This document shows, in pieces, positions 1 to 54,808 of a stretch of 54,808 nt of DNA (the first letter of the stretch is position 1; every line of letters starts with the position of its first letter). Source of the DNA: a virus (lineage: Duplodnaviria; Caudoviricetes); IMG/VR virus record IMGVR_UViG_3300044723_000730, positions 1-54,808 of that record; one strand, written 5' to 3'. Both the position numbers and the translations under genes were made by a program. The notes below the pieces were generated by a model, which had not been told where the DNA came from, ran no database searches, and saw only the letters and a list, made by a program, of their open reading frames with translations.

Positions 1-1
1 A

Positions 2-310
2 CAGAAACAACAAGCTGCTGCACAACAAGCGGCGCAGCAAAAAGCCCAAGACCCTGTATTCCAGATGCAGCAGCAAGAATTGCAGCTTAAAGTCGCTGAA
101 CAACAGCGTAAAGCTCAAAAAGACCAAACTGATGCTGCATTAGATGCGGCGAGACTTAATTTAGATGCTGACAAAGCAAATAACACTGCTACTATTGAAG
201 CTACACGTATAGCTACACAAACAGAGCAAGCTAACGCAAAACAAGACTTGGATGAGGCCAAAGCCATATTAGACCTCGCCAAAGCGCAACAAACGCCTCC
301 TAGGAGGTAA
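2..310 (+). CDS. C-terminal Gln/Ala-rich coiled coil of probable portal protein (5'-truncated by the window edge)
   Basis: Frame open from base 2 (QKQQAAAQQAAQQKAQDPVFQMQQQEL...); position upstream of scaffold and capsid genes; Q-rich helical barrel typical of podovirus portals. Confidence 0.7.
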   Translation, partial: QKQQAAAQQAAQQKAQDPVFQMQQQELQLKVAEQQRKAQKDQTDAALDAARLNLDADKANNTATIEATRIATQTEQANAKQDLDEAKAILDLAKAQQTPPRR

Positions 311-341
311 AAACAACCACAATCACAGGAGTTAGAACCCT

Positions 342-545
342 ATGAGAAATACAACGCGTGACCCTAAAAATATAAACAATGGGCAAGAATACTCAATTAG
401 AGAGGTATATGTTGCAGCATTAAGAGCTATGTACTGCCTTTGCCATGATGCCGCAGTAGAGGAGCCTAACGAAGCTATGAAGTCCTCTCAAGCAGCGCTA
501 AACCTAGCAAACGCGCTTGATCTCCTAGACAATTTAGGGAGATAA
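342..545 (+). CDS. hypothetical protein, 67 aa
   Basis: AGGAG upstream; fills the gap between portal and the next gene. Confidence 0.6.
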   Translation: MRNTTRDPKNINNGQEYSIREVYVAALRAMYCLCHDAAVEEPNEAMKSSQAALNLANALDLLDNLGR

Positions 546-550
546 ATTTA

Positions 551-748
551 ATGGCAAAAACCGTCTTTGACGTACTTGATGACAAACTTGCTGATCTACA
601 GCAAAGCCAAGAAGAATTTCTTACTAGCGGGGGTGCAAAAGACTTCCCCTCCTATAGGGAATCGTGTGGGGCAATCCGAGGTCTAGCCGCCGCACGCAGA
701 GAAGTACAAGACCTTTCGCGCAATCATTTGGAAGACGAAGATGACTGA
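551..748 (+). CDS. small phage head-region hypothetical protein
   Basis: GGGAG RBS; overlaps the GroES start. Confidence 0.75.
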   Translation: MAKTVFDVLDDKLADLQQSQEEFLTSGGAKDFPSYRESCGAIRGLAAARREVQDLSRNHLEDEDD

Positions 749-1157
749 AGTGGCAAAGCTTACCCCGCTGGAAGAAAAGCGGCGCAAACAGATAGAAGAG
801 AAAGAGCAGGCAGAAGTGGTGTTGGACGCGCACGTCCCTAAACCCGTGGGATACCGCGTGCTTATTGCCCTCCCTACGATAGAAGACACGTTTGAAGGTG
901 GTATCGCTAAGGCCAGCTCAACCATTAGAGAAGAGACTATCCTGACTATGGTGGGGGTGGTGGTCGATATGGGCGAGCAAGCCTATAACGACAAAGAGCG
1001 GTTTCCTTCTGGCCCGTGGTGTAAAGAGGGAGACTTTGTAATGTTCCGTGCTAACACAGGCACGCGCTTTAAAGTAGGCAACGAAGAGTACCGTTTGATG
1101 AACGATGACTCTATCGAGGCCGTTATTGACGATCCGAGTAAATTGACTCGCGCATAA
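741..1157 (+). CDS. groES: co-chaperonin GroES (Cpn10)-like protein
   Basis: PKPVGYRVLI...GGI...GVVVDMG...KEGDFVMF...GT...YRLMNDDSIEAVI matches the Cpn10 pattern. Confidence 0.85.
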   Translation: MTEVAKLTPLEEKRRKQIEEKEQAEVVLDAHVPKPVGYRVLIALPTIEDTFEGGIAKASSTIREETILTMVGVVVDMGEQAYNDKERFPSGPWCKEGDFVMFRANTGTRFKVGNEEYRLMNDDSIEAVIDDPSKLTRA

Positions 1158-1167
1158 GGACTAGACC

Positions 1168-2232
1168 ATGCCAATACAACAAGTTGAGTTTGAGTTCCCT
1201 GATCCTGATAAGGAAGAGAACTTACAAGAAGTTGAAGTGCCCCAAGAAGAACCTAAAGCCGCAGAAATAGAGGTTGAAGGAGTCGAAGGGCGTGAAACTA
1301 TAGAAAAACCTGCCGAGAAAGAAAAAGTTATACAGGCAGGAGAAGTAGAAATTGAGGTGGTGGATGACGTACCCCCGGAAGATCGTGGGCGTAAACCTTC
1401 TCCTCCCCCTGAAGAAGTTACCAATGAAGAGCTTGAGAACTATTCGGAGAAAGTTAAAAACCGGATCAAGCACTTTAGTAAGGGTTACCACGATGAGCGT
1501 AGGGCTAAAGAAGCCGCAGAGCGTGAGCGTGAAGCCCTTGAGCAGTACGCTAAAAATTTAATTGATGAAAATCAACAACTTAAAAGTAAGACAGATCAAA
1601 GCCATAATGCGTTAATTCAATCTGCTAGGAAGCAGGTTGAAGCTGAGTTGGATATGGCTAAGAGGCAGTACCGGCAAGCGTACGAATCAGGAGAACCTGA
1701 TGCGGTACTAGAAGCGCAAACTATGTTGAATGCAGCCCAGATACGTATGGAGCGTGTTAATGGCTTAAAACCAAAAGAAACCGCAGAACAGCAAACAGCT
1801 TTACAACCCAAGCAAAATACTGTTCAATCACAACAACTTGCGCCCGAACCGCAACGTGACGTAAAGGCCGAATCTTGGAGGGATGAAAATCCGTGGTTTG
1901 GTTCTGATGACGAAATGACTGCGTTTGCGTTAGGATTGCATAACAAGTTAACAAAAGAGGGTGCAGACCCTCTATCTGATGAATACTACGAGAAGATAAA
2001 TTCTCGTATGCGACAAGTATTCCCCGATCAATTCGATGATGGAATCGAAGACGAACCAGAGGTAGCACCCAAGCAAAAACCTAGCAATGTGGTGGCTCCC
2101 GCAACGCGGAGCACAGCGCCTAAGAAAATTAGGCTTACGCCGTCACAGATAGCTATTGCAAACAAACTTGGGGTTCCGTTGGAAATATACGCCAAACAGG
2201 CTGCTGAACTAGCGAGGAAACAAAATGGCTGA
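1168..2232 (+). CDS. capsid scaffolding protein
   Basis: Acidic N-terminus, long coiled coil, NPWFG motif, C-terminal LTPSQIAIANKLGVPLEIYAKQ helix; upstream of capsid genes. Confidence 0.65.
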   Translation: MPIQQVEFEFPDPDKEENLQEVEVPQEEPKAAEIEVEGVEGRETIEKPAEKEKVIQAGEVEIEVVDDVPPEDRGRKPSPPPEEVTNEELENYSEKVKNRIKHFSKGYHDERRAKEAAEREREALEQYAKNLIDENQQLKSKTDQSHNALIQSARKQVEAELDMAKRQYRQAYESGEPDAVLEAQTMLNAAQIRMERVNGLKPKETAEQQTALQPKQNTVQSQQLAPEPQRDVKAESWRDENPWFGSDDEMTAFALGLHNKLTKEGADPLSDEYYEKINSRMRQVFPDQFDDGIEDEPEVAPKQKPSNVVAPATRSTAPKKIRLTPSQIAIANKLGVPLEIYAKQAAELARKQNG

Positions 2233-2674
2233 GAATAGACTTAAGCGAGACACGGAGACCCGTGAGAAAAATACCCGCAAGCAGGCGTGGAAAAGGCCAA
2301 CAGTATTGCCTGATCCTACTCCTCAAGATGGGTATACGTTCCACTGGGTTCGTGTAAGCACTATGGGTCAACCTGATTCCACTAATGTTTCTTCTAAATT
2401 ACGTGAAGGCTGGGAGCCTGTACGTGCAGAGGATCACCCCGAAATCTTTAGCGATGCCGTTGCTGACGCACGGTTCAAAGATAACGTCATCGTAGGTGGT
2501 CTAATGTTATGTAAAGCTCCCGATGAGCTTGTCCAAGAGCGAACTGAGTATTACGACCAATTAACGGAATCTCAGATGAACTCCGTGGACAATAACCTCA
2601 TGCGCGAGAATGATCCTCGTATGCCTATATTTAATGATAGGAAATCGAAGGTTACTTTCGGCAGAGGAAACTAA
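2225..2674 (+). CDS. conserved phage head-region protein
   Basis: Overlaps scaffold gene; WVRVST...LREGWEPV...VGGLMLCK motifs recalled from related phages. Confidence 0.7.
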   Translation: MAENRLKRDTETREKNTRKQAWKRPTVLPDPTPQDGYTFHWVRVSTMGQPDSTNVSSKLREGWEPVRAEDHPEIFSDAVADARFKDNVIVGGLMLCKAPDELVQERTEYYDQLTESQMNSVDNNLMRENDPRMPIFNDRKSKVTFGRGN

Positions 2675-2697
2675 CTTTATTTTAGGAGTGTTTTATC

Positions 2698-3285
2698 ATG
2701 GCTTATCCAACAGTCAGTGCACCCTACGGTTTTCACCCAGTTAACCGTGTAGACGGTATGCCTTATGCAGGACAGACTCGCCTTATTCCTATTGCGAGCA
2801 CCTACAACGTGGCTATTTTCTACGGTGATCTGATTAAAATCGTAACGGCAGGCACATGTGAGAAATTCACTGGCACTACTACTGGCTCCCCTGCGGGTGT
2901 CTTTGTAGGTGTCCAGTACGTCAATGCTGAAGGCCAGTTCACACCGGCTCAGTATTACCCCGGCACTAGCGTCACTGAAGCTTATGCCGTTGTAGTTGAC
3001 GACCCAATGGCGGCGTTTAAAGTAGCTGTAACGGACAATGCTAGCGCTATGTCTTCCGCAGCCCGTGCCGCCGTGGCATCAAACATGTCTGTAATACAAG
3101 GCACTGGAGATACCGCTACTGGTAACTCTGCTGTGTCCGTACTCGCAGGTTCGGAGAACACAACTGCTGCTCTCCCTATCCGAGTAATTGATGTTGTTGC
3201 AGAAACTTCAACCGCTGCTGATACTTATGTTGAGCTGATCGTTAAGATCAACCTGCATCAGTACACCAACACAACTGGCGTATAA
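2698..3285 (+). CDS. capsid decoration/minor capsid protein
   Basis: AGGAG RBS; beta-rich Ala/Thr/Gly/Val protein directly before the major capsid gene. Confidence 0.6.
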   Translation: MAYPTVSAPYGFHPVNRVDGMPYAGQTRLIPIASTYNVAIFYGDLIKIVTAGTCEKFTGTTTGSPAGVFVGVQYVNAEGQFTPAQYYPGTSVTEAYAVVVDDPMAAFKVAVTDNASAMSSAARAAVASNMSVIQGTGDTATGNSAVSVLAGSENTTAALPIRVIDVVAETSTAADTYVELIVKINLHQYTNTTGV

Positions 3286-3297
3286 GGAGGCTGACTA

Positions 3298-4206
3298 ATG
3301 GCTATTTCAAGAGCGCAACTCCTTAAGGAGCTACTACCGGGCCTAAACGCCCTATTTGGCCTCGAATACGCTAAGTATGGCGATGAGGCTGCTGAAATCT
3401 TCGAGACTGAATCTTCGGAACGGTCTTTCGAGGAAGAAACCAAGTTGTCCGGTTTCAGTGCTGCACCTGTTAAAGGTGAGGGTTCTGCAATCTCTTATGA
3501 CAACGCGCAAGAAGCTTGGACTGCTCGTTACACACACGAGACAGTCGCTATGGGCTTTTCGCTGACTGAGGAAGCAATCGAAGATAACCTCTACGATTCT
3601 CTTTCTTCTCGCTATACAAAGGCACTTGCCCGCGCTATGGCGTACACCAAGCAAACCAAAGGCGCTGCTATTCTTAACAACGCTTTTGCTGCCGGTACTA
3701 CATATGGTGATGGACAGACTCTCTGTTCCACTGCTCACCCTCTAGTATCTGGTGGTACTAACTCAAACCGTCCTGCTGTTGCGGCTGACCTTAACGAAGC
3801 TTCTCTTGAAGCGGCTGTTATCCAGATCGCTGGTTGGACTGATGAGCGTGGTCTGCTTATCGCAGCTAAGCCTTCTAAGCTGGTTATCCCACCTGCGCTG
3901 CAATTCGTTGCAACACGTTTGTTGGATTCCGAGCTTCGTCCGGGCACAGCGGATAACGACATCAATGCCATGAACAACAACGGTACAATTCCGGGTGGTT
4001 ACACAGTTAACAACTACCTGACTGATACCAATGCTTGGTTCTTGATGACCGACATCCCGAATGGCCTGAAGCACTTTGTCCGCTCTCCAATGCAAACCAG
4101 CATGGATGCAGACTTTGACACAGGTAACAGCCGATATAAGGCTCGTGAGCGATACAGCTTCGGCGTATCTGACCCACTGGGCATCTTCGGTTCACCCGGC
4201 GCTTAA
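3298..4206 (+). CDS. major capsid protein (HK97 fold)
   Basis: AAGGAGG RBS; MAISRAQLLKELLPGLNALFG...EEAIEDNLYD...DFDTGNSRYKARERYSFGVSDPLG pattern; followed by a terminator. Confidence 0.9.
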   Translation: MAISRAQLLKELLPGLNALFGLEYAKYGDEAAEIFETESSERSFEEETKLSGFSAAPVKGEGSAISYDNAQEAWTARYTHETVAMGFSLTEEAIEDNLYDSLSSRYTKALARAMAYTKQTKGAAILNNAFAAGTTYGDGQTLCSTAHPLVSGGTNSNRPAVAADLNEASLEAAVIQIAGWTDERGLLIAAKPSKLVIPPALQFVATRLLDSELRPGTADNDINAMNNNGTIPGGYTVNNYLTDTNAWFLMTDIPNGLKHFVRSPMQTSMDADFDTGNSRYKARERYSFGVSDPLGIFGSPGA

Positions 4207-4233
4207 TAAGCAAAAGGTAGATGTGGGTAGATT

Positions 4234-4257
4234 GGGGGCTTCGGCCCCCTTTCTTTT
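4234..4257 (+). terminator. Rho-independent terminator after the capsid gene
   Basis: GGGGGC-TTCG-GCCCCC followed by TTTCTTTT. Confidence 0.9.
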
Positions 4258-4259
4258 GT

Positions 4260-4290
4260 TTGTACAAAACTAGTTTACGTGATATATACT
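4260..4290 (+). promoter_or_regulatory. possible sigma70-type promoter
   Basis: TTGTAC (4260) with TG-A-TATATA at 17 bp spacing, or TATACT at 4285-4290; restarts transcription after the terminator. Confidence 0.4.
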
Positions 4291-4298
4291 AGAGTATA

Positions 4299-4375
4299 CC
4301 GAGGTCATTCGGTGTATCTGACAGTCTCGGCTGACGACATGCAGACGGATACACCCCACAAATTAACTCGCATGT
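4299..4375 (+). ncRNA. structured, pseudoknotted leader RNA candidate
   Basis: Three interleaved helices: 4299-4304/4325-4330, 4311-4320/4346-4355, 4337-4342/4370-4375; the last abuts the GAGGA RBS. Confidence 0.6.
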
Positions 4376-4386
4376 GAGGAATTAAA

Positions 4387-4863
4387 ATGGGTACCACTAC
4401 CTTTTCTGGCCCCGTCAAAGCGGGCACTATTTCAAATACTACCGGGACAACTCTCGGTGAAGACGTGAAAAACACGGGCCAAGTAACTATGGCTCAGACT
4501 TTTTCCACCGGAACTGCGCTTGCGGATGGAGCTTCTGCTGCGAATGACACTACTGTAGTTATTCCTGCTAACTCTCAAATTGTTGACATTGTAATAGACT
4601 GCCCTACAGCTATGGCGGGCGCTACAGCAGTGTTGAGTGTGGGAGATACTGTCGGTGGCAACGCTACGTTTATCAATACTTTTTCCATCACAGTCGCTTC
4701 TGGGGCAGGTCGAAAGTACCCTACAACTGAAGCTGGTGGTGCCCTTTCTTGGGCTGACATTGGGACTGCGGATAAAAAGCTGACTTGGACTACCACCGGA
4801 GCTACTACTGGCGGCGAAATCAGAGTAACTGTTCTGTATCAACAAAACATTAATCTCGCCTAA
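4387..4863 (+). CDS. virion structural (decoration-like) protein
   Basis: GAGGA RBS; MGTTTFSGPVKAG start; IPANSQIVDI motif; Thr/Gly-rich beta protein. Confidence 0.65.
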   Translation: MGTTTFSGPVKAGTISNTTGTTLGEDVKNTGQVTMAQTFSTGTALADGASAANDTTVVIPANSQIVDIVIDCPTAMAGATAVLSVGDTVGGNATFINTFSITVASGAGRKYPTTEAGGALSWADIGTADKKLTWTTTGATTGGEIRVTVLYQQNINLA

Positions 4864-4897
4864 ATTGGGTTATTAACCTTTAAACTAGGAGATTTAA

Positions 4898-5305
4898 ATG
4901 GCTGATACAGTAACGACTCAAATAATCCAAGACGGCGCACGTCAAGCGATCATTAAAGTCAACACTGCTGTGGGTAACACCGATGTAGTAACGTCTACGA
5001 TGGTGGATGTGTCTACGTTGAGTGCAGACCCTGTTAGCAGGAGAGCCTGCACTGGCGTTGTTTTGGCAAAACTTGTGTATGTAGGTGTTGGAGTGGGGGT
5101 CAAACTAGAATGGGATGCTACGGCTAATACCCTTATTTTTGATCTGCCAGTAAACTGGACGGAAGAGTACGATTTTTCTGACTTTACCGGGATACCCAAC
5201 AACTCTGGTGCTGGCAAGACAGGGGACATAGTAGCGACTACTGTATCTCCTAGTGGTGGTGATACGTACTCTTTTATATTTACTTTAAATAAGCAATATG
5301 GCTAA
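4898..5305 (+). CDS. putative virion protein
   Basis: AGGAG RBS; beta-rich; GAGKTGDI motif. Confidence 0.6.
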   Translation: MADTVTTQIIQDGARQAIIKVNTAVGNTDVVTSTMVDVSTLSADPVSRRACTGVVLAKLVYVGVGVGVKLEWDATANTLIFDLPVNWTEEYDFSDFTGIPNNSGAGKTGDIVATTVSPSGGDTYSFIFTLNKQYG

Positions 5306-5573
5306 GCAAGTAGACAAGAAGAAAATGGCTTGTAACAAGCCGCGTCGTACTCCTTCTCACCCCAAAAAGTCCCACATTGTGAAGGCTTGTGAGGGCGGGA
5401 AGGAGAAGATCATTCGTTTTGGAGAGCAGGGTGCCAGCACGGCTGGAAAGCCCAAGAAAGGTGAATCTGCGCGGATGAAGGCAAAGCGCAAATCGTTTAA
5501 ATCTCGCCACGGTAAGAACATTGCCAAGGGCAAGATGAGCGCAGCTTATTGGGCTGATAAGGTTAAGTGGTAG
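5298..5573 (+). CDS. small basic protein
   Basis: Lys/Arg-rich; KIIRFGEQG...RKSFKSRH...SAAYWADKVKW. Confidence 0.75.
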   Translation: MAKQVDKKKMACNKPRRTPSHPKKSHIVKACEGGKEKIIRFGEQGASTAGKPKKGESARMKAKRKSFKSRHGKNIAKGKMSAAYWADKVKW

Positions 5574-5582
5574 GAGACCATT

Positions 5583-5918
5583 ATGGCAGTAACTAGAGTA
5601 CAGAACCCCCCACGAAAAACAACAAGACAAAAAATGCGGGAAGATACGAAAGCTGGGAAGCGTGAATCTAGCGATTCCATTCCGGGCCGTGGTAAAGATG
5701 CTACTCGTGCGGCTGTAGATAAGCGTAGGGCAGAAAGAAAAGGCTCTTATAAAACGAGAATGCTCGATCCTGCACCTATACCTATACCTGAACCGGCTGA
5801 ACCTGCGGCCCGCCCGTCAAATATTAGGCCCGCCCGCCCGCAAGAAATGAAAAAAGGCGGTAAAGTTAAAAGAGACCGGCGTGACGGTATAGCGTTACGC
5901 GGTAAAACACGAGCGTAA
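5583..5918 (+). CDS. small basic protein
   Basis: AGGAG RBS; MKKGGKV and RDGIALRGKTR motifs. Confidence 0.7.
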   Translation: MAVTRVQNPPRKTTRQKMREDTKAGKRESSDSIPGRGKDATRAAVDKRRAERKGSYKTRMLDPAPIPIPEPAEPAARPSNIRPARPQEMKKGGKVKRDRRDGIALRGKTRA

Positions 5919-6265
5919 TGCCTAGCAAGTCTAAAAAGCAGCACAAGTTTATGGCGGCGGTGGCTAATAACCCCCAGTTCGCTAGACGTGCCGGTGTTCC
6001 ACAGAGCGTGGGGCGTGAGTACATGAAGGCCGACAGAGGCCGTTCATTCAACGAAGGAGGTGATCTAGTGTCTAATTGCGGTACTAAGCGCATGAACGTG
6101 GGCGGCAAGCCCGGTTATCATCGTATGCCTGACGGCACCATGATGAAAGATTCTGAGCATCAGGGCATGAATTACGGCGGTAAAGTCAAGAAGATGAACA
6201 AAGGCGGTATGTGCCGTGGTAATGGTATCGCCCAGCGTGGTCAAGGTAGGATAAACCTCCGATGA
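5918..6265 (+). CDS. small basic protein with four xxGG motifs
   Basis: Coupled start (TAATG); MPSKSKKQHKFMAAVA. Confidence 0.75.
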   Translation: MPSKSKKQHKFMAAVANNPQFARRAGVPQSVGREYMKADRGRSFNEGGDLVSNCGTKRMNVGGKPGYHRMPDGTMMKDSEHQGMNYGGKVKKMNKGGMCRGNGIAQRGQGRINLR

Positions 6266-6456
6266 TGAAATGCAGAGGTATGGGCAAAATGCGGCCCGTA
6301 GCTTTAAAGAAAGGTGGATCAGTTAAAGACGAGTGCTACCGCAAGGTGAAGGCTCGGTACAAAGTGTTCCCCTCTGCTTACGCTTCTGGTGCCATAGCTA
6401 AGTGCCGTAAAGTCGGTGCTAAGAACTGGGGTAATAAGTCCAGTGGCCGTTCGTAA
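6262..6456 (+). CDS. small basic protein
   Basis: ATGA overlap; CYRKVKARYKVFPSAYASGAIAKCRK. Confidence 0.75.
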   Translation: MMKCRGMGKMRPVALKKGGSVKDECYRKVKARYKVFPSAYASGAIAKCRKVGAKNWGNKSSGRS

Positions 6457-6736
6457 GACGAAAAAAGGCGCAGCGTTAAAACGCTGGTTTAAGGAAGATT
6501 GGAAAGACGTTCGCACGGGAAAAGCCTGCGGGCGGAAGAAGGGTGAAAAGAGGGGCACGCCTTACTGTAGACCCACCAAACGAGTTTCCAGTAAGACCCC
6601 TAAAACCTCTGGTGAGATGACTAAATCCGAGAAACGATCTCGGATAGCCCAGAAGAAACGGCTAGGTCAACCAGCAGGAGCGCCTAAGAGAGTCCAATCT
6701 TTGAAACGTAAGAAGAAGGTGGCGAAGAAAAAATAA
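6443..6736 (+). CDS. small basic protein
   Basis: Probable GTG start; LKRWFKEDWKDV...CGR...YCRPTKRVSSKTPKT. Confidence 0.7.
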   Translation: MAVRKTKKGAALKRWFKEDWKDVRTGKACGRKKGEKRGTPYCRPTKRVSSKTPKTSGEMTKSEKRSRIAQKKRLGQPAGAPKRVQSLKRKKKVAKKK

Positions 6737-7441
6737 ATGGCTACTTCAGGTACAGCTACATTTAATATGGACTTCACCGAGATCGCTGAAGAAGCGTGGG
6801 AACGTGCTGGCCGTGAGATGCGTTCTGGTTATGACCTGCGTACTGCTCGTAGGTCTATGAATTTGTTGACTATTGAGTGGCAGAACCGTGGCATCAACAT
6901 GTGGACTATCGAGGAAGGCACTGTCAACCTTGTGGAAGGGACGGCGACGTACGCTCTACCGGCAGACACCATTGATTTGCTTGAGCACGTTGTACGTACT
7001 GGTAGCGGTAATATTACTACTCAGTCTGATCTCAACATTACGCGCATAAGTGTATCTACTTACTCTAGTATCCCTAACAAACTTTCTCAGGGGCGCCCTA
7101 TACAACTGTATATAGACAGAGGCCAAGCAAATCCCTCCGTTACTGTATGGCCCGTCCCAGATCAAGGCACCGCACTTGATCCTTACTATATTTTAAAATA
7201 TTGGCGTATGCGGCGTATTGAGGACTCAGGAACGGGTGTTAACACCGCCGATGTAAACTTTAGATTCCTGCCCTGTTTAGTTGCAGGGCTTGCGTATTAT
7301 ATAGCGCAAAAAGACCCAGAGCTGATGCCCAGAATACCTATGCTACAAACGGAGTATGAAAGGCAGTTTGAGTTAGCGGCAGGGGAAGACAGAGAGAAAG
7401 CTTCTATTAGTTTAGTGCCCCGTAGTTATGGCGTGAGGTAG
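6737..7441 (+). CDS. head-tail adaptor / tail tubular protein A-like
   Basis: ARRSMNLLTIEWQNRGINMW...GRP...WPVPD...RFLPCLVAGLAYY...YERQFELA pattern; position in morphogenesis arm. Confidence 0.65.
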   Translation: MATSGTATFNMDFTEIAEEAWERAGREMRSGYDLRTARRSMNLLTIEWQNRGINMWTIEEGTVNLVEGTATYALPADTIDLLEHVVRTGSGNITTQSDLNITRISVSTYSSIPNKLSQGRPIQLYIDRGQANPSVTVWPVPDQGTALDPYYILKYWRMRRIEDSGTGVNTADVNFRFLPCLVAGLAYYIAQKDPELMPRIPMLQTEYERQFELAAGEDREKASISLVPRSYGVR

Positions 7442-7443
7442 AT

Positions 7444-7761
7444 ATGAGTCAGAGATTTGCCTCGGCTCAAAACGCAATAGCGATATGCGATATTTGCGGG
7501 TTTCAGTACAAACTTAGAGAGCTTAGACAATTAATTGTAAAGGGGAACAAGACAAACTTAAAAGCTTGCCCCGAGTGTTGGAACCCAGATCAGCCGCAAA
7601 ACAGGTTGGGAGAGTTTCCAGTAGATGATCCACAGGCAGTGCGCGATCCTAGATCAGACGCTGCGGAGCTTGCAGCTAGTAGAGCACACATACAGCCTAT
7701 AAACCCCTCGTTAGTTTTAGGGTCAGGGCAGATAGGCCAAGTAACTATTTCAATCACTTAG
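7444..7761 (+). CDS. Zn-finger protein (CxxC...CxxC)
   Basis: CDICG and CPECW motifs; GAGG RBS. Confidence 0.7.
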   Translation: MSQRFASAQNAIAICDICGFQYKLRELRQLIVKGNKTNLKACPECWNPDQPQNRLGEFPVDDPQAVRDPRSDAAELAASRAHIQPINPSLVLGSGQIGQVTISIT

Positions 7762-7771
7762 AGGTTTGAAA

Positions 7772-7945
7772 ATGAAAAGATCAAACAAAAAGGTGCCCAG
7801 TGTTATTGAACACCCCAACGAGCCTGTGGCTTACAAAGTGGACACTGTTAATCAACCGCCTAAAGACATGAAAACTAGTGGCGTTAAAATTCGTGGTACT
7901 GGTGCTGCTACTAAAGGCACAATGGCACGGGGGCCAATGGCGTAG
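7772..7945 (+). CDS. small basic protein, 57 aa (absent from ORF track)
   Basis: GAGG RBS; MKRSNKK...RGTGAATKGTMARGPMA. Confidence 0.7.
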   Translation: MKRSNKKVPSVIEHPNEPVAYKVDTVNQPPKDMKTSGVKIRGTGAATKGTMARGPMA

Positions 7946-8571
7946 TGAATTACACTGAGCTAAAAGCAAATGTAGAAGACATCTGCGAACAGACGTTCAC
8001 GGCAGATCAACATGCTATGTTTGCAGAACAGGCCGAGCAGAAGATATACAGCACGGTACAGATTCCTGCGCTTCGTAAAAACCAGACAGGTAGTCTGACT
8101 ACTGGAAACAAGTATCTGACAATGCCTACGGGTATGTTGTACGTGTTTTCTTTAGCGATTATTAGTGGAAACGACTACACCTACTTGTTAGATAAAGATT
8201 CTAACTTTATGCGTGAGGCTTATCCGAACCCTTCTACAACTGGCACGCCCAAGCATTACGCAATATTTGACCAGAACAGCTTTATCGTAGGGCCAACACC
8301 AGACGCTAACTACGCGGCTGAGATACATTTTGGCTACTACCCAGAGTCTATTGTTACTGCGGGAACTACTTGGCTCGGCGATGAGTTTGATTCTGCGTTG
8401 TTGAACGGTGCTCTGGTTGAAGCGATACGTTTTCAGAAAGGTGAACCTGACATGGTGGCCCTATACGAGAAGATGTATGTACAGGCTGTAGCCCTGCTGA
8501 AGAACCTCGGTGATGGCAAGCTTCGTGAGGATACTTACCGCTCTGGGCAGGTTAGGAGAGAAGTCGCTTGA
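7945..8571 (+). CDS. second head-tail adaptor-like virion protein
   Basis: GTG start; GTPKHYA...VGPTPD...ALLNGALVEA pattern. Confidence 0.6.
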   Translation: MNYTELKANVEDICEQTFTADQHAMFAEQAEQKIYSTVQIPALRKNQTGSLTTGNKYLTMPTGMLYVFSLAIISGNDYTYLLDKDSNFMREAYPNPSTTGTPKHYAIFDQNSFIVGPTPDANYAAEIHFGYYPESIVTAGTTWLGDEFDSALLNGALVEAIRFQKGEPDMVALYEKMYVQAVALLKNLGDGKLREDTYRSGQVRREVA

Positions 8572-8855
8572 TCGGTTCAGAAAGTGTAGTAAAGGTAGGC
8601 AACGTCACAGTAAAGACAGTCTCCAACAGAGGGTTTACTCCCGAAGAGCTGGCTGAACAGGCGCTAGACAAGATTATTTATGTAGGAGGCAACTGCCATC
8701 CGGCCATACAGGAGCAGGCAGAGGCTTTCAAAAATCAAATTCGTGGTGTGTTAGTGGAAAGCATGAAACAAGCTATACGATCTGATCGCACTACTTTGGC
8801 AAACCAATTCCGCGCCGTTGGGCACCCGGAACTTGTAAAACTACTGGAGAGCTAA
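8568..8855 (+). CDS. hypothetical protein
   Basis: TTG start overlapping previous stop; AGGAG upstream. Confidence 0.65.
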   Translation: MIGSESVVKVGNVTVKTVSNRGFTPEELAEQALDKIIYVGGNCHPAIQEQAEAFKNQIRGVLVESMKQAIRSDRTTLANQFRAVGHPELVKLLES

Positions 8856-8857
8856 TA

Positions 8858-9313
8858 ATGGCTATTACCGTAACCACAGCGATGCCCACCAGCTTCAAAG
8901 TTGAGCTGTTAAAAGGGCTGCATGATTTTAGCAACGGCGCAGACGTTATGAAGATTGCCCTGCTGAAAGCGACTGCTTCAGGCACAGGCACCTATGGCGC
9001 TGCAAGCACTAACTACTCTGACATTACTGGCAACAGTGATGAGACTACAGGCACAGGCTATAGCGCGGGTGGTAATACCCTGACTAACGTAACGCCAACT
9101 GCTGACAGCACAACTGCAATTACTGACTTTGCTGACACTACTTGGTCTAGCGCGTCGTTCACTACTTGTGGCGCGATGATTTATAACACCACTAATTCTA
9201 ACTCTGCCTGTGCGGTGTTGAGCTTTGGTGGAGATCAAACCGTTAGTTCTGGCGATTTCCAGATTCAGTTCCCTGCTGCTGCGGCTGCTACTGCGATTAT
9301 TCGCATCGCCTAA
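8858..9313 (+). CDS. virion structural protein
   Basis: GGAG RBS; SFKVELLKG.HDF...GYSAGGNTL...DFAD motifs. Confidence 0.65.
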   Translation: MAITVTTAMPTSFKVELLKGLHDFSNGADVMKIALLKATASGTGTYGAASTNYSDITGNSDETTGTGYSAGGNTLTNVTPTADSTTAITDFADTTWSSASFTTCGAMIYNTTNSNSACAVLSFGGDQTVSSGDFQIQFPAAAAATAIIRIA

Positions 9314-9325
9314 TAGGACTGCCTC

Positions 9326-10252
9326 ATGGCTTACTCAGGGCCAACAAGCGGCTTTGGTGAACGAGGCTGGGGCGAAAACAGTTGGGGTGGTATAGGTACC
9401 ATCCTAGACCTCGGGGCGACTTGGGGTAATAACGGCTGGGGCGAAGGTGCTTGGGGAGACAACGGTAATGTCTCTGTACAAGGCACTGGAGCAGTAGGAA
9501 CAGTCTCTATCGCTGTATCGGAAAACATCATTCCGGTCGGTGTAGAAGGCACAGGTGCAATAGGCACCGTAGCAATAAACGTCGGAGACTCCGTAGTTGT
9601 AGACGGAGTAGAAGGCACCGGCGCTGTAGGCACCGTAGTAACGAACTACAGCAGCGTCCAGATACCCACAGGGGTGCAGGGCGTAGGCCAGATGGGTGGG
9701 TTTACAGTCATCGTTGATGACATTGTGGTGCCCATAGGTGTTGAAGGAACCGGTGCGGTAGGTACAGTTGGTGTATTCATTGCCGACATTGTTGTACCAG
9801 ACGGTGTAAGTGCTACAGGTTCTGTAGGAGACGTAACAACTCAGGTGACCTTTGCGGTCTCTGGGGTAAGCGGAACCGGAGAGCTTGGCGACGAAGGCGA
9901 TACTGTAGTTCCTGTATTCAACGGGGTTGCAGCAACCGGAGCCATAGGCACAGCAGTACCAGCCTACAACTGGACTGTTTATCCAACAGGAGTAAGCGGA
10001 ACAGGTGCGATAGGTGAAGACGGCGCTACCGTAGTTCCAGTAATATCTGGGGTAGCAGCAACCGGTGCAATAGGCACTGTAGCGATTTCGGTAGACGATT
10101 CAATTATCCCCACGGGGGTAAGCGGGACAGGTGCAGTAGGTGACGTAAGTTTCTTTATATGGACTACAATAGACGATAGCCAAACACCTAACTGGACAGA
10201 CGTAACAGATACACAGACGCCCGGATGGGTGGATATAGATAAAGCCGCCTAG
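9326..10252 (+). CDS. Gly-rich repetitive virion protein (fibre/collar-like)
   Basis: WG repeats at N-terminus; many GVxGTGAVG repeats at ~21-aa period. Confidence 0.65.
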   Translation: MAYSGPTSGFGERGWGENSWGGIGTILDLGATWGNNGWGEGAWGDNGNVSVQGTGAVGTVSIAVSENIIPVGVEGTGAIGTVAINVGDSVVVDGVEGTGAVGTVVTNYSSVQIPTGVQGVGQMGGFTVIVDDIVVPIGVEGTGAVGTVGVFIADIVVPDGVSATGSVGDVTTQVTFAVSGVSGTGELGDEGDTVVPVFNGVAATGAIGTAVPAYNWTVYPTGVSGTGAIGEDGATVVPVISGVAATGAIGTVAISVDDSIIPTGVSGTGAVGDVSFFIWTTIDDSQTPNWTDVTDTQTPGWVDIDKAA

Positions 10253-10262
10253 GAGCTGACAA

Positions 10263-11210
10263 ATGGCTACTTATGTAAACAATCTAAGACTCAAAGAAAT
10301 TACCACGGGTGACGAAGACGGCACTTGGGGTACGAGTACAAATACCAACCTTGAGCTAATCACAGACGGGCTTAGTTACGGTACAAAGCAATTAGCAGCA
10401 GATGCTAACGAAACTTTCACGATGCCTGATGGCACTGCTGATGACAGCCGTTCTTTCTATCTGAAGATTACTTCTGCTGTTTCATTGACAGCCACTAGAG
10501 AGGTGACGCTGGGGCCAAACACTGTATCCAAAGTGTGGATGATCGAGAACGCTACTACCGGTAGCCAGATTATCACCATCAAACAGGGTTCAGGCGCTAC
10601 CGTAGACGTAGCCAACGGCTCAAAAGTCATGGTGGTTACAGACGGTGCAGGTGCGGGGGCTGCGGTTCTTAACGCCAACCCAACGGAAGTTGGAGGCACA
10701 GTCACCAGCGTAAGCGGTACAGGCACAGTCAACGGTCTGACTCTTACAGGCACAGTCACTAGTTCAGGCAGCTTAACTCTCGGCGGTACACTGGCTAACG
10801 TAGACCTGACTTCTCAGGTGACCGGCACACTACCCACAGGCAACGGCGGTACAGGCTCTACCTCCACTACTTACTGTAGTTTGACTGCAAACGTCTCGGG
10901 CGTTCTTCCTTTCGCTAACGGCGGCTCGGGTGCGATTGTTCCTCTGCATAAAGGCACAAGCTACGCAGCGTCAAACAGAGACTATGTGGTAGCTACTGCT
11001 GGCGGGATCACTATTACTCTGCCTGCTTCTCCCAGTGCGGGCGACACGGTGGTTGTCAAAGATGGTACAGGAGCTGCGGCTACTACCAGTTTTACAGTCG
11101 CCAGAAACGGCGAGAACATTGCCTCAAGCGCAACTGACCTGACCTTTGACAAGAACTTTGCAGAGATCGTAATGACCTACGTCGATGCCACTATAGGATG
11201 GACTGTATAA
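10263..11210 (+). CDS. tail fibre-like protein
   Basis: GTWGTSTNTNLELI N-terminus; GTVTSV and GTLPTGNGGTG repeats; C-terminal ITLPASPSAGDTV...TVARNG...GW domain. Confidence 0.7.
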   Translation: MATYVNNLRLKEITTGDEDGTWGTSTNTNLELITDGLSYGTKQLAADANETFTMPDGTADDSRSFYLKITSAVSLTATREVTLGPNTVSKVWMIENATTGSQIITIKQGSGATVDVANGSKVMVVTDGAGAGAAVLNANPTEVGGTVTSVSGTGTVNGLTLTGTVTSSGSLTLGGTLANVDLTSQVTGTLPTGNGGTGSTSTTYCSLTANVSGVLPFANGGSGAIVPLHKGTSYAASNRDYVVATAGGITITLPASPSAGDTVVVKDGTGAAATTSFTVARNGENIASSATDLTFDKNFAEIVMTYVDATIGWTV

Positions 11211-12689
11211 ATGAGTAATCTATCGGAGTTATTACCCTCCGGTGGAGGGCAGAACGTAGTTGAGTTCACGGCCAGCGGCACGGTGGCTTCTGGTAAGCCC
11301 GTTATTCTGAATGCTAATGGGACGGTTACTGAGGTTGCTGGAACAACTGTAAGTCAGGGCGCTGGTAGTAATGCTACGTTTGAATCAGCCAGTATTACCT
11401 ATAGTGAAGTAGCTTATGACACGGCTAATAATAAATTTGTCTATATTTATTCTGACGCTGGTAATTCTTCATATGGCACAGCCGTTGTAGGTACGGTATC
11501 CGGTACGTCTATATCTTTTGGTAGTCCAGTTGTTTTTGAATCTGCTTTTGTTCGTTATACAGGTGTTGTTTATGACAGCAATTCAGGAAAAATTGTTATT
11601 GTTTATCAGGATCAAGCCAATACAGAAAAAGGAACAGCTATTGTAGGTACGGTGTCTGGAACATCTATTTCCTTCGGGTCTGCGGCTCTATTTAACAACG
11701 GAATCACTACGTGGATAAGCGCAGCATTTGATTCTACTAATAATAAGGTAGTTGTCGTTTACCAAGATGAATCTAATAGCAATCAAGGAACTGGAGTCGT
11801 TGGAACAGTATCTGGGACATCTATATCTTTTGGTTCAGAGGCAATATTTAACACAGGTACTTCAGGCTCTAACTATACTTCTACTACTTACGATAGCGGA
11901 AATGGAAAAATTGTTGTTGCTTTTCAAGACAAAAGTAATAGCAGTTATGGCACTGCGGCTGTAGGAACGGTGAGCGGTACAAGTATTTCTTGGGGAAGTA
12001 AGGTTGTATATCACAATGCGGGTTCTTGCGATGAAACAAGCATTGCGTATGACTCTGATTCTGGGAAAGTAATTGTAGCGTGTCGTTATGAAACTAATTT
12101 AGATCACGGCATTACTTATGTAGGAACTGTTTCTGGCACATCAATAAGTTTTGGGTCTCTAACTACTTTTAATTCGGGTACAACAAATGAAATGAAATTG
12201 GTGTATGACCCTAATGCACAGCTAATCACCGCTTTTTATAGAGACGGTTCTTCGTCATCATATCTAAAAGCAAATACAGGAACAGTGTCGGGCACATCAA
12301 TTACTTGGGGTACAGAATTTGCATTAAAAAACTATATTGCTACATACATAGGAGCAGAATACGACCCTGACAGTAAACAAATAGGTGTTGGGTATAGAAA
12401 TAATAGTATTGCAAATTATGGTTATGCTGTTATGTACCAAAATCCCTACACAAGCACAAACCTCACCGCCGCCTCCTTCATCGGCCTAGCCTCTGCTGCT
12501 ATATCCGACACCGCATCTGGTGACATCAACGTCAAGGGTGGCATTAACGAAGCCCAGACAGGGCTGACTATTGGCTCTGACTACTACGTTCAGACAGACG
12601 GCACTCTTGCAACTACGGCGGATGACCCTTCAGTCAAAGTCGGCCAAGCAATCTCCGCAACCACAATTAACATGATGGATTTGACATGA
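11211..12689 (+). CDS. repeat-rich spike/receptor-binding protein, paralog 1
   Basis: Repeats GTAxVGTVSGTSISFGS and YDxxxxKxV at ~50-aa period (propeller-like). Confidence 0.7.
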   Translation: MSNLSELLPSGGGQNVVEFTASGTVASGKPVILNANGTVTEVAGTTVSQGAGSNATFESASITYSEVAYDTANNKFVYIYSDAGNSSYGTAVVGTVSGTSISFGSPVVFESAFVRYTGVVYDSNSGKIVIVYQDQANTEKGTAIVGTVSGTSISFGSAALFNNGITTWISAAFDSTNNKVVVVYQDESNSNQGTGVVGTVSGTSISFGSEAIFNTGTSGSNYTSTTYDSGNGKIVVAFQDKSNSSYGTAAVGTVSGTSISWGSKVVYHNAGSCDETSIAYDSDSGKVIVACRYETNLDHGITYVGTVSGTSISFGSLTTFNSGTTNEMKLVYDPNAQLITAFYRDGSSSSYLKANTGTVSGTSITWGTEFALKNYIATYIGAEYDPDSKQIGVGYRNNSIANYGYAVMYQNPYTSTNLTAASFIGLASAAISDTASGDINVKGGINEAQTGLTIGSDYYVQTDGTLATTADDPSVKVGQAISATTINMMDLT

Positions 12690-14113
12690 CGAATCTAACA
12701 GATTTATTACCTGCGGGTGCGGGTGGCAAGCAGGTTAGCTTCACGGCTAGTGGCACGCTTGCTAGTGGACAGGCGGTTGGCTTGAAGACTGACGGGACGG
12801 TCAGTGCCATTGTAGGTATTACAGGCGCGGAGGTGCAGTTTGAAGCGGGTGAAAGTGAGCGTATTAATTCAGCATTTGATCCAAACACAGGCAAAATCGT
12901 CGTTGCTTATACTGACAGAGGTGACAGCAACTTAGGCAAAGCCGTCGTAGGAACAGTAAGTGGGAACACTATAAGTTTTGGTAGTGCAACTACCTTCAGC
13001 GGTTCCTCAGATGGCCGGAGGGCGCGATGTGTCTATGACCCAAATGCCAATAAAATGGTTATTTTGTACTGGGATAACTTCAATAACAAAGGATACGCTA
13101 TCGTAGGAACCGTGAGCGGGACATCAATAAGTTTTGGCACAGCACATGCATTTAACAACGCTGACGTTAGCAACATATCAGGAGCGTTCGACCCAGACAC
13201 CAATAAAGTTATTGCCGTTTTTACGGATTCGGGTAATAGCTCTTACGGAACGGCTGTACCTTTAACCGTAAGTGGAACAAGTATAAGCGGAACGACAAAA
13301 ACTGTTTTCAACAGCGCAAGTACGACTTATGTCGGAGCCGTTTATGATACCTTAGCTGACCGACTGCTTATTGCTTATGGTAATAATGGTGATTCTGGAC
13401 ACGGCTACGCCATAGCGGGTGCTTTGTCCGGTAGTTCTTATACCTTTGGTTCTGCTGTGGAGTTTGAAAACGCGCAAATTGAAGAGACAAACGCTGTGTT
13501 TGACGCGACTAACAATAAAACTCTTGTGGGGTATAAAGATCAAGGAAACTCAGGTGCTGTTACTGGTTGTGTTATTTCTTTAAGTGGCTCGACTGTAAGT
13601 GTCGGAACGCCTGTTGTAATAAGCACTAATATCGCAATTGATAAAATAAGTTTGGCTTATAATCCAGACACTGGAAAAATACTTGTGGTTTGGCGTGGCA
13701 CTAATGGGTATGCCAACGAGGTTCAGATTAGCGGCACAAGTTTAACTGTCGGAAGCGATGCTCAGTGGATGTCCGGTTCAACTACATCTAGGTATCCATC
13801 CGTCTCTTATGATACTTCTGCGGATAAGTATGCAATATTTTTCTCTGACTTTGATGACAATACAGGAAACGGGTTTGTATATTTTGGAGGGCCAGAAAAC
13901 ACCGACTTCATAGGCATCTCAGACGCTGCCATCTCGGATACTGCTACAGGCTCGGTGACAATCAAAGGCGGTATATCTACCAACGTCACAGGACTAACGC
14001 CTAACCTGACCTACTACGTCCAATCAGACGGCAGCTTGTCCACGACATCCTCTAGCGTCACAGCCGGTAAAGCCCTGTCAGCTACCAGCATCAACTTGGA
14101 TTACAGTTCATGA
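12686..14113 (+). CDS. repeat-rich spike/receptor-binding protein, paralog 2
   Basis: Same N-terminal, C-terminal and repeat motifs as paralog 1; ATGA overlap. Confidence 0.7.
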   Translation: MTNLTDLLPAGAGGKQVSFTASGTLASGQAVGLKTDGTVSAIVGITGAEVQFEAGESERINSAFDPNTGKIVVAYTDRGDSNLGKAVVGTVSGNTISFGSATTFSGSSDGRRARCVYDPNANKMVILYWDNFNNKGYAIVGTVSGTSISFGTAHAFNNADVSNISGAFDPDTNKVIAVFTDSGNSSYGTAVPLTVSGTSISGTTKTVFNSASTTYVGAVYDTLADRLLIAYGNNGDSGHGYAIAGALSGSSYTFGSAVEFENAQIEETNAVFDATNNKTLVGYKDQGNSGAVTGCVISLSGSTVSVGTPVVISTNIAIDKISLAYNPDTGKILVVWRGTNGYANEVQISGTSLTVGSDAQWMSGSTTSRYPSVSYDTSADKYAIFFSDFDDNTGNGFVYFGGPENTDFIGISDAAISDTATGSVTIKGGISTNVTGLTPNLTYYVQSDGSLSTTSSSVTAGKALSATSINLDYSS

Positions 14114-16701
14114 GTAATTTATCTGATCTATTACCAGCGGGTGCTGGAGCAAAGAGTGCTACGTTCACGGCTAGTGGGACATTGGCTACGGGTACGACTG
14201 TAGCATTGCAGAGTGACGGGACGGTTAAGGCTATAAGCGCAACGGGAACTTCTTATACCGAAACGCTTGGCTCTGATACCTCTATAGCTAATGTTGATTC
14301 TTCGCAGTTTTCGGCGGCTTATCATGTAGCTGGGGATAAGATAATCGTCGGTTATAGAAACGTAACAGATGTAAATGGATATTATGTAGTAGGTACAATA
14401 TCTGGAAGTACAATTACATTTACTTCACCAATTAGTTTTTCAGCCACGAACACGACAGATGTTAATGTCACATACCACGAAGCGGGACAAGTAGTCGTTT
14501 TCAGTTATAAGAACGGTTTTAACGATGGCGTGGCAAGGGCTGCTAGCTTGTCAGGTACAACCCTGACTTTTGGTTCCGAGGTAGCATTCACCACAAACAA
14601 CACAGATTATACTTCTGCTACTTATGACTCTGACCAAGAAAAAATAGTTGTATGTTATTCAGACTCTACCAATAGTGATTATTTAACTGGAGTCGCTCTC
14701 TCTGTATCAGGGACAGCAATTACAGCGGGTACCCCAGTTGTACTAGAAAGTCAGTTTGCAACATACATAAGCGTAGAATATCACAGAGCCAATACAGTTC
14801 ATGTTGTTGCATATAAGAATCAAACTTCTGTGGATATGCGTGGCAGAGGCTTTACTGTCAGCGGCACTACTATTACTAACGGAAATCAGACTCAGATAGT
14901 AAGTGGCGATGGAAGGCCCGGATCGCCAAGAGGTCTGACCTACTATGCAGAAATAGAAAAACTATTGCTTGTATACCAAGACCAAACAAATGACTACGGT
15001 CGCATTATACCTTTGAACGCTACAACATCTGGCGGCGGCACGGTCACCAAAGGTACAGAAGAGTATTTTACTAGCGCAGCAATAACAGATGCTGAAAATT
15101 CTCTCGCTATAGAGCCTTTTACCGTCGCTTCTAAACTTGTCATAACTTACAAAAACTCTGGTGATTCATTCTTAGTTTCGGTGTCAGTAGATGCTAGTGA
15201 AAATATAACAGTAGATACTCCGATAACTTTGCAAAGTGGATCAGGCGGCTCTGAACAACAGACATTGGGTTACGATTCTGTAGCAGCGCAAATGGTTGTT
15301 GCTTACGCCGATAAAACGAATTCAGACTACGCGACAGCTAATCTTTATAACCCTGCGTATTTTGCAACAAACTCCGCCGACTTCGTAGGTATCACAGACG
15401 AAGCCATAGCCAACGCCGCAACAGGCTCCGTGGTCGTTGAAGGTGGGGTGATTACTAATAGTACATTGGTTCCTGATGTGCCTTCTGTTTCTGCCGGTTC
15501 GGTGGGTTTAACAAGTGATACTGGTCAGCATATGGGCGCAGCTTACGATGCGAGTGCGGATCGCGTTGTTGCGGCTTATCGAGACAACAACAATTCATTT
15601 TACGGAACTGCTGCGGTTGGTACTGTAAGTGGTACTTCCATATCTTTTGGCACCCCGGTTGTTTTTCAATCCGCTAATGTTAACCAATGCAAAGTAGCTT
15701 ACGATTCAACGAACCAATTAACTTTTATTGCGTACAACAATAATAGTAGTAGCAGAGGCACAGCGCGATACGGCTCAGTTTCTGGTACAACAATAGATTT
15801 TTCAAGCTATAACCCTGTTCAATTTGATACGGACGCGGTTGTTGATTTAGCCGTTGTACATGATCCAAATGCCGGAAAAATGGTAATCGCTTACGCTGAT
15901 GGTGGGAACAGCTATAAGGGAACTGCGATTGTAGGCTCGCTGTCCGGCACCACTTTAAGCTTTGGCACTGCCGTGGTTTATAACAGTGGTGGCGCCTCTA
16001 ATAAAAACAGTATGGCTTATGACGCTAACGCACAGAAAGTTGTTATAAGTTATGGTGACGGAGGCAATTCAAATTATCCAACGTCTATCGTAGGCACGGT
16101 GAGCGGAACATCAATATCGTTTGGTTCGGAAACAGTAATTGCCAATGTGAGTGGCTCCTATACAGCAACTACTTACGATTCTGGAAATCAAAAAATTGTT
16201 GTTTCTTATCAAGACGGTTCAGACAGTAACGCCGGAAAAGCTGCTGTTGGAACAGTTTCTGGAACTAGTATTACCTTTGGTACGCCCGTTGCTTTTGCTG
16301 AAAGTTTAGCTGTAGGTGGGTGGCTGAGTTCAGCCTATGACAGCACCAACGGAGTCGTAGTTTTTAATTTCAAGAATTTCTCTGGAAATGCGGGAACGTG
16401 CTTACCGGCTGTTGTTGACGGCACGTCATTTTCGTATGGTTCTTCAGTGGTTTTTGAGTCGGGGTCCACGGAGTATACGAACACGGTATACGATACCACC
16501 GCACAAAAGTTTGTTGTGGTTTATAACGATGGCGGTGGGGGCGATCTAGGTTCAGCCGTAGTATTAAGTCCGAGCGTCACAACAGGTTTAACCACAGGCT
16601 CAACCTACTACGTCCAATCAGACGGCTCTCTTTCTACAACGTCTTCTAGTGTGACGGCTGGTAAGGCGCTTAGTTCAACAACTCTTCTACTGAAAGGATA
16701 G
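14110..16701 (+). CDS. repeat-rich spike/receptor-binding protein, paralog 3 (two repeat domains)
   Basis: Same termini; two repeat blocks; ATGA overlap. Confidence 0.7.
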   Translation: MSNLSDLLPAGAGAKSATFTASGTLATGTTVALQSDGTVKAISATGTSYTETLGSDTSIANVDSSQFSAAYHVAGDKIIVGYRNVTDVNGYYVVGTISGSTITFTSPISFSATNTTDVNVTYHEAGQVVVFSYKNGFNDGVARAASLSGTTLTFGSEVAFTTNNTDYTSATYDSDQEKIVVCYSDSTNSDYLTGVALSVSGTAITAGTPVVLESQFATYISVEYHRANTVHVVAYKNQTSVDMRGRGFTVSGTTITNGNQTQIVSGDGRPGSPRGLTYYAEIEKLLLVYQDQTNDYGRIIPLNATTSGGGTVTKGTEEYFTSAAITDAENSLAIEPFTVASKLVITYKNSGDSFLVSVSVDASENITVDTPITLQSGSGGSEQQTLGYDSVAAQMVVAYADKTNSDYATANLYNPAYFATNSADFVGITDEAIANAATGSVVVEGGVITNSTLVPDVPSVSAGSVGLTSDTGQHMGAAYDASADRVVAAYRDNNNSFYGTAAVGTVSGTSISFGTPVVFQSANVNQCKVAYDSTNQLTFIAYNNNSSSRGTARYGSVSGTTIDFSSYNPVQFDTDAVVDLAVVHDPNAGKMVIAYADGGNSYKGTAIVGSLSGTTLSFGTAVVYNSGGASNKNSMAYDANAQKVVISYGDGGNSNYPTSIVGTVSGTSISFGSETVIANVSGSYTATTYDSGNQKIVVSYQDGSDSNAGKAAVGTVSGTSITFGTPVAFAESLAVGGWLSSAYDSTNGVVVFNFKNFSGNAGTCLPAVVDGTSFSYGSSVVFESGSTEYTNTVYDTTAQKFVVVYNDGGGGDLGSAVVLSPSVTTGLTTGSTYYVQSDGSLSTTSSSVTAGKALSSTTLLLKG

Positions 16702-16704
16702 ACA

Positions 16705-16977
16705 ATGAAGACTATTATCGAAAACGGTACTAACTGCTCAAAGTATCTTTTTGCGGATGACAAGCAGGTAAATATTACTGGTACTCACATTGAGGTGGGC
16801 GATCCTGCAAACCTAGATTTTATCATCGGCGACCTAAACTCAAGCAACTCTACACTAATCGAAGGCGTAACTGAGCCAGATGATTGGTACGGCTGCAAGT
16901 ATAGCTGTGCCGCTGATGGCACTTGGTCTTTAGTCGAAGGTTGGGTTGACCCGCGCATAGAAGAAGATGCTGCTTAG
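16705..16977 (+). CDS. small acidic fibre-associated protein
   Basis: Follows the spike genes; PDDWYGCKY...W...GWVDPR. Confidence 0.6.
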   Translation: MKTIIENGTNCSKYLFADDKQVNITGTHIEVGDPANLDFIIGDLNSSNSTLIEGVTEPDDWYGCKYSCAADGTWSLVEGWVDPRIEEDAA

Positions 16978-16993
16978 GGCAAGAGTATGACAA

Positions 16994-17209
16994 GTGGTTC
17001 ACGTTTTTGTTTTGATAATGACTATAGGTGGCGTCGAGGTAGCTAACGATGACTGTCGTGAGGCTATGTGCTTCCGTAGTATCGACACCTGTAACGAGTT
17101 TGCCGCAAAACTAAGACGAAGAGGTTCACCCAGTACCTCTATAGGGATCACAGCGTACTGCAAGCCAATACTGGTAGACCCGACTCAAGACGGGGTGAAA
17201 GTCTACTAA
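16994..17209 (+). CDS. small Cys-rich protein with hydrophobic N-terminus
   Basis: Four Cys; coupled to next gene (TAATG). Confidence 0.55.
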   Translation: MVHVFVLIMTIGGVEVANDDCREAMCFRSIDTCNEFAAKLRRRGSPSTSIGITAYCKPILVDPTQDGVKVY

Positions 17210-17679
17210 TGGCTATTGCAGAGATAGGAATGCTCATTGCTGGAGCCAGAAAGGCGGTACAGTTCTGCGAAGCGGTGGCCGAGGCAAACGGTGATTTTCA
17301 GCAGTGTGTAGGAAAGATTCAGACCTTCTTTAACTGTGCTGATGCCATTAGAGAGGCGGAAGTAAAAGCTGAGAGTGGAGATTACTTCTCTCGTAACAGC
17401 CCAGAGGCTGAAGCTCTACAAAATCTCAATGCTCGCTACCAAATGGAGCAGATGGAAAATCAGCTCCGCACGTTGATCGTGTGGAATATGTCTGAGCAGC
17501 ACTACAAGGACATGATGCGCGACAGAAAGCGCATACGAGAAAGAAGGATGGCACTTGCAAGAGCTAAGGCCGCTAGGCGTAAGATGATGATCGACGGCAC
17601 GTTTGTGCTGGGATGTGCGGCTTTTGCTATTGGCCTTATTGTGTATACAGCCGTTTTGATTATGGGATATGCGGAATAA
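17209..17679 (+). CDS. membrane protein with C-terminal TM helix
   Basis: Coiled coil, basic stretch, then hydrophobic FVLGCAAFAIGLIVYTAVLI. Confidence 0.6.
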   Translation: MAIAEIGMLIAGARKAVQFCEAVAEANGDFQQCVGKIQTFFNCADAIREAEVKAESGDYFSRNSPEAEALQNLNARYQMEQMENQLRTLIVWNMSEQHYKDMMRDRKRIRERRMALARAKAARRKMMIDGTFVLGCAAFAIGLIVYTAVLIMGYAE

Positions 17680-17900
17680 TGGAATATCAGTTGTTGTTTA
17701 ACATAATTATGGCGGTGGCCGGATTCCTTGGTGGGGTGCTGGTCAATCGTCTGTTTGGCACGTTAGACAGGCTTGACCAAGACCTTAAACTTATACCTGA
17801 GAAATATGTTGCCAAGGATGACTACCGCGAGGACATCCGTGAAATCAAAGAGATGCTTGGTGCAATTTTTAAAAGACTAGAAAACAAGGCTGACAAATGA
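17679..17900 (+). CDS. small membrane protein (holin/antiholin-like)
   Basis: ATG 17679 coupled to upstream stop; N-terminal TM then coiled coil. Confidence 0.55.
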   Translation: MEYQLLFNIIMAVAGFLGGVLVNRLFGTLDRLDQDLKLIPEKYVAKDDYREDIREIKEMLGAIFKRLENKADK

Positions 17901-18670
17901 AACTTGATCCCGTACTGCTTAATATGGCCTGTAGCTGGGCTATGAAGGCTTACAATGACAAGAACAAAGACGCTATTAAAATCGAAAGTAAGTGGACATC
18001 TACTACAGTATATATAGCTAAGCGTAAGTCCATAGACATCATAGCCTTCAGGGGTACACAGCAGGGCAGGGATTGGTTAACAGATGCGCTCGTAGTCCCC
18101 GTGCCATACGCGGGTAGACTGTGCCACGGTGGATTTGCGATGGCCCACAGGTCAGTCTGGAAACAAGTTAAGAAACACATTGACCCCAAGAAACGCACCT
18201 TGATCTGCGGCCATAGCCTCGGCGGTGCGCTGGCAGAACTGTCTGCCTCTATGTTGAACGGTAAGCACGACAATATAAACTTAATTACCTTCGGTAAGCC
18301 GAACGTGTTTTTTAAGGGCTTCAAGAAGCCAATGACTCTTGATAATCAAATCTCCTGCGTGCAAGGCAGCGATATGGTGGCTAGAATCCCACGCTTTTGC
18401 TACGGCCCTTCAAGCTCGCAGACTATGCTGTACTTCAGCAATACCGGCCCTGACTACATAAATCCCAGCAAAGACACCAGAGTTGCTGATAGAGGGGATC
18501 TGAAAGACCGAATAGCTGACCACATGATGGACGGCTACAAGGATAGGCTAAAAGAGTTTCTGGATGAGCAAGAAGCACAAGCCAATAAAGTAGTGCAAAT
18601 GGATAAGGACAAAAAACTAGCCCGTAAAGAACTGGAGGATATGGCGAATGAAATGTTTATTAAAGATTAG
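17897..18670 (+). CDS. lipase class 3 (alpha/beta hydrolase)
   Basis: IAFRGT, HGGF, GHSLGGA nucleophile elbow, TFGKP, DMVARIP, DHMM catalytic motifs. Confidence 0.9.
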   Translation: MKLDPVLLNMACSWAMKAYNDKNKDAIKIESKWTSTTVYIAKRKSIDIIAFRGTQQGRDWLTDALVVPVPYAGRLCHGGFAMAHRSVWKQVKKHIDPKKRTLICGHSLGGALAELSASMLNGKHDNINLITFGKPNVFFKGFKKPMTLDNQISCVQGSDMVARIPRFCYGPSSSQTMLYFSNTGPDYINPSKDTRVADRGDLKDRIADHMMDGYKDRLKEFLDEQEAQANKVVQMDKDKKLARKELEDMANEMFIKD

Positions 18671-18860
18671 CTTTTTAGCTGTTTTCACTTTATCTAGCTG
18701 TACGTCTGTTGAACAAGTTATGGCAAATAAAGAAATATACTGTAACCAATTTTACAAGGGTGTTCGTGCTGTTGGGCGCGGTGCCCTGTCAGCAACTACT
18801 GGCGTTATAGTGCCTGACGTCTGTGACACCATAGATACAATTGTGGAAGCTGCGGAATGA
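18648..18860 (+). CDS. lipoprotein (spanin-like candidate)
   Basis: Signal peptide with lipobox LSSC; located in lysis cassette. Confidence 0.55.
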   Translation: MKCLLKISFLAVFTLSSCTSVEQVMANKEIYCNQFYKGVRAVGRGALSATTGVIVPDVCDTIDTIVEAAE

Positions 18861-19327
18861 AACTTGGTGGCCTGCTTAAATCTCTTGCACCTACTATAGC
18901 TAGTGCAGCGGGTGGCCCTATGGCTGGTATGGCTGTCAAGATGGCAGCTTCTAAGCTAGGCATACCAGACGCTACAGCAAACGAGATTGAAGACCTTATT
19001 GAGCGACAACCAGAAAAAGCTGTACTTCTCAAAGAAGCCGACAAAGACTTTGCTCACCGGCTGAAAGAGATGGAGATAGACCTTGAGTCATTTAAGGCCG
19101 AGGTTGATGACAGGAAAGATGCCAGAGCCAAGTTCTCTGGGGACATTACACCCAAAGTATTCTGCATACTGGCGTTGGTTTTGTACGGCGCCTATGTAAT
19201 GACTGTGACCATACTGCCCCACGACCAAAATGACGAAACAATTATCAGCTTAGTATTGGGCCAGTTATCAGGCATTCTGGGCACCTGTGCCGCTTTTTTC
19301 TATGGCGGATCAAACGGTAAGAAGTAA
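18857..19327 (+). CDS. holin-like protein
   Basis: APTIASAAGGP N-terminus, DRKDAR, two C-terminal TM helices ending FFYGGS. Confidence 0.65.
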   Translation: MKLGGLLKSLAPTIASAAGGPMAGMAVKMAASKLGIPDATANEIEDLIERQPEKAVLLKEADKDFAHRLKEMEIDLESFKAEVDDRKDARAKFSGDITPKVFCILALVLYGAYVMTVTILPHDQNDETIISLVLGQLSGILGTCAAFFYGGSNGKK

Positions 19328-19328
19328 T

Positions 19329-19769
19329 ATGGAAAAACTGTTAGAAATGCTTAGGCGTCATGAGGGTGAGGTCAAAACTAATGGCCGTCATGTGGCCTAT
19401 AAGTGTCCCGAAGGATACTGGACGGTAGGTATTGGGCGTAATGTAGACCCAGAAAACGGTATCGGGCTGTCTGACGAAGAAGTAGATTTCCTCCTAGAAA
19501 ACGATATTGCCAGAGTAATCAAGGAGTTAGCTACAGAATACTCGTGGTTTAACGGTCTTGATGATGTCCGAAAAGATGCTATGATTGACATTAGTTTTAA
19601 CCTCGGAGCTACGCGTTTACGTGGCTTTCGACGCGCATTAACCGCTATGGAAGCGGGAAACTACACAGAAGCCTCCACAGAGTTCTTGGACTCTAGGTGG
19701 GCAAAACAAGTTGGTGGCCGTGCTTTAGAGCTGACCGACATGATTGCTAGTGGTGAGTACGCGGATTGA
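19329..19769 (+). CDS. endolysin, T4-type (GH24) lysozyme
   Basis: HEG...YKCPEGYWTVGIGRN...FNLG...DSRWAKQVGGRA. Confidence 0.9.
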   Translation: MEKLLEMLRRHEGEVKTNGRHVAYKCPEGYWTVGIGRNVDPENGIGLSDEEVDFLLENDIARVIKELATEYSWFNGLDDVRKDAMIDISFNLGATRLRGFRRALTAMEAGNYTEASTEFLDSRWAKQVGGRALELTDMIASGEYAD

Positions 19770-19776
19770 GGTTTAA

Positions 19777-21666
19777 ATGGCAGTTAGAAAATTACAATTC
19801 AAGCCGGGTGTAAACAGAGAAACTACCCGGTATGCCGCCGAAGGTCAGTGGTACGAGACCGACAAGGTACGCTTCAGACGTGGCCTACCCCAGAAAATAG
19901 GCGGGTGGGAGCAGCTTTCTGCTAATACTTACCTAGGTGTAGCCCGGTCACTATTCAACTGGGCCACGCTGTCCGGACAAAACCTCGTAGCTGCTGGTAC
20001 CAACCTCAAATACTACATAGAACGAGGTGGGGCTTACTTCGATGTTACCCCTATTAGAGCAACCACAGCAGCGGGCGATGTTACGTTTGCAGCCGTAAAC
20101 GGCGATGCCACACTTACCGTATCTGATACAGCCCACGGCGCTCTCCAGAATGACTTTGTGACCTATTCTGGTGCTGTTTCGCTAGGCGGCAATATTACGG
20201 CTGACGTGCTCAATCAGGAGTACCAGATAGCTACCATAATTAACGAAAACTCTTACACAATTGAGGCCAAGGACACTAGCGGTAATGAGGTTCTGGCTGA
20301 CGCATCAGATACAGGCAACGGTGGAGCTTCTGTCGTAGGTGCCTACCAGATCAATACAGGTAATGAGATTGAAGTGCCGTTCTCTGGTTGGGGTGCGGGG
20401 CGTTGGGGGTCTGGGACGTGGGGTACAGGTGGTACAACACTGGCTCCTATGCGTATCTGGAGCCAATCTAACTTTGGTGAGGACTTATTCTTTGCCCACC
20501 GTGGTGGGGTACCACTGTACTGGGATGCAAGCTCTGGGGTCGGCACACGGGGCGTATACGTCAGTTCCTTGGGTGGAGCGTCTGATGTACCTACTACAGT
20601 AAATTTAGCGTTTGTATCAGATATATTCCGCTTTGCGTTCTGTTTTGGGGCTAATGACATAGGCACCTCTACACTTGACCCTATGTTAATTCGTTGGTCT
20701 GACCAAGAGGACGTGGCTAACTGGACACCTGCCGCGACTAACCAAGCGGGTAGTTTACGGCTATCAGACGGTACAGAAATCGTTGATGCTATCCAAGCAC
20801 GACAGGAAATATTAGTCTGGTCAGATGCAGCCCTGTACGGCCTACAGTATCTGGGTGCTCCAGAGGTATGGGGAGCGCAGCTTCTAGGTTCAAACATCAC
20901 CATAGCCAGCCCGAATGCGGCTGTGTACTCAAACAATATTGCTTATTGGATGGGTCTGAACACGTTCTACTACTATGATGGTACGGTTAAAACACTACCT
21001 TGTGACGTGCGTAGTTATATATTTGATGACTTTAACCAAGGCCAAGCAGATCAAATAGTCTGTGGTTCTAACGAGCAGTTTGATGAGATATGGTGGTTCT
21101 ACTGCTCTGCTGAAGCCACACAGAATGACCGCTACGTAGTCTACAACTACGTCGAAAACGTCTGGTACTACGGTGATTTGTCTCGCTCAGCGTGGCTCGA
21201 TGCTGATTTACGTGATTTTCCTATAGCTGCTACTTTTGGTAACAAACTGGTTAACCACGAGAAAGGTGTGGATGATAACGAGACCGGCACGCCTACAGCA
21301 TTTACAGCAAATATTACCTCAGCACAGTTCGATCTGGACGATGGCGACCGGTTTATGCTGATTAACCGCATGTTGCCTGATATGACGTTTGACGGCTCTA
21401 CAGCGGATTCTCCTGCGGCTACCATGACTCTGAACCCCTTGGAGAACTCAGGCTCTGGGCGGTATGACCCAGCATCGGTCGGGGGTAACAGCAGTGCAAC
21501 GGTTACCAGAACAGCTACAGTGCCTGTAGAGGCATTTACAGGGCAGGTATATACACGGGTACGGGGTCGGCAGATGTCGATCAAGATTGAGTCTACAGAG
21601 CTAGGAGTAACGTGGAAACTGGGCGCACCTAGGATGGATATGCGGCCTGACGGCAGGAGAGGCTAG
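19777..21666 (+). CDS. tail nozzle / packaged-DNA stabilisation protein (P22 gp10 or tubular-B-like)
   Basis: KPGVNRETT, IRWSDQED, NQAGSLRL, YWMG, EIWWFY, RVRGRQ; size and position. Confidence 0.65.
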   Translation: MAVRKLQFKPGVNRETTRYAAEGQWYETDKVRFRRGLPQKIGGWEQLSANTYLGVARSLFNWATLSGQNLVAAGTNLKYYIERGGAYFDVTPIRATTAAGDVTFAAVNGDATLTVSDTAHGALQNDFVTYSGAVSLGGNITADVLNQEYQIATIINENSYTIEAKDTSGNEVLADASDTGNGGASVVGAYQINTGNEIEVPFSGWGAGRWGSGTWGTGGTTLAPMRIWSQSNFGEDLFFAHRGGVPLYWDASSGVGTRGVYVSSLGGASDVPTTVNLAFVSDIFRFAFCFGANDIGTSTLDPMLIRWSDQEDVANWTPAATNQAGSLRLSDGTEIVDAIQARQEILVWSDAALYGLQYLGAPEVWGAQLLGSNITIASPNAAVYSNNIAYWMGLNTFYYYDGTVKTLPCDVRSYIFDDFNQGQADQIVCGSNEQFDEIWWFYCSAEATQNDRYVVYNYVENVWYYGDLSRSAWLDADLRDFPIAATFGNKLVNHEKGVDDNETGTPTAFTANITSAQFDLDDGDRFMLINRMLPDMTFDGSTADSPAATMTLNPLENSGSGRYDPASVGGNSSATVTRTATVPVEAFTGQVYTRVRGRQMSIKIESTELGVTWKLGAPRMDMRPDGRRG

Positions 21667-22316
21667 TGGCTAAACGCCTTATAAGTAAGGTAAAGAATCC
21701 TGCCTTACCCATACCGCCAACGGGAACTACACTGCGAAGATATTTAGATGACCTAAATAATATTTTGCGTTTGTTTTTCAACAGGTTAGCAAACAGTGTA
21801 AACTTGATAACCGGTGAATTTGGCGGTCAGTTTATAGAGTCTCCGAACGGTAAGTTCTTTTCTACTACCGATCAGACCGCGGCCTCCGTCAATACAGCAT
21901 ATGCGTTGGAGTTTGAGAATACGTATTTAGGAGAAGCAATAAGCGTAGAGGGTACGCCTAAAACCAGAATAACCCCAATATACTCAGGGGTTTACAATTT
22001 TGAGCTTTCCATAGAACTTACTAGCACTAATGCCAGCTCTAAAGAGTTGTCTTTCTGGGTGCGAAGAGCTGGAGTAGACGTAGCTACTACTGCCAGACAG
22101 CATGTTGTAGCAGGTTCTGGCGGCGTAGATGACTTTGAATACAGCTTTACGATTGACGTACAAGCAGGGCAGTACATAGAACTTATGTGGGCAACAACCG
22201 GTACAACTATAGTTATTGACTCTCAACCAGCAGTTAGCCCCCGCCCTGCCATACCGTCTACGCTAGTAACCGTAATTTTTGTTTCAGCACTGCCTGAAAC
22301 ACTGCCGACACCGTAG
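21666..22316 (+). CDS. virion tail-associated protein
   Basis: GTG start; LNNILRLFFN helix followed by a beta domain. Confidence 0.6.
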   Translation: MAKRLISKVKNPALPIPPTGTTLRRYLDDLNNILRLFFNRLANSVNLITGEFGGQFIESPNGKFFSTTDQTAASVNTAYALEFENTYLGEAISVEGTPKTRITPIYSGVYNFELSIELTSTNASSKELSFWVRRAGVDVATTARQHVVAGSGGVDDFEYSFTIDVQAGQYIELMWATTGTTIVIDSQPAVSPRPAIPSTLVTVIFVSALPETLPTP

Positions 22317-22323
22317 GTGGGAT

Positions 22324-23907
22324 ATGAGTGATAAAGTAAAAAAGTTTGATGCAGGCGGTAGCATCCTTGACCAGTCAAACATAGCCGGTCAAATATTTGC
22401 CCAGCAACCCTCTGGTATAGGTTCAGCAGGCACTCCGCTCGATCTAAGCAGTATTCAGCAAAGCTATGCCAGTACGTTCCCTATGGACTTGGACTACATG
22501 GACATGCTGGAGGAGGCTGCGGATAGGGCTGATCCTGATTTAGTTGCGAAGTTTGAAAAGGAACAAGAAGCCCAAAATTTTCAAAAAGCGCAAGAAGATG
22601 CTGCTCAAACGTATGCCGAATTAGTGCTGGGAAAACAACCTACAACAGCAGAAGAATTTGCGGCCATAAAGAAAGCAAAACAAGCCTTAATAGATTTAAA
22701 CGTAAGTAGAGAACAAATAGAAGCGGCAACAGTTACTGATGTTTTCGGTTTTGAAAAAAATGTAGACGCTTCAAAAGGTATTGAAGGTGTCATGGGGCCG
22801 TCTATCGGTGGTGCTTTTAAGCAAGGTTATGAAAATCTAATAGACTTATACGGCACTGGGGCTTTGCAGGCTCTCGGGTCTGTGATTGAGCTTGCTGGTG
22901 GCGATAAAGACTTAGCCCTTGCAGACACCAAAGTAGGGGTTAACCCGACAGGGCCGGGCGTCAGTTATATATTTGGTGACGATGGCAAAGTTAGGACAAC
23001 TCCTTTAGGGCAAACACAGACAGGAACTCCCGTAGTTCTTACTGGCCCTATAGGTGCAGCAGGGGCTGTTGTCGGAGACATTTTAAGAGGGGATGTAGAT
23101 ATATTTGGTATCCCCGGAGCAGTTGTAGGGGCTGTAGGAGGCCCAGCAGGTGCAGTTAAAACGGCTGCTAATGCCGGTGTTCTGGGTCTGGGAGACGATA
23201 GCAGGGAAGAAGGTGGGGACGTATTCTTAGACGAAGAAGCTATTATTGCAAGTATTCTTAACGACGATGGCTCAGACGACCCAAAAATAGGAGACCCTAA
23301 TGGAGATAGCAATAGCAGTGGGAATAATACTGTCGGTAGTGGTGGTGATCCAAACACTTTAGAGGTACTTACGGATTCTCAACCTAAATTTACTCCGGTG
23401 GATATAGCAGTAGGTAGTGTTGACTCCGATACTCCCACAATAAGAGCTGGGGGAAGGGACATAGTAGGAAGTAGTGTTGACTCCGATACCCCCGCAATAA
23501 AAACTGGGGGGAGGGACATAGTAGGAGGCACGCTAAGCGACGACGAAATAGATAAAATACTAGCAGGTGGAATGCCCGCAGTTGCCGGTGGGTACGACGA
23601 CCCTAGCACAACGCCCTCAATTAAAACCGGAGCAGCTCCTGTTGAAAGTGGCGATGCTGGTGGAGGCGGTGGAGGCGGTGGTGGAGGTGGCGGCACTACA
23701 GCCCCATCAAGTGGTATTCGTACAGTATCTGGTGGCCCCGGCCCCAGTGTGGACATCAACTATCTATATGACTTTGCAAGAGGCTTAGAGCAACCTTTTC
23801 AAGCTACAGAAGAAGAGGAAGAAGACATAGTAAGAGTCGCAGAGGGTGGTATGATAGGCGGTACAGACGATTTTGAGAGAATACTTCGTATATTACGAGG
23901 CGGATAA
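22324..23907 (+). CDS. acidic low-complexity internal virion (ejection) protein candidate
   Basis: AGGTGG RBS before ATG 22324; Gly tract; 19-aa duplication; xxGG motifs at both ends. Confidence 0.6.
   Translation: MSDKVKKFDAGGSILDQSNIAGQIFAQQPSGIGSAGTPLDLSSIQQSYASTFPMDLDYMDMLEEAADRADPDLVAKFEKEQEAQNFQKAQEDAAQTYAELVLGKQPTTAEEFAAIKKAKQALIDLNVSREQIEAATVTDVFGFEKNVDASKGIEGVMGPSIGGAFKQGYENLIDLYGTGALQALGSVIELAGGDKDLALADTKVGVNPTGPGVSYIFGDDGKVRTTPLGQTQTGTPVVLTGPIGAAGAVVGDILRGDVDIFGIPGAVVGAVGGPAGAVKTAANAGVLGLGDDSREEGGDVFLDEEAIIASILNDDGSDDPKIGDPNGDSNSSGNNTVGSGGDPNTLEVLTDSQPKFTPVDIAVGSVDSDTPTIRAGGRDIVGSSVDSDTPAIKTGGRDIVGGTLSDDEIDKILAGGMPAVAGGYDDPSTTPSIKTGAAPVESGDAGGGGGGGGGGGGTTAPSSGIRTVSGGPGPSVDINYLYDFARGLEQPFQATEEEEEDIVRVAEGGMIGGTDDFERILRILRGG
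23414..23526 (+). repeat. 57-bp imperfect tandem duplication (SVDSDTPxIxxGGRDIVG x2)
   Basis: Units begin at 23414 and 23471. Confidence 0.9.
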
Positions 23908-23908
23908 C

Positions 23909-25414
23909 ATGGCGACTAAAGCACAACCATCGGGCAATATATTTGGTTTAAGCCCCCAAACACTCGGCATTCTAGGTGCCGGACTCGGTGGAATACTGGG
24001 GGCAACGGGTGGAAAAGGGCAAACTAGCGGTACACAAGGCTATACGGGCGGTATTCCTGATTATACAGCTACTCGCACGCTTGTACCCGGCGCTTTTGAT
24101 TCTACAGGCAGACGGCCCGGCGAAGCCGGTAGACGGTATTTCACGGATGTAGATTTTACGCGTGGCCCCGATAACGCCATATTAGGCGGTGCAGAGATAG
24201 CTGCTATGAACCAAGCCGCCCTAGAGCAACAGCAAGCCTATGAAGCTGCTGGTCAAGAACTACTGGGGCTTGCAGCACAACCAGCAGCACAACCAGCAGC
24301 ACAACCAGCAGCACAACCAGCAGCACAACCAGCAGCACAACCAGCAGATACAACAACAGCTAATCTTATTGACACTTTAGGGCAAGAAGGTATAGCTAAT
24401 CTTCTTTCCAACATAACCGGTATATTTGGCGGCGGTGCAGGTGCTACACCAACAGCGGTAGATGCGGTAGATGCGGTAGATGTGCTAACAGACTCTACAT
24501 CAGCAGATACAACAACTACAGCAGCAGATACAACTACAACAGGTTTATTAGAAGGTTCGGAAGAAGACATAAATGCAAAAGTCGAAAACAAAATTTACGA
24601 TAAGTTTGTCTCTGGTTTTTACAACAAAGAACTCACTAAAGATAATTTGTTAAGCCTAGCAAACAGTGGATATGACATAAGTAGGCTTGCAGATACGCTT
24701 AGTGTAGACGCCGACGCACTAAGTAATGCTATAAGTGCCGCGCAGACTCAAAGTATTTTAAACTCTGTTGACCCATCGGATGGTTTTTCTAAAGAAGAGG
24801 CAGACAGCGTAGCTAATTTAATACTTGGGGGGCAAACAGGCATAGGTAACGTAGCGGAACAATATGGCCTAGACGATATGGATGTAATAGCAGGGTTATT
24901 TAAGGGTGGATATGAAGCTCCCGCAGAAATAATAGAACGTATAGCGGCAAATAACCCCGGACTTACCGAAGTACAACTCATGGAAAATTTGCTAGCGCAG
25001 GGCCGTGCAACACCAGAAGAAATAGCGGCTTACTACAGCGATAACGCCGCCTATCCTCAATACGCAGGGATTACAGCCGCTGATATTCGAGCTTATGCGA
25101 AAGAGCGAGGGATTGAAGGGTTCGCAGCAGGTGGTATGGCTTCTTTAGACGGCATGGGACAAGGCTACTACTTAGGTGGCCCTACTGATGGGATGGCTGA
25201 TCTGGTGCCTGCAACAATAGACGGAGCACAACCGGCTGCTTTGAGTGACGGTGAATTTGTAGTACCCGCTGATGTGGTAAGTCATTTAGGTAATGGCAAC
25301 TCAGATGCAGGGGCAAAACAATTATATTCAATGATGGATAGGGTGCGGACAGAACGTACTGGGACTACCAAACAAGGCCCAGAGATCAACCCTACCAAGA
25401 TGATGCCAGCATAG
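23909..25414 (+). CDS. internal virion protein candidate with C-terminal DGMADLVPA...LSDGEFVVPADVV domain
   Basis: GAGG RBS before ATG 23909; motif resembles the GxSDxIPAxLSxGEFV segment of tape-measure proteins. Confidence 0.6.
   Translation: MATKAQPSGNIFGLSPQTLGILGAGLGGILGATGGKGQTSGTQGYTGGIPDYTATRTLVPGAFDSTGRRPGEAGRRYFTDVDFTRGPDNAILGGAEIAAMNQAALEQQQAYEAAGQELLGLAAQPAAQPAAQPAAQPAAQPAAQPADTTTANLIDTLGQEGIANLLSNITGIFGGGAGATPTAVDAVDAVDVLTDSTSADTTTTAADTTTTGLLEGSEEDINAKVENKIYDKFVSGFYNKELTKDNLLSLANSGYDISRLADTLSVDADALSNAISAAQTQSILNSVDPSDGFSKEEADSVANLILGGQTGIGNVAEQYGLDDMDVIAGLFKGGYEAPAEIIERIAANNPGLTEVQLMENLLAQGRATPEEIAAYYSDNAAYPQYAGITAADIRAYAKERGIEGFAAGGMASLDGMGQGYYLGGPTDGMADLVPATIDGAQPAALSDGEFVVPADVVSHLGNGNSDAGAKQLYSMMDRVRTERTGTTKQGPEINPTKMMPA
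24272..24343 (+). repeat. perfect 12-bp tandem repeat GCAGCACAACCA x6 (AAQP)
   Basis: Read directly from the sequence. Confidence 0.95.
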
Positions 25415-25424
25415 GAAAACATAA

Positions 25425-26246
25425 ATGAGTAATGGACTGTTAGGCCAATCTAGTTCTTTATCCCCTTATGCAGGGCCGTATGTAACTGAGATGCTCGGGC
25501 GCGGGGCAGCTCTTGCTTCTATGCCTTATCAGGCTTACATGGGGCCGCTTTCTGCCGGAGAATCACAACTACAGCAACAAGCATTTAGCGGACTTGGTTC
25601 TTTGGCTATGCCCGGTGCTAGTGCCGCAGGGTCTTTTACAGGTGCAGCTTACCAGCCGCTTAGCCCGGAACAGATTGCGGGTGGTGAAACACCACAGCCG
25701 TTTGCGGAAGGAGCGACTAGCCCCGTACAGGCGTACATGAACCCATACCTGCAATCTGCATTACAGCCTCAGTATGATGCAGCACAAAGACAGGCTGATA
25801 TTGCACAACAAAACTTGCAAAGTCAGTACGCTAAAGCCGGGGCTTACGGTGGTTCACGCCAAGGTGTAGCTGAAGCAGAGCTGCAACGTGGCCTTTTAGA
25901 TCGCATGGCGGGCATCACAGGTCAAGGTTACTCACAAGCCTATGACAAGGCGGCTGACTTGTTTAATCGTGAGCAAGATTATGGGTTAAGAGCGCTTGAA
26001 GCGCAGCGTGCAGGTGGTGCACAGCAGCGTGCCATAGAGCAGCAAGGCATTGGTGCAGACATTGCCCAGTTTAGAGAAGAACGGGACTACCCGTACAAAC
26101 AAGCACAGTACATGCAGTCATTATTACAGGGACTGCCAATATCTACACAAAGCTATCAGTATGCTGAACCCAGCGGTACAAGCCAGTTTATGAGCGGTGC
26201 GGGTGGTATTTTAGGTCTACTCGATACTATGGGTCTGTTTGATTAG
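25425..26246 (+). CDS. internal virion / DNA ejection protein candidate
   Basis: Gln/Ala/Gly-rich; YMNPY...AGAYGGSRQGVAEAE motif. Confidence 0.6.
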   Translation: MSNGLLGQSSSLSPYAGPYVTEMLGRGAALASMPYQAYMGPLSAGESQLQQQAFSGLGSLAMPGASAAGSFTGAAYQPLSPEQIAGGETPQPFAEGATSPVQAYMNPYLQSALQPQYDAAQRQADIAQQNLQSQYAKAGAYGGSRQGVAEAELQRGLLDRMAGITGQGYSQAYDKAADLFNREQDYGLRALEAQRAGGAQQRAIEQQGIGADIAQFREERDYPYKQAQYMQSLLQGLPISTQSYQYAEPSGTSQFMSGAGGILGLLDTMGLFD

Positions 26247-26255
26247 GGGTTAACA

Positions 26256-28211
26256 ATGGCTGGTATAGACACAGAATTAAGAATGAGAGAAATGGCTGCT
26301 GGCGGTAATCCTCAAGCAGCACAGCAAAGGTACGCGCAAAGCAAAAGTCTTATGGACTTACTTGTTGCTCAAAAAGTGAGCAATGATTACGCGTCAGCAC
26401 GAAATGCTATGCAAGCGGCTACACAAGCCCCGGCAGGTACAGTTAGAGATCAACTGGACATGTCTAACGCACAAGTTACCAAGAATGACATGATGCGTTC
26501 AGTAATGCCGGGAGTACAGATGAAAGCTGCCCGTGATTCACAGGCTATGCAACGCCAAGCTATGGGCATCCCTACACAACCCGCACCCAATATTCGTATG
26601 CGCGATGGCGGTATTGTGGGTTATGAAGACGGTGGGATTATCCAACGGATAATGGATTTTTTCCGACGGGATATGCAACCTATAACTGAAGAGCAGTTAA
26701 ACGAAGCAGACAGGATGGATTTAACAGGCACGTTTACTCCCAGAATGATGGAGGAGAGAAACGCAGCTATCGATGCGCGAACTCGTGCCCCTATGCCTCG
26801 CCCCGATGATAGAGCACCAAGAGCGGCTGTATCTGGGCCTCCTACCCGTGCTGAGAAGTTTGCTCAAATGTTTCCTAAAGCACGCGAGTACGTCAATCGA
26901 GGCGACGGTAGTGCTATGGGCGGTCTGCAATACCTACAGATGGTAGGCAGAATGCAAGAAGCCGCTAAACAAGAAGAGGCACAAAACGCTGCAAACTACA
27001 TAAAGATGTTAGCGCGGTCTCAGGACATGATAGACGAAGCTAACCCTGCTAACACTCTACCGCCCGAGGTTACGTTGTTTAAAGAGGGGGGAGATGTAGA
27101 AGAAGGTTTTCTCAAACAGAAATCAGATGAATTCGTTGAGTACGTTAAAGAAAACCCTCTTGAAGCATTAGGTTACGCTGCTATGTTACTACCAGTAGGA
27201 GGCAGCGCGATCGCAGGAGCTAGAGGGTTGGCTGGGTTAGCCTCTAGGTTTGGCCCCAGAGCCTTGTCTGCATTACAAGGTGCAGGACGAGCTACAGCAT
27301 CCGGAGCCAGAAGAGCAGGACAAGCTACTTACAGTAGACCTCTTACTTCAGGTTATGGGAGTGCAGTTAGGAACCCTAGAACTGGCCGTATGATGTCTGC
27401 TAGCGACGCAAGACAGGCAGGCGTCCCGTTGAATCGTCGGTTCTCTCCTGCCCGCACTGGCACCACCGTTGGAACCGCTGCATTTTTAGCAGATGCAATA
27501 CTCAACGGAGAAGACCCAGCAGAAGCACTTGCTGGCACAGGCGTAACTAAAGAGCAGTATGACGCAGCCACTGCTGGGCCAGCTAGACCAAAAGACGAGC
27601 AGAAGTTTATTACTGACCCCACGTTGGGGGATGTTTTGCGACAACTACAAACTGGCCCTGTACGGCCTGAAGAGCCAGAAGAAAAGAAAGGTCTTTTCGA
27701 CAACGTAGATATTGGTCGCTTACAGGCTTTCCTAGCTGGTGGTGCTGGACAAACAAGTACCGCAGGCGCGTTAGGTGGTGGACTCAGAGGTCTAATGGGT
27801 GAAGACCAACGCCGCGAAACTCTAGCCTCTAAAGAAGCAATGGAAGCTGCTAAGATCGCCAGCCAACGGTACGGTTCTCAACTAGACTATGAAGCAGCCA
27901 TGGCAAGGCTTGGACAAAGCGAACGGGAGTCTATACGCACTGCTCAAACCGCTCTTATAAAAGAACAAATGGGCGCTTCAGCATCCGCAGCAAAAGAGAT
28001 TCTAAGTGAGATACAAGATAAAGACCCGTTGTATTACGAGCAATCTATGCAAATCATGGATGAGTACAGAGACCAACCTGAAACGGCAGGTAGATTATTA
28101 AATGCTCTCTTAGAAGATCGTCTTTCTGCCAATATGGATATAGTAGCAAGTGTGATGGGTGGAGGAGGCGGGCTAGACTTACCTGATTTGGGTACTGACG
28201 AAGAAGATTAA
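26256..28211 (+). CDS. internal virion / DNA ejection protein candidate
   Basis: Helical Ala/Gln-rich; four xxGG motifs; position before the giant protein. Confidence 0.6.
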   Translation: MAGIDTELRMREMAAGGNPQAAQQRYAQSKSLMDLLVAQKVSNDYASARNAMQAATQAPAGTVRDQLDMSNAQVTKNDMMRSVMPGVQMKAARDSQAMQRQAMGIPTQPAPNIRMRDGGIVGYEDGGIIQRIMDFFRRDMQPITEEQLNEADRMDLTGTFTPRMMEERNAAIDARTRAPMPRPDDRAPRAAVSGPPTRAEKFAQMFPKAREYVNRGDGSAMGGLQYLQMVGRMQEAAKQEEAQNAANYIKMLARSQDMIDEANPANTLPPEVTLFKEGGDVEEGFLKQKSDEFVEYVKENPLEALGYAAMLLPVGGSAIAGARGLAGLASRFGPRALSALQGAGRATASGARRAGQATYSRPLTSGYGSAVRNPRTGRMMSASDARQAGVPLNRRFSPARTGTTVGTAAFLADAILNGEDPAEALAGTGVTKEQYDAATAGPARPKDEQKFITDPTLGDVLRQLQTGPVRPEEPEEKKGLFDNVDIGRLQAFLAGGAGQTSTAGALGGGLRGLMGEDQRRETLASKEAMEAAKIASQRYGSQLDYEAAMARLGQSERESIRTAQTALIKEQMGASASAAKEILSEIQDKDPLYYEQSMQIMDEYRDQPETAGRLLNALLEDRLSANMDIVASVMGGGGGLDLPDLGTDEED

Positions 28212-28214
28212 GCG

Positions 28215-31200
28215 ATGCCCTTAGCCAAGACGCGTGACCCATCTGGGGAAGAGTTTCAGTATTATGTACCTAAAGGCACAACTTCAGAAGAACGGAAAGC
28301 CCTAGCTAGAGCCGCCTACTTCAAAAGACGCCAAGGTATAGACGTAACTCAACCCCCGCTCCCGCCTGAAAGTACTGTGGGTGGGGAGCTTATGCGTGGC
28401 GCAGAATCACTCGCGTCGGCTTTACGCACTACTGCTGGAGCCGTACTGGGTGACGAAGAAGCAGCGGCCCTTGCTGCACTAGAGCGTAGTGAAGACATTG
28501 GGCAAAAATACGGCGAAGGCCCATCTTTCCAAGCTGTGCGTGAGGCTGAAGGTGTTCTACCTACTATCAGCACCGCGCTAGGACAGATACCACGGGCTTT
28601 AGCGGGGCAAGGTGCCCAGTTAGGCGCTACCGCAGCAGGTGCAGCTACAGGTGCTAGACTAGGTGCTCGATTCGGCCCAACAGGTGCAGTCGTAGGCGGT
28701 GGTCTAGGCGCACTAACTTCCCTCATACCGCAATTTGCTGGCTACAACATTGAACGTCAGGCTGAAGCAGACATAGCCGAGGGGCGTCCTGTAGACATTG
28801 ATACAGGGAAAGCACTAGGAACTGCTGCACTACAGGCTGTGCCGGAACTAGCAGGGCAGTACTTTATATTAGGCCGAGGCGTCATCAACAAGATACTCAA
28901 AGGGGGCCTTGGTGATACGACTGAAGCTGTAGCTAGGGGCAACGCAGAGAAGCTCATACAGACAGCACGGGAAAAATTACTCCCAAGCCTTAAAAAAGGC
29001 GAACGTGGTGTAGGTGCTATAGGTCGTGGTATCGCTACCGGTGCTGCTGCGGAGATACCTACAGAAGTAGCACAACAAGTTCTGGAAAGAGCACAAGCTG
29101 GTCTGGATGTACTGTCTGAAGAAGCCTTAGCAGAATACGGCGAAGCTGCGTATCTGGCAGCAACGATAGGCGGCACTCTTGGCCCCATCGGTACTATATC
29201 TGGTCGAAGTGCCGCAAGGCGGCAGCGTGAAGAACTAGCGGCTCGTACAGGGGAAGTACCCACTGAACCAACAGTAGAACCAGAAGCAGAAGTTGTAGAG
29301 ATAGTTGAGGAAGCCCCCGCTGAACCCCCTGCTGCACCACCAATAGAAACAGAAGTTGATCTTACTGAGTTAGGAGAAGCCTCTGCTGACATAGACGCAG
29401 ACGCTATTCAACAGCAAACTCTTCTTGCAGAAGAGCAAAGGCAATTAACCGCCGAACAAATCAGAAAAATACAGGAAGAAGATGTCAACTTTTTGGCAGG
29501 CGAGCCTGATCCCGATATTGAGTTTGACCAACCGTTTCTTGGAAGACCCGGAGAAGGTGTAACCGAGGAGCAAATACAGCAAGCGTATGCTGCCGAACAA
29601 GAAGCTACTGAGGAAGCGACTGAAGAAGCTCCTGTAACATGGGAGCAGGACATTGACCAACGAAATGCTGTTGATGAAGCTAAACGAAAAGAAGAGTTTG
29701 AAGCACTAACGGCGGAAGAACAAAAACCAACCGAAGTAGTCGAGCAAGAACAAAAAGTAGAAGCAACGGATTTAGAAACAGAAGCAGAGGCATCTACTGT
29801 AGCTCAAGACCCCGTGTCTGAAACTGTTAAAAAAGAAGAACAAGATGCAGAAATAGACGCACAAGTAGATGCGCCCCCTAGATACAGAACTAGCGCAAAA
29901 GTAGCAGTACAACGAGCGTTAGATGAAAAGAAGCAACGCCTCCAAGAGAGACAAGAGAACGTCGCTACTGCACAACAAGAACGGGTAGCCGCTACTGTCC
30001 CCACTGTAGAAGAAGCGGGTATAGACACAAAAACGTTAGCACAAAAGTTTGATATAGCTGAGACTGCGGCGGAAAGAGATTCACTTATATCTGGTATAGC
30101 TTTTAACAGCGTGTATGGCAAACCAGAAGCAAAAGCTACTGCATTAGCAGAAATAGCAGAGATAAGCACAAGCCCTGAATTTTCTGAGCAAATAAAAAGA
30201 GATGTAATCGCTGCCCAAAATAAAATAAGGCTTGATAATAATTTAGAGTTACCTGCCAAAGCTCTAGCTTCTACCTCAATGGGGTTAGAACCAGAAGTAA
30301 TGGAACTTCTTCGTGACGGTAGGTTGGTTGACGCTCTTGATACGTTGGGAAGGAACAAAGACAAGACTGTATCAAAAGTAGCCCGTGCTGTTAGTGCAGC
30401 CATATTAAAAGACGGTGGCACAAAAGTTACGCTTGAGTCTGGTTTGATGTCAACTGACGGGCGGCTGTTGGCTGGTACGTTTGATCCCAAGACCAACACG
30501 ATAATTATTAACAGTGATTTAAACCCCACCACTCATGTTCTTTTGCATGAGGCGCTTCATGCTGTCACTTCCCACGAGATAGCAAACAAGGCCAGCCCAA
30601 TAACCAAACAGCTACAGACACTTTTCGATAACGTCAAAGACAGACTTGATAGTTCTTATGGTGCTACTAGCTTAGATGAATTTGTAGCCGAAGCGTTTTC
30701 AAACCCAGAGTTCCAAGCAAAGCTTGCCTCTATGAACATCAAAGGCGAAAAGCTAGGTGCATGGGAAAGATTTACAAACATAATTAAAAATCTTGTTCGT
30801 AAAATACTAAAACAACCTATTGCCCAAGTAACTTCAGCGCGAAACGAAGTAGACAAACTAGTCACAGAGTTGATGTCACCGGCTCCAGAATATCGAGATG
30901 CAGCACGGTTAAACATGGCAGCTACAGCCAAAGAAGAAGGTAAACTGTTTGGGAACATACTAAACAGTTATGGTGGCCCTGTAACAACAGACATGATCAA
31001 CACGTACAACGACACCATGCCGGGGCTATCAAATACAGCCAGAGATTACTTCTTACGTGCGTTACCACTCAACTCTATTGCAGATTTTATTAAAGACAGC
31101 AATAACCCTGTATTAAGAGAGCTTGGAGCAGAGTTAGATGAGTTGTTTAAAGTCATCCAGCAAAAGAATGGGTCACGACAACTGTACCTACGTAGGACTA

Positions 31201-34133
31201 AAGATACTGCTAAACAACTAGATGCTGTATTCAAAGAGCTTGGTAAAGAACAACGCGATCTTTTTAACAAAGTTGTTATGGAAAGCACGTTGCGTCGTGT
31301 TGATCCTACTAAAGAAAGAAGTTACTACGAAGGTTTTCGATACAGCTATGTGGATCAGGATGGTAAAGAGTTTCGTTCCAAGCCATATAAAACAAAAGAG
31401 CTACGTGACGCTGCAAGAGAAGCAGACAAAGGTTTAGAGCGAGCCAAGAAAGAACATCCTACTGGTAATGTTGCGGTGGCTGTAACCAACCCAAGCGAAG
31501 GTAAGTTAGAAGAGTACACTCGCGTTAAAAATGACTTCAAAAAATTAAAACCTGAAGCGCGAAAAGCATATGAAACATTACGTGACGCTTATAGTGAAGC
31601 TTACACAGAGCTGAGAGTTACTATAGTAAACCGGATAAATGCTATCAAGACAGATACTGAGGAAGCAGTACAAGCAAAACAAGCTTACAAGGATAAGATA
31701 TTACTAGAACTTCTCAATAAAGAATCTATCGAGCCGTACTTCCCGCTGTATAGAAAGGGTGACTTCTGGTACAACCATATGGGCTTTGATCCATATACTA
31801 ATAACCCAGAAACTTTCAAAATTGCTTTTGAGTCTGACAAAGAACGACAAGCTTACGCAAGGTTGATTGAAAGTGACCCTGAGTTGAGACAACAAATCCT
31901 CAACAGCAAAGCAACAACTATAGTAGATATTAGAGAGGCTGCTAGAAAAGAGGCTTTGGATAGTGGTGCAACCCCTCAAGAAGCTGAAGAAGCAGCATTC
32001 AGGGCAGCGTTAGAACCAACATTTGCAGAACGCCCAACAAATGCTCGTGGAGAAAAGACTGCGGTAGACCTTCAGTGGGCGCAAGGGTTACTTGCTGATG
32101 TAAGACGTAAGAAAGATGCTGCTGGAGAAAGAGCCAAAGCTAAAGCTTTAGAAGATGGTTTAAGTGAAGCAGAAGCAGACAAAATAAAAGACCAAACACT
32201 GAGAGCCGGTAACGCTATAGATTCGATAGTACAGGATGCGTTGTTAGATGCTATGCCTGAACGATCTTTGGAGAGAGCTTTTAAGCGCAGACAGAACGTC
32301 CGTGGCGCACAGATGGACGCTATAGATGTATTCCGACAGCGTATGCCAGCTTTCTTAGGGCAGGTAGACAAGCTCAGATTTGACCAACCTCTCAGACAAA
32401 GACGCAATAACTTAGACGCTATTGCGAGCAAAGCAAGGAATACTCCGGACTTAGAGTACGCCAAACAAATAGCGAGAAAGGGTGGAGAGTATATAGACTT
32501 TGTTAATGACCCGCAGATAGCCACTTGGTCACGCGCTTTAAAGAGTGCGGGTTTCTTTATGACTTTGGGTTTTAACTTGTCTTCTGCTGTAGTCAACTCA
32601 TTTATCTTACCGGTTGTAGTGTTCCCATTCTTAGCCGGAAAGTACGGCATCGGGCCAGCTAGTGCCGCCATGTATCGCGCTATGCGGATGTATATGGGTA
32701 CCGGTATGCGTCGTAGACTAGAGCCATTCGGAGGAGCGCCCGAAGGTACGGAGTTTGATGGCCCATCATTAGCTAACCTCGACCCAGAAAACTTACCCGA
32801 AGAGTACAGGCAATATAAGCCACTAATAGAAGAACTTGTTTCCAGAGGAGCAGCTAACACTTCTACTGTAGGTGACATGCTTGATATAGATAACCCAATG
32901 GGTGGTCGCCTTGAAAGGGGTATGACTAGAGTTAACGGTATTTCAGGTTTCTTGTTCCACCAAGGCGAACGCTTAAATCGCCAAGTTACTGCAATGGCTA
33001 TTTATGATTTGGCAATGGATGCACAGAAAAAGAAGAACAAAGGTGCTGACATTACTGAAGAACAAAGAAACAAAATATTAGACGACGTGTTTCTCGATAT
33101 GGAACACACCAACAGTGGTGCGTTAATTGAGACTGCGCCTAAGCTTGCTCAAAGTAATATCGGCAGTGTGTTACTTATGTACAAACGCTTTGGTGTATCT
33201 ATGGCGTATCTCCAAGCCAAGATGGCAAGGCAAGCGTTGAAGATTGGTAACTACAGTGAAAAAGAAACTGCGGAGGCTAAGAAACAATTGGTTGGATTGT
33301 TCGGTATGTCCGGCCTACTGGCAGGAGTACAGGGGCTACCCGCATACGGCCTTATCGCTGGTGTAATGAATCAGTTCTTCTTGGATGATGAAGACGATGA
33401 CTTTGATAGTCTGGTTGCATCTTACATAGGAGAAGGCCCGTACTCTGGAGCACTAAACGAAATATTTGGCTTAGACATAGCCCCACGTATCGGTATGAGC
33501 AACTTATTGTTCAGAACACTACCAAACAAAGAGTATGAAAGTAATTTAGCGTACTGGGCTGAACTTGGTGGTGGCCCACTTCTTGGTATCGCACAAAGAA
33601 TGGATCGTAGCTATGACCTACTCATGGACGGAGAGTACCGCCGTGGTATAGAAGGATTTGTACCTTCGGGTTTAGGTGGCCCTCTGAGAAGCATTCGTTA
33701 TGCAACAGAGGGAGCCACTACGTTGCGTGGTGATCCTATCGTAGAGGATATGACCCCTTTATCTATCGCAGGACAATTTTTTGGGTTTGCTCCAGCAGGA
33801 TACATAAAACAGTTAGAGATCAACGCTCGTGATAAACGAATAGACCGTAAGATCAACGAAACTCGTACCAGACTTCTTCGTCAGAGATATGTAGCCTTTA
33901 GAGTAGGTGACTTTGAAGGTGTCCGCGACGTAGATCAAGAGATAAACGAGTTTAACCAACGTAACCCCGAGGTAAGAATTACTGGGGATACTAAGGCTAG
34001 GTCGTTACGACAACATAAGATTACTAGTCAAATAGCGCGTCAACTGGGTGGTATAACGATCAGCCCACGTAGGTTGGACAAAGTGATGCAAAAGAGACTA
34101 GAAGAGATGGGCGAAAGAGACTTTTTCTTGTAA
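28215..34133 (+). CDS. giant internal virion / polyvalent protein with zincin-like metallopeptidase motif
   Basis: 1972 aa; HEALH followed by EFVAE; Gly/Ala-rich membrane-like N-terminal helices; last gene of the late arm. Confidence 0.7.
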   Translation: MPLAKTRDPSGEEFQYYVPKGTTSEERKALARAAYFKRRQGIDVTQPPLPPESTVGGELMRGAESLASALRTTAGAVLGDEEAAALAALERSEDIGQKYGEGPSFQAVREAEGVLPTISTALGQIPRALAGQGAQLGATAAGAATGARLGARFGPTGAVVGGGLGALTSLIPQFAGYNIERQAEADIAEGRPVDIDTGKALGTAALQAVPELAGQYFILGRGVINKILKGGLGDTTEAVARGNAEKLIQTAREKLLPSLKKGERGVGAIGRGIATGAAAEIPTEVAQQVLERAQAGLDVLSEEALAEYGEAAYLAATIGGTLGPIGTISGRSAARRQREELAARTGEVPTEPTVEPEAEVVEIVEEAPAEPPAAPPIETEVDLTELGEASADIDADAIQQQTLLAEEQRQLTAEQIRKIQEEDVNFLAGEPDPDIEFDQPFLGRPGEGVTEEQIQQAYAAEQEATEEATEEAPVTWEQDIDQRNAVDEAKRKEEFEALTAEEQKPTEVVEQEQKVEATDLETEAEASTVAQDPVSETVKKEEQDAEIDAQVDAPPRYRTSAKVAVQRALDEKKQRLQERQENVATAQQERVAATVPTVEEAGIDTKTLAQKFDIAETAAERDSLISGIAFNSVYGKPEAKATALAEIAEISTSPEFSEQIKRDVIAAQNKIRLDNNLELPAKALASTSMGLEPEVMELLRDGRLVDALDTLGRNKDKTVSKVARAVSAAILKDGGTKVTLESGLMSTDGRLLAGTFDPKTNTIIINSDLNPTTHVLLHEALHAVTSHEIANKASPITKQLQTLFDNVKDRLDSSYGATSLDEFVAEAFSNPEFQAKLASMNIKGEKLGAWERFTNIIKNLVRKILKQPIAQVTSARNEVDKLVTELMSPAPEYRDAARLNMAATAKEEGKLFGNILNSYGGPVTTDMINTYNDTMPGLSNTARDYFLRALPLNSIADFIKDSNNPVLRELGAELDELFKVIQQKNGSRQLYLRRTKDTAKQLDAVFKELGKEQRDLFNKVVMESTLRRVDPTKERSYYEGFRYSYVDQDGKEFRSKPYKTKELRDAAREADKGLERAKKEHPTGNVAVAVTNPSEGKLEEYTRVKNDFKKLKPEARKAYETLRDAYSEAYTELRVTIVNRINAIKTDTEEAVQAKQAYKDKILLELLNKESIEPYFPLYRKGDFWYNHMGFDPYTNNPETFKIAFESDKERQAYARLIESDPELRQQILNSKATTIVDIREAARKEALDSGATPQEAEEAAFRAALEPTFAERPTNARGEKTAVDLQWAQGLLADVRRKKDAAGERAKAKALEDGLSEAEADKIKDQTLRAGNAIDSIVQDALLDAMPERSLERAFKRRQNVRGAQMDAIDVFRQRMPAFLGQVDKLRFDQPLRQRRNNLDAIASKARNTPDLEYAKQIARKGGEYIDFVNDPQIATWSRALKSAGFFMTLGFNLSSAVVNSFILPVVVFPFLAGKYGIGPASAAMYRAMRMYMGTGMRRRLEPFGGAPEGTEFDGPSLANLDPENLPEEYRQYKPLIEELVSRGAANTSTVGDMLDIDNPMGGRLERGMTRVNGISGFLFHQGERLNRQVTAMAIYDLAMDAQKKKNKGADITEEQRNKILDDVFLDMEHTNSGALIETAPKLAQSNIGSVLLMYKRFGVSMAYLQAKMARQALKIGNYSEKETAEAKKQLVGLFGMSGLLAGVQGLPAYGLIAGVMNQFFLDDEDDDFDSLVASYIGEGPYSGALNEIFGLDIAPRIGMSNLLFRTLPNKEYESNLAYWAELGGGPLLGIAQRMDRSYDLLMDGEYRRGIEGFVPSGLGGPLRSIRYATEGATTLRGDPIVEDMTPLSIAGQFFGFAPAGYIKQLEINARDKRIDRKINETRTRLLRQRYVAFRVGDFEGVRDVDQEINEFNQRNPEVRITGDTKARSLRQHKITSQIARQLGGITISPRRLDKVMQKRLEEMGERDFFL

Positions 34134-34157
34134 AAAAATGCCCCCACGAGGAGGGCA
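34132..34157 (-). terminator. Rho-independent terminator for - strand transcription
   Basis: Minus strand reads TGCCCTC-CTCGT-GGGGGCA then T7. Confidence 0.75.
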
Positions 34158-34185
34158 ATGATCTCTCTACGAGAACGATGAGAGC
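34132..34185 (-). ncRNA. candidate trans-acting antisense small RNA
   Basis: Own promoter and terminator; seed UCAUCGUUCUCGUA is complementary to RBS/start regions of several early genes. Confidence 0.6.
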
Positions 34186-34187
34186 GC

Positions 34188-34217
34188 AATGTACCACAAT
34201 ATAGTGTGGTAGAACAA
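34188..34217 (-). promoter_or_regulatory. extended -10 promoter with operator-like inverted repeat
   Basis: TTGTTC-N18-TACATT with TG-G before the -10; TACCACA-N6-TGTGGTA at 34192-34211. Confidence 0.55.
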
Positions 34218-34227
34218 CGTAGAACTA

Positions 34228-37095
34228 CTATATGTCGGTTTCTTTTGGTGTTTCTACGGTCTTTTCCTCGCTCCAATCCAGTTTAATAACATACGTGGGC
34301 GGTAAATTAAGTCCCGGTATGCCGGTGCTCAGCCTGTACTTAGCATCCCTGCCCCCCAAATCTTCGATTACCAGACGCCGCATGTGGCTGTATTCCAGCT
34401 TTCTCTGACCACACCACTTCTTGAACGGGGTAGGCAACATGTACATCACATTAGTGTCCACCTCTATCCTAGCTACAATCTTGTATAAAGGTTTTTCATA
34501 CTCTGTTGCATAAACCGATAGCTCTGGGTCGTCCGTAGATTCCGTACTATCTATTTTTATTACGTTGCGATTGTTTTCGGCTAGGTACTGGGCAAGTATG
34601 TCCCTTATATCCACTACAGCAGCAGTGGTGTCGCTACGTGCTTTCCGTAGCATTTTGCATACCCAATCCTCTAGGTTGGCTACGTTAAGATCATGCAGCC
34701 CTATCCGTTGTGCAATACTCATCCCAGTTAATGCAGCGGCGGCTTGCCATAACCAGTAGCGATTTTGTGCTGTTAGCCCCGTACGCTCTATGAGTTTATT
34801 GACGTAAGTAAGCAACAAACCTTCAGCAGCTTTCTGATTCTTCACTAACTTCTGTATATAAAGTTCTCCAGCCTCCCCGTAGTTGTTATCTAACAACTGA
34901 TTTAGTTCGATGCCCTCTTTGGTAGTGTCAGCGTCTTCTTTGAGTTTTACCAAAGTTTCCGCTTCTAACAGACGTTGCGCTTCTCCTTTCGGATGCTGTC
35001 TAAAGTCGGCTGATATGGTGTCGAGGATGCCTGTATTACCGCTTGTCGGTACCAGAGTAGCCCACGGCTTGCCTCTGTAACGCTCTACAGTCTCCCCAGA
35101 GTTACCCCGTAAACGATTCCTTTGCATACCCTGACTGACTGCATAAGCAAAGCTACTAAGGTCTTTACCCTCTTTATTAGACAACTCGTCTAAGTACACA
35201 ACGATATTCTTGTATGTCTCTGTAACTTTCCACACAGAAGCAAACGTATCCTCTCCTTTCTGTACTACCAACGAAGGGTTACCCCATACTGAAGCCCCAG
35301 CAAACTGACCAGTAGACTTACCAAAGCCGGACTCAGTGCTTTTCAAATGAAAGATACTGCCAGCTATCTTTGGTGCAAAGATCATCAATGGTGCAGCGAA
35401 TGACATAGCAAACATATACTGGTGGGGTTCAAACCCCGGCTTATCAAAAAACTTAGGGATTTTTTTCCATTCTTTTAAAGTCCCAGCCTTATCAAAATGA
35501 GCAAAGTACCCCTCTGTTATTGAACTAGGATAGTTAGGCTTAATTTCTTTAGGAAAAATCTCTCTATCTCCTAGAATGAAAGACTTGTTATTTTCAGTCC
35601 AACCAAACTGCTCAGCTACAGTATGCTCGTCCATATGTTCTTCAGCGTGATCCACAAGAGCCGCTACAAAGTTCATAAGTAGCGCAGGATTCATAGTGAA
35701 AACACCACGTTTAGTCAGCTCTACTTTAAATGTCTCCCTACCAACAAGTTTATAAGCCGGTATCATGAAGTCCCGTATACCATGCCGCTTAGTATGGTGA
35801 CGAAATATAAAAGAAGTCCCAGCTACCCTGTCGCGTAATTTGCGTATGATATACAGGTCAGTACTGAGTATTTCCCTCACCTCAGTATTCCCATCTTTTA
35901 TCTCTCTATGCCCTATACCCCCGCCTTCGTATCTGAAATACGGCTTCGGATATTTGGGGATAGTTACTGTAGAAGGTGCGGCCTCCGTGTTTTTTGTGTC
36001 TAACGCAACCTCACTATTGTCTGGAACTTCTACTGTGTAGCTTTCCTCAGACGCCTCGTTTGGAACTACGGCTAGACTTATCGGACTTTTAAATCTGTCG
36101 TTATCCTTATGTGGGCAACCTTCACAACCCTCTGGGTACTCTTCTTCAAATCTTGCACAACCGTGCGGTGCCTCGATGGTACGCGCTACGTTATTTGTCT
36201 CTTCTTCGGTGTAATCTTTATACCCACTAGATATAGCGTGTACGTTCTCCATACCACGCGCATCGCTTATATCTATATCGGAGAACTTTGCTATGGACAT
36301 AACGTGCGTCCACAACGCGTAGCTTATTGAATCAGGCTCACGTATGGCTCTGTCTATCTGAGCGCAGCCCGTACCGTTTACTGTTTTATCTAGCAGTACT
36401 TCAAATCTTTTTATCACTCTGTTGCCCAGAGCGTTCTTCATATCCTCCTGATCTTCTTCTGAGAATTCTTGTGTAGAAAGAACTGGTATCAAATCTTCTG
36501 GCAGCTTGGACGAAAACTCTTCCAAACTAACTACGCCATCATTGTGGTTATACACAGTGCAATCTAAAGGGGTGCTAGTCTTGTGGTTGCGTGTCCCCGG
36601 TACGCGTAATATCCGAGCAGCATCCGCAGTAACTTGTACGTCTGCTTTAAACCCTGCATGTTTGCAGGTTCTCTTTAGTTGTTCCGCAACGGCAACCCAT
36701 TCGTCTTTGCCATACGGTTTATCTAACACCCAGTAAACATGCCAACCACGCCCTGAATCAACAAGGATAGATTGTTTTGGTAGGGTGTAGCGTTTTATAA
36801 ACTCTTTTAAGGCTGCGTAAGCCTCTGTCTTAGTTGGGTAGTCTTTTTCTTCACCGCAATCTATATCGAGAAATAAAGTCTTTAACTGCTTAACATTGTT
36901 CTTTTCGCGCTTTTCTGTGTTAAACGTAGCCAGAGCTACATACACATTATTGTCATTATCATTAGCAGTATTTATATGGGATAGAGCATCTTCTTTTGTT
37001 TCTGAAAACTTTACATCAATCCCATCTTTCATTCCGACTGTGCAATAAAAACCCTCACTTCCTAAGACAGTATTTAAAAACTGTCGAGTATCCAT
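34228..37095 (-). CDS. DNA primase-helicase (RepB/AEP-like primase, DUF927-like region, P-loop helicase)
   Basis: FLDID, DSGRGWHVYW, RILRVPGTRN primase motifs; Cys cluster; FGW; ESGFGKST Walker A; LDE Walker B. Confidence 0.85.
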   Translation of the reverse strand: MDTRQFLNTVLGSEGFYCTVGMKDGIDVKFSETKEDALSHINTANDNDNNVYVALATFNTEKREKNNVKQLKTLFLDIDCGEEKDYPTKTEAYAALKEFIKRYTLPKQSILVDSGRGWHVYWVLDKPYGKDEWVAVAEQLKRTCKHAGFKADVQVTADAARILRVPGTRNHKTSTPLDCTVYNHNDGVVSLEEFSSKLPEDLIPVLSTQEFSEEDQEDMKNALGNRVIKRFEVLLDKTVNGTGCAQIDRAIREPDSISYALWTHVMSIAKFSDIDISDARGMENVHAISSGYKDYTEEETNNVARTIEAPHGCARFEEEYPEGCEGCPHKDNDRFKSPISLAVVPNEASEESYTVEVPDNSEVALDTKNTEAAPSTVTIPKYPKPYFRYEGGGIGHREIKDGNTEVREILSTDLYIIRKLRDRVAGTSFIFRHHTKRHGIRDFMIPAYKLVGRETFKVELTKRGVFTMNPALLMNFVAALVDHAEEHMDEHTVAEQFGWTENNKSFILGDREIFPKEIKPNYPSSITEGYFAHFDKAGTLKEWKKIPKFFDKPGFEPHQYMFAMSFAAPLMIFAPKIAGSIFHLKSTESGFGKSTGQFAGASVWGNPSLVVQKGEDTFASVWKVTETYKNIVVYLDELSNKEGKDLSSFAYAVSQGMQRNRLRGNSGETVERYRGKPWATLVPTSGNTGILDTISADFRQHPKGEAQRLLEAETLVKLKEDADTTKEGIELNQLLDNNYGEAGELYIQKLVKNQKAAEGLLLTYVNKLIERTGLTAQNRYWLWQAAAALTGMSIAQRIGLHDLNVANLEDWVCKMLRKARSDTTAAVVDIRDILAQYLAENNRNVIKIDSTESTDDPELSVYATEYEKPLYKIVARIEVDTNVMYMLPTPFKKWCGQRKLEYSHMRRLVIEDLGGRDAKYRLSTGIPGLNLPPTYVIKLDWSEEKTVETPKETDI

Positions 37096-37116
37096 AAGTC
37101 ATATGTCGTAGAGAAA

Positions 37117-37136
37117 GGACGCCCCGAAGGGCGTCT
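37117..37136 (-). terminator. UUCG hairpin terminator/attenuator between SSB and primase
   Basis: AGACGCCC-TTCG-GGGCGTCC then TTTCTCT (weak U tract, probably leaky). Confidence 0.75.
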
Positions 37137-37158
37137 CAAATTAAAGGAACAAAAGTTA

Positions 37159-37851
37159 TTAATCGTCAAACTCATCAAGCATCGAAGACAAGTCGTCATC
37201 AGCCGGTGGCTTTTTCTTTGTCTCACGAACTTTTGGTTCTTCTGGTTCTTCTGGTTCTTTAGCAGCTTCTTTGGGAGCTTCTTTGGGAGCATCAGTTGAA
37301 ACAGCATCGAACATGCTATCTTCGTATTGAGTGAACCCTTCTTGCTTATCAAACACAGAACCCTGAGTGTTCTCTTTAAGTTTAATAACTTGTACTTGCC
37401 GTAACCGTAGAGATACGCTACTGCCCATACCACCACTATAGGGGATCAACTCTACAAACAAGTTTACAATACTACCTGTAGTGAGTTGAAAATCATCGGG
37501 CAAAGGTTTAGTTGCAGCGTCGAATTGCTTAGGTGGGTTCTTGTAAGAAGCAGCTATCTTAGCCTTACCTACAATACCGCCATCTTCAGGCTTCTTAAAC
37601 GGCATAGATAAGCCGGGCCAATCTTCTTCTCGTGCTTCTTCATAGGCGCTAGTCATAGCAGCTAGTAGGTCCATAGCTTGCGCTTTGTCCATCTTAAAGC
37701 TCATGCTGTATTCAGCGCCTTGGTCAGTAGCTGCACAAGGTACAGTACCGCCCTTACCGTTTTTACCGCCTGTAGATGAGAAATGGTAAGGCTGGTCTAG
37801 TCGTGGGTATAACGCCTCCACGCCGCGTATCATAAAAGTATTTTTGCTCAT
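37159..37851 (-). CDS. single-stranded DNA-binding protein (T7 gp2.5-like)
   Basis: YPRLDQP...GSIVN...VSLRLRQVQVI OB-fold pattern; acidic tail ending LDEFDD. Confidence 0.75.
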   Translation of the reverse strand: MSKNTFMIRGVEALYPRLDQPYHFSSTGGKNGKGGTVPCAATDQGAEYSMSFKMDKAQAMDLLAAMTSAYEEAREEDWPGLSMPFKKPEDGGIVGKAKIAASYKNPPKQFDAATKPLPDDFQLTTGSIVNLFVELIPYSGGMGSSVSLRLRQVQVIKLKENTQGSVFDKQEGFTQYEDSMFDAVSTDAPKEAPKEAAKEPEEPEEPKVRETKKKPPADDDLSSMLDEFDD

Positions 37852-37920
37852 ATCGCTCTCGTATTAACAAGGATTAAATTGCTTTGGCTTTTATAGCCAA
37901 GGTTAGGTATTACAGTACTA

Positions 37921-38691
37921 CTATTGAACGTATACTCCTTCCCCCTCAACAACGTCAAATACACTTTCAACATTGTTGTTCTGTGAGGCGTTAGATTTAA
38001 AAACAAGTTTCACTAATTCCTTAGTGTCTGGGTCTTTCTGCGCGTGCATCGCAATTAAAATTTCATTTTCTTCCAAAGGGCGCACTGCTTTAAAATAAAG
38101 TTTAGGTATGTGTGAGTCTTCATCAAACCTAGCCTCTACAAGAACAGTAGCTATTGGCGTCTTGTTGCTATTCAAATACTTTGCAAACGCTTGCATTGAC
38201 ATCTTCTTTTGATCGCTACCAAAAATACTGGTAGACGGAAGGTCAAGTTGGTACACCGTATCATCAGTAAGCTCACCATCATCGTCAGTTAGCATGATCG
38301 CAATGCGTTGCCGAAACCGACACGCACGGGAGTTACCTTGTCCGGAACCTTTTATGTTTTGCTTACAATCAAAACATGTAATGTGTTGCTTACCTTCAAG
38401 AACATTCTTAGAAGGTCTCCCACTTGCATGATCGTCAGACCAACAAGTGGGGGAGTTGTGTTCGCCGGGCACGAACTGCCCAGCATAATACATTCTGGAA
38501 ATTGGTGCAGTCTTTACTATTACAAGTTTTAAAACACTGCTTTCCAATACCTCCGTTTCTTTACCACTAACTACTTTGCGAAACGCATTCTCTCGAATAC
38601 TTATTCGATTGATCTCTGATTTTGAAGCCTCTGGTTTTAACTTAGAAAACAAGTTCTTATAGCTATCAGGCAACCCATCAGATGTCATCAT
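37921..38691 (-). CDS. putative ssDNA-binding/annealing protein with Cys cluster
   Basis: RISI...RMYYAG...PTCWS...CFDC...GSGQGNSRACR motif recalled from phage replication modules. Confidence 0.6.
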   Translation of the reverse strand: MMTSDGLPDSYKNLFSKLKPEASKSEINRISIRENAFRKVVSGKETEVLESSVLKLVIVKTAPISRMYYAGQFVPGEHNSPTCWSDDHASGRPSKNVLEGKQHITCFDCKQNIKGSGQGNSRACRFRQRIAIMLTDDDGELTDDTVYQLDLPSTSIFGSDQKKMSMQAFAKYLNSNKTPIATVLVEARFDEDSHIPKLYFKAVRPLEENEILIAMHAQKDPDTKELVKLVFKSNASQNNNVESVFDVVEGEGVYVQ

Positions 38692-38998
38692 CTAGCTCCG
38701 CTAGCAAGTCTTCTATTTCAGAAGGCGGTAAAACCTCACCCTCCAGTGGAACATCTGTAGCAGTTGTTTCGTGTAAGTTATCTGCGGCTTTCTCAACTGC
38801 TGCTTCATACTTACCCTTTGGTTCTTCCTTCCGCAGTGCAGCAACTACATCTTCCACACAGAAACGGTAGGTATTACCGGCCTTTATATAAGTCTCACGC
38901 GGGACGAACCCGCGCTTTACCCACTGCCTAACCGTAGACACTTTGACACCTACGTGTGCAGCTAGTTCATCCAAAGTAACGTACTTTGTATCTGACAC
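38678..38998 (-). CDS. excisionase/MerR-like helix-turn-helix protein
   Basis: YVTLDELAAHVGVKVSTVRQWVKRG...YRF; GTG start. Confidence 0.8.
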   Translation of the reverse strand: MSDTKYVTLDELAAHVGVKVSTVRQWVKRGFVPRETYIKAGNTYRFCVEDVVAALRKEEPKGKYEAAVEKAADNLHETTATDVPLEGEVLPPSEIEDLLAELDDDI

Positions 38999-39402
38999 TA
39001 TTTTTTCCTCCGTACAGTTATAGTGTATTCGCTATCAGCGTTTAGACCGGGCGGTAGTTTGTCAGGATTCTCCTCAAGGAAGGTACGCATGTTGGTTTGA
39101 TGAAGGCGTTTCTCCATCAAGTCCATAGCACCATGCTCCATGATAAACTTGTTCATACTCTCCCAATCAGAAGTCCAAAACTTGGTTCTAACTGATCGGT
39201 AGAAAGTACCTGTTGCAGTCCGTACTGACTCAGCGCCAGTAGATTCGCAATGTTCGTTGAGCACTTGTTTAAATTTATCCAGCTTCTCGTCGAGCGCACT
39301 AAGCTTAGTGTTCATCTCACTAGTGATAGCAGCCTTTCGATCACGGATTTTTATGCAAGCGTCAACAAGGCGGTCTAAACCAACTTCTTCAGCTTCGGTC
39401 AT
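38998..39402 (-). CDS. conserved phage replication-module protein
   Basis: Coiled coil, SVRTATGTFY, DW, PPGLN...TVRRK; AAGGAG RBS. Confidence 0.7.
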   Translation of the reverse strand: MTEAEEVGLDRLVDACIKIRDRKAAITSEMNTKLSALDEKLDKFKQVLNEHCESTGAESVRTATGTFYRSVRTKFWTSDWESMNKFIMEHGAMDLMEKRLHQTNMRTFLEENPDKLPPGLNADSEYTITVRRKK

Positions 39403-39439
39403 TACATCGTTCTCCTTTATATTTTAATTAGGGGGAGTG

Positions 39440-39468
39440 ATTATATGTGCAGTGCTTTTACATTTCAA
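39440..39468 (-). promoter_or_regulatory. sigma70 promoter for HTH/SSB/primase cluster
   Basis: TTGAAA-N17-TATAAT on the minus strand. Confidence 0.8.
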
Positions 39469-40999
39469 GTACTTCATTATACAAATCTATTATTTTTGTA
39501 TGCACATCTATTCTTTGGTCAAGTAGTTTGTATACTCTTTTCTCAACCGGGGAACCTTGTAACTGTACGACTGTACAAGGGTGCTTTTGCCCAGACCGAT
39601 GCACGCGTGCATTAGCTTGAGCATAAGTTTCTAGGGAAGCCACTGGCCCCCACCATACGATGGTATTTGCTGCGGTAAGGGTGACACCATGCGCTGCGGC
39701 TTGTGGCTGTATTATCAGGACTCTGGGGTCGTCCGTGTCTTGGAATTCTTTAAACAGTTGGGTGCGCTTTGAAACACTTACGTCCCCCCGAATGATGCCG
39801 TTAGATATTTTGTCCTTAAAAAGTTTCTCAGATAGTATGTCGATGACGTGCTTAAAGGGCACAAAGATCAACACTTTCTGGCTTGTCTCATCAATAACTT
39901 CCTTCAGTACTTTGTACCGGTTCTTAATATCAAATTCTACTGTCTCTCCACTATCGGCGTAGACTGCACCACAAGATATTTGCAGTAACTTATTCATAGT
40001 TACAGCGGCGTTTGGTGCAGTAACTTGTTCTCCAGCAGCCATTGTTAGCATGTGACTGCGTATAGCTTTGTAGTATTTGTTCTGTTGTGTTGTTAGCTCG
40101 ATCTCACGCTTGGCGTACGTCATTTCTGGTAAGTCGAGGCATTGTTCTTTCGTGTACCGTATTGCTGGCTGTAATGCTGCATGTACTTTATTTACAGCAT
40201 TGTCTTTAGGAACCCACTTAAATTGAGTCACTTTGTACATAACCATCTCACGGAACGCGGAGAAACTACGCGGTACAGCTAGTGGGTTAATCATTTTAGC
40301 TAACCCAAACGCATCAAGGGGGGATTGAGCGGCGGGAGTACCCGTCATCATCCACACCCATGTGTCGGGTTTTATTATTCTGTTAAGTACTTTCCAGCGT
40401 TTTGAATTTGCGTTCTTATAATGTGTGGCTTCATCTACAATTATTAGATCGTACTCGGCCATCTGTATATGATCTTCTACTATCTCGACACCATCATAGT
40501 TAATAATCACAAAGTCTGAGTCGCCTGAGATTATTCTACGGCGTTTATCTTTTGCCCCGTGCGCTATATCTACACTACGGTGCATAGCGAAGGTAAACAG
40601 GTCAGCCCTCCATGCAGAATCCATAATCGACAAAGGGCAAATAATCAGTACTTTGTTAATAACCCCTTGTTTGAGTAAGAAGTCAGCAGCCCAGATAGCA
40701 GAGGCAGTTTTTCCTGTACCTTGTTCGTTAAAGCAAAACGCTTTCTTGTTTAGTGTAAGAAAGGATGATGTAGTCTTTTGATGCTCGAAAGGTTTGTAAC
40801 GCCCCGGCCAATCGTACTGACCTAGTATTGGAGACGGTACATTCTTGACGTTAAGGTTGCGTAGCACTCGTGCTTCATCTACGCCCCACTTAACTAAAAC
40901 TTCGTTGTTGCCGAGATCACGGCTAGTCGGTATGGCTGTTGTGATTTTCTGGGGGTCACGAACCCGCAGGCGTAAACCCCTGTTATCAACTACTCGCAT
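39458..40999 (-). CDS. SNF2-family (SF2) helicase
   Basis: EQGTGKT, DEAT, TGTP, HGVTLT, QANARVHRSGQ. Confidence 0.9.
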   Translation of the reverse strand: MRVVDNRGLRLRVRDPQKITTAIPTSRDLGNNEVLVKWGVDEARVLRNLNVKNVPSPILGQYDWPGRYKPFEHQKTTSSFLTLNKKAFCFNEQGTGKTASAIWAADFLLKQGVINKVLIICPLSIMDSAWRADLFTFAMHRSVDIAHGAKDKRRRIISGDSDFVIINYDGVEIVEDHIQMAEYDLIIVDEATHYKNANSKRWKVLNRIIKPDTWVWMMTGTPAAQSPLDAFGLAKMINPLAVPRSFSAFREMVMYKVTQFKWVPKDNAVNKVHAALQPAIRYTKEQCLDLPEMTYAKREIELTTQQNKYYKAIRSHMLTMAAGEQVTAPNAAVTMNKLLQISCGAVYADSGETVEFDIKNRYKVLKEVIDETSQKVLIFVPFKHVIDILSEKLFKDKISNGIIRGDVSVSKRTQLFKEFQDTDDPRVLIIQPQAAAHGVTLTAANTIVWWGPVASLETYAQANARVHRSGQKHPCTVVQLQGSPVEKRVYKLLDQRIDVHTKIIDLYNEVLEM

Positions 41000-41004
41000 T
41001 TAAG

Positions 41005-41307
41005 TTACCCTACTAGTTTATCTGGGTATTTAGCAGCCATTGCTAGAAGTTCGTTTTTATTTTCAATGGCTTCCGGATGATCGCCGGTAACGCAGAGGCT
41101 TCTTAAAGCTTCTTCTGGGCTGTACTTTAAGTTGTACCCTCTAGGGTACGCACCTTCTACGGTACAATGAGAAGACCTATGCCCTTCTCCCCCGCCTAAT
41201 CCGTGATAGTGTCTGTCCCCGCATTCTTTACACACAAAGACATATTGCCTGCCACGTATGTAACAATCGACTGTAGGTATTTCATCTTGCATGACATCAT
41301 TCTCCAT
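41005..41307 (-). CDS. Cys/His-rich hypothetical protein (start may be 41292)
   Basis: CKECGDRHYHG...HRSSHC. Confidence 0.6.
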   Translation of the reverse strand: MENDVMQDEIPTVDCYIRGRQYVFVCKECGDRHYHGLGGGEGHRSSHCTVEGAYPRGYNLKYSPEEALRSLCVTGDHPEAIENKNELLAMAAKYPDKLVG

Positions 41308-41308
41308 T

Positions 41309-41629
41309 CTATTTCTTTTTCTTTCTTTCGCGCTTACTAGTTTCAGAAACTAGCCGACCTTTTGAGTCTCGTTTAAACGATCTGTTTTTGGACTTGCTTT
41401 GTATTTTAGTCCCGTGCGAGTTCTTACCGCCTTTACTCAAGGCTCTCTTGTGGCTAACGTCCTTGCCTTCTCGCTTGTCGGCTTTGCCGTTCTTATTTTT
41501 ATCTTCACCTTCCTTGTCTATCTTACGTCGCGCACGCTGCCTCTCCATACGATCAGCATGTTCGCCACGTTTCTTCTGTTGTTCGTACTCCTTTTTATAC
41601 GGACGTTTCTTCTTTGTATACGGCATCAT
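41309..41629 (-). CDS. basic HNH-like protein
   Basis: GKDVSHKRALSKGGKN...SKNRS degenerate HNH motif. Confidence 0.65.
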   Translation of the reverse strand: MMPYTKKKRPYKKEYEQQKKRGEHADRMERQRARRKIDKEGEDKNKNGKADKREGKDVSHKRALSKGGKNSHGTKIQSKSKNRSFKRDSKGRLVSETSKRERKKKK

Positions 41630-42306
41630 CTTCTCCCGTTATGAGGACACTCCAGTATAATGCAATGAGCCTTGCACAATCCAGTGGGCCTCGGATTCCA
41701 TACATCAGTTACAAGGGTCTTTTCCAAAATCCCATATTTGGTTAACCACTTCTCCCACAACTTTGATTCGTCTTTTCTTTCATAGGTTTGTTTAATTAAC
41801 TTGTTACACACAACGAACAACAACCCGGCTTTCACTGTATGTATCTCAGGAAAGTGTTTGAACACACACAGGGTCATAAGCTCCAACTGCCCTACGTCAG
41901 CGTACTTGGCAGATTTACCCGTCTTGTAATCAAAAACTTTGGCTACCCCTGCGTCTCTATCCAAGATAATCAGGTCAGCTACACCTCGATACCAAACATC
42001 ATCAGCAAAAAACTCACAAGGTTCCAAGTTTGACGTGATACCCATCTTGTATTCACAGAGCTTCTCGCCCGGCATCGCCAACAACTTATCTAACACGTTT
42101 CGCGAGTAATCAAATCGTGGGTCTAGTTCGCTAACTATCCCACCTACGTAATCCTCCGCTGCCTTGTGGTACTCATTACCGTACCGCATTGCTTCAGTAT
42201 TAAAATTTTCTTCGTAGTCCTTTGCTACCTTCAGGTGGTAATACTTTTTCGGGCATTGCTCAAAAGTCTTTAGGCTACTGAAAGACCATGCTGTTCTCGT
42301 ACCCAT
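41626..42306 (-). CDS. PD-(D/E)XK (Cas4/RecB-like) exonuclease
   Basis: WSFSSLKTFEQCP, RGVADL, DYKTGK, QL, C-terminal Cys cluster; probable start 42306. Confidence 0.85.
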   Translation of the reverse strand: MGTRTAWSFSSLKTFEQCPKKYYHLKVAKDYEENFNTEAMRYGNEYHKAAEDYVGGIVSELDPRFDYSRNVLDKLLAMPGEKLCEYKMGITSNLEPCEFFADDVWYRGVADLIILDRDAGVAKVFDYKTGKSAKYADVGQLELMTLCVFKHFPEIHTVKAGLLFVVCNKLIKQTYERKDESKLWEKWLTKYGILEKTLVTDVWNPRPTGLCKAHCIILECPHNGRR

Positions 42307-44147
42307 TCGATACACTCTCCATAATTCTTCCCGATTTCCACATCCCCACGGACGGGTAGGCCAGAGGCCCATTCGGGGACAAAAGCCATACAGGAATCTA
42401 TGTAATTACAAGCTTCAATAACTTGTTCGTCAGGGACACAGCATACCACAGAGTCGTGGACTGTTAGCAAAATCCTATACTTCTTTTGTATTTCCAGCAT
42501 TTGTTCTGCCATTACACAACGCGCTATGGCTTGGCATACATTTTCAATAACTTTGCCGCCGTATATTTTGATGTAACCCATGCGGGTTTTGTAGGAATAC
42601 TGCTCCCTACCATCTTCATCTAACTCCATCTTAAGTTTGTTGTAATACATACTAAGACCTGACGGTAACCGGATGGCGTTTTCCTTTGGTAGGAGTTTTA
42701 GAACGCCTTTCTTACCTACCGTTGTTATGGCGTTGCCGTGCAGACATCCCAGTGCGGTGTTAGCCGTTCGCCACAATTTAGTGATCTTGCTGTTGGCACT
42801 ACGGTACACCCCCACAATGCGACGGCATTCTTTCTCGTCAACTTCTACACCAAATGTTTTCAATTGTTCTCGGAATCGTACAGCGCCCATGCCGTACCCA
42901 GCCCCAAGTATTGTAGTCTTACCTATGAAGCGTTGCTCTGGTGTGACTTTCTCTACTTTAGTTTTGTATATACTTGCAGCCATTATCTTGTATACATCTT
43001 CACCACGTTTGAATGCTAAGACCAAATCGTTTTGTTCTGCCAACCACGCCAGCACTCGTGCCTCTATCTGAGCAGAATCGGCTTGGATCAGGGTGTGCCC
43101 TTCAGGGACGCAAATACATGATTTCAATACCTTTGCATTTGGCCCTCGTGATGGTAAGTTTTGTAAGTTTACCTTATCAGAACCACCCCAACGCCCCGTA
43201 TGCGCTGCGTAATATTTGATGGGAACTGGCATCTTCTTTCCACGGGTAGCAATATCCAAGAAGCGTTCTGTTCTTGTTTCTTCTAAAGTACTTTTCAAAC
43301 CTAGTCTTGCAGCAACTAGTGTCTGTACTTCTATATCCTCGTGTTCTTGTAGAGCCTTAAACCCCTCGTCTGTCTTGGCAAATGCGTAGGTTTCCTTGCC
43401 CGTACGTGCGCTGATTTTTGTTGGTGGCTCTACCCCGGCGTTACGTAACAACTCTGCAAACTTGTTGTTAGACATAAGGTTTTCTAACTCAACACCACTC
43501 TGTAAAAGAAGTTTCTCTTTTTGTTCTTTAAGGGTATCAAGATGGTTGTCTAGTTTGGCTACGTCTAGTTCAAGCATAGGTTCGATAAACATACGTAGGG
43601 TCATGTCTATCACCTTGAGTTCGATCATGGGGAACCCACGTTTCTTCATAAAGATGTCGAACAGTTTATAGGTCAACTCCACATCATTTATACAGTAGTC
43701 CCCATACTCGGCTAGTTCTTCCTCGGTAAAATCTCCCCTTCTCTTACCTTCTGCCTTGAGTACCTCGGTTCCTTTCTGACCGATGCCATACATATCAGAC
43801 AACGCTTTAAGAGATGCCCCAGCATCCACCCCATGAAGAGCACGCCCCATACTGAGAGTATCAAAATAAACCCTACCCCTAATGCCAAAAAGCCAATTAA
43901 GAATAGCCCCATCAAACAAAGTATTGTGAGCCAGTATTGCAGAGTTAGCCCAATCGTACTCATTCTGTAAATAAGTTTTGAGATCATCGAACCCTCCGCT
44001 CAACCATTCAGTGTCCCCGTCATTAACTTTTACAGCAACACCTATAACTTCAAAGTCAGGGCTACGTACGTACTGCTCAGTCGTTAGCTTCCTAAAGCCG
44101 AAAGTCTTGCTGTAATAAGTTTCAAAGTCTATTGTTATTATGTCCAT
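42270..44147 (-). CDS. DNA polymerase family A with 3'-5' exonuclease
   Basis: DFETY, HNTLFD, YCINDV exo motifs; DSAQIEAR (A), KTTILGAGYG (B), TVHDS (C). Confidence 0.95.
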   Translation of the reverse strand: MDIITIDFETYYSKTFGFRKLTTEQYVRSPDFEVIGVAVKVNDGDTEWLSGGFDDLKTYLQNEYDWANSAILAHNTLFDGAILNWLFGIRGRVYFDTLSMGRALHGVDAGASLKALSDMYGIGQKGTEVLKAEGKRRGDFTEEELAEYGDYCINDVELTYKLFDIFMKKRGFPMIELKVIDMTLRMFIEPMLELDVAKLDNHLDTLKEQKEKLLLQSGVELENLMSNNKFAELLRNAGVEPPTKISARTGKETYAFAKTDEGFKALQEHEDIEVQTLVAARLGLKSTLEETRTERFLDIATRGKKMPVPIKYYAAHTGRWGGSDKVNLQNLPSRGPNAKVLKSCICVPEGHTLIQADSAQIEARVLAWLAEQNDLVLAFKRGEDVYKIMAASIYKTKVEKVTPEQRFIGKTTILGAGYGMGAVRFREQLKTFGVEVDEKECRRIVGVYRSANSKITKLWRTANTALGCLHGNAITTVGKKGVLKLLPKENAIRLPSGLSMYYNKLKMELDEDGREQYSYKTRMGYIKIYGGKVIENVCQAIARCVMAEQMLEIQKKYRILLTVHDSVVCCVPDEQVIEACNYIDSCMAFVPEWASGLPVRGDVEIGKNYGECIEWVREQHGLSVA

Positions 44148-44332
44148 TATAATTTTCTGCTTTCTTCTAAAGTTTTGTCGTACAAGTTATCAAGGTAGTC
44201 CCGCCAATCCTGTAAAATATCTAATTGAATAACAAAGTGCTCGTTATGAAAATCTTCCCAAAGGTCTATCTCACCCTCCCCTGCGTTGGGGTTGTAGTAC
44301 AAAGTGCCATACTGCCAAACTTCTTTTTTCAT
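44147..44332 (-). CDS. hypothetical protein
   Basis: Translationally coupled on both sides. Confidence 0.65.
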   Translation of the reverse strand: MKKEVWQYGTLYYNPNAGEGEIDLWEDFHNEHFVIQLDILQDWRDYLDNLYDKTLEESRKL

Positions 44333-44736
44333 TACAGTTTCCCCTTCTTTACTAGTGCTAAACGATTAGCTTCTTGTGCAGCAGCTATGTCTTTTTTATT
44401 TTGGCCGGTGTACGCGACAGCCAACTTTTCTTTGATGAGTAGTTTATTAATGGTTGTCCGTCCAACTTTGATTTCACCCAAGTACCTTCCAAACTTTCCC
44501 TTCTCCCTTGTTCGGAGCGCATAAACTCCTCCCAACTTGAGAGCCTTTTGGGCGTAGGCTTTCGCGAGTAGTCCATGTGCTTTCTCCTGTTTATTTCTAG
44601 TGCGACACTCTGGAGTATCGATGCCGAAAAGACGGATACGCTGATTACGAACCCAACAGTCAAACCCAAGATCAATATCAACATCTACTGTATCTCCATC
44701 GACGACTCTAATTATTGTTGCTTTGTATTCGTACAT
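44332..44736 (-). CDS. thermonuclease (SNase-like)
   Basis: RVVDGDTVD, RIRLFGIDTPE, GKFGRYLG; probable start 44736. Confidence 0.9.
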   Translation of the reverse strand: MYEYKATIIRVVDGDTVDVDIDLGFDCWVRNQRIRLFGIDTPECRTRNKQEKAHGLLAKAYAQKALKLGGVYALRTREKGKFGRYLGEIKVGRTTINKLLIKEKLAVAYTGQNKKDIAAAQEANRLALVKKGKL

Positions 44737-44915
44737 TATTTTTCCTCTACAATTTTTTCTCGGAGTATTGCGTCTTCCCAATTTTTACACCACGGACAGT
44801 ACCAACCTTTCCGATACGGTTGCGGGTGCCCATCGCCGTCTTGTTTTTCGACATACCCAAGCACCTCAAGCATCTTCTGACCACACTTACATTGTTGATC
44901 AAGACTCTTGTACAT
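44736..44915 (-). CDS. small Zn-ribbon protein, 59 aa (absent from ORF track)
   Basis: MYKSLDQQCKCG...WYCPWCKNWE; coupled to thermonuclease start. Confidence 0.65.
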   Translation of the reverse strand: MYKSLDQQCKCGQKMLEVLGYVEKQDGDGHPQPYRKGWYCPWCKNWEDAILREKIVEEK

Positions 44916-44917
44916 CT

Positions 44918-45325
44918 TTATCTAACACCTGCATAAAACACATGCTTGTTTATCTTAGCCGTGACTTCGCCGGTATAAGCCCACTCTGGATATACTTCAG
45001 TAGTGTGGTAGTGAGTAGCCCCTTTTGTTCGGTCAGGTATACGGTCACTTATATATGCGAGGTATAGAGCATCATGCCAAGCATTAATATTTCTCGGGCT
45101 GTCGGATTTACCGTCGCACCAAAAACTAAACTGGCACTTGTCTCTCACTGGGTTATTGTTCAAGTAATAACCTTGCTTAACCACATCGCACGCATTGTCT
45201 GGATAGCGCGGGTCTTCGACTCTATTGTGTATAACTTGTGCTACAGCAATCTGCCCATCGCCGGGTTCCCCCCTAGCCTCGAAGTAAATTGCAGTAGCTA
45301 TACATATTAACGCGGGAGTTATCAT
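44918..45325 (-). CDS. cell wall hydrolase, SleB/Hydrolase_2 family
   Basis: IYFEARGE, VAQVIHNRV, CQFSFW, GATHYH, HVFY. Confidence 0.9.
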   Translation of the reverse strand: MITPALICIATAIYFEARGEPGDGQIAVAQVIHNRVEDPRYPDNACDVVKQGYYLNNNPVRDKCQFSFWCDGKSDSPRNINAWHDALYLAYISDRIPDRTKGATHYHTTEVYPEWAYTGEVTAKINKHVFYAGVR

Positions 45326-45582
45326 TACCTTCTCCTAAACGGGTCTGGCAGCACCTTATCTGGCCCTTTGTGTACCTTCGGTACTCTGAACCTGTTACGG
45401 ACAGGGTTGTCCACCATCGGTCTGCCTATCGGGGTCTTTAGCTTAACCCCGTGATTAAAGAGTATTGTCCTGACGCTGTTGGGACTTAGCCCTAACTCAG
45501 TAGCTATATCAACACCCTTCATGCCTTTCTTTGCCATAGATATAATTTTTGGGTACAAATCTTTATGTCCCTTCTTCGCCAT
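45325..45582 (-). CDS. helix-turn-helix protein
   Basis: GMKGVDIATELGLSPNSVRTIL. Confidence 0.7.
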   Translation of the reverse strand: MAKKGHKDLYPKIISMAKKGMKGVDIATELGLSPNSVRTILFNHGVKLKTPIGRPMVDNPVRNRFRVPKVHKGPDKVLPDPFRRR

Positions 45583-45588
45583 ATCCTA

Positions 45589-45789
45589 TCATTCCAAATG
45601 TGCCACACTACCCGCTGCAATAGTCGGTTGCGGGGTTTGTAAATTAGAGCTAGAAAACTTTTTACCACGCATCCATTGGTGGTACTTACCACGTACTTCA
45701 GCACGGGTGGGGGCGTACCAGATTAGTTTATCTTCGCCCCTACGTAATTCTAGCCGCCAAAAATCTTTACTGATTTCTTTTATAATCAT
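45589..45789 (-). CDS. hypothetical protein
   Basis: GAGGAAGAG RBS. Confidence 0.65.
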   Translation of the reverse strand: MIIKEISKDFWRLELRRGEDKLIWYAPTRAEVRGKYHQWMRGKKFSSSNLQTPQPTIAAGSVAHLE

Positions 45790-45803
45790 CGTTCTCTTCC
45801 TCT

Positions 45804-46253
45804 TTATTTAACTGTATTCCAATCGTGCTTTTTAGTTAGTTCTCTGGCTTTAATGGTTAAAGAATTTTTTCCTTTCCTATACCTTTGATATTTTTGCCTA
45901 GAAAACTTTGCCTTCTGCTCTTCAGTAAGAGGTGTCCACTTAAATCTGTCGATGGCCTCTAATAGCTCATCGTGGCTGTACTTTCCTGACCAAAGGCAAC
46001 CGCTAAGGTTGGGCGATCTATTTTCAACAAATGCTCGCACGGGTTGTTTGCTTACATACACCGGTTCATATCTTTTAAGGGCACAACTTTCTAAAAAAGT
46101 ATCTATTTTACCCCAATCAAGTTCCCCCTCGTAGTCATTTAATCCTGTGGCTTTTTTAAAGAAAAAGGCTTTTACACTCGCCATGCTGCCTCCACGTTGC
46201 CATCCGTTGAGCAATTCTCTATCCCAAAGTTCTTGAAATTCTTCCTTACTCAT
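45804..46253 (-). CDS. hypothetical protein
   Basis: GGAGG upstream; probable start MSKEEFQ (46253) or MAKMSK (46262). Confidence 0.6.
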   Translation of the reverse strand: MSKEEFQELWDRELLNGWQRGGSMASVKAFFFKKATGLNDYEGELDWGKIDTFLESCALKRYEPVYVSKQPVRAFVENRSPNLSGCLWSGKYSHDELLEAIDRFKWTPLTEEQKAKFSRQKYQRYRKGKNSLTIKARELTKKHDWNTVK

Positions 46254-46368
46254 TTTCGCCATCCTCCACAAACTCTTCTAGTTTTTCTACTGCTGCTATG
46301 ATGCGTTTGCCTAACTGTATCAGTTCTTCGGCATGTTCCTCGTCAACCTTAATCGTTATCTCTAACAT
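46246..46368 (-). CDS. small acidic protein, 40 aa (absent from ORF track)
   Basis: MLEITIKVDEEHAEELIQLGKRIIAAVEKLEEFVEDGENE; GGAGG upstream. Confidence 0.55.
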   Translation of the reverse strand: MLEITIKVDEEHAEELIQLGKRIIAAVEKLEEFVEDGENE

Positions 46369-46501
46369 CGTCCCAGTCCTCTTCTCGCCCTACATCTGGG
46401 TCAGGTTCATCCAACCACCACTTGCGTCCGTAGTCTTCATCCCCTACACGGTTCGGATCGTCCGGCAAATCTCGCTCGTTGTTATACACTCTGCCCATCA
46501 T
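46349..46501 (-). CDS. small acidic protein, about 50 aa (absent from ORF track)
   Basis: AGGAG RBS; MMGRVYNNERDLPDDP... Confidence 0.5.
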   Translation of the reverse strand: MMGRVYNNERDLPDDPNRVGDEDYGRKWWLDEPDPDVGREEDWDDVRDND

Positions 46502-46700
46502 CATTCTCCTGTATATCTTTCAGTATCTCTCGCCTTAGTCGCTTACGATCTTCGAGCGAGCATTTAGTTGCGATCTTGATGTCGCTTAGTTTTAGTTTGT
46601 AACTCGACGCGTTCCAGTACAGTGCAGCTTCTGGATCAGTAACCAACATGTACTGCCACGTCACCCCGTCGATGTCTAGGTAAAAGGATTCACCGTTCAT
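46482..46700 (-). CDS. hypothetical protein
   Basis: Coupled (TGATG); GAGG RBS. Confidence 0.65.
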   Translation of the reverse strand: MNGESFYLDIDGVTWQYMLVTDPEAALYWNASSYKLKLSDIKIATKCSLEDRKRLRREILKDIQENDDGQSV

Positions 46701-46984
46701 CAGTGTACCTCGCTCCCATGTTTTTCATTACTCCACTCAACTAATCGCCAAGTGTCTGACACGATCTCTGCAAATCTTTTTTCTGACACACCCAACGTAA
46801 TAGCTACAGAGATTATTTTAGAAAGCAATATTGATTGAACCATACGCACATCGGCTGCCCCGTCTATACCTTCGACCAATGCTTTCTCTACTTGTCTCTC
46901 TATTGACGCAAACTCTTCCAGTTCCTCGTCTAGTTCTTCTGTATCAAATTCTTCTAACAATTCTTTTAACTTAACATCGCCCAT
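46700..46984 (-). CDS. acidic hypothetical protein
   Basis: AAGGAG RBS. Confidence 0.7.
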   Translation of the reverse strand: MGDVKLKELLEEFDTEELDEELEEFASIERQVEKALVEGIDGAADVRMVQSILLSKIISVAITLGVSEKRFAEIVSDTWRLVEWSNEKHGSEVH

Positions 46985-46994
46985 CGTATTGTCT

Positions 46995-47240
46995 CCTTAA
47001 TTAAAAGTTGCGTGAGTCCACACAAAGTTCCTCCACCCATTCAGAGTTCGTCTGTGCTTTCTCACGACTAACCTTAGCGCGGCTTATTCGACGCACTCAA
47101 TCGTGTAGGAATTTGTCCGGGGAATATTACCTAAACAAATAAAAACGACCATGCGCTGCGGGTGTTTTTCAATGCCTATCCACCGCCCGCTGGGATGGGG
47201 GCAAGGCCAGAAAATAGCTAAAACATTCCTTGCCCAACAC
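46995..47240 (-). ncRNA. structured intergenic RNA candidate
   Basis: About 260 nt with no convincing ORF and several stems (47199-47206/47228-47235; 47158-47162/47186-47190; 47011-47016/47061-47066). Confidence 0.35.
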
Positions 47241-47247
47241 AACTATC

Positions 47248-47598
47248 TTACTTATCAAACTCTAATATTAACTGCTGCCACGACTGCCTGCGCGGCCCAT
47301 CATGTTCTCTTGATTCTAAAACATGTTTCACAGAATCTACGTTGTCTTCGTTTACTACCCACCCAACACCTCCGGCTTCGTTTATGTTTTCCAGTTCGCG
47401 CAACTGGAGGGCGGTAGGTTTATTCTTTCCTGCTTTGCATTCAATACCGTAGAACCAACCTCGGTAACAGACGATTATATCGGGTACACCTGACCGTCCA
47501 TAACCGCCCGTTGCTGGGAAGAAGTAATACACATCATCCATACTCTTCAATTGTTTCACTATTTCCTGCTTTACTTTTTTCTCCGGGGTCATCGCCAT
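47248..47598 (-). CDS. VRR-NUC domain nuclease (Holliday junction resolvase-like)
   Basis: TPEKKVK, GRSGVPDII, IECKAGKNKPTALQ, AGG. Confidence 0.9.
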   Translation of the reverse strand: MAMTPEKKVKQEIVKQLKSMDDVYYFFPATGGYGRSGVPDIIVCYRGWFYGIECKAGKNKPTALQLRELENINEAGGVGWVVNEDNVDSVKHVLESREHDGPRRQSWQQLILEFDK

Positions 47599-47890
47599 CG
47601 GTATCTCCCTCATTAGGATAAATCCAGAATATGTATTTACTTATTCGCTGACCGATCTCCGGTATGTCCTCAGTAGGTGGGTCGTAGCTACGCATTTTCA
47701 ACACAGCTAACTTCCTTCGCATCCAGCTTGGTAAGTTGTTTATATGGTGAAGTTTAGAGGATAGTAAGTAATCCCACTTGTTAGTGTCATCACCCACCTT
47801 GTCTAGTATCACTTCGTCATAAACCGTGCCGTCCTTGTCTACAAATACCTCAAGCCTGAACGCATCACTCACTCGGAAATACCTCGGCAA
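47534..47890 (-). CDS. hypothetical protein
   Basis: LPSWMRRKLAVLKM...IGQR motif; start uncertain. Confidence 0.6.
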   Translation of the reverse strand: MPRYFRVSDAFRLEVFVDKDGTVYDEVILDKVGDDTNKWDYLLSSKLHHINNLPSWMRRKLAVLKMRSYDPPTEDIPEIGQRISKYIFWIYPNEGDTDGDDPGEKSKAGNSETIEEYG

Positions 47891-48911
47891 ACTCAGTAGG
47901 GGTCAAGAACACCATGCCGTGCTTACCTCCTGTATGTAGGAAATCCTCAAGCATGAACGCACCGACGTTGGGTATGTACTTGTAATTATCCCAATTATTA
48001 ATCAAGTTCTCCTCATTGATCTGCATCGCAGCCAACTTGGATCGGATTATATACGGCATCCCGCTTGCAGCTTCATGCACGGTGAGTTTGTCAACAAAAC
48101 CTTGTGGGTCGATATATCCTTTTTGCTCTGTAGACTTCACTGTGTAACAACGGGCCACGTCATCATCACCAAATTGTGAAACAAATACAGGAACCAATGA
48201 GTTAGCTTCGTCTATTTGTTCATGTAATGGCTTGATAGTTTCCAGATGTTCCTTCGCTCTCTCCACAAGTTGTTCACTTGCTGGTATGTACATCTCCATG
48301 TTGCCGGTAAGCGCGTGAGCCAACCACTCCATCAACAGGGGTTTGTTGTCCTCATACCTAACGTCTGACCAAAAATTAGCTACTTCTTTGTTAAGTGCAA
48401 CTTGGTCTGTCTCCAAAACATCCTTAGACATAATCGCCATCTTGTTATAGGAATGGGCAACGATAAGATCAAAAGTTACAGCGGGGCATCTAAGCACTTC
48501 GTTAATTACTTTTTTAATATCGTTCGTGCGAATAGCAGTTTTGTCTGTAAGGCTAGTCGGGTAAGGGTTGTTACTGTTCGCTCGTTGCTTGTGTATGAAC
48601 GGCGAGACCACCCAATACCTCACTGTATCGACACCCAACATGTTCTCTTCCATAGACCATGTGATCAGGGCGCGGAACATAAGGTCGCCTTTGCACTTAA
48701 TACCAAGAGCGTTAAACGCGGTCGGCTCTTGATGGAAACGATTCTCATGGCTCATTTGTATGGGCGTGGTCTCGTATCCCACACACTTGTTTATCGCAGT
48801 TTCAATATCTTTAAGTTCCTCGTCCACACTCAACTCAGCCTTCGGATAGCTGTGCGGATTGAAGTACTTCAGTAAATGTCTGTTATTCAGAAAGTGTGTT
48901 ACTCGCATCAT
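47865..48911 (-). CDS. hypothetical early protein, 348 aa
   Basis: AGGAG RBS; C-terminal MPYIIRSKLAAM...IPNVG resembles the neighbouring gene. Confidence 0.75.
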   Translation of the reverse strand: MMRVTHFLNNRHLLKYFNPHSYPKAELSVDEELKDIETAINKCVGYETTPIQMSHENRFHQEPTAFNALGIKCKGDLMFRALITWSMEENMLGVDTVRYWVVSPFIHKQRANSNNPYPTSLTDKTAIRTNDIKKVINEVLRCPAVTFDLIVAHSYNKMAIMSKDVLETDQVALNKEVANFWSDVRYEDNKPLLMEWLAHALTGNMEMYIPASEQLVERAKEHLETIKPLHEQIDEANSLVPVFVSQFGDDDVARCYTVKSTEQKGYIDPQGFVDKLTVHEAASGMPYIIRSKLAAMQINEENLINNWDNYKYIPNVGAFMLEDFLHTGGKHGMVFLTPTEFAEVFPSE

Positions 48912-48918
48912 CGTTCTC

Positions 48919-50154
48919 CTATATAAGTACGTCTAGCTTTTTGCCGACGCTTGGTTTTACTTCTCTGTTGTTCAGGACTGCCCATAACACAGGCATTGTC
49001 CACGTACCCCATCCTCCCCACAGATAGCCGTCAGTCAGTACCACGACGCCTTCGGCTTGGATGTTGTTCTGCTCTATGTACTCGGGTACACACGTTACGT
49101 TAGTGCCGCCACCTCCCTTCGGCTTAGTTGTGTTAACAAGTTCAGACAGTGGTATGGCTGTCTCACCATAGACTTCGTGCGAGCGAACCTCAGTATCCCA
49201 GTAAATCACATGTACGTTATTGATTGCCAGTGTCTCAATAATGTTACGTACCACCGACATAAACTTAGTGAGTTGTTCAGACTGAACACTGCCTGACGTA
49301 TCGATAGAGATGACAATATCATTCAGCTTGTCCTGTATACGGCTTGGTCTGATGATGTTTATCGGCATGTACTTGCGGTTCGGAACGCGGAACGTACCGT
49401 CCTCACCCCCGCTGCACGTATCAACGAACCACTCTTGGATGATGTCCTCCCATGGGATAACTACCTCAACAAGTTCCTCAAGGGTTTTGTTACCCCCCTT
49501 GCCGGACTTCTCTGCTGCAAGTAGCCCCTGCCGTATGGCTTCCTGTATATCGTTGCTGAGTTCGCGCTGCTCCTCTTCGGATAGTTTCTCGAACGCTTCG
49601 ACATCGTGATCGTCCATGCTTCCTTGTTCTGCACTTCCTGCACTTCCTGCACGTCCCTCGTCATCCGTGGGTGACATAGGGTCACCACCAGCTCCACCTT
49701 CCTCTTCTTCCTTGTACAGAAGTTTCCATATCTCACCCTCAAGCATCCCGTCATACTTGCTATCGTACAACGCACCGTCAGGTAGCTTGGCGAACCCATC
49801 CACCCGATTCTCTGCCACGATCTGCCCGTTGATGCGGTAGTCCCACACCACATTCGCCAGCTTGGGATTGATCTTGTGCATCCATAGGTAGGCCGCTGCG
49901 TGCATATAGATGATGTGGTATAGCTCGTGGATGAATACACCCCGTATCTCTTCATCGGTCAGGGTTTCGACAAACTCGTACCCGATCACAATATCTCTGA
50001 AATTTGTGTAGGCGGTAGGTACACCGCGCTCCACCCGTATCTCACCCAGTTGTGCTACCCCCGCCATCGCTGCGTATCGGAGGTGATCCAGCACTCTGGT
50101 GATCTCACGGTTCACCCGTTGCTCGGGTGTTAGTGCCATATCTAATGCAAACAT
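48919..50154 (-). CDS. HExxH metallopeptidase-like plus vWA domain protein (DUF2201-like)
   Basis: PTAYTN, HELYH, DTSGS MIDAS, GGGT, LTDG; GAGG RBS before 50154. Confidence 0.85.
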   Translation of the reverse strand: MFALDMALTPEQRVNREITRVLDHLRYAAMAGVAQLGEIRVERGVPTAYTNFRDIVIGYEFVETLTDEEIRGVFIHELYHIIYMHAAAYLWMHKINPKLANVVWDYRINGQIVAENRVDGFAKLPDGALYDSKYDGMLEGEIWKLLYKEEEEGGAGGDPMSPTDDEGRAGSAGSAEQGSMDDHDVEAFEKLSEEEQRELSNDIQEAIRQGLLAAEKSGKGGNKTLEELVEVVIPWEDIIQEWFVDTCSGGEDGTFRVPNRKYMPINIIRPSRIQDKLNDIVISIDTSGSVQSEQLTKFMSVVRNIIETLAINNVHVIYWDTEVRSHEVYGETAIPLSELVNTTKPKGGGGTNVTCVPEYIEQNNIQAEGVVVLTDGYLWGGWGTWTMPVLWAVLNNREVKPSVGKKLDVLI

Positions 50155-50173
50155 TTCATCGTCCTCGTAATTA

Positions 50174-51334
50174 TTATCCAAACAAGTGTGAGTTAGCTTC
50201 GGCCCACTTCTGATACTGCGTGTTCCCTGCAACTGCTCGTAACTTCTTATCAGGGTATCCCTTAACGCGAGTACCCATACCGAACAACGCTTGGTCAACA
50301 TTAGTAAAGCCTTCGCGCATCAGATAGGTCATCCACGGCCCCGCTAGTTCTCTGTCCATATCGTTCAGAGTCCGGCTGATCAACAGACACCTAGCTGCAC
50401 CACTCTTGGGTATGGGCGCACCCATCGGGTTCTGTATGATCTCGTCACGCGTGGGTATCTCACCCTGCATTTTGAAGTAGGTCATCATGTTGGTAGCTGC
50501 CACTGGGCCAACGGTTCCGACCAAGCCATTGAGCAACACTCTCTGATACTTCTTCTCAAGGTCTCCACCTTGTTGATATGTCCCGGCATCCATAGCTGCT
50601 TCAATGCGGCGGTCATACGCATGGAACACATGTGACGCGTTCTCCATAGATCGACCCGTAACACATGCGACAGGCTTGTTGACTGCACGGGGATCGTACA
50701 GTTCGGGGTACTTCCCAATCTCCTCATGGTCAAGAAAACAGGAAAAGATATGATCGTTCTGATTAGCGTAGCTCATCAAAAACGTGTGGATACTGTTACG
50801 GACGGCCCAGCTTAGCCACTCCATTTTGGTGGGTACTTTGTACGTCCGTACTTGACAGCGATTAATACCATGCGGTGGTAACAAGTCACCCAAGCCTTCC
50901 GCTGCTAGGTTAGTGGTGGCGAACACAATGGAGTCCGGATGGAGCGACATCGTGCCGGACTTGCGCTCGTACAGGATACGCAGCACTGCATTGAATGCGG
51001 AGCGCGGCATCTTGCCGATCTCGTCAAACATTATGATCACTGGCCCCTCAAGATGTAGACCCAGTTCCTCGTGGGGTACGGTCAGAAACGTCGTGCCGTC
51101 CTCGCCGTACTTGATCATAAAGAAGTCACCAGAGTCGGACTTGGTGGTGCAATCTATATAAACAAGTGTATATCCCTTGAATCTAGGCATCTCGCCCAGC
51201 GTGCGTAACATAGCCGACTTACCCCAGCCCATTGGCCCCTGAATGATCAGGGAAACCTCGCGGCCCAGATCAGCGATGTCCTCGATCAGATCATCGTGAG
51301 AGTCAGCGTATTGCATTACAGTATTGAGTTGCAT
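50174..51334 (-). CDS. MoxR-like AAA+ ATPase
   Basis: GPMGWGKS Walker A, MFDEIGK Walker B, ATTN sensor, NR finger, TGRS. Confidence 0.85.
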   Translation of the reverse strand: MQLNTVMQYADSHDDLIEDIADLGREVSLIIQGPMGWGKSAMLRTLGEMPRFKGYTLVYIDCTTKSDSGDFFMIKYGEDGTTFLTVPHEELGLHLEGPVIIMFDEIGKMPRSAFNAVLRILYERKSGTMSLHPDSIVFATTNLAAEGLGDLLPPHGINRCQVRTYKVPTKMEWLSWAVRNSIHTFLMSYANQNDHIFSCFLDHEEIGKYPELYDPRAVNKPVACVTGRSMENASHVFHAYDRRIEAAMDAGTYQQGGDLEKKYQRVLLNGLVGTVGPVAATNMMTYFKMQGEIPTRDEIIQNPMGAPIPKSGAARCLLISRTLNDMDRELAGPWMTYLMREGFTNVDQALFGMGTRVKGYPDKKLRAVAGNTQYQKWAEANSHLFG

Positions 51335-51361
51335 TTCTAGTTCCTCGTTGGTTGTGGTTGG

Positions 51362-52288
51362 TTATAGCGTGGGCAAGTTCTTGATGATCTCGTCCACTTG
51401 TTGCTTGGTTTCAAGGCGCAGCGTGTCTGATGCTTTTAGCTGCGGCACACTCACGGATGTGAGCAAGTCCCTGATCTGCTGTTGGGATGCCTTCACCTGC
51501 GGATTGTCATAGATGTTGCACACGTCCAGCATGTTGACGTAGCGCATCACGTTGTCGAGTAGCGTGTCATGGAACCCACGGCATGAGGACTTAAACTGTC
51601 GCTTTGAGTCCGGATTCACGTCACGGTCACTGAGTTGTTCCGATACATTCTCGATAGTCCTACGCACTTCCTCAAAAACTTTTTCCAGAGAGTCACGTAG
51701 TGCGTTGTCAGCAGCAACGTGGAAGTCCTCGGTCATCTCGTCGAGACCGTCCTGCTCTACCTGACTACGGAAGTCACCCTGTAGCGGTATGGGGTTGACC
51801 ACTAAGTCCCAGCCGATTTTTGCCTTGACTTGTTGCAGAGATGGATACTCCGCTGGGTTGAAATCATCCCCCAGTTCGATCTGGTTGTGCGCCATGATCG
51901 TGGGATACTCCGCAACAAACTTGTCCTTATGGCCCTGCATCTCAGTGAATACTTGACGCACTGCTTCCTTCACGTCGATGTACTTGTAGTTCGGGCACAA
52001 GTTCTGCCCGCGATCATACGGTGCACATTCGGCTTTCACTATGTTACGGGCGTCATTGCCCAGCGAGCGGATCGCCTCAAGCAATGGTGAGTTGATCAAT
52101 ACCTTGTCGATCTTGTGCCTCCCTACCTTCGCATTCCGGCTACGTGAATGGTCAGCACCAGCACGCTTGTCAGTCTTCTTGAAGGATGGGCAACGCACCA
52201 CTACAGATAGCAGTACGGCATTCTCGCGCAGTCGCTCCATTGGTGAGCGGGTATTGTTCATTGGGATTACGTTTAGTTTGTTTTGCAT
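51362..52288 (-). CDS. conserved helical protein (DUF3150-like)
   Basis: KKTDK...FVAEYP...LGDDFNPAEYPS...DFR pattern; usual partner of the AAA/vWA pair. Confidence 0.6.
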   Translation of the reverse strand: MQNKLNVIPMNNTRSPMERLRENAVLLSVVVRCPSFKKTDKRAGADHSRSRNAKVGRHKIDKVLINSPLLEAIRSLGNDARNIVKAECAPYDRGQNLCPNYKYIDVKEAVRQVFTEMQGHKDKFVAEYPTIMAHNQIELGDDFNPAEYPSLQQVKAKIGWDLVVNPIPLQGDFRSQVEQDGLDEMTEDFHVAADNALRDSLEKVFEEVRRTIENVSEQLSDRDVNPDSKRQFKSSCRGFHDTLLDNVMRYVNMLDVCNIYDNPQVKASQQQIRDLLTSVSVPQLKASDTLRLETKQQVDEIIKNLPTL

Positions 52289-52368
52289 TTTGATTTCCTC
52301 TTGTTAAGTTGTTTGTGAAATTGTCTAGCTGTTTGTGCATTGTTGCACTCTTTTGTATTGATGGCAAG

Positions 52369-52542
52369 TCAGTCAGTGCCGTTTGGTTCCTCTGCTATCT
52401 CTTCTGCAAGTGTTTTGGTAATCCAAGCTCTACCCCCGCAGGTGTAGCAGATTTCCCCATCTTCACATACCCCGTCCATATGCTGCGTCGAATCCCAACA
52501 GTCGGGGCAGGGGACTTTATCCCTACATTGCCTGCGTCTCAT
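52369..52542 (-). CDS. small Zn-finger protein
   Basis: CPDC...CYTCGG; probable start 52542 overlapping upstream stop. Confidence 0.55.
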   Translation of the reverse strand: MRRRQCRDKVPCPDCWDSTQHMDGVCEDGEICYTCGGRAWITKTLAEEIAEEPNGTD

Positions 52543-52769
52543 CGGAAAAACCCTCCCTTGTTGTTGATGCCAAGTAGTTCGGCTCGGTTGCTGATTACGG
52601 TGTAGTTGGACTTGTGCATAGGGACTACTGTATGTAGTCGTTGTTTTGCTTCGGCTTCGCCACAAGTCAGGCAAGTGTCATAGCCCAAGCGTTCGCGCTC
52701 TTTGGGAAACAGTGCGTCACAATGGACGCACGGTTTCTCGCTGGTTAAGTGTTGTTTGATCTTACCCAT
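52539..52769 (-). CDS. DksA/TraR-like C4 zinc-finger protein
   Basis: CVHCDALFPKERERLGYDTCLTC. Confidence 0.65.
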   Translation of the reverse strand: MGKIKQHLTSEKPCVHCDALFPKERERLGYDTCLTCGEAEAKQRLHTVVPMHKSNYTVISNRAELLGINNKGGFFR

Positions 52770-52989
52770 ATGCCCACTCGTTCATTTGTTCGGTGAGTTG
52801 TGCGTCCTGCCGCATCTCGTCAAGCACGTTGTCTATAACTTCTTCCAGAAAGTACTCAGTGCTGATGTCAGGGTCGGGGTCAAAGCCGTAGCGGTAGTCG
52901 CTGTCGTACCGCTCGATCCATGTTTTTCCTTTGGCTGTTATCTGGACTACTGTGTCCAGCGTGCCGTCGTCGATGATGAATGCTTGCAT
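52762..52989 (-). CDS. acidic hypothetical early protein
   Basis: GGAG RBS. Confidence 0.65.
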   Translation of the reverse strand: MQAFIIDDGTLDTVVQITAKGKTWIERYDSDYRYGFDPDPDISTEYFLEEVIDNVLDEMRQDAQLTEQMNEWAYG

Positions 52990-52991
52990 GG

Positions 52992-53192
52992 TTACTCCAC
53001 CTCCGCGTCAGTTACATGGTATCCGTAGTTCTCTGACCAACTCTTTTGGGCGCGGGTCATACCTTTCCAATTATCAACCCAGTAGCCGCGATGCGGGTGA
53101 TTGGGGGCCGGTGTTACTGGCGTACCTGCTGGAATGGTAGCCAGTGCGCCATACGGCATGCTGTTGTAAACGATCTTGTGTTTGGTTTGCAT
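52992..53192 (-). CDS. hypothetical early protein
   Basis: AGGA RBS; first substantial ORF after the strong promoter. Confidence 0.65.
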   Translation of the reverse strand: MQTKHKIVYNSMPYGALATIPAGTPVTPAPNHPHRGYWVDNWKGMTRAQKSWSENYGYHVTDAEVE

Positions 53193-53214
53193 AAGTTGTT
53201 CCTACAGTTAGTTG

Positions 53215-53248
53215 TCGGGAAAAAAGTTTAGGCCATGGCCTAACATTT
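53215..53248 (+). repeat. 34-bp motif copy 1 with perfect 16-bp palindrome TTAGGCCATGGCCTAA
   Basis: TCGGGAAAAAAGTTTAGGCCATGGCCTAACATTT. Confidence 0.95.
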
Positions 53249-53311
53249 GGTCGCACATCCATGTGCTGCTTTGTTGAACTTGTGTAACTCCATAACTCCA
53301 AATGAATGCCT

Positions 53312-53340
53312 AGTATAGCACATTACAAAGCCTTTGTCAA
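53312..53340 (-). promoter_or_regulatory. strong early sigma70 promoter
   Basis: TTGACA-N17-TATACT with extended -10 TG. Confidence 0.9.
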
Positions 53341-53387
53341 GTGAACTACATTAAACTGGAAAAGACTACATAATGCTTTTTCCCTCG

Positions 53388-53790
53388 TAAGTGTTTGATT
53401 TCATTCATGTAACATTTTGCTTTTTTGCTAAGCCTTTGATTTGCAAGGGGTTAATTTTCAAAATGTCACAAAGGTTACAAGGTTGTGCGAAAAACTCCTT
53501 ATAAATCAAGCGTGTAACTTTTGTGACATTTGTGAGGTTTTTAAAAAGAGGTTCTGCACTTTCGGGGGGTCTTACCCTCCTGAACTAGTTTCATATAGTT
53601 TAAAAGTAAAAAGCAGAACCCTTTATCTCTCTCTTAAAAAAGTTACAAAAGTTACATTATATTTTTATTCATTCTTTTATATATAAGATTTATACAAACC
53701 AATATTACCCAAATAGAAAAGCACTGGGTAAAAATGCAAAGCACTTATGTTCTTTTTTCGACTCCAGCAAAACCTCACAAATGTCACAAA
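53388..53790. other. putative replication origin / control region
   Basis: Two WATCAANNNNTTR (IHF) matches at 53388-53400 and 53429-53441; 9-bp GTYACAAA-type iterons; 22-bp perfect inverted repeat 53520-53541/53769-53790; AT-rich core. Confidence 0.6.
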
Positions 53791-53804
53791 TGTCACAAGG
53801 GGTT

Positions 53805-53838
53805 TCGGGGAAAAAGTTTAGGCCATGGCCTAACATTT
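53805..53838 (+). repeat. 34-bp palindromic motif copy 2
   Basis: TCGGGGAAAAAGTTTAGGCCATGGCCTAACATTT. Confidence 0.95.
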
Positions 53839-53844
53839 TGCTAC

Positions 53845-53915
53845 GGCGGCACGCAGAGCGGGAACTGGTTTCGCATCGGGGAGGCGAGGCAGCACGCAGC
53901 ATGGGAACTGGTTTC
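53845..53915 (+). repeat. 28-bp motif GGCRGCACGCAG-N3-GRGAACTGGTWTC, two copies
   Basis: 53845-53872 and 53888-53915. Confidence 0.9.
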
Positions 53916-53924
53916 TTTGGGCAT

Positions 53925-53952
53925 AAAAAAAGGGAGACCTTTCGGCCTCCCT
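53925..53952 (-). terminator. Rho-independent terminator
   Basis: Minus strand AGGGAGGCC-GAAA-GGTCTCCCT followed by a T run. Confidence 0.9.
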
Positions 53953-53959
53953 CTTTGGG

Positions 53960-54535
53960 TTACTTGGACAAGGCTTCAAGGAATGCCTTACCGGTTTTGG
54001 TTATATTAACCTGACTGGGCCATTCCTCGGCCTTGCGTACATCGTTGAGGAAACCTTCGACGATCCCCGCCATGATCTGGTTCGGCGTCTTGGTCTCAGT
54101 AGCTTCCTCGGTAACTTCCTCGGTAACTTCCTCGGTAGCATCCTCGGCCTTCGCTGGTTCGGGATTATCGAGCTTCTCGCGGCGCTCCATCGCCTTCTTA
54201 AACTTCGAGACCAGACCACCTAAATCCTTGGTAGCTTGCGATTTGAGGTGCTTAAGCGTATCCCATTCCTGCGGCGTGTAATCCGCTTTCGAGGAATCGA
54301 TTAGCTTGCGCTCGGCGGCGGGTAATCCAGCGAACATAAAATCCTTCACCTGATCGCGTACTGGGTTTCCCTTCTCGATCATGTCAGCCCGTACGCCTTC
54401 GGCATAGGCGGCATCGTACGCTGTCTTGCGTGCTGCCTTCGTACTGTACTCTTTCTTAGTCGCAGTAGTTAGCAGCTTGCCGGTAGCAGCAGTGATAACA
54501 AGTGTGTCAATTACAGCAATATTTTCTAGGTTCAT
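53960..54535 (-). CDS. stand-alone hypothetical early protein with TEEV repeats
   Basis: GGAG RBS before ATG 54535; own promoter and terminator. Confidence 0.75.
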   Translation of the reverse strand: MNLENIAVIDTLVITAATGKLLTTATKKEYSTKAARKTAYDAAYAEGVRADMIEKGNPVRDQVKDFMFAGLPAAERKLIDSSKADYTPQEWDTLKHLKSQATKDLGGLVSKFKKAMERREKLDNPEPAKAEDATEEVTEEVTEEATETKTPNQIMAGIVEGFLNDVRKAEEWPSQVNITKTGKAFLEALSK

Positions 54536-54587
54536 TTTGAACTCCAAATAAAAGTTAAACAAAGCGTTCCTTACTGGAACGATTACT

Positions 54588-54616
54588 AAGCTACAGGAAC
54601 ATGTTCACAGAGTCAA
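54588..54616 (-). promoter_or_regulatory. sigma70 promoter
   Basis: TTGACT-N17-TAGCTT; palindrome GAACATGTTC in the spacer. Confidence 0.65.
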
Positions 54617-54647
54617 GTATTATTCGGTTTAGCTTAGTCTTTTATAT

Positions 54648-54681
54648 AAATATTAGGCCATGGCCTAAACTTTTTACCCGA
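54648..54681 (-). repeat. 34-bp palindromic motif copy 3 (inverted)
   Basis: Reverse complement TCGGGTAAAAAGTTTAGGCCATGGCCTAATATTT. Confidence 0.95.
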
Positions 54682-54709
54682 AAGAGGCACGCCGCGCCTC
54701 GCCGAATCC

Positions 54710-54798
54710 GGCGGCACGCTGGGAGAACTTGGGGCACGCAGTGTGAATTTTTCGGGTGACGTGGAGGTGAGGCAGCACGCAGTTCGAGAACTGGTATC
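54710..54798 (+). repeat. 28-bp motif: full copy 54771-54798, partial copies at 54710 and 54733
   Basis: GGCAGCACGCAGTTCGAGAACTGGTATC. Confidence 0.85.
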
Positions 54799-54808
54799 AG
54801 TCAGGTGG

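Follow-up and report, generated by a model that had tools for sequence, protein, structure and literature searches.

Genomic context of the leader

The window, that is, the whole 54,808-nucleotide stretch of DNA that was analysed (IMG/VR record IMGVR_UViG_3300044723_000730), comes from a virus record that is 89% complete. Its virion genes lie on the + strand and its DNA polymerase, helicase and primase genes on the - strand; no phage RNA polymerase was seen in the 30 ORFs scanned with PHROGs, a 1972-aa ORF lying outside that scan. The leader considered here stands between a capsid gene and the next virion gene, with all neighbouring genes on the + strand, and has the following surroundings.

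3298-4206, + strand: major capsid protein gene of the Mu-like gpT type, the upstream neighbour
4234-4259, + strand: intrinsic-terminator-like hairpin GGGGGCTTCGGCCCCC (hairpin 4234-4249) followed by a T run, from a consensus scan
about 4260-4290, + strand: promoter-like site, TTGTAC/TGTACA and then TGaTATATA/TATACT
4376-4380, + strand: Shine-Dalgarno sequence GAGGA
4387-4389, + strand: ATG of the downstream gene
4387-4863, + strand: gene for an acidic, beta-rich 158-aa protein, a probable capsid cement (decoration) protein

The ORF at 3298-4206 matches PHROG phrog_371, major head protein (E 7.4e-22), Pfam Phage_capsid_4 (E 4.3e-15) and, above the cut-off, Pfam Mu-like_gpT (E 1.8e-9), and the terminator-like hairpin that follows it recurs in relatives. 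The 158-aa protein encoded downstream matches no Pfam or PHROG family, and no nucleic-acid-binding family. Its homolog in Phage DSL-LC04, an uncultured phage (PMC10611076), carries the annotation 'cement protein'. This label agrees with the best Foldseek matches of an AlphaFold2 model of the window protein, chain H of the cyanophage Pam1 capsid (E 4.9e-4) and the trimeric cement protein of KHP40 (E 1.8e-3), which are taken as a hint only because the confidence of the model is low (pLDDT 61.3). The gene product thus looks like a jelly-roll capsid cement protein. With a pI of 4.43 and only seven lysine and arginine residues among its 158, it is a poor candidate for autogenous RNA binding because of its acidity.

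A possible promoter had been placed just upstream of the RNA in a preliminary description of this DNA, and a promoter-like site is present at 4261-4290; its score of 9/12 is no more than the expectation from regional shuffles. The predicted transcript start would fall at about 4293-4298. Contigs assembled from RNA libraries also fall in this region, X17 and X18 (two studies) overlaying 4297/4310-4380 and X16 covering 4449-5288; they were not counted, because contigs show no starts, strand or level and DNA was possibly present in the libraries.

Three interlocked helices between the promoter-like site and the Shine-Dalgarno sequence

Three helices can be drawn on the + strand between 4299 and 4375. 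P1 (CCGAGG with TCTCGG) comprises five Watson-Crick pairs and one G.U pair, P2 (GGTGTATCTG with CGGATACACC) nine Watson-Crick pairs and one U.G pair, and P3 (ACATGC with GCATGT) six Watson-Crick pairs. Read from the sequence of 3900-4700, their strands follow one another along the RNA in the order P1, P2, P1', P3, P2', P3', and all three were found exactly where the preliminary description had located them, the interlocked order included. With a and b denoting the 5' and 3' strand of each helix, the leader is composed as follows.

4299-4304, + strand: P1a, CCGAGG, partner 4325-4330
4305-4310, + strand: linker L1, from P1a to the outer end of P2
4311-4320, + strand: P2a, partner 4346-4355
4321-4324, + strand: junction ACAG, in which A4321 faces A4345, C4322 pairs with G4344, and AG leads into P1b
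4325-4330, + strand: P1b, TCTCGG
4331-4336, + strand: junction CTGACG, with the central GAC at 4333-4335
4337-4342, + strand: P3a, ACATGC, partner 4370-4375
4343-4345, + strand: junction AGA, in which G4344 pairs with C4322 and A4345 faces A4321
4346-4355, + strand: P2b
4356-4369, + strand: linker L2, A-rich, from the outer end of P2 back to P3b
4370-4375, + strand: P3b, GCATGT

P3b ends at 4375 and the GAGGA begins at 4376, so that P3 adjoins the ribosome-binding site as had been claimed, while the Shine-Dalgarno sequence and ATG of the window lie outside all three helices. The junction words to which attention had been drawn are likewise present, as CTGAC at 4318-4322, CTGAC at 4331-4335 and CAGAC at 4342-4346, and they are conserved in relatives.

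A constrained three-helix search of our own, with gap limits that were set after seeing the data and were identical for the shuffles, gives the window leader a score of 55, compared with a mean of 14.5 and a maximum of 45 for 500 dinucleotide shuffles, none of which (0/500) reaches it. For six leaders from other sequence groups (see below), 0 or 1 of 500 shuffles reach the leader's own score. Nested folding of the window leader gives no signal (z = -1.04, with 27 of 200 shuffles folding equally well), though a program unable to draw pseudoknots is an unsuitable test. At the nested energy minimum (-25.4 kcal/mol), 4295-4303 pairs with 4308-4316, a rival hairpin conserved among close kin only, which was set aside. 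The summed single-helix energies of P2, P1 and P3 (-12.8, -5.7 and -5.6 kcal/mol) are no more than comparable with a nested minimum of -22.3 kcal/mol.

Relatives of the leader and their common plan

Relatives were fetched from IMG/VR with the downstream 158-aa protein as query. In the first scan 472 of the 600 pattern matches listed encode a relative, so that there are at least 472, and the best 80 were kept; two further scans were queried with more distant members, each scan giving at least 600 matches and at least 472-585 relatives, of which the best 80 were kept. The 218 loci with enough upstream sequence, together with the window, yield 107 distinct leaders, namely 42 of the complex, three-helix form, 55 of a simple form with a local hairpin (51 distinct cores and four repeating a core), one simple leader without the hairpin and nine reduced forms. 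Two further complex groups come from the GenBank metagenome-assembled phages DSL-LC04 and MW202675. The total complex set is therefore 44 distinct leaders in seven sequence groups, A-G, in which all three helices are kept and the sequences differ. All of these leaders precede homologs of the same gene, the loci having been chosen through that gene, and the complex element is conserved across many uncultured aquatic phages. One group occurs on a contig of a Pelagibacteraceae-labelled assembly; the labels of metagenome-assembled genomes for ten contig matches are scattered over phyla and, the Pelagibacteraceae hint excepted, were not taken as hosts.

A single plan, P1a-L1-P2a-A-C-NN-P1b-(N)N-GAC-N-P3a-(A)-G-A-P2b-L2-P3b-RBS, fits 44/44 complex leaders. 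The anchors A-C and G-A (G-G in two) are present in every one of them, as the parse required. Neither the first nor the third GAC word is a free junction. Their A residues lie opposite one another, between the innermost P2 pair, which joins the G of the first word to the C of the third, and one further pair, formed by the remaining C and G. Where the innermost P2 pair has changed, both words change with it, as in the AAC with GAT of four group D leaders, and DSL-LC04 has TAC with GAA at these two words. The loop closed by P2 measures 21-22 nt in 40 of the 44 leaders, and a central GAC, for which the parse took whichever GAC lay closest to the centre of the loop closed by P2, stands near the middle in all 44; in the 21-nt loops that were read out (the window and group D) it starts at loop position 11. 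L1 varies from 5 to 13 nt across groups and consists of 44% A and 42% U (86% A+U), and L2, at 4-22 nt as detected in the 44 leaders, of 50% A and 8% G. The distance from the 3' end of P3b to the ATG is 11-12 nt in 38/44 leaders and 13-15 nt in four, the values of 0 and 8 being helix-detection slips; the 5' edge of the Shine-Dalgarno sequence is therefore where the fold always stops, and in the complex forms this sequence is only abutted, or overlapped by 0-3 nt.

Model R1, which holds P1 and P3 and was made from alignment A2 (below), has its only match in the whole window at 4295-4389. It is too group-specific for wider use, just 19 leaders being found with it among 100 sources at E up to 1. 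A second run of CTGAC..CTGAC..AGAC at 12564-12599 of the window lies inside the ORF 11211-12689 and was taken as chance.

Covariation of the three helices

The three interlocked helices are real and go beyond chance. In alignment A2, made with MAFFT without structure from 13 leaders of groups A-C including that of the window, 94.6% of P2 cells are paired with both sides changed in 5/10 pairs, and P3 is 100% paired with both sides changed in 2/6 pairs. The covariation score of 0.340 compares with 0.184 for shuffles, none of 500 of which reach it, and with at most 0.118 when partners are slid, and RNAalifold applied to the same alignment selects P2 unaided. P1 pairing is just 64% in A2 because MAFFT slips one column in group C. 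Alignment A3 comprises 26 AT-rich leaders (23 distinct) of group D; here P1 and P2 are 100% paired, with both-side changes in 7/8 P2 pairs and 1/7 P1 pairs. When 19 matches were aligned to the model holding P1 and P3 only (A4), P2, which is absent from that model, proved to be 88.8% paired with both sides changed in 8/11 pairs, and P1 was 74.6% paired, with register slips of the model. A single MAFFT alignment of 42 complex leaders (A1) was dropped because group D was out of register with groups A-C. Model R2, which was made from A3 and holds P2 only, left P3b in two registers, and for this reason no P3 count was taken on alignment A7.

Read instead from the anchors of each leader, P2 shows 327 Watson-Crick pairs, 15 G.U, 1 A.C and 9 other combinations at 352 places (44 leaders by 8 positions), with three to eight base combinations at every position. 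The excess of G.U over A.C indicates a structure formed by + strand RNA. Pairing the strands of one leader with those of another shows how each group keeps its own solution, since mean helix length within groups compared with between groups is 6.41 and 3.52 for P1, 7.16 and 1.52 for P2, and 5.82 and 3.90 for P3. There are 14 versions of P1 among the 44 leaders, all complementary, and 13 detected versions of P3, counting that of L196, which is a detection slip. That P1 is fully paired in all the groups is a result of our own per-sequence parse, which seeks the best helix, and P3 in group D is likewise read from our per-leader parse. Covariation in homologous leaders had been named beforehand as a test of the fold, and it is present for P1, P2 and P3 over the seven groups, so that the chained double pseudoknot first proposed from the window alone is borne out.

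A simpler form of the leader corresponds to the Mu-gpT-DE motif

When 14 loci were compared with Rfam at E up to 1, RF03012 (Mu-gpT-DE) was matched in 4/4 simple-type loci and 0/10 complex ones, and none of the 14 matched a riboswitch, ribozyme or ribosomal leader model. Two of the four exceed the gathering cut-off of 49 bits, namely L237 (Roseobacter phage CRP-901) with 72.3 bits and L225 with 66.4, and two fall below it (L118, 46.9 bits; L141, 36.6 bits). Near-complete simple-type genomes carry exactly one RF03012 match above the cut-off, at the leader site, in 5/5 cases. For the window, neither RF03012 nor any riboswitch or ribozyme model matches 4100-4600 at E up to 10, and over the whole genome RF03012 scores no higher than 13 bits, at 4876-4900, where the next gene has its ribosome-binding site.

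The RF03012 consensus consists of an outer helix of 4 bp and a hairpin, without a pseudoknot, and extends over GACAGGAG as far as the ATG. The outer helix corresponds to P2, so that the simple-form P2b is the Shine-Dalgarno sequence itself; the P2 position is filled in 44 complex and 52 simple leaders. The local hairpin of the simple form covaries strongly. In addition, the segment at the P3a position, mostly ACCCA, pairs over at least 4 bases with the start codon and codon 2 (TGGGT) in 52/52 simple leaders. This pairing is mostly invariant and is thus little informative, but variants do occur: a C-G to G-C swap in 6/52, codon 2 changing from GGT to GCT or GCG with AGCCA in the leader (three are unpaired); the same swap in L255, seen by eye; and an A-T to T-A swap in L162, where TCCCA stands with TGGGA. 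An alternative pairing of ACCCA with ATGGG of the hairpin loop reaches 4 bp or more in 22/52 leaders, and the start-codon pairing is preferred because the loop pairing ignores the AGCCA variants.

RF03012 resembles the window element in several respects. Both occupy the slot between a Mu-gpT-type capsid gene and a cement homolog; both carry the words CUGAC(AG), CUGAC and AGAC in this order (window 4318-4324, 4331-4335 and 4343-4346); in both the outer helix is closed by the GAC/GAC combinations G-C, A.A and C-G; and both are present in single copy, RF03012 once per genome and the window element as the lone match of R1. They differ in their wiring. Where RF03012 has a local hairpin between the first and second GAC, the window has 8 nt, AG and TCTCGG, and the TCTCGG (P1b) pairs instead with 4299-4304. 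The segment that in the simple form pairs with the start codon has in the window a dedicated partner strand that precedes the Shine-Dalgarno sequence. P2 of the window is 10 bp of unrelated sequence and leaves out the Shine-Dalgarno sequence, in contrast to RF03012, where that sequence makes up P2b. Both forms, simple and complex, thus share the slot, the words, P2 and the P2/P3 pseudoknot, and differ in the partnering of P1 and P3. On these sequence comparisons the window element is a re-wired, double-pseudoknot relative of Mu-gpT-DE that current Rfam models miss. The preliminary description had been unable to assign the RNA to any family, a statement that holds in so far as no Rfam model matches it in an Infernal-type search and gives way in so far as a relative, RF03012, occupies the same slot in related phages.

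The name Mu-gpT-DE is absent from the main text of PMC5737381, which we take to be the source of the motif. Full-text literature searches found no function for Mu-gpT-DE; the motif does appear in a list of RNAs given extra covarying pairs by another method. A catalogue of over ten thousand candidate RNAs from IMG/VR includes five candidates upstream of a major capsid protein family, as well as gp32 leader pseudoknots (PMC10690425).

Position of the fold in the transcript

In 21/44 complex and 47/52 simple leaders the first paired base is preceded, at a distance of 4-9 nt, by a TANNNT box, against a background of 10.4% at random positions. By group, the box is present in A 5/5, C 4/5, D 11/26 and F 1/1, and in none of the leaders of B (0/3), E (0/3) and G (0/1). 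Because of this -10-like box so close upstream, the transcript probably begins with the fold in many phages. In the leaders without a promoter box (groups B, E and G, and the simple leaders L141, L146 and L206) the fold comes directly after the capsid-gene hairpin, and it would therefore be internal to a longer transcript there, unless processed.

Discussion

The best explanation of 4299-4375 is a + strand RNA, located at the 5' end of the cement-protein mRNA or close to it, that folds as a compact double pseudoknot. In such a fold the 10-bp P2 would be central, extended by the A.A mismatch and C-G pair drawn from the first and third GAC words. Its 21-nt loop would give one strand each to P1 and P3, whose partners would come from the 5' and 3' tails, and L1 and L2 would have to run back along P2 to bring these partner strands to the loop. 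Judged from this connectivity, the two linkers would occupy the grooves of P2, in an arrangement in space that is itself inferred. Ending as it does at the Shine-Dalgarno sequence, the fold may act in cis on the initiation of cement-gene translation, either as an operator at which a putative bound factor blocks or admits the 30S subunit, or as a self-contained fold that by itself would set the initiation rate.

We favour this putative control of translation initiation, at about even confidence, because the position of the fold is fixed at the edge of the ribosome-binding site, because the simple form includes the Shine-Dalgarno sequence and start codon, because the copy is single and gene-specific, and because the unpaired bases are invariant. 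Within the list of functions offered in the preliminary description (a riboswitch-like or protein-responsive leader, a ribozyme or a structural RNA), it is the leader that fits best; the ribozyme is without support, and the arguments on a riboswitch are indirect. Several observations nevertheless weigh against such control. The Shine-Dalgarno sequence and ATG are outside the helices in the complex form, so that a block of the ribosome is not required; the cement protein, at its acidic pI, is unlike an RNA binder; the tight spacing to the ATG may in part be due to compaction of the genome; repression would be unexpected for a major virion protein; and nested folding prefers the rival hairpin. 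The main rival is a 5' stabiliser, in which the pseudoknot would bury the mRNA 5' end against decay by RNase E, RppH or RNase J, with no regulatory partner, and so raise the yield of a cement protein needed in hundreds of copies; we consider it possible but unlikely. 5'-terminal stem-loops do stabilise bacterial mRNAs, and both the -10-like box, which would start the transcript at the first helix in most simple and many complex leaders, and the compactness of a P2 presumably wrapped by L1 and L2 would suit such a role. The leaders of groups B, E and G and the three simple ones that lack the box speak against it, as the fold would be internal there unless processed; moreover, invariant unpaired bases and a fixed 11-12 nt to the ATG exceed what a stabiliser needs, and the simple-form fold pairs with the Shine-Dalgarno sequence and ATG. 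A riboswitch, in which the GAC-word junction would bind a small molecule or ion, stabilise the pseudoknot and lower or raise initiation, is rather improbable. Its helices would covary around invariant unpaired bases, as is seen, and the 3' strand of the pseudoknot reaches the ribosome-binding site, the simple form having the Shine-Dalgarno sequence in P2 and the start codon in P3; known pseudoknot-type translational switches likewise engage the ribosome-binding site. In SAM-II and preQ1-II, which are of this kind, a compact pseudoknot has an A-rich linker lying against a helix and extends with its 3' strand to the Shine-Dalgarno sequence; they resemble the window in the A-rich linker (compare the composition of L2). 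They have two helices, however, and the window three, and the window element is associated with a virion gene only and matches no such model. Furthermore, the gene served is a single structural one rather than a metabolic or transport gene (the loci having been chosen through it), there is one copy per genome, the complex form only abuts the Shine-Dalgarno sequence or overlaps it by 0-3 nt, no Rfam riboswitch model matches, and no ligand suggests itself from the context.

Explanations other than a leader fare worse against the same data. That Rfam files RF03012 as 'Gene; sRNA', that the element lies downstream of the capsid gene and that it often has a promoter-like box of its own would fit a small RNA acting in trans, or an element in the 3' part of the capsid mRNA. 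We regard either as very improbable, since the element lies after the capsid terminator, no terminator separates it from the ribosome-binding site of the next gene, the RF03012 consensus itself extends over the Shine-Dalgarno sequence as far as the ATG, covariation links the simple form to codon 2 of the gene downstream, and the distance to the ATG is fixed. It is highly improbable that the element is a self-cleaving ribozyme acting on the late transcript to process it between the capsid and cement genes, even though its core is pseudoknotted, with invariant unpaired bases, and its location within a longer transcript in groups B, E and G is one at which processing would be reasonable. HDV-like and twister ribozymes share with the window interlocked helices and few invariant unpaired bases, but the HDV-like ones have a whole hairpin where the window has 4 nt between P2a and P1b, and the double-pseudoknot ribozyme classes known to us possess extra helices that are absent from the window topology. 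No Rfam ribozyme model matches at E up to 10, the position at the ribosome-binding site argues against cleavage, and because the simple-form core holds the Shine-Dalgarno sequence and ATG, cleavage there would harm the message. Finally, P1 and P3 are of just 6 bp each and nested folding is no better than in shuffles, as would be expected of chance complementarity or of a DNA-level feature such as protein-binding inverted repeats, without RNA structure. This reading is scarcely credible given that no shuffle (0/500) reaches the triple score, that compensatory changes occur in all three helices over seven groups, and that G.U is tolerated and A.C is not (15 against 1).

If control of translation initiation is indeed the role of the fold, there are precedents for an operator of this general kind. 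The pseudoknot in the T4 gene 32 leader is close to the ribosome-binding site, and the pseudoknots of the S15 (rpsO) and S4 (alpha-operon) leaders, of which the S4 one is double, abut or include the ribosome-binding site and exert their effect on the 30S subunit during initiation. Like the window element, the gene 32 pseudoknot stands in the 5' leader of a phage gene, and gp32 regulates its own translation by binding it (PMC10690425). However, gp32 binds nucleic acid, in contrast to the acidic cement-like protein of the window, no sequence or model relation between the two leaders was seen, and the window element is a chained double pseudoknot of three helices. The S15 and S4 operators differ in helix order and sequence, belong to host genes and have known protein partners, and no Rfam ribosomal leader model matched. 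More speculatively, the GAC-word core may be a sensor, in which case these leaders would be riboswitches or protein operators of a new class, by which cement translation is coupled to a signal of the infected cell; we hold this to be unlikely. Equally tentative is the suggestion that one core is served by several wirings, with P1 made either as a hairpin or as a pseudoknot with the 5' tail and P3 formed through the start codon or through a dedicated strand.

With these results Mu-gpT-DE, an orphan motif filed as a small-RNA gene, is placed as the 5' leader of the cement gene, and its simple form gains a start-codon pseudoknot. At least seven complex versions exist, in which three interlocked helices have been rebuilt from unrelated sequence around a few fixed bases, and they provide a natural series for studying how much re-wiring one RNA core tolerates. 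Roseobacter phages CRP-901 and CRP-902 carry the cement-homolog gene, and CRP-901 the simple form; both are assumed to be cultured isolates because their records name a host strain and, if so, experiments are possible. The leader offers a testable case of post-transcriptional virion-gene control in abundant uncultured aquatic phages.

Variation among leaders of the cement gene

Reduced leaders, lying some 70 nt upstream of the start of the gene, are found at loci L089, L095, L096, L098, L099, L100, L104, L115, L174, L253 and L256, where two or three of the GAC words (the conserved CTGAC, CTGAC and AGAC of the core) are accompanied by a small hairpin at most. By eye, an upstream ACCCA-like word able to pair with the start-codon region is present in these leaders too. 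In many of the simple-type leaders, which take the local-hairpin form of Rfam family RF03012, the hairpin loop carries ATGGG or ATGGT (columns 26-30 of alignment A6 of these leaders), resembling the true start region ATGGGT. Such loops could act as competitors for the ACCCA segment, but they do not change along with the AGCCA variants, the simple leaders with an altered codon 2.

Other hairpins and motif matches

A competing 9-bp hairpin of -10.1 kcal/mol (window 4295-4303 with 4308-4316) overlaps the 5′ strand of helix P1 and the start of that of P2. Shorter counterparts (CCGG with CCGG, GGAA with TTCC) are present in groups A and C of the complex, double-pseudoknot leaders, and the hairpin may represent a folding intermediate or a chance pairing.

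The strong GC hairpin GTGAGCTCC TTCG GGAGCTCAC, found at L122 (1968-2031) and L175 (1343-1407) just upstream of the next gene after the cement gene, is matched weakly by R2, the P2-only covariance model built from the group D alignment; it is an element distinct from the leader fold.

Within the window, a second CTGAC..CTGAC..AGAC match was taken as chance, and a weak RF03012 match (13 bits, E 0.09) is simply the ribosome-binding site of the next gene (CTAGGAGATTTAAATG). Elsewhere in the genome of a simple-type phage (L244), RF03012 matches G002:C1:33730-33785 at a sub-threshold 16.8 bits (E 0.0076). The window features are:

4876-4900: weak RF03012 match
12564-12599: second motif match, inside the 492-aa ORF 11211-12689
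28215-34133, + strand: 1972-aa ORF

Possible host of the group D phages

L251 (about 1030-1113) is an AT-rich complex leader of group D on a 35.8-kb contig whose assembly is labelled Pelagibacteraceae. The remaining MAG labels are spread over several phyla, a scatter that is probably binning noise. The Pelagibacteraceae label points tentatively to SAR11 as the host of these phages.

Follow-up and report, generated by a model that had tools for sequence, protein, structure and literature searches.

A candidate phage small RNA predicted to pair with ribosome-binding sites of its own replication module

Enterobacterial trans-acting small RNAs (sRNAs) that use a 5' seed and end in a terminator, like RybB, OmrA/B and the prophage-encoded DicF, are small, have their own promoter and combine a conserved single-stranded 5' seed with a U-rich linker and a Rho-independent terminator. 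In Firmicutes, the host-encoded C-rich or UCCC-loop sRNAs RsaE/RoxS, RNAIII and LhrC pair with Shine-Dalgarno (SD) sequences using seeds in hairpin loops. Phages are known to encode antisense RNAs that block translation at the ribosome-binding site (RBS), i.e., P1/P7 c4, P22 sar, P4 CI and N15 CA (PMC12197685). These each have a single antirepressor or immunity target, adjacent or opposite, and a role in lysogeny or immunity. Base-pairing sRNAs that act in trans and shape the lytic cycle are described for vibriophage VP882 (VpdS) and for lambda (PreS, also called LPR1), and VpdS is reported to influence phage and host mRNAs alike (PMC12197685 and 10.1101/2024.10.31.621285). Both phages are temperate, and the targets best described for the two sRNAs are genes or sRNAs of the host.

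The locus described here lies in a window of 54,808 nt, the whole stretch of viral DNA that was analyzed, where two convergent gene arms leave a gap of 94 bp. On the - strand, this gap reads as an extended -10 element, a 19-nt block and a terminator, so that promoter and terminator of a putative transcription unit are both present in the intergenic region:

34230..34228, - strand: stop codon of the primase-helicase gene
34212..34217, - strand: weak -35-like hexamer TTGTTC, 18-nt spacer to the -10 element
34188..34196, - strand: extended -10 promoter element TG-G-TACATT (from sequence and family geometry)
34181..34187, - strand: 7-nt stretch GCGCTCT that separates the -10 element from the predicted start; 5' arm of a hairpin proposed earlier
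34162..34180, - strand: 19-nt seed block CATCGTTCTCGTAGAGAGA, invariant in aligned relatives
34132..34157, - strand: Rho-independent terminator TGCCCTCCTCGTGGGGGCA plus T7 (terminator scan)
34132..34180, - strand: predicted sRNA of ~49 nt, 5' end placed by promoter geometry, 3' end by the terminator
34133, + strand: stop of the 1972-aa gene

We consider it likely that this unit encodes a trans-acting phage sRNA of ~49 nt whose 5' seed occludes the RBSs of some mRNAs from the replication module of the same phage. Such an sRNA would resemble RybB, OmrA/B and DicF in size, anatomy and the possession of several targets at RBSs, but its gene belongs to an uncultured phage of apparently virulent type whose own replication module forms the predicted regulon, and ~49 nt is at the short end. 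With RsaE/RoxS, RNAIII and LhrC it shares a CU-rich, anti-SD-like seed and (as predicted here) multi-target translational repression, whereas its seed would begin at the free 5' end and run through spacer and AUG. In place of the single targets of P1/P7 c4, P22 sar and their kind, there are 3 to 8 here, scattered and as much as 16 kb distant, with no immunity context seen among the genes scanned. VpdS and PreS show no sequence or structure relation to it, and what it is predicted to pair with are start regions of phage genes, where seed and target covary.

The promoter, seed and terminator of the original prediction were all found in the sequence where it had placed them, and the anatomy together with the geometry of a wider family supports its proposal of a promoter-seed-terminator unit encoding a candidate sRNA. 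The terminator has a 7-bp stem (G:T allowed; 5 pairs are G-C) capped by a 5-nt loop and followed by T7, and the same element at 34132..34157 closes the early operon. Between relatives, one pair of the stem is U-G, C-G or U-A. An Hfq-dependent sRNA would be expected to show a U-rich 3' tail and an A/U-rich site beside its terminator; the predicted sRNA ends in U7 and has an AUCAUU/UUUA linker, and may or may not bind Hfq. The seed block CAUCGUUCUCGUAGAGAGA is complementary to GAGRAYGAUG-type sites with its nt 1-13 and to the primase leader with its nt 9-19, and folding allows a weak 4-bp hairpin between nt 7-10 and 16-19. No family-wide conservation was seen for the TTGTTC hexamer (best TTGACA match 1-4/6 across 54 family sequences), and the L017 group is missing a -35-like hexamer. 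The option of a seed in a hairpin loop is not supported: the proposed 5' arm GCUCUC follows the -10 element but precedes the predicted start, and it is not conserved, the 7-nt stretch reading GCGCTCT, GCGCTTT, GCCCCCT, GCCCGTG or GCGCCTA among relatives.

A pattern scan returned ~40 distinct variants of the cassette, which is made up of TGnTAnnnT, CATC exactly 7 nt further on, an unpaired 5' end, a small hairpin and a terminator, pointing to a large family, apparently not yet described, in related uncultured phages. The distance from TAnnnT to the downstream CATC is exactly 7 nt in 48/54 distinct family sequences (43 of these with TGn), which is why we take the seed to be the free 5' end of the transcript. 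The invariance of seed nt 1-4 and 6-10 in this metagenome set is uninformative because the search pattern fixed these positions. Sixteen of the 18 variants folded share one layout, in which 4-8 free nt at the 5' end precede hairpin 1 and a U-rich linker leads on to the terminator, while in L156 and L123 part of the 5' end is paired. The arms of hairpin 1 covary (UUCUC/GAGAA, UCCUU/AAGGA, CUCC/GGAG and UCUC/GAGG). A covariance model search further uncovered the L050/L051 variant with seed CAUCAUUCUCC, whose orthologue of the 134-aa target gene (see below) has GGAGAATGATG.

The same geometry bears on whether a free sRNA exists at all. Located after the stop codon of the primase gene and ahead of the terminator of the operon, the block is necessarily part of any early mRNA that reads through, and it might act in cis, as 3' UTR of this polycistronic message, by folding back on upstream starts, or an sRNA might be processed from that 3' end without a promoter of its own. 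In L050/L051, the best -10-like element by sequence reading is indeed found 26 nt upstream rather than 7. We nevertheless regard this explanation as improbable, since the extended -10 at fixed 7-nt spacing is hard to explain without transcription starting at the seed. The trans-acting and cis 3' UTR modes are compatible with each other.

A copy of the motif on the + strand, GAGAACGATG, precedes an 8-codon frame after the last late gene and might be read as the RBS of a mini-ORF (MRAQCTTI), the length of this frame being constant in several relatives. That reading, to which we assign practically no weight, is already refuted by the L017, L024 and L028 group, where TAG directly follows ATG, and by the L052-type cassette without any ATG.

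No closer relationship to described RNAs emerged when cmscan was run with Rfam 15 on 33000-35500 at E up to 10: five weak unrelated matches were obtained, none of them a C4 antisense RNA. The two that overlap the sRNA reach 16.0 and 15.4 bits (gathering thresholds 88.5 and 70), and the strongest (35313-35396; 22.4 bits, gathering threshold 38) lies outside it. The analogy to P1 C4, P4 CI and N15 CA drawn in the original prediction thus finds neither an Rfam match nor an immunity or lysogeny context among the genes scanned. It is true that these RNAs likewise block RBSs by antisense pairing (PMC12197685). An immunity or carrier-state RNA of this kind is still very improbable here: no Rfam family of the kind was matched in 33000-35500, and the targets are replication-module genes across 16 kb rather than a single downstream antirepressor. 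With regard to the genomic context typical of the C4 family, the sRNA gene comes after that of the primase and has targets dispersed over the replication module, and no antirepressor, integrase or repressor was found among the early-arm proteins scanned, which cover part of the small ORFs. One genome scan bearing on this question gave mostly chance matches.

The targets listed in the original prediction, the primase-leader site among them, all exist, with 10-13 pairs and at most 1 G:U each:

50157..50169, - strand: vWA/metallopeptidase gene (start 50154), UACGAGGACGAUG, 13 pairs, 1 G:U, -20.9 kcal/mol
48909..48918, - strand: start of the 348-aa gene, GAGAACGAUG, 10 Watson-Crick pairs
46499..46508, - strand: start of the 50-aa gene, GAGAAUGAUG, 10 pairs, 1 G:U
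45787..45796, - strand: start of the 66-aa gene, GAGAACGAUG, 10 Watson-Crick pairs
41295..41304, - strand: 95-aa gene (start 41292), GAGAAUGAUG, 10 pairs, 1 G:U
39405..39414, - strand: 134-aa gene (start 39402; phrog_13900 / DUF7307-like), 10 Watson-Crick pairs
37852..37863, - strand: Gp2.5-like SSB gene (start 37851), UACGAGAGCGAU, 12 pairs, 1 G:U
37106..37116, - strand: primase leader, UUUCUCUACGA, 11 pairs, 1 G:U, with seed nt 9-19

The ATG of the motif is out of frame and 5 nt ahead of the true start in 3 targets, among them the 95-aa gene. The primase-leader site is not SD-like and lies 10-14 nt upstream of the ATG of a gene without SD.

From these features, we infer a mechanism in which the unit is transcribed and represses rather than activates its targets. 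A host-type extended -10 promoter would drive the sRNA from a start at or within 1 nt of 34180, and the terminator that closes the early/replication operon would form its 3' end. The free 5' end would be the seed CAUCGUUCUC, its CU-rich portion loosely held in the 4-bp hairpin; it would pair with the SD-to-start region of the vWA-peptidase, 348-, 134-, 95-, 66- and 50-aa gene and SSB mRNAs, and the 3' half of the block with the primase leader. A duplex within the ribosome footprint would most likely block 30S binding and so lower translation and possibly also mRNA stability; the presumed biological role is to control the replication module in dosage or timing. Promoter use and any dependence on a chaperone are assumptions. 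The proposal of a coordinate shut-off of early and replication translation is overstated, since the predicted pairing reaches a subset of genes (8/33 in the window; 3-4 in relatives) rather than all early genes, with the DNA polymerase, SNF2 helicase and nuclease genes of the window not being among the targets.

At least 10 contiguous pairs with at most 1 G:U were found at 8/33 early-arm start regions and at 0/41 late ones, with gene starts taken from a home-made heuristic caller; the predicted complementarity to early and replication but not late starts is therefore borne out. Match lengths are bimodal (4-8 for non-targets, 10-13 for targets), and duplex energies of -14 kcal/mol or better are reached at 10/33 early and 0/41 late starts (Fisher 1.3e-4). 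Under the criterion of at most 1 G:U, the seed block is the top hub of the ~110,000 19-mers of the window, while 500 shuffled seeds averaged 0.03 start matches and never exceeded 1. The early strand contains GAGRA-NN-ATG with NN as CG (x4), TG (x2) or AC (x1), i.e., a non-random SD-to-ATG spacer that is YG in 6/7, and GAGRAYGATG occurs 7 times compared to 0.26 in shuffles, though as a pattern picked after data inspection. The enrichment anticipated over shuffled controls and beyond SD plus ATG composition thus held, and the complementarity of the seed exceeds what SD plus ATG would lead one to expect.

This result depends on the scoring. With Watson-Crick pairs only, the seed is unexceptional and ties with other 19-mers (4 matches at k=9, 3 at k=10) that are antisense to late-gene starts with a common ATGGCT context, and at k=11 the antisense of one target RBS outscores it. 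A genome-wide scan of duplex energy singles out only the 50154 site; energy alone fails to identify the targets because many non-start sites reach -18 to -20.6 kcal/mol. SD strength is slightly greater at early than at late starts (control medians -7.5 vs -6.4, p = 0.03).

The original prediction had made conservation and seed/target covariation in relatives its own test, and both were found. The 19-nt block is identical in 8/8 distinct aligned relatives, down to 54% primase identity, and the block TGTGGTACAKTGC at the -10 element is kept over the same range, while the 7 nt upstream and the flanking coding DNA vary. Across five genomes, the fraction of all-identical positions in 30-column windows is 0.63-0.77 over the sRNA and at most 0.50 upstream. 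The relatives' own seeds match 4 early starts per genome, and no late start is matched by the genome's own seed in any of the 14 genomes tested (14/14). In a 98%-complete 61-kb genome with an A-seed, which serves as independent replication, at least 9 pairs were found at 3/37 same-strand and 0/50 opposite-strand starts (maximum of 2 in 300 shuffles).

The identity of the targets turns over between lineages. The vWA/metallopeptidase site is restricted to the window lineage and G005, the 50-aa gene site also has a copy in G005, and the 348-aa gene site is retained in G005 and G002 but absent in G004. Targets unique to G004 are the SNF2 helicase and the 152-aa gene, and G002 alone has a 122-aa gene as a target. 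The 66-aa orthologues of six genomes show 10, 9, 10, 10, 7 and 10 pairs, and the SSB site is present in 6/6 S1-type genomes at a variable distance of 0 to 6 nt from the ATG. In six S1 genomes, TCTCTACGA has one copy on the early strand per genome, always in the primase leader. The target most widely retained across the family is the 134-aa gene.

A real sRNA could also have its main role outside the phage, either on host mRNAs with similar starts or in general SD competition as a mimic of the 16S rRNA 3' tail, with the phage matches being secondary. The family seed is CU-rich and SD-complementary, and that of L051 reads AUCAUUCUCCUUA, which we take to be close to a textbook anti-SD tail. SD-like seeds of other lineages match 4, 4 and 6 early starts of G004, equal to or above G004's own seed. 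Moreover, the known phage sRNAs PreS and VpdS act on host genes (PMC12197685 and 10.1101/2024.10.31.621285). We judge this explanation unlikely because phage target letters track seed nt 5 (see below) and because, in 6/6 S1 genomes, the non-SD site in the primase leader has its complement in the 3' half of the seed, which is specific to S1. The absence of late-gene matches in 14 genomes likewise points to specific pairing, not to a general competition for SDs.

Across the family, seed nt 5 tracks the letter of the target: A-seeds face T in 17, C in 1 and A in 2 cases, and G-seeds face C in 24 and T in 6, counts that are phylogenetically non-independent with only 2 seed changes resolved, the number that the seed letter needs on a quick primase tree. 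At the 134-aa orthologue, A-seed rows have T in 11 cases and C in 2 (4 unalignable), and G-seed rows have C in 6/8, the remaining two being mis-picked starts whose true site is also C. Exceptions are L166 and L133, which combine an A-seed with target C, as well as indels in four orthologue RBSs. Sister lineages differ as predicted, with G and target C in L158 and A and target T in L156/L229.

Phage early mRNAs can have protein translational repressors, e.g., T4 RegA, and from the motif alone recognition by RNA and by protein are indistinguishable. A RegA-like phage protein or a host protein might thus bind the shared GAGRAYGAUG, the gap being a terminator plus an unrelated conserved DNA element with fortuitous complementarity. 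This seems quite improbable to us, as it needs a perfect complement of 10-13 nt to arise by chance within a promoter-terminator cassette and, in addition, a coincidental match of the other half of the block to the primase leader. The pattern at nt 5 (A:U vs G:C/G:U) obeys base-pairing rules, and the covariation within the hairpin and within the terminator speaks for an RNA.

Returning to a trans-acting sRNA, a broader reading that we offer more tentatively, and would not back at even chances, is that of a widespread, hitherto undescribed family of ~50-nt phage sRNAs with an extended -10 promoter exactly at the seed and an anti-SD-tail-like 5' end that co-evolved with private start regions of the replication module. 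In phages of virulent type, these sRNAs could form an RNA regulon directed at the phage itself, setting the timing or dose of replication proteins. Converging late transcription, which would make a perfect antisense of the sRNA, may silence it late in infection.

The 54.8-kb viral record (estimated completeness 89%) is organised as two converging arms. The early arm, on the minus strand, is devoted to replication and nucleotide metabolism and encodes an AAA ATPase, a vWA/metallopeptidase, a cell-wall hydrolase, an SNase-like nuclease, DNA polymerase A, a PD-(D/E)XK nuclease, an SNF2 helicase, a Gp2.5-like SSB and a 955-aa primase-helicase. Cultured phages are all distant from this virus: the best primase matches, to Pseudomonas and Rhizobium phages, have 24–25% identity, and positions 33600–34800 had no nucleotide match in the phage collection. 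The arms, the 94-bp gap between them and the primase leader comprise the following elements:

up to 34133, plus strand: late genes, the last being a 1972-aa gene
28215–34133, plus strand: 1972-aa late gene, its stop codon within the A-run of the terminator
~54.5 kb down to 34228, minus strand: early genes
37096–37158, minus strand: 63-nt primase-helicase leader, without recognisable Shine-Dalgarno (SD) sequence, carrying the conserved TCTCTACGA
34230..34228, minus strand: primase stop codon
34217..34212, minus strand: TTGTTC, followed by an 18-nt spacer
34194–34209, minus strand: inverted repeat CCACA-CTATAT-TGTGG, filling the sRNA promoter spacer
34196..34188, minus strand: extended -10, TG-G-TACATT
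34187..34181, minus strand: GCGCTCT, preceding the block
34180..34162, minus strand: 19-nt block CATCGTTCTCGTAGAGAGA (the seed), then TCATT
34157..34132, minus strand: terminator TGCCCTCCTCGTGGGGGCA plus seven T

The feature observed in this gap by the original prediction is real, and its anatomy is, as read from the sequence, that of a 5′-seed sRNA (about 49 nt) ending in a terminator. The hairpin lacks a T tail in the plus direction and the terminator thus serves the minus strand only, its T-run overlapping the stop codon of the late gene. No plus-strand terminator follows the 1972-aa gene, and late transcripts probably continue, in antisense orientation, through the sRNA and the primase gene. 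Converging late transcription, having no terminator of its own at the gap, would yield an RNA fully complementary to the sRNA; a speculative corollary is that the sRNA does its work before late transcription takes over. Of 10 public sequencing runs with related sequence, two of them recorded as RNA, four were inspected as assembled contigs; contigs of relatives span the gap, and being free of strand and end information they speak neither for nor against transcription of the predicted sRNA. The inverted repeat is retained in close relatives (with one change in locus L003), is absent from L012 and the L017 group, and could be an operator or a primase-mRNA 3′-end hairpin.

The sRNA had been proposed to pair with the start regions of distant early genes, and every site on that target list is present at its position. 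Taking start regions as -25 to +8 of heuristic gene calls, the block pairs over at least 10 contiguous positions (at most one G:U) at 8/33 early versus 0/41 late starts, and by this measure no other 19-mer on either strand is as good a hub. Match lengths at early starts are bimodal, with 25 starts at 4–8 pairs and 8 starts at 10–13 pairs, and the enrichment held up against shuffled seeds (500 shuffles; mean 0.03 and maximum 1 start at ≥10 pairs). A duplex energy of -14 kcal/mol is reached by 10/33 early and 0/41 late starts (Fisher 1.3e-4; 300 shuffles, mean 0.67, maximum 4). A duplex-energy scan of the whole genome singled out only the vWA site and is too noisy for target definition. Under Watson-Crick-only criteria, the block is only level with other 19-mers, most of which are antisense to late starts that have an ATGGCT context in common. 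Many late genes (e.g., those at 3298, 8858, 10263 and 17209) have a common A-ATG-GCT (Met-Ala) start context, and it is for this reason that antisense 19-mers of late starts match 3–4 other late starts. The 14-mer target pattern also occurs on the plus strand with 3 mismatches each at 17534–17547, 19852–19865 and 54572–54585.

The energy scan and the Watson-Crick ties weaken the enrichment, as does a control in which the SDs of early genes were slightly stronger than those of late genes. The matches exceed SD-plus-ATG composition in their choice of NN, in out-of-frame ATGs, in a mobile site at the SSB gene and in a non-SD site at the primase. The early-strand occurrences of GAGRA-NN-ATG have CG at NN in four cases, TG in two and AC in one. 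In three targets (vWA/metallopeptidase, 95-aa and 134-aa genes, with starts at 50154, 41292 and 39402), the ATG of the motif lies out of frame, 5 nt upstream of the true start; this ATG (GATGNNATG) opens frames of 5, 33 and 1 codons, respectively. The SSB site keeps its sequence among relatives even though it lies anywhere from 0 to 6 nt from the ATG. At the primase leader, TCTCTACGA is pyrimidine-rich rather than SD-like and pairs with seed nt 9–19, which accounts for the invariance of all 19 nt and not just the first 10. This 9-mer has one early-strand occurrence per genome in 6/6 genomes, always 10–14 nt before the primase ATG; a second copy is found in genomes G001–G003 on the strand opposite the early genes, ~4.96–4.99 kb upstream of the sRNA.

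Relatives were collected by primase-based and seed-based searches, and the 19-nt block is identical in all of them at 54–100% primase identity. The coding DNA flanking the cassette of extended -10, seed, hairpin and terminator diverges among relatives (sliding-identity comparison of 17 rows), and terminator variation is compatible with pairing, one pair being U-G, C-G or U-A. The 7 nt preceding the block vary (GCGCTCT, GCGCTTT, GCCCCCT, GCCCGTG or GCGCCTA), so the GCUCUC...GAGAG hairpin that the original prediction offered as one way of presenting the seed, in its loop, is not conserved. A plus-strand mini-ORF was excluded as a reading of this region, the L017 group having ATG-TAG.

Each of five further genomes has 4 early starts matched by its own seed, and no late start is matched in 14/14 genomes examined. 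Orthology clustering separates stable targets (SSB, the primase leader, a 66-aa gene and the 134/147-aa gene) from lineage-specific ones, namely the vWA-peptidase in the window and G005 only, the SNF2 helicase and a 152-aa gene in G004 only, and a 122-aa gene in G002 only. Such turnover is the pattern expected for a regulon, here a predicted one, under an invariant regulator. NCBIfam searches with four target proteins found nothing, and an atlas look-up placed the 134-aa protein, the most conserved target, in viral hypothetical clusters only, with DUF7307 on 13–14% of members.

Beyond these relatives, a covariance model of the cassette recovered a variant in L050/L051 (42–43% primase identity) with the seed CAUCAUUCUCCUUAUUAAAGGA, where the 134-aa orthologue bears GGAGAATGATG and a 114-aa gene bears ATAAGGAGAATGA. 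Pattern scans of metagenome, genome and viral contigs, with seed nt 1–4 and 6–10 fixed, yielded ~40 distinct cassette variants; ~40/114 rows of the metagenome and genome scans were chance matches outside the family, and 73 rows passed the filter. The 18 hits of the genome-contig scan came from unrelated taxa and were mostly chance-like, and a pattern anchored on the -10 and terminator returned the same 13 loci from viral contigs, with no seed variants. One true family member with a primase, L179, sits on an 8.9-kb genome contig binned to a Verrucomicrobiales MAG; this is probably a phage contig and was not taken as host evidence. The primase C-terminal part is present at 137 family loci, giving 75 distinct proteins.

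The shared plan of the family reads TGnTAnnnT, 7 nt, CAUC(A/G)UUCUC, a short hairpin with the CU-rich seed end as its 5′ arm, a U-rich linker, GCCCCC-loop-GGGGGC and a U-run. In 48/54 distinct sequences, the -10 lies exactly 7 nt upstream of CATC (43 of these 48 with TGn), while the -35 is weak; this fixed spacing predicts that transcription starts at the seed. Two hairpins with a free 5′ end of 4–8 nt form in 16/18 variants folded, with L156 and L123 pairing part of the 5′ end, and the arms of hairpin 1 covary across folded variants.

Seed nt 5 is either A or G and divides the family into A-seed and G-seed lineages, and seed and target letters covary, with exceptions (L166 and L133). Among gene starts that precede the sRNA, with each distinct context counted once, the letter opposite seed nt 5 is T in 17, C in 1 and A in 2 cases in A-seed lineages, and C in 24 and T in 6 cases in G-seed lineages (Fisher 4e-7, computed ignoring relatedness). 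This asymmetry is what base-pairing predicts, because A pairs only with U and G with C or U. One orthologous gene found throughout (44–70% identity) has T in 11 and C in 2 A-seed rows (4 unalignable), and C in 6/8 G-seed rows, the other two having wrongly picked starts, with C again at the true site. A quick primase tree requires two changes of the seed letter, and between the sisters L158 (G-seed, target C) and L156/L229 (A-seed, target T) the target letter follows the seed as pairing would predict. The early-only pattern recurs at smaller scale in a near-complete 61-kb A-seed genome, with matches at 3/37 same-strand versus 0/50 opposite-strand starts (shuffles, maximum 2). No systematic extension of pairing past seed nt 10–11 was seen in A-seed lineages.

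Each of the eight window sites falls inside the ribosome footprint, from -25 to +3 relative to a start codon, so occlusion of 30S binding would be the most likely effect of the predicted pairing; at the primase leader, which lacks an SD, the effect may go either way. While the core of the original prediction stands, its hairpin-loop seed and its analogy to immunity RNAs do not: a Rfam search over the gap region found no family, and with neither a model match nor an immunity context among the genes scanned the sRNA is no member of the c4/CI/CA family. Its predicted way of working resembles that of enterobacterial 5′-seed sRNAs, and its predicted outcome that of c4 and sar, two antisense RNAs of phages.

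Known phage sRNAs, as described in the main text of a 2025 review (PMC12197685), come mostly from temperate phages and act in cis on one neighbour or on host genes. That text and searches of an open-access library yielded no precedent for this sRNA family, nor for a phage replication module with a multi-target regulon directed at itself. If phages carry a conserved trans-acting sRNA with a multi-gene regulon inside their own replication module, the timing of their development gains a further, post-transcriptional layer; support for such a regulon comes from the turnover of targets and from base-pair covariation in dozens of uncultured lineages. Compact and recognisable by pattern (fixed promoter geometry, a 10-nt seed and two hairpins), the family offers a natural set of seed/target variants for studying sRNA regulon evolution, and the predicted regulation is directly amenable to two-plasmid reporters.

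More distant loci (L052–L060 and L062; 32–34% primase identity) carry an analogous cassette in which the CU-rich seed is a different one. With one start-region match per locus, these cassettes are suggestive only. At these loci, a small extra gene follows the primase and the cassette lies ~250–330 nt past the primase stop, with a TATGAT-like -10, a hairpin with a UUCUCCC loop, single-stranded GUUGUUCUCCUCUCU and a terminator; in L062, a UCCUCUCCUCCCCUCCU run is present instead.
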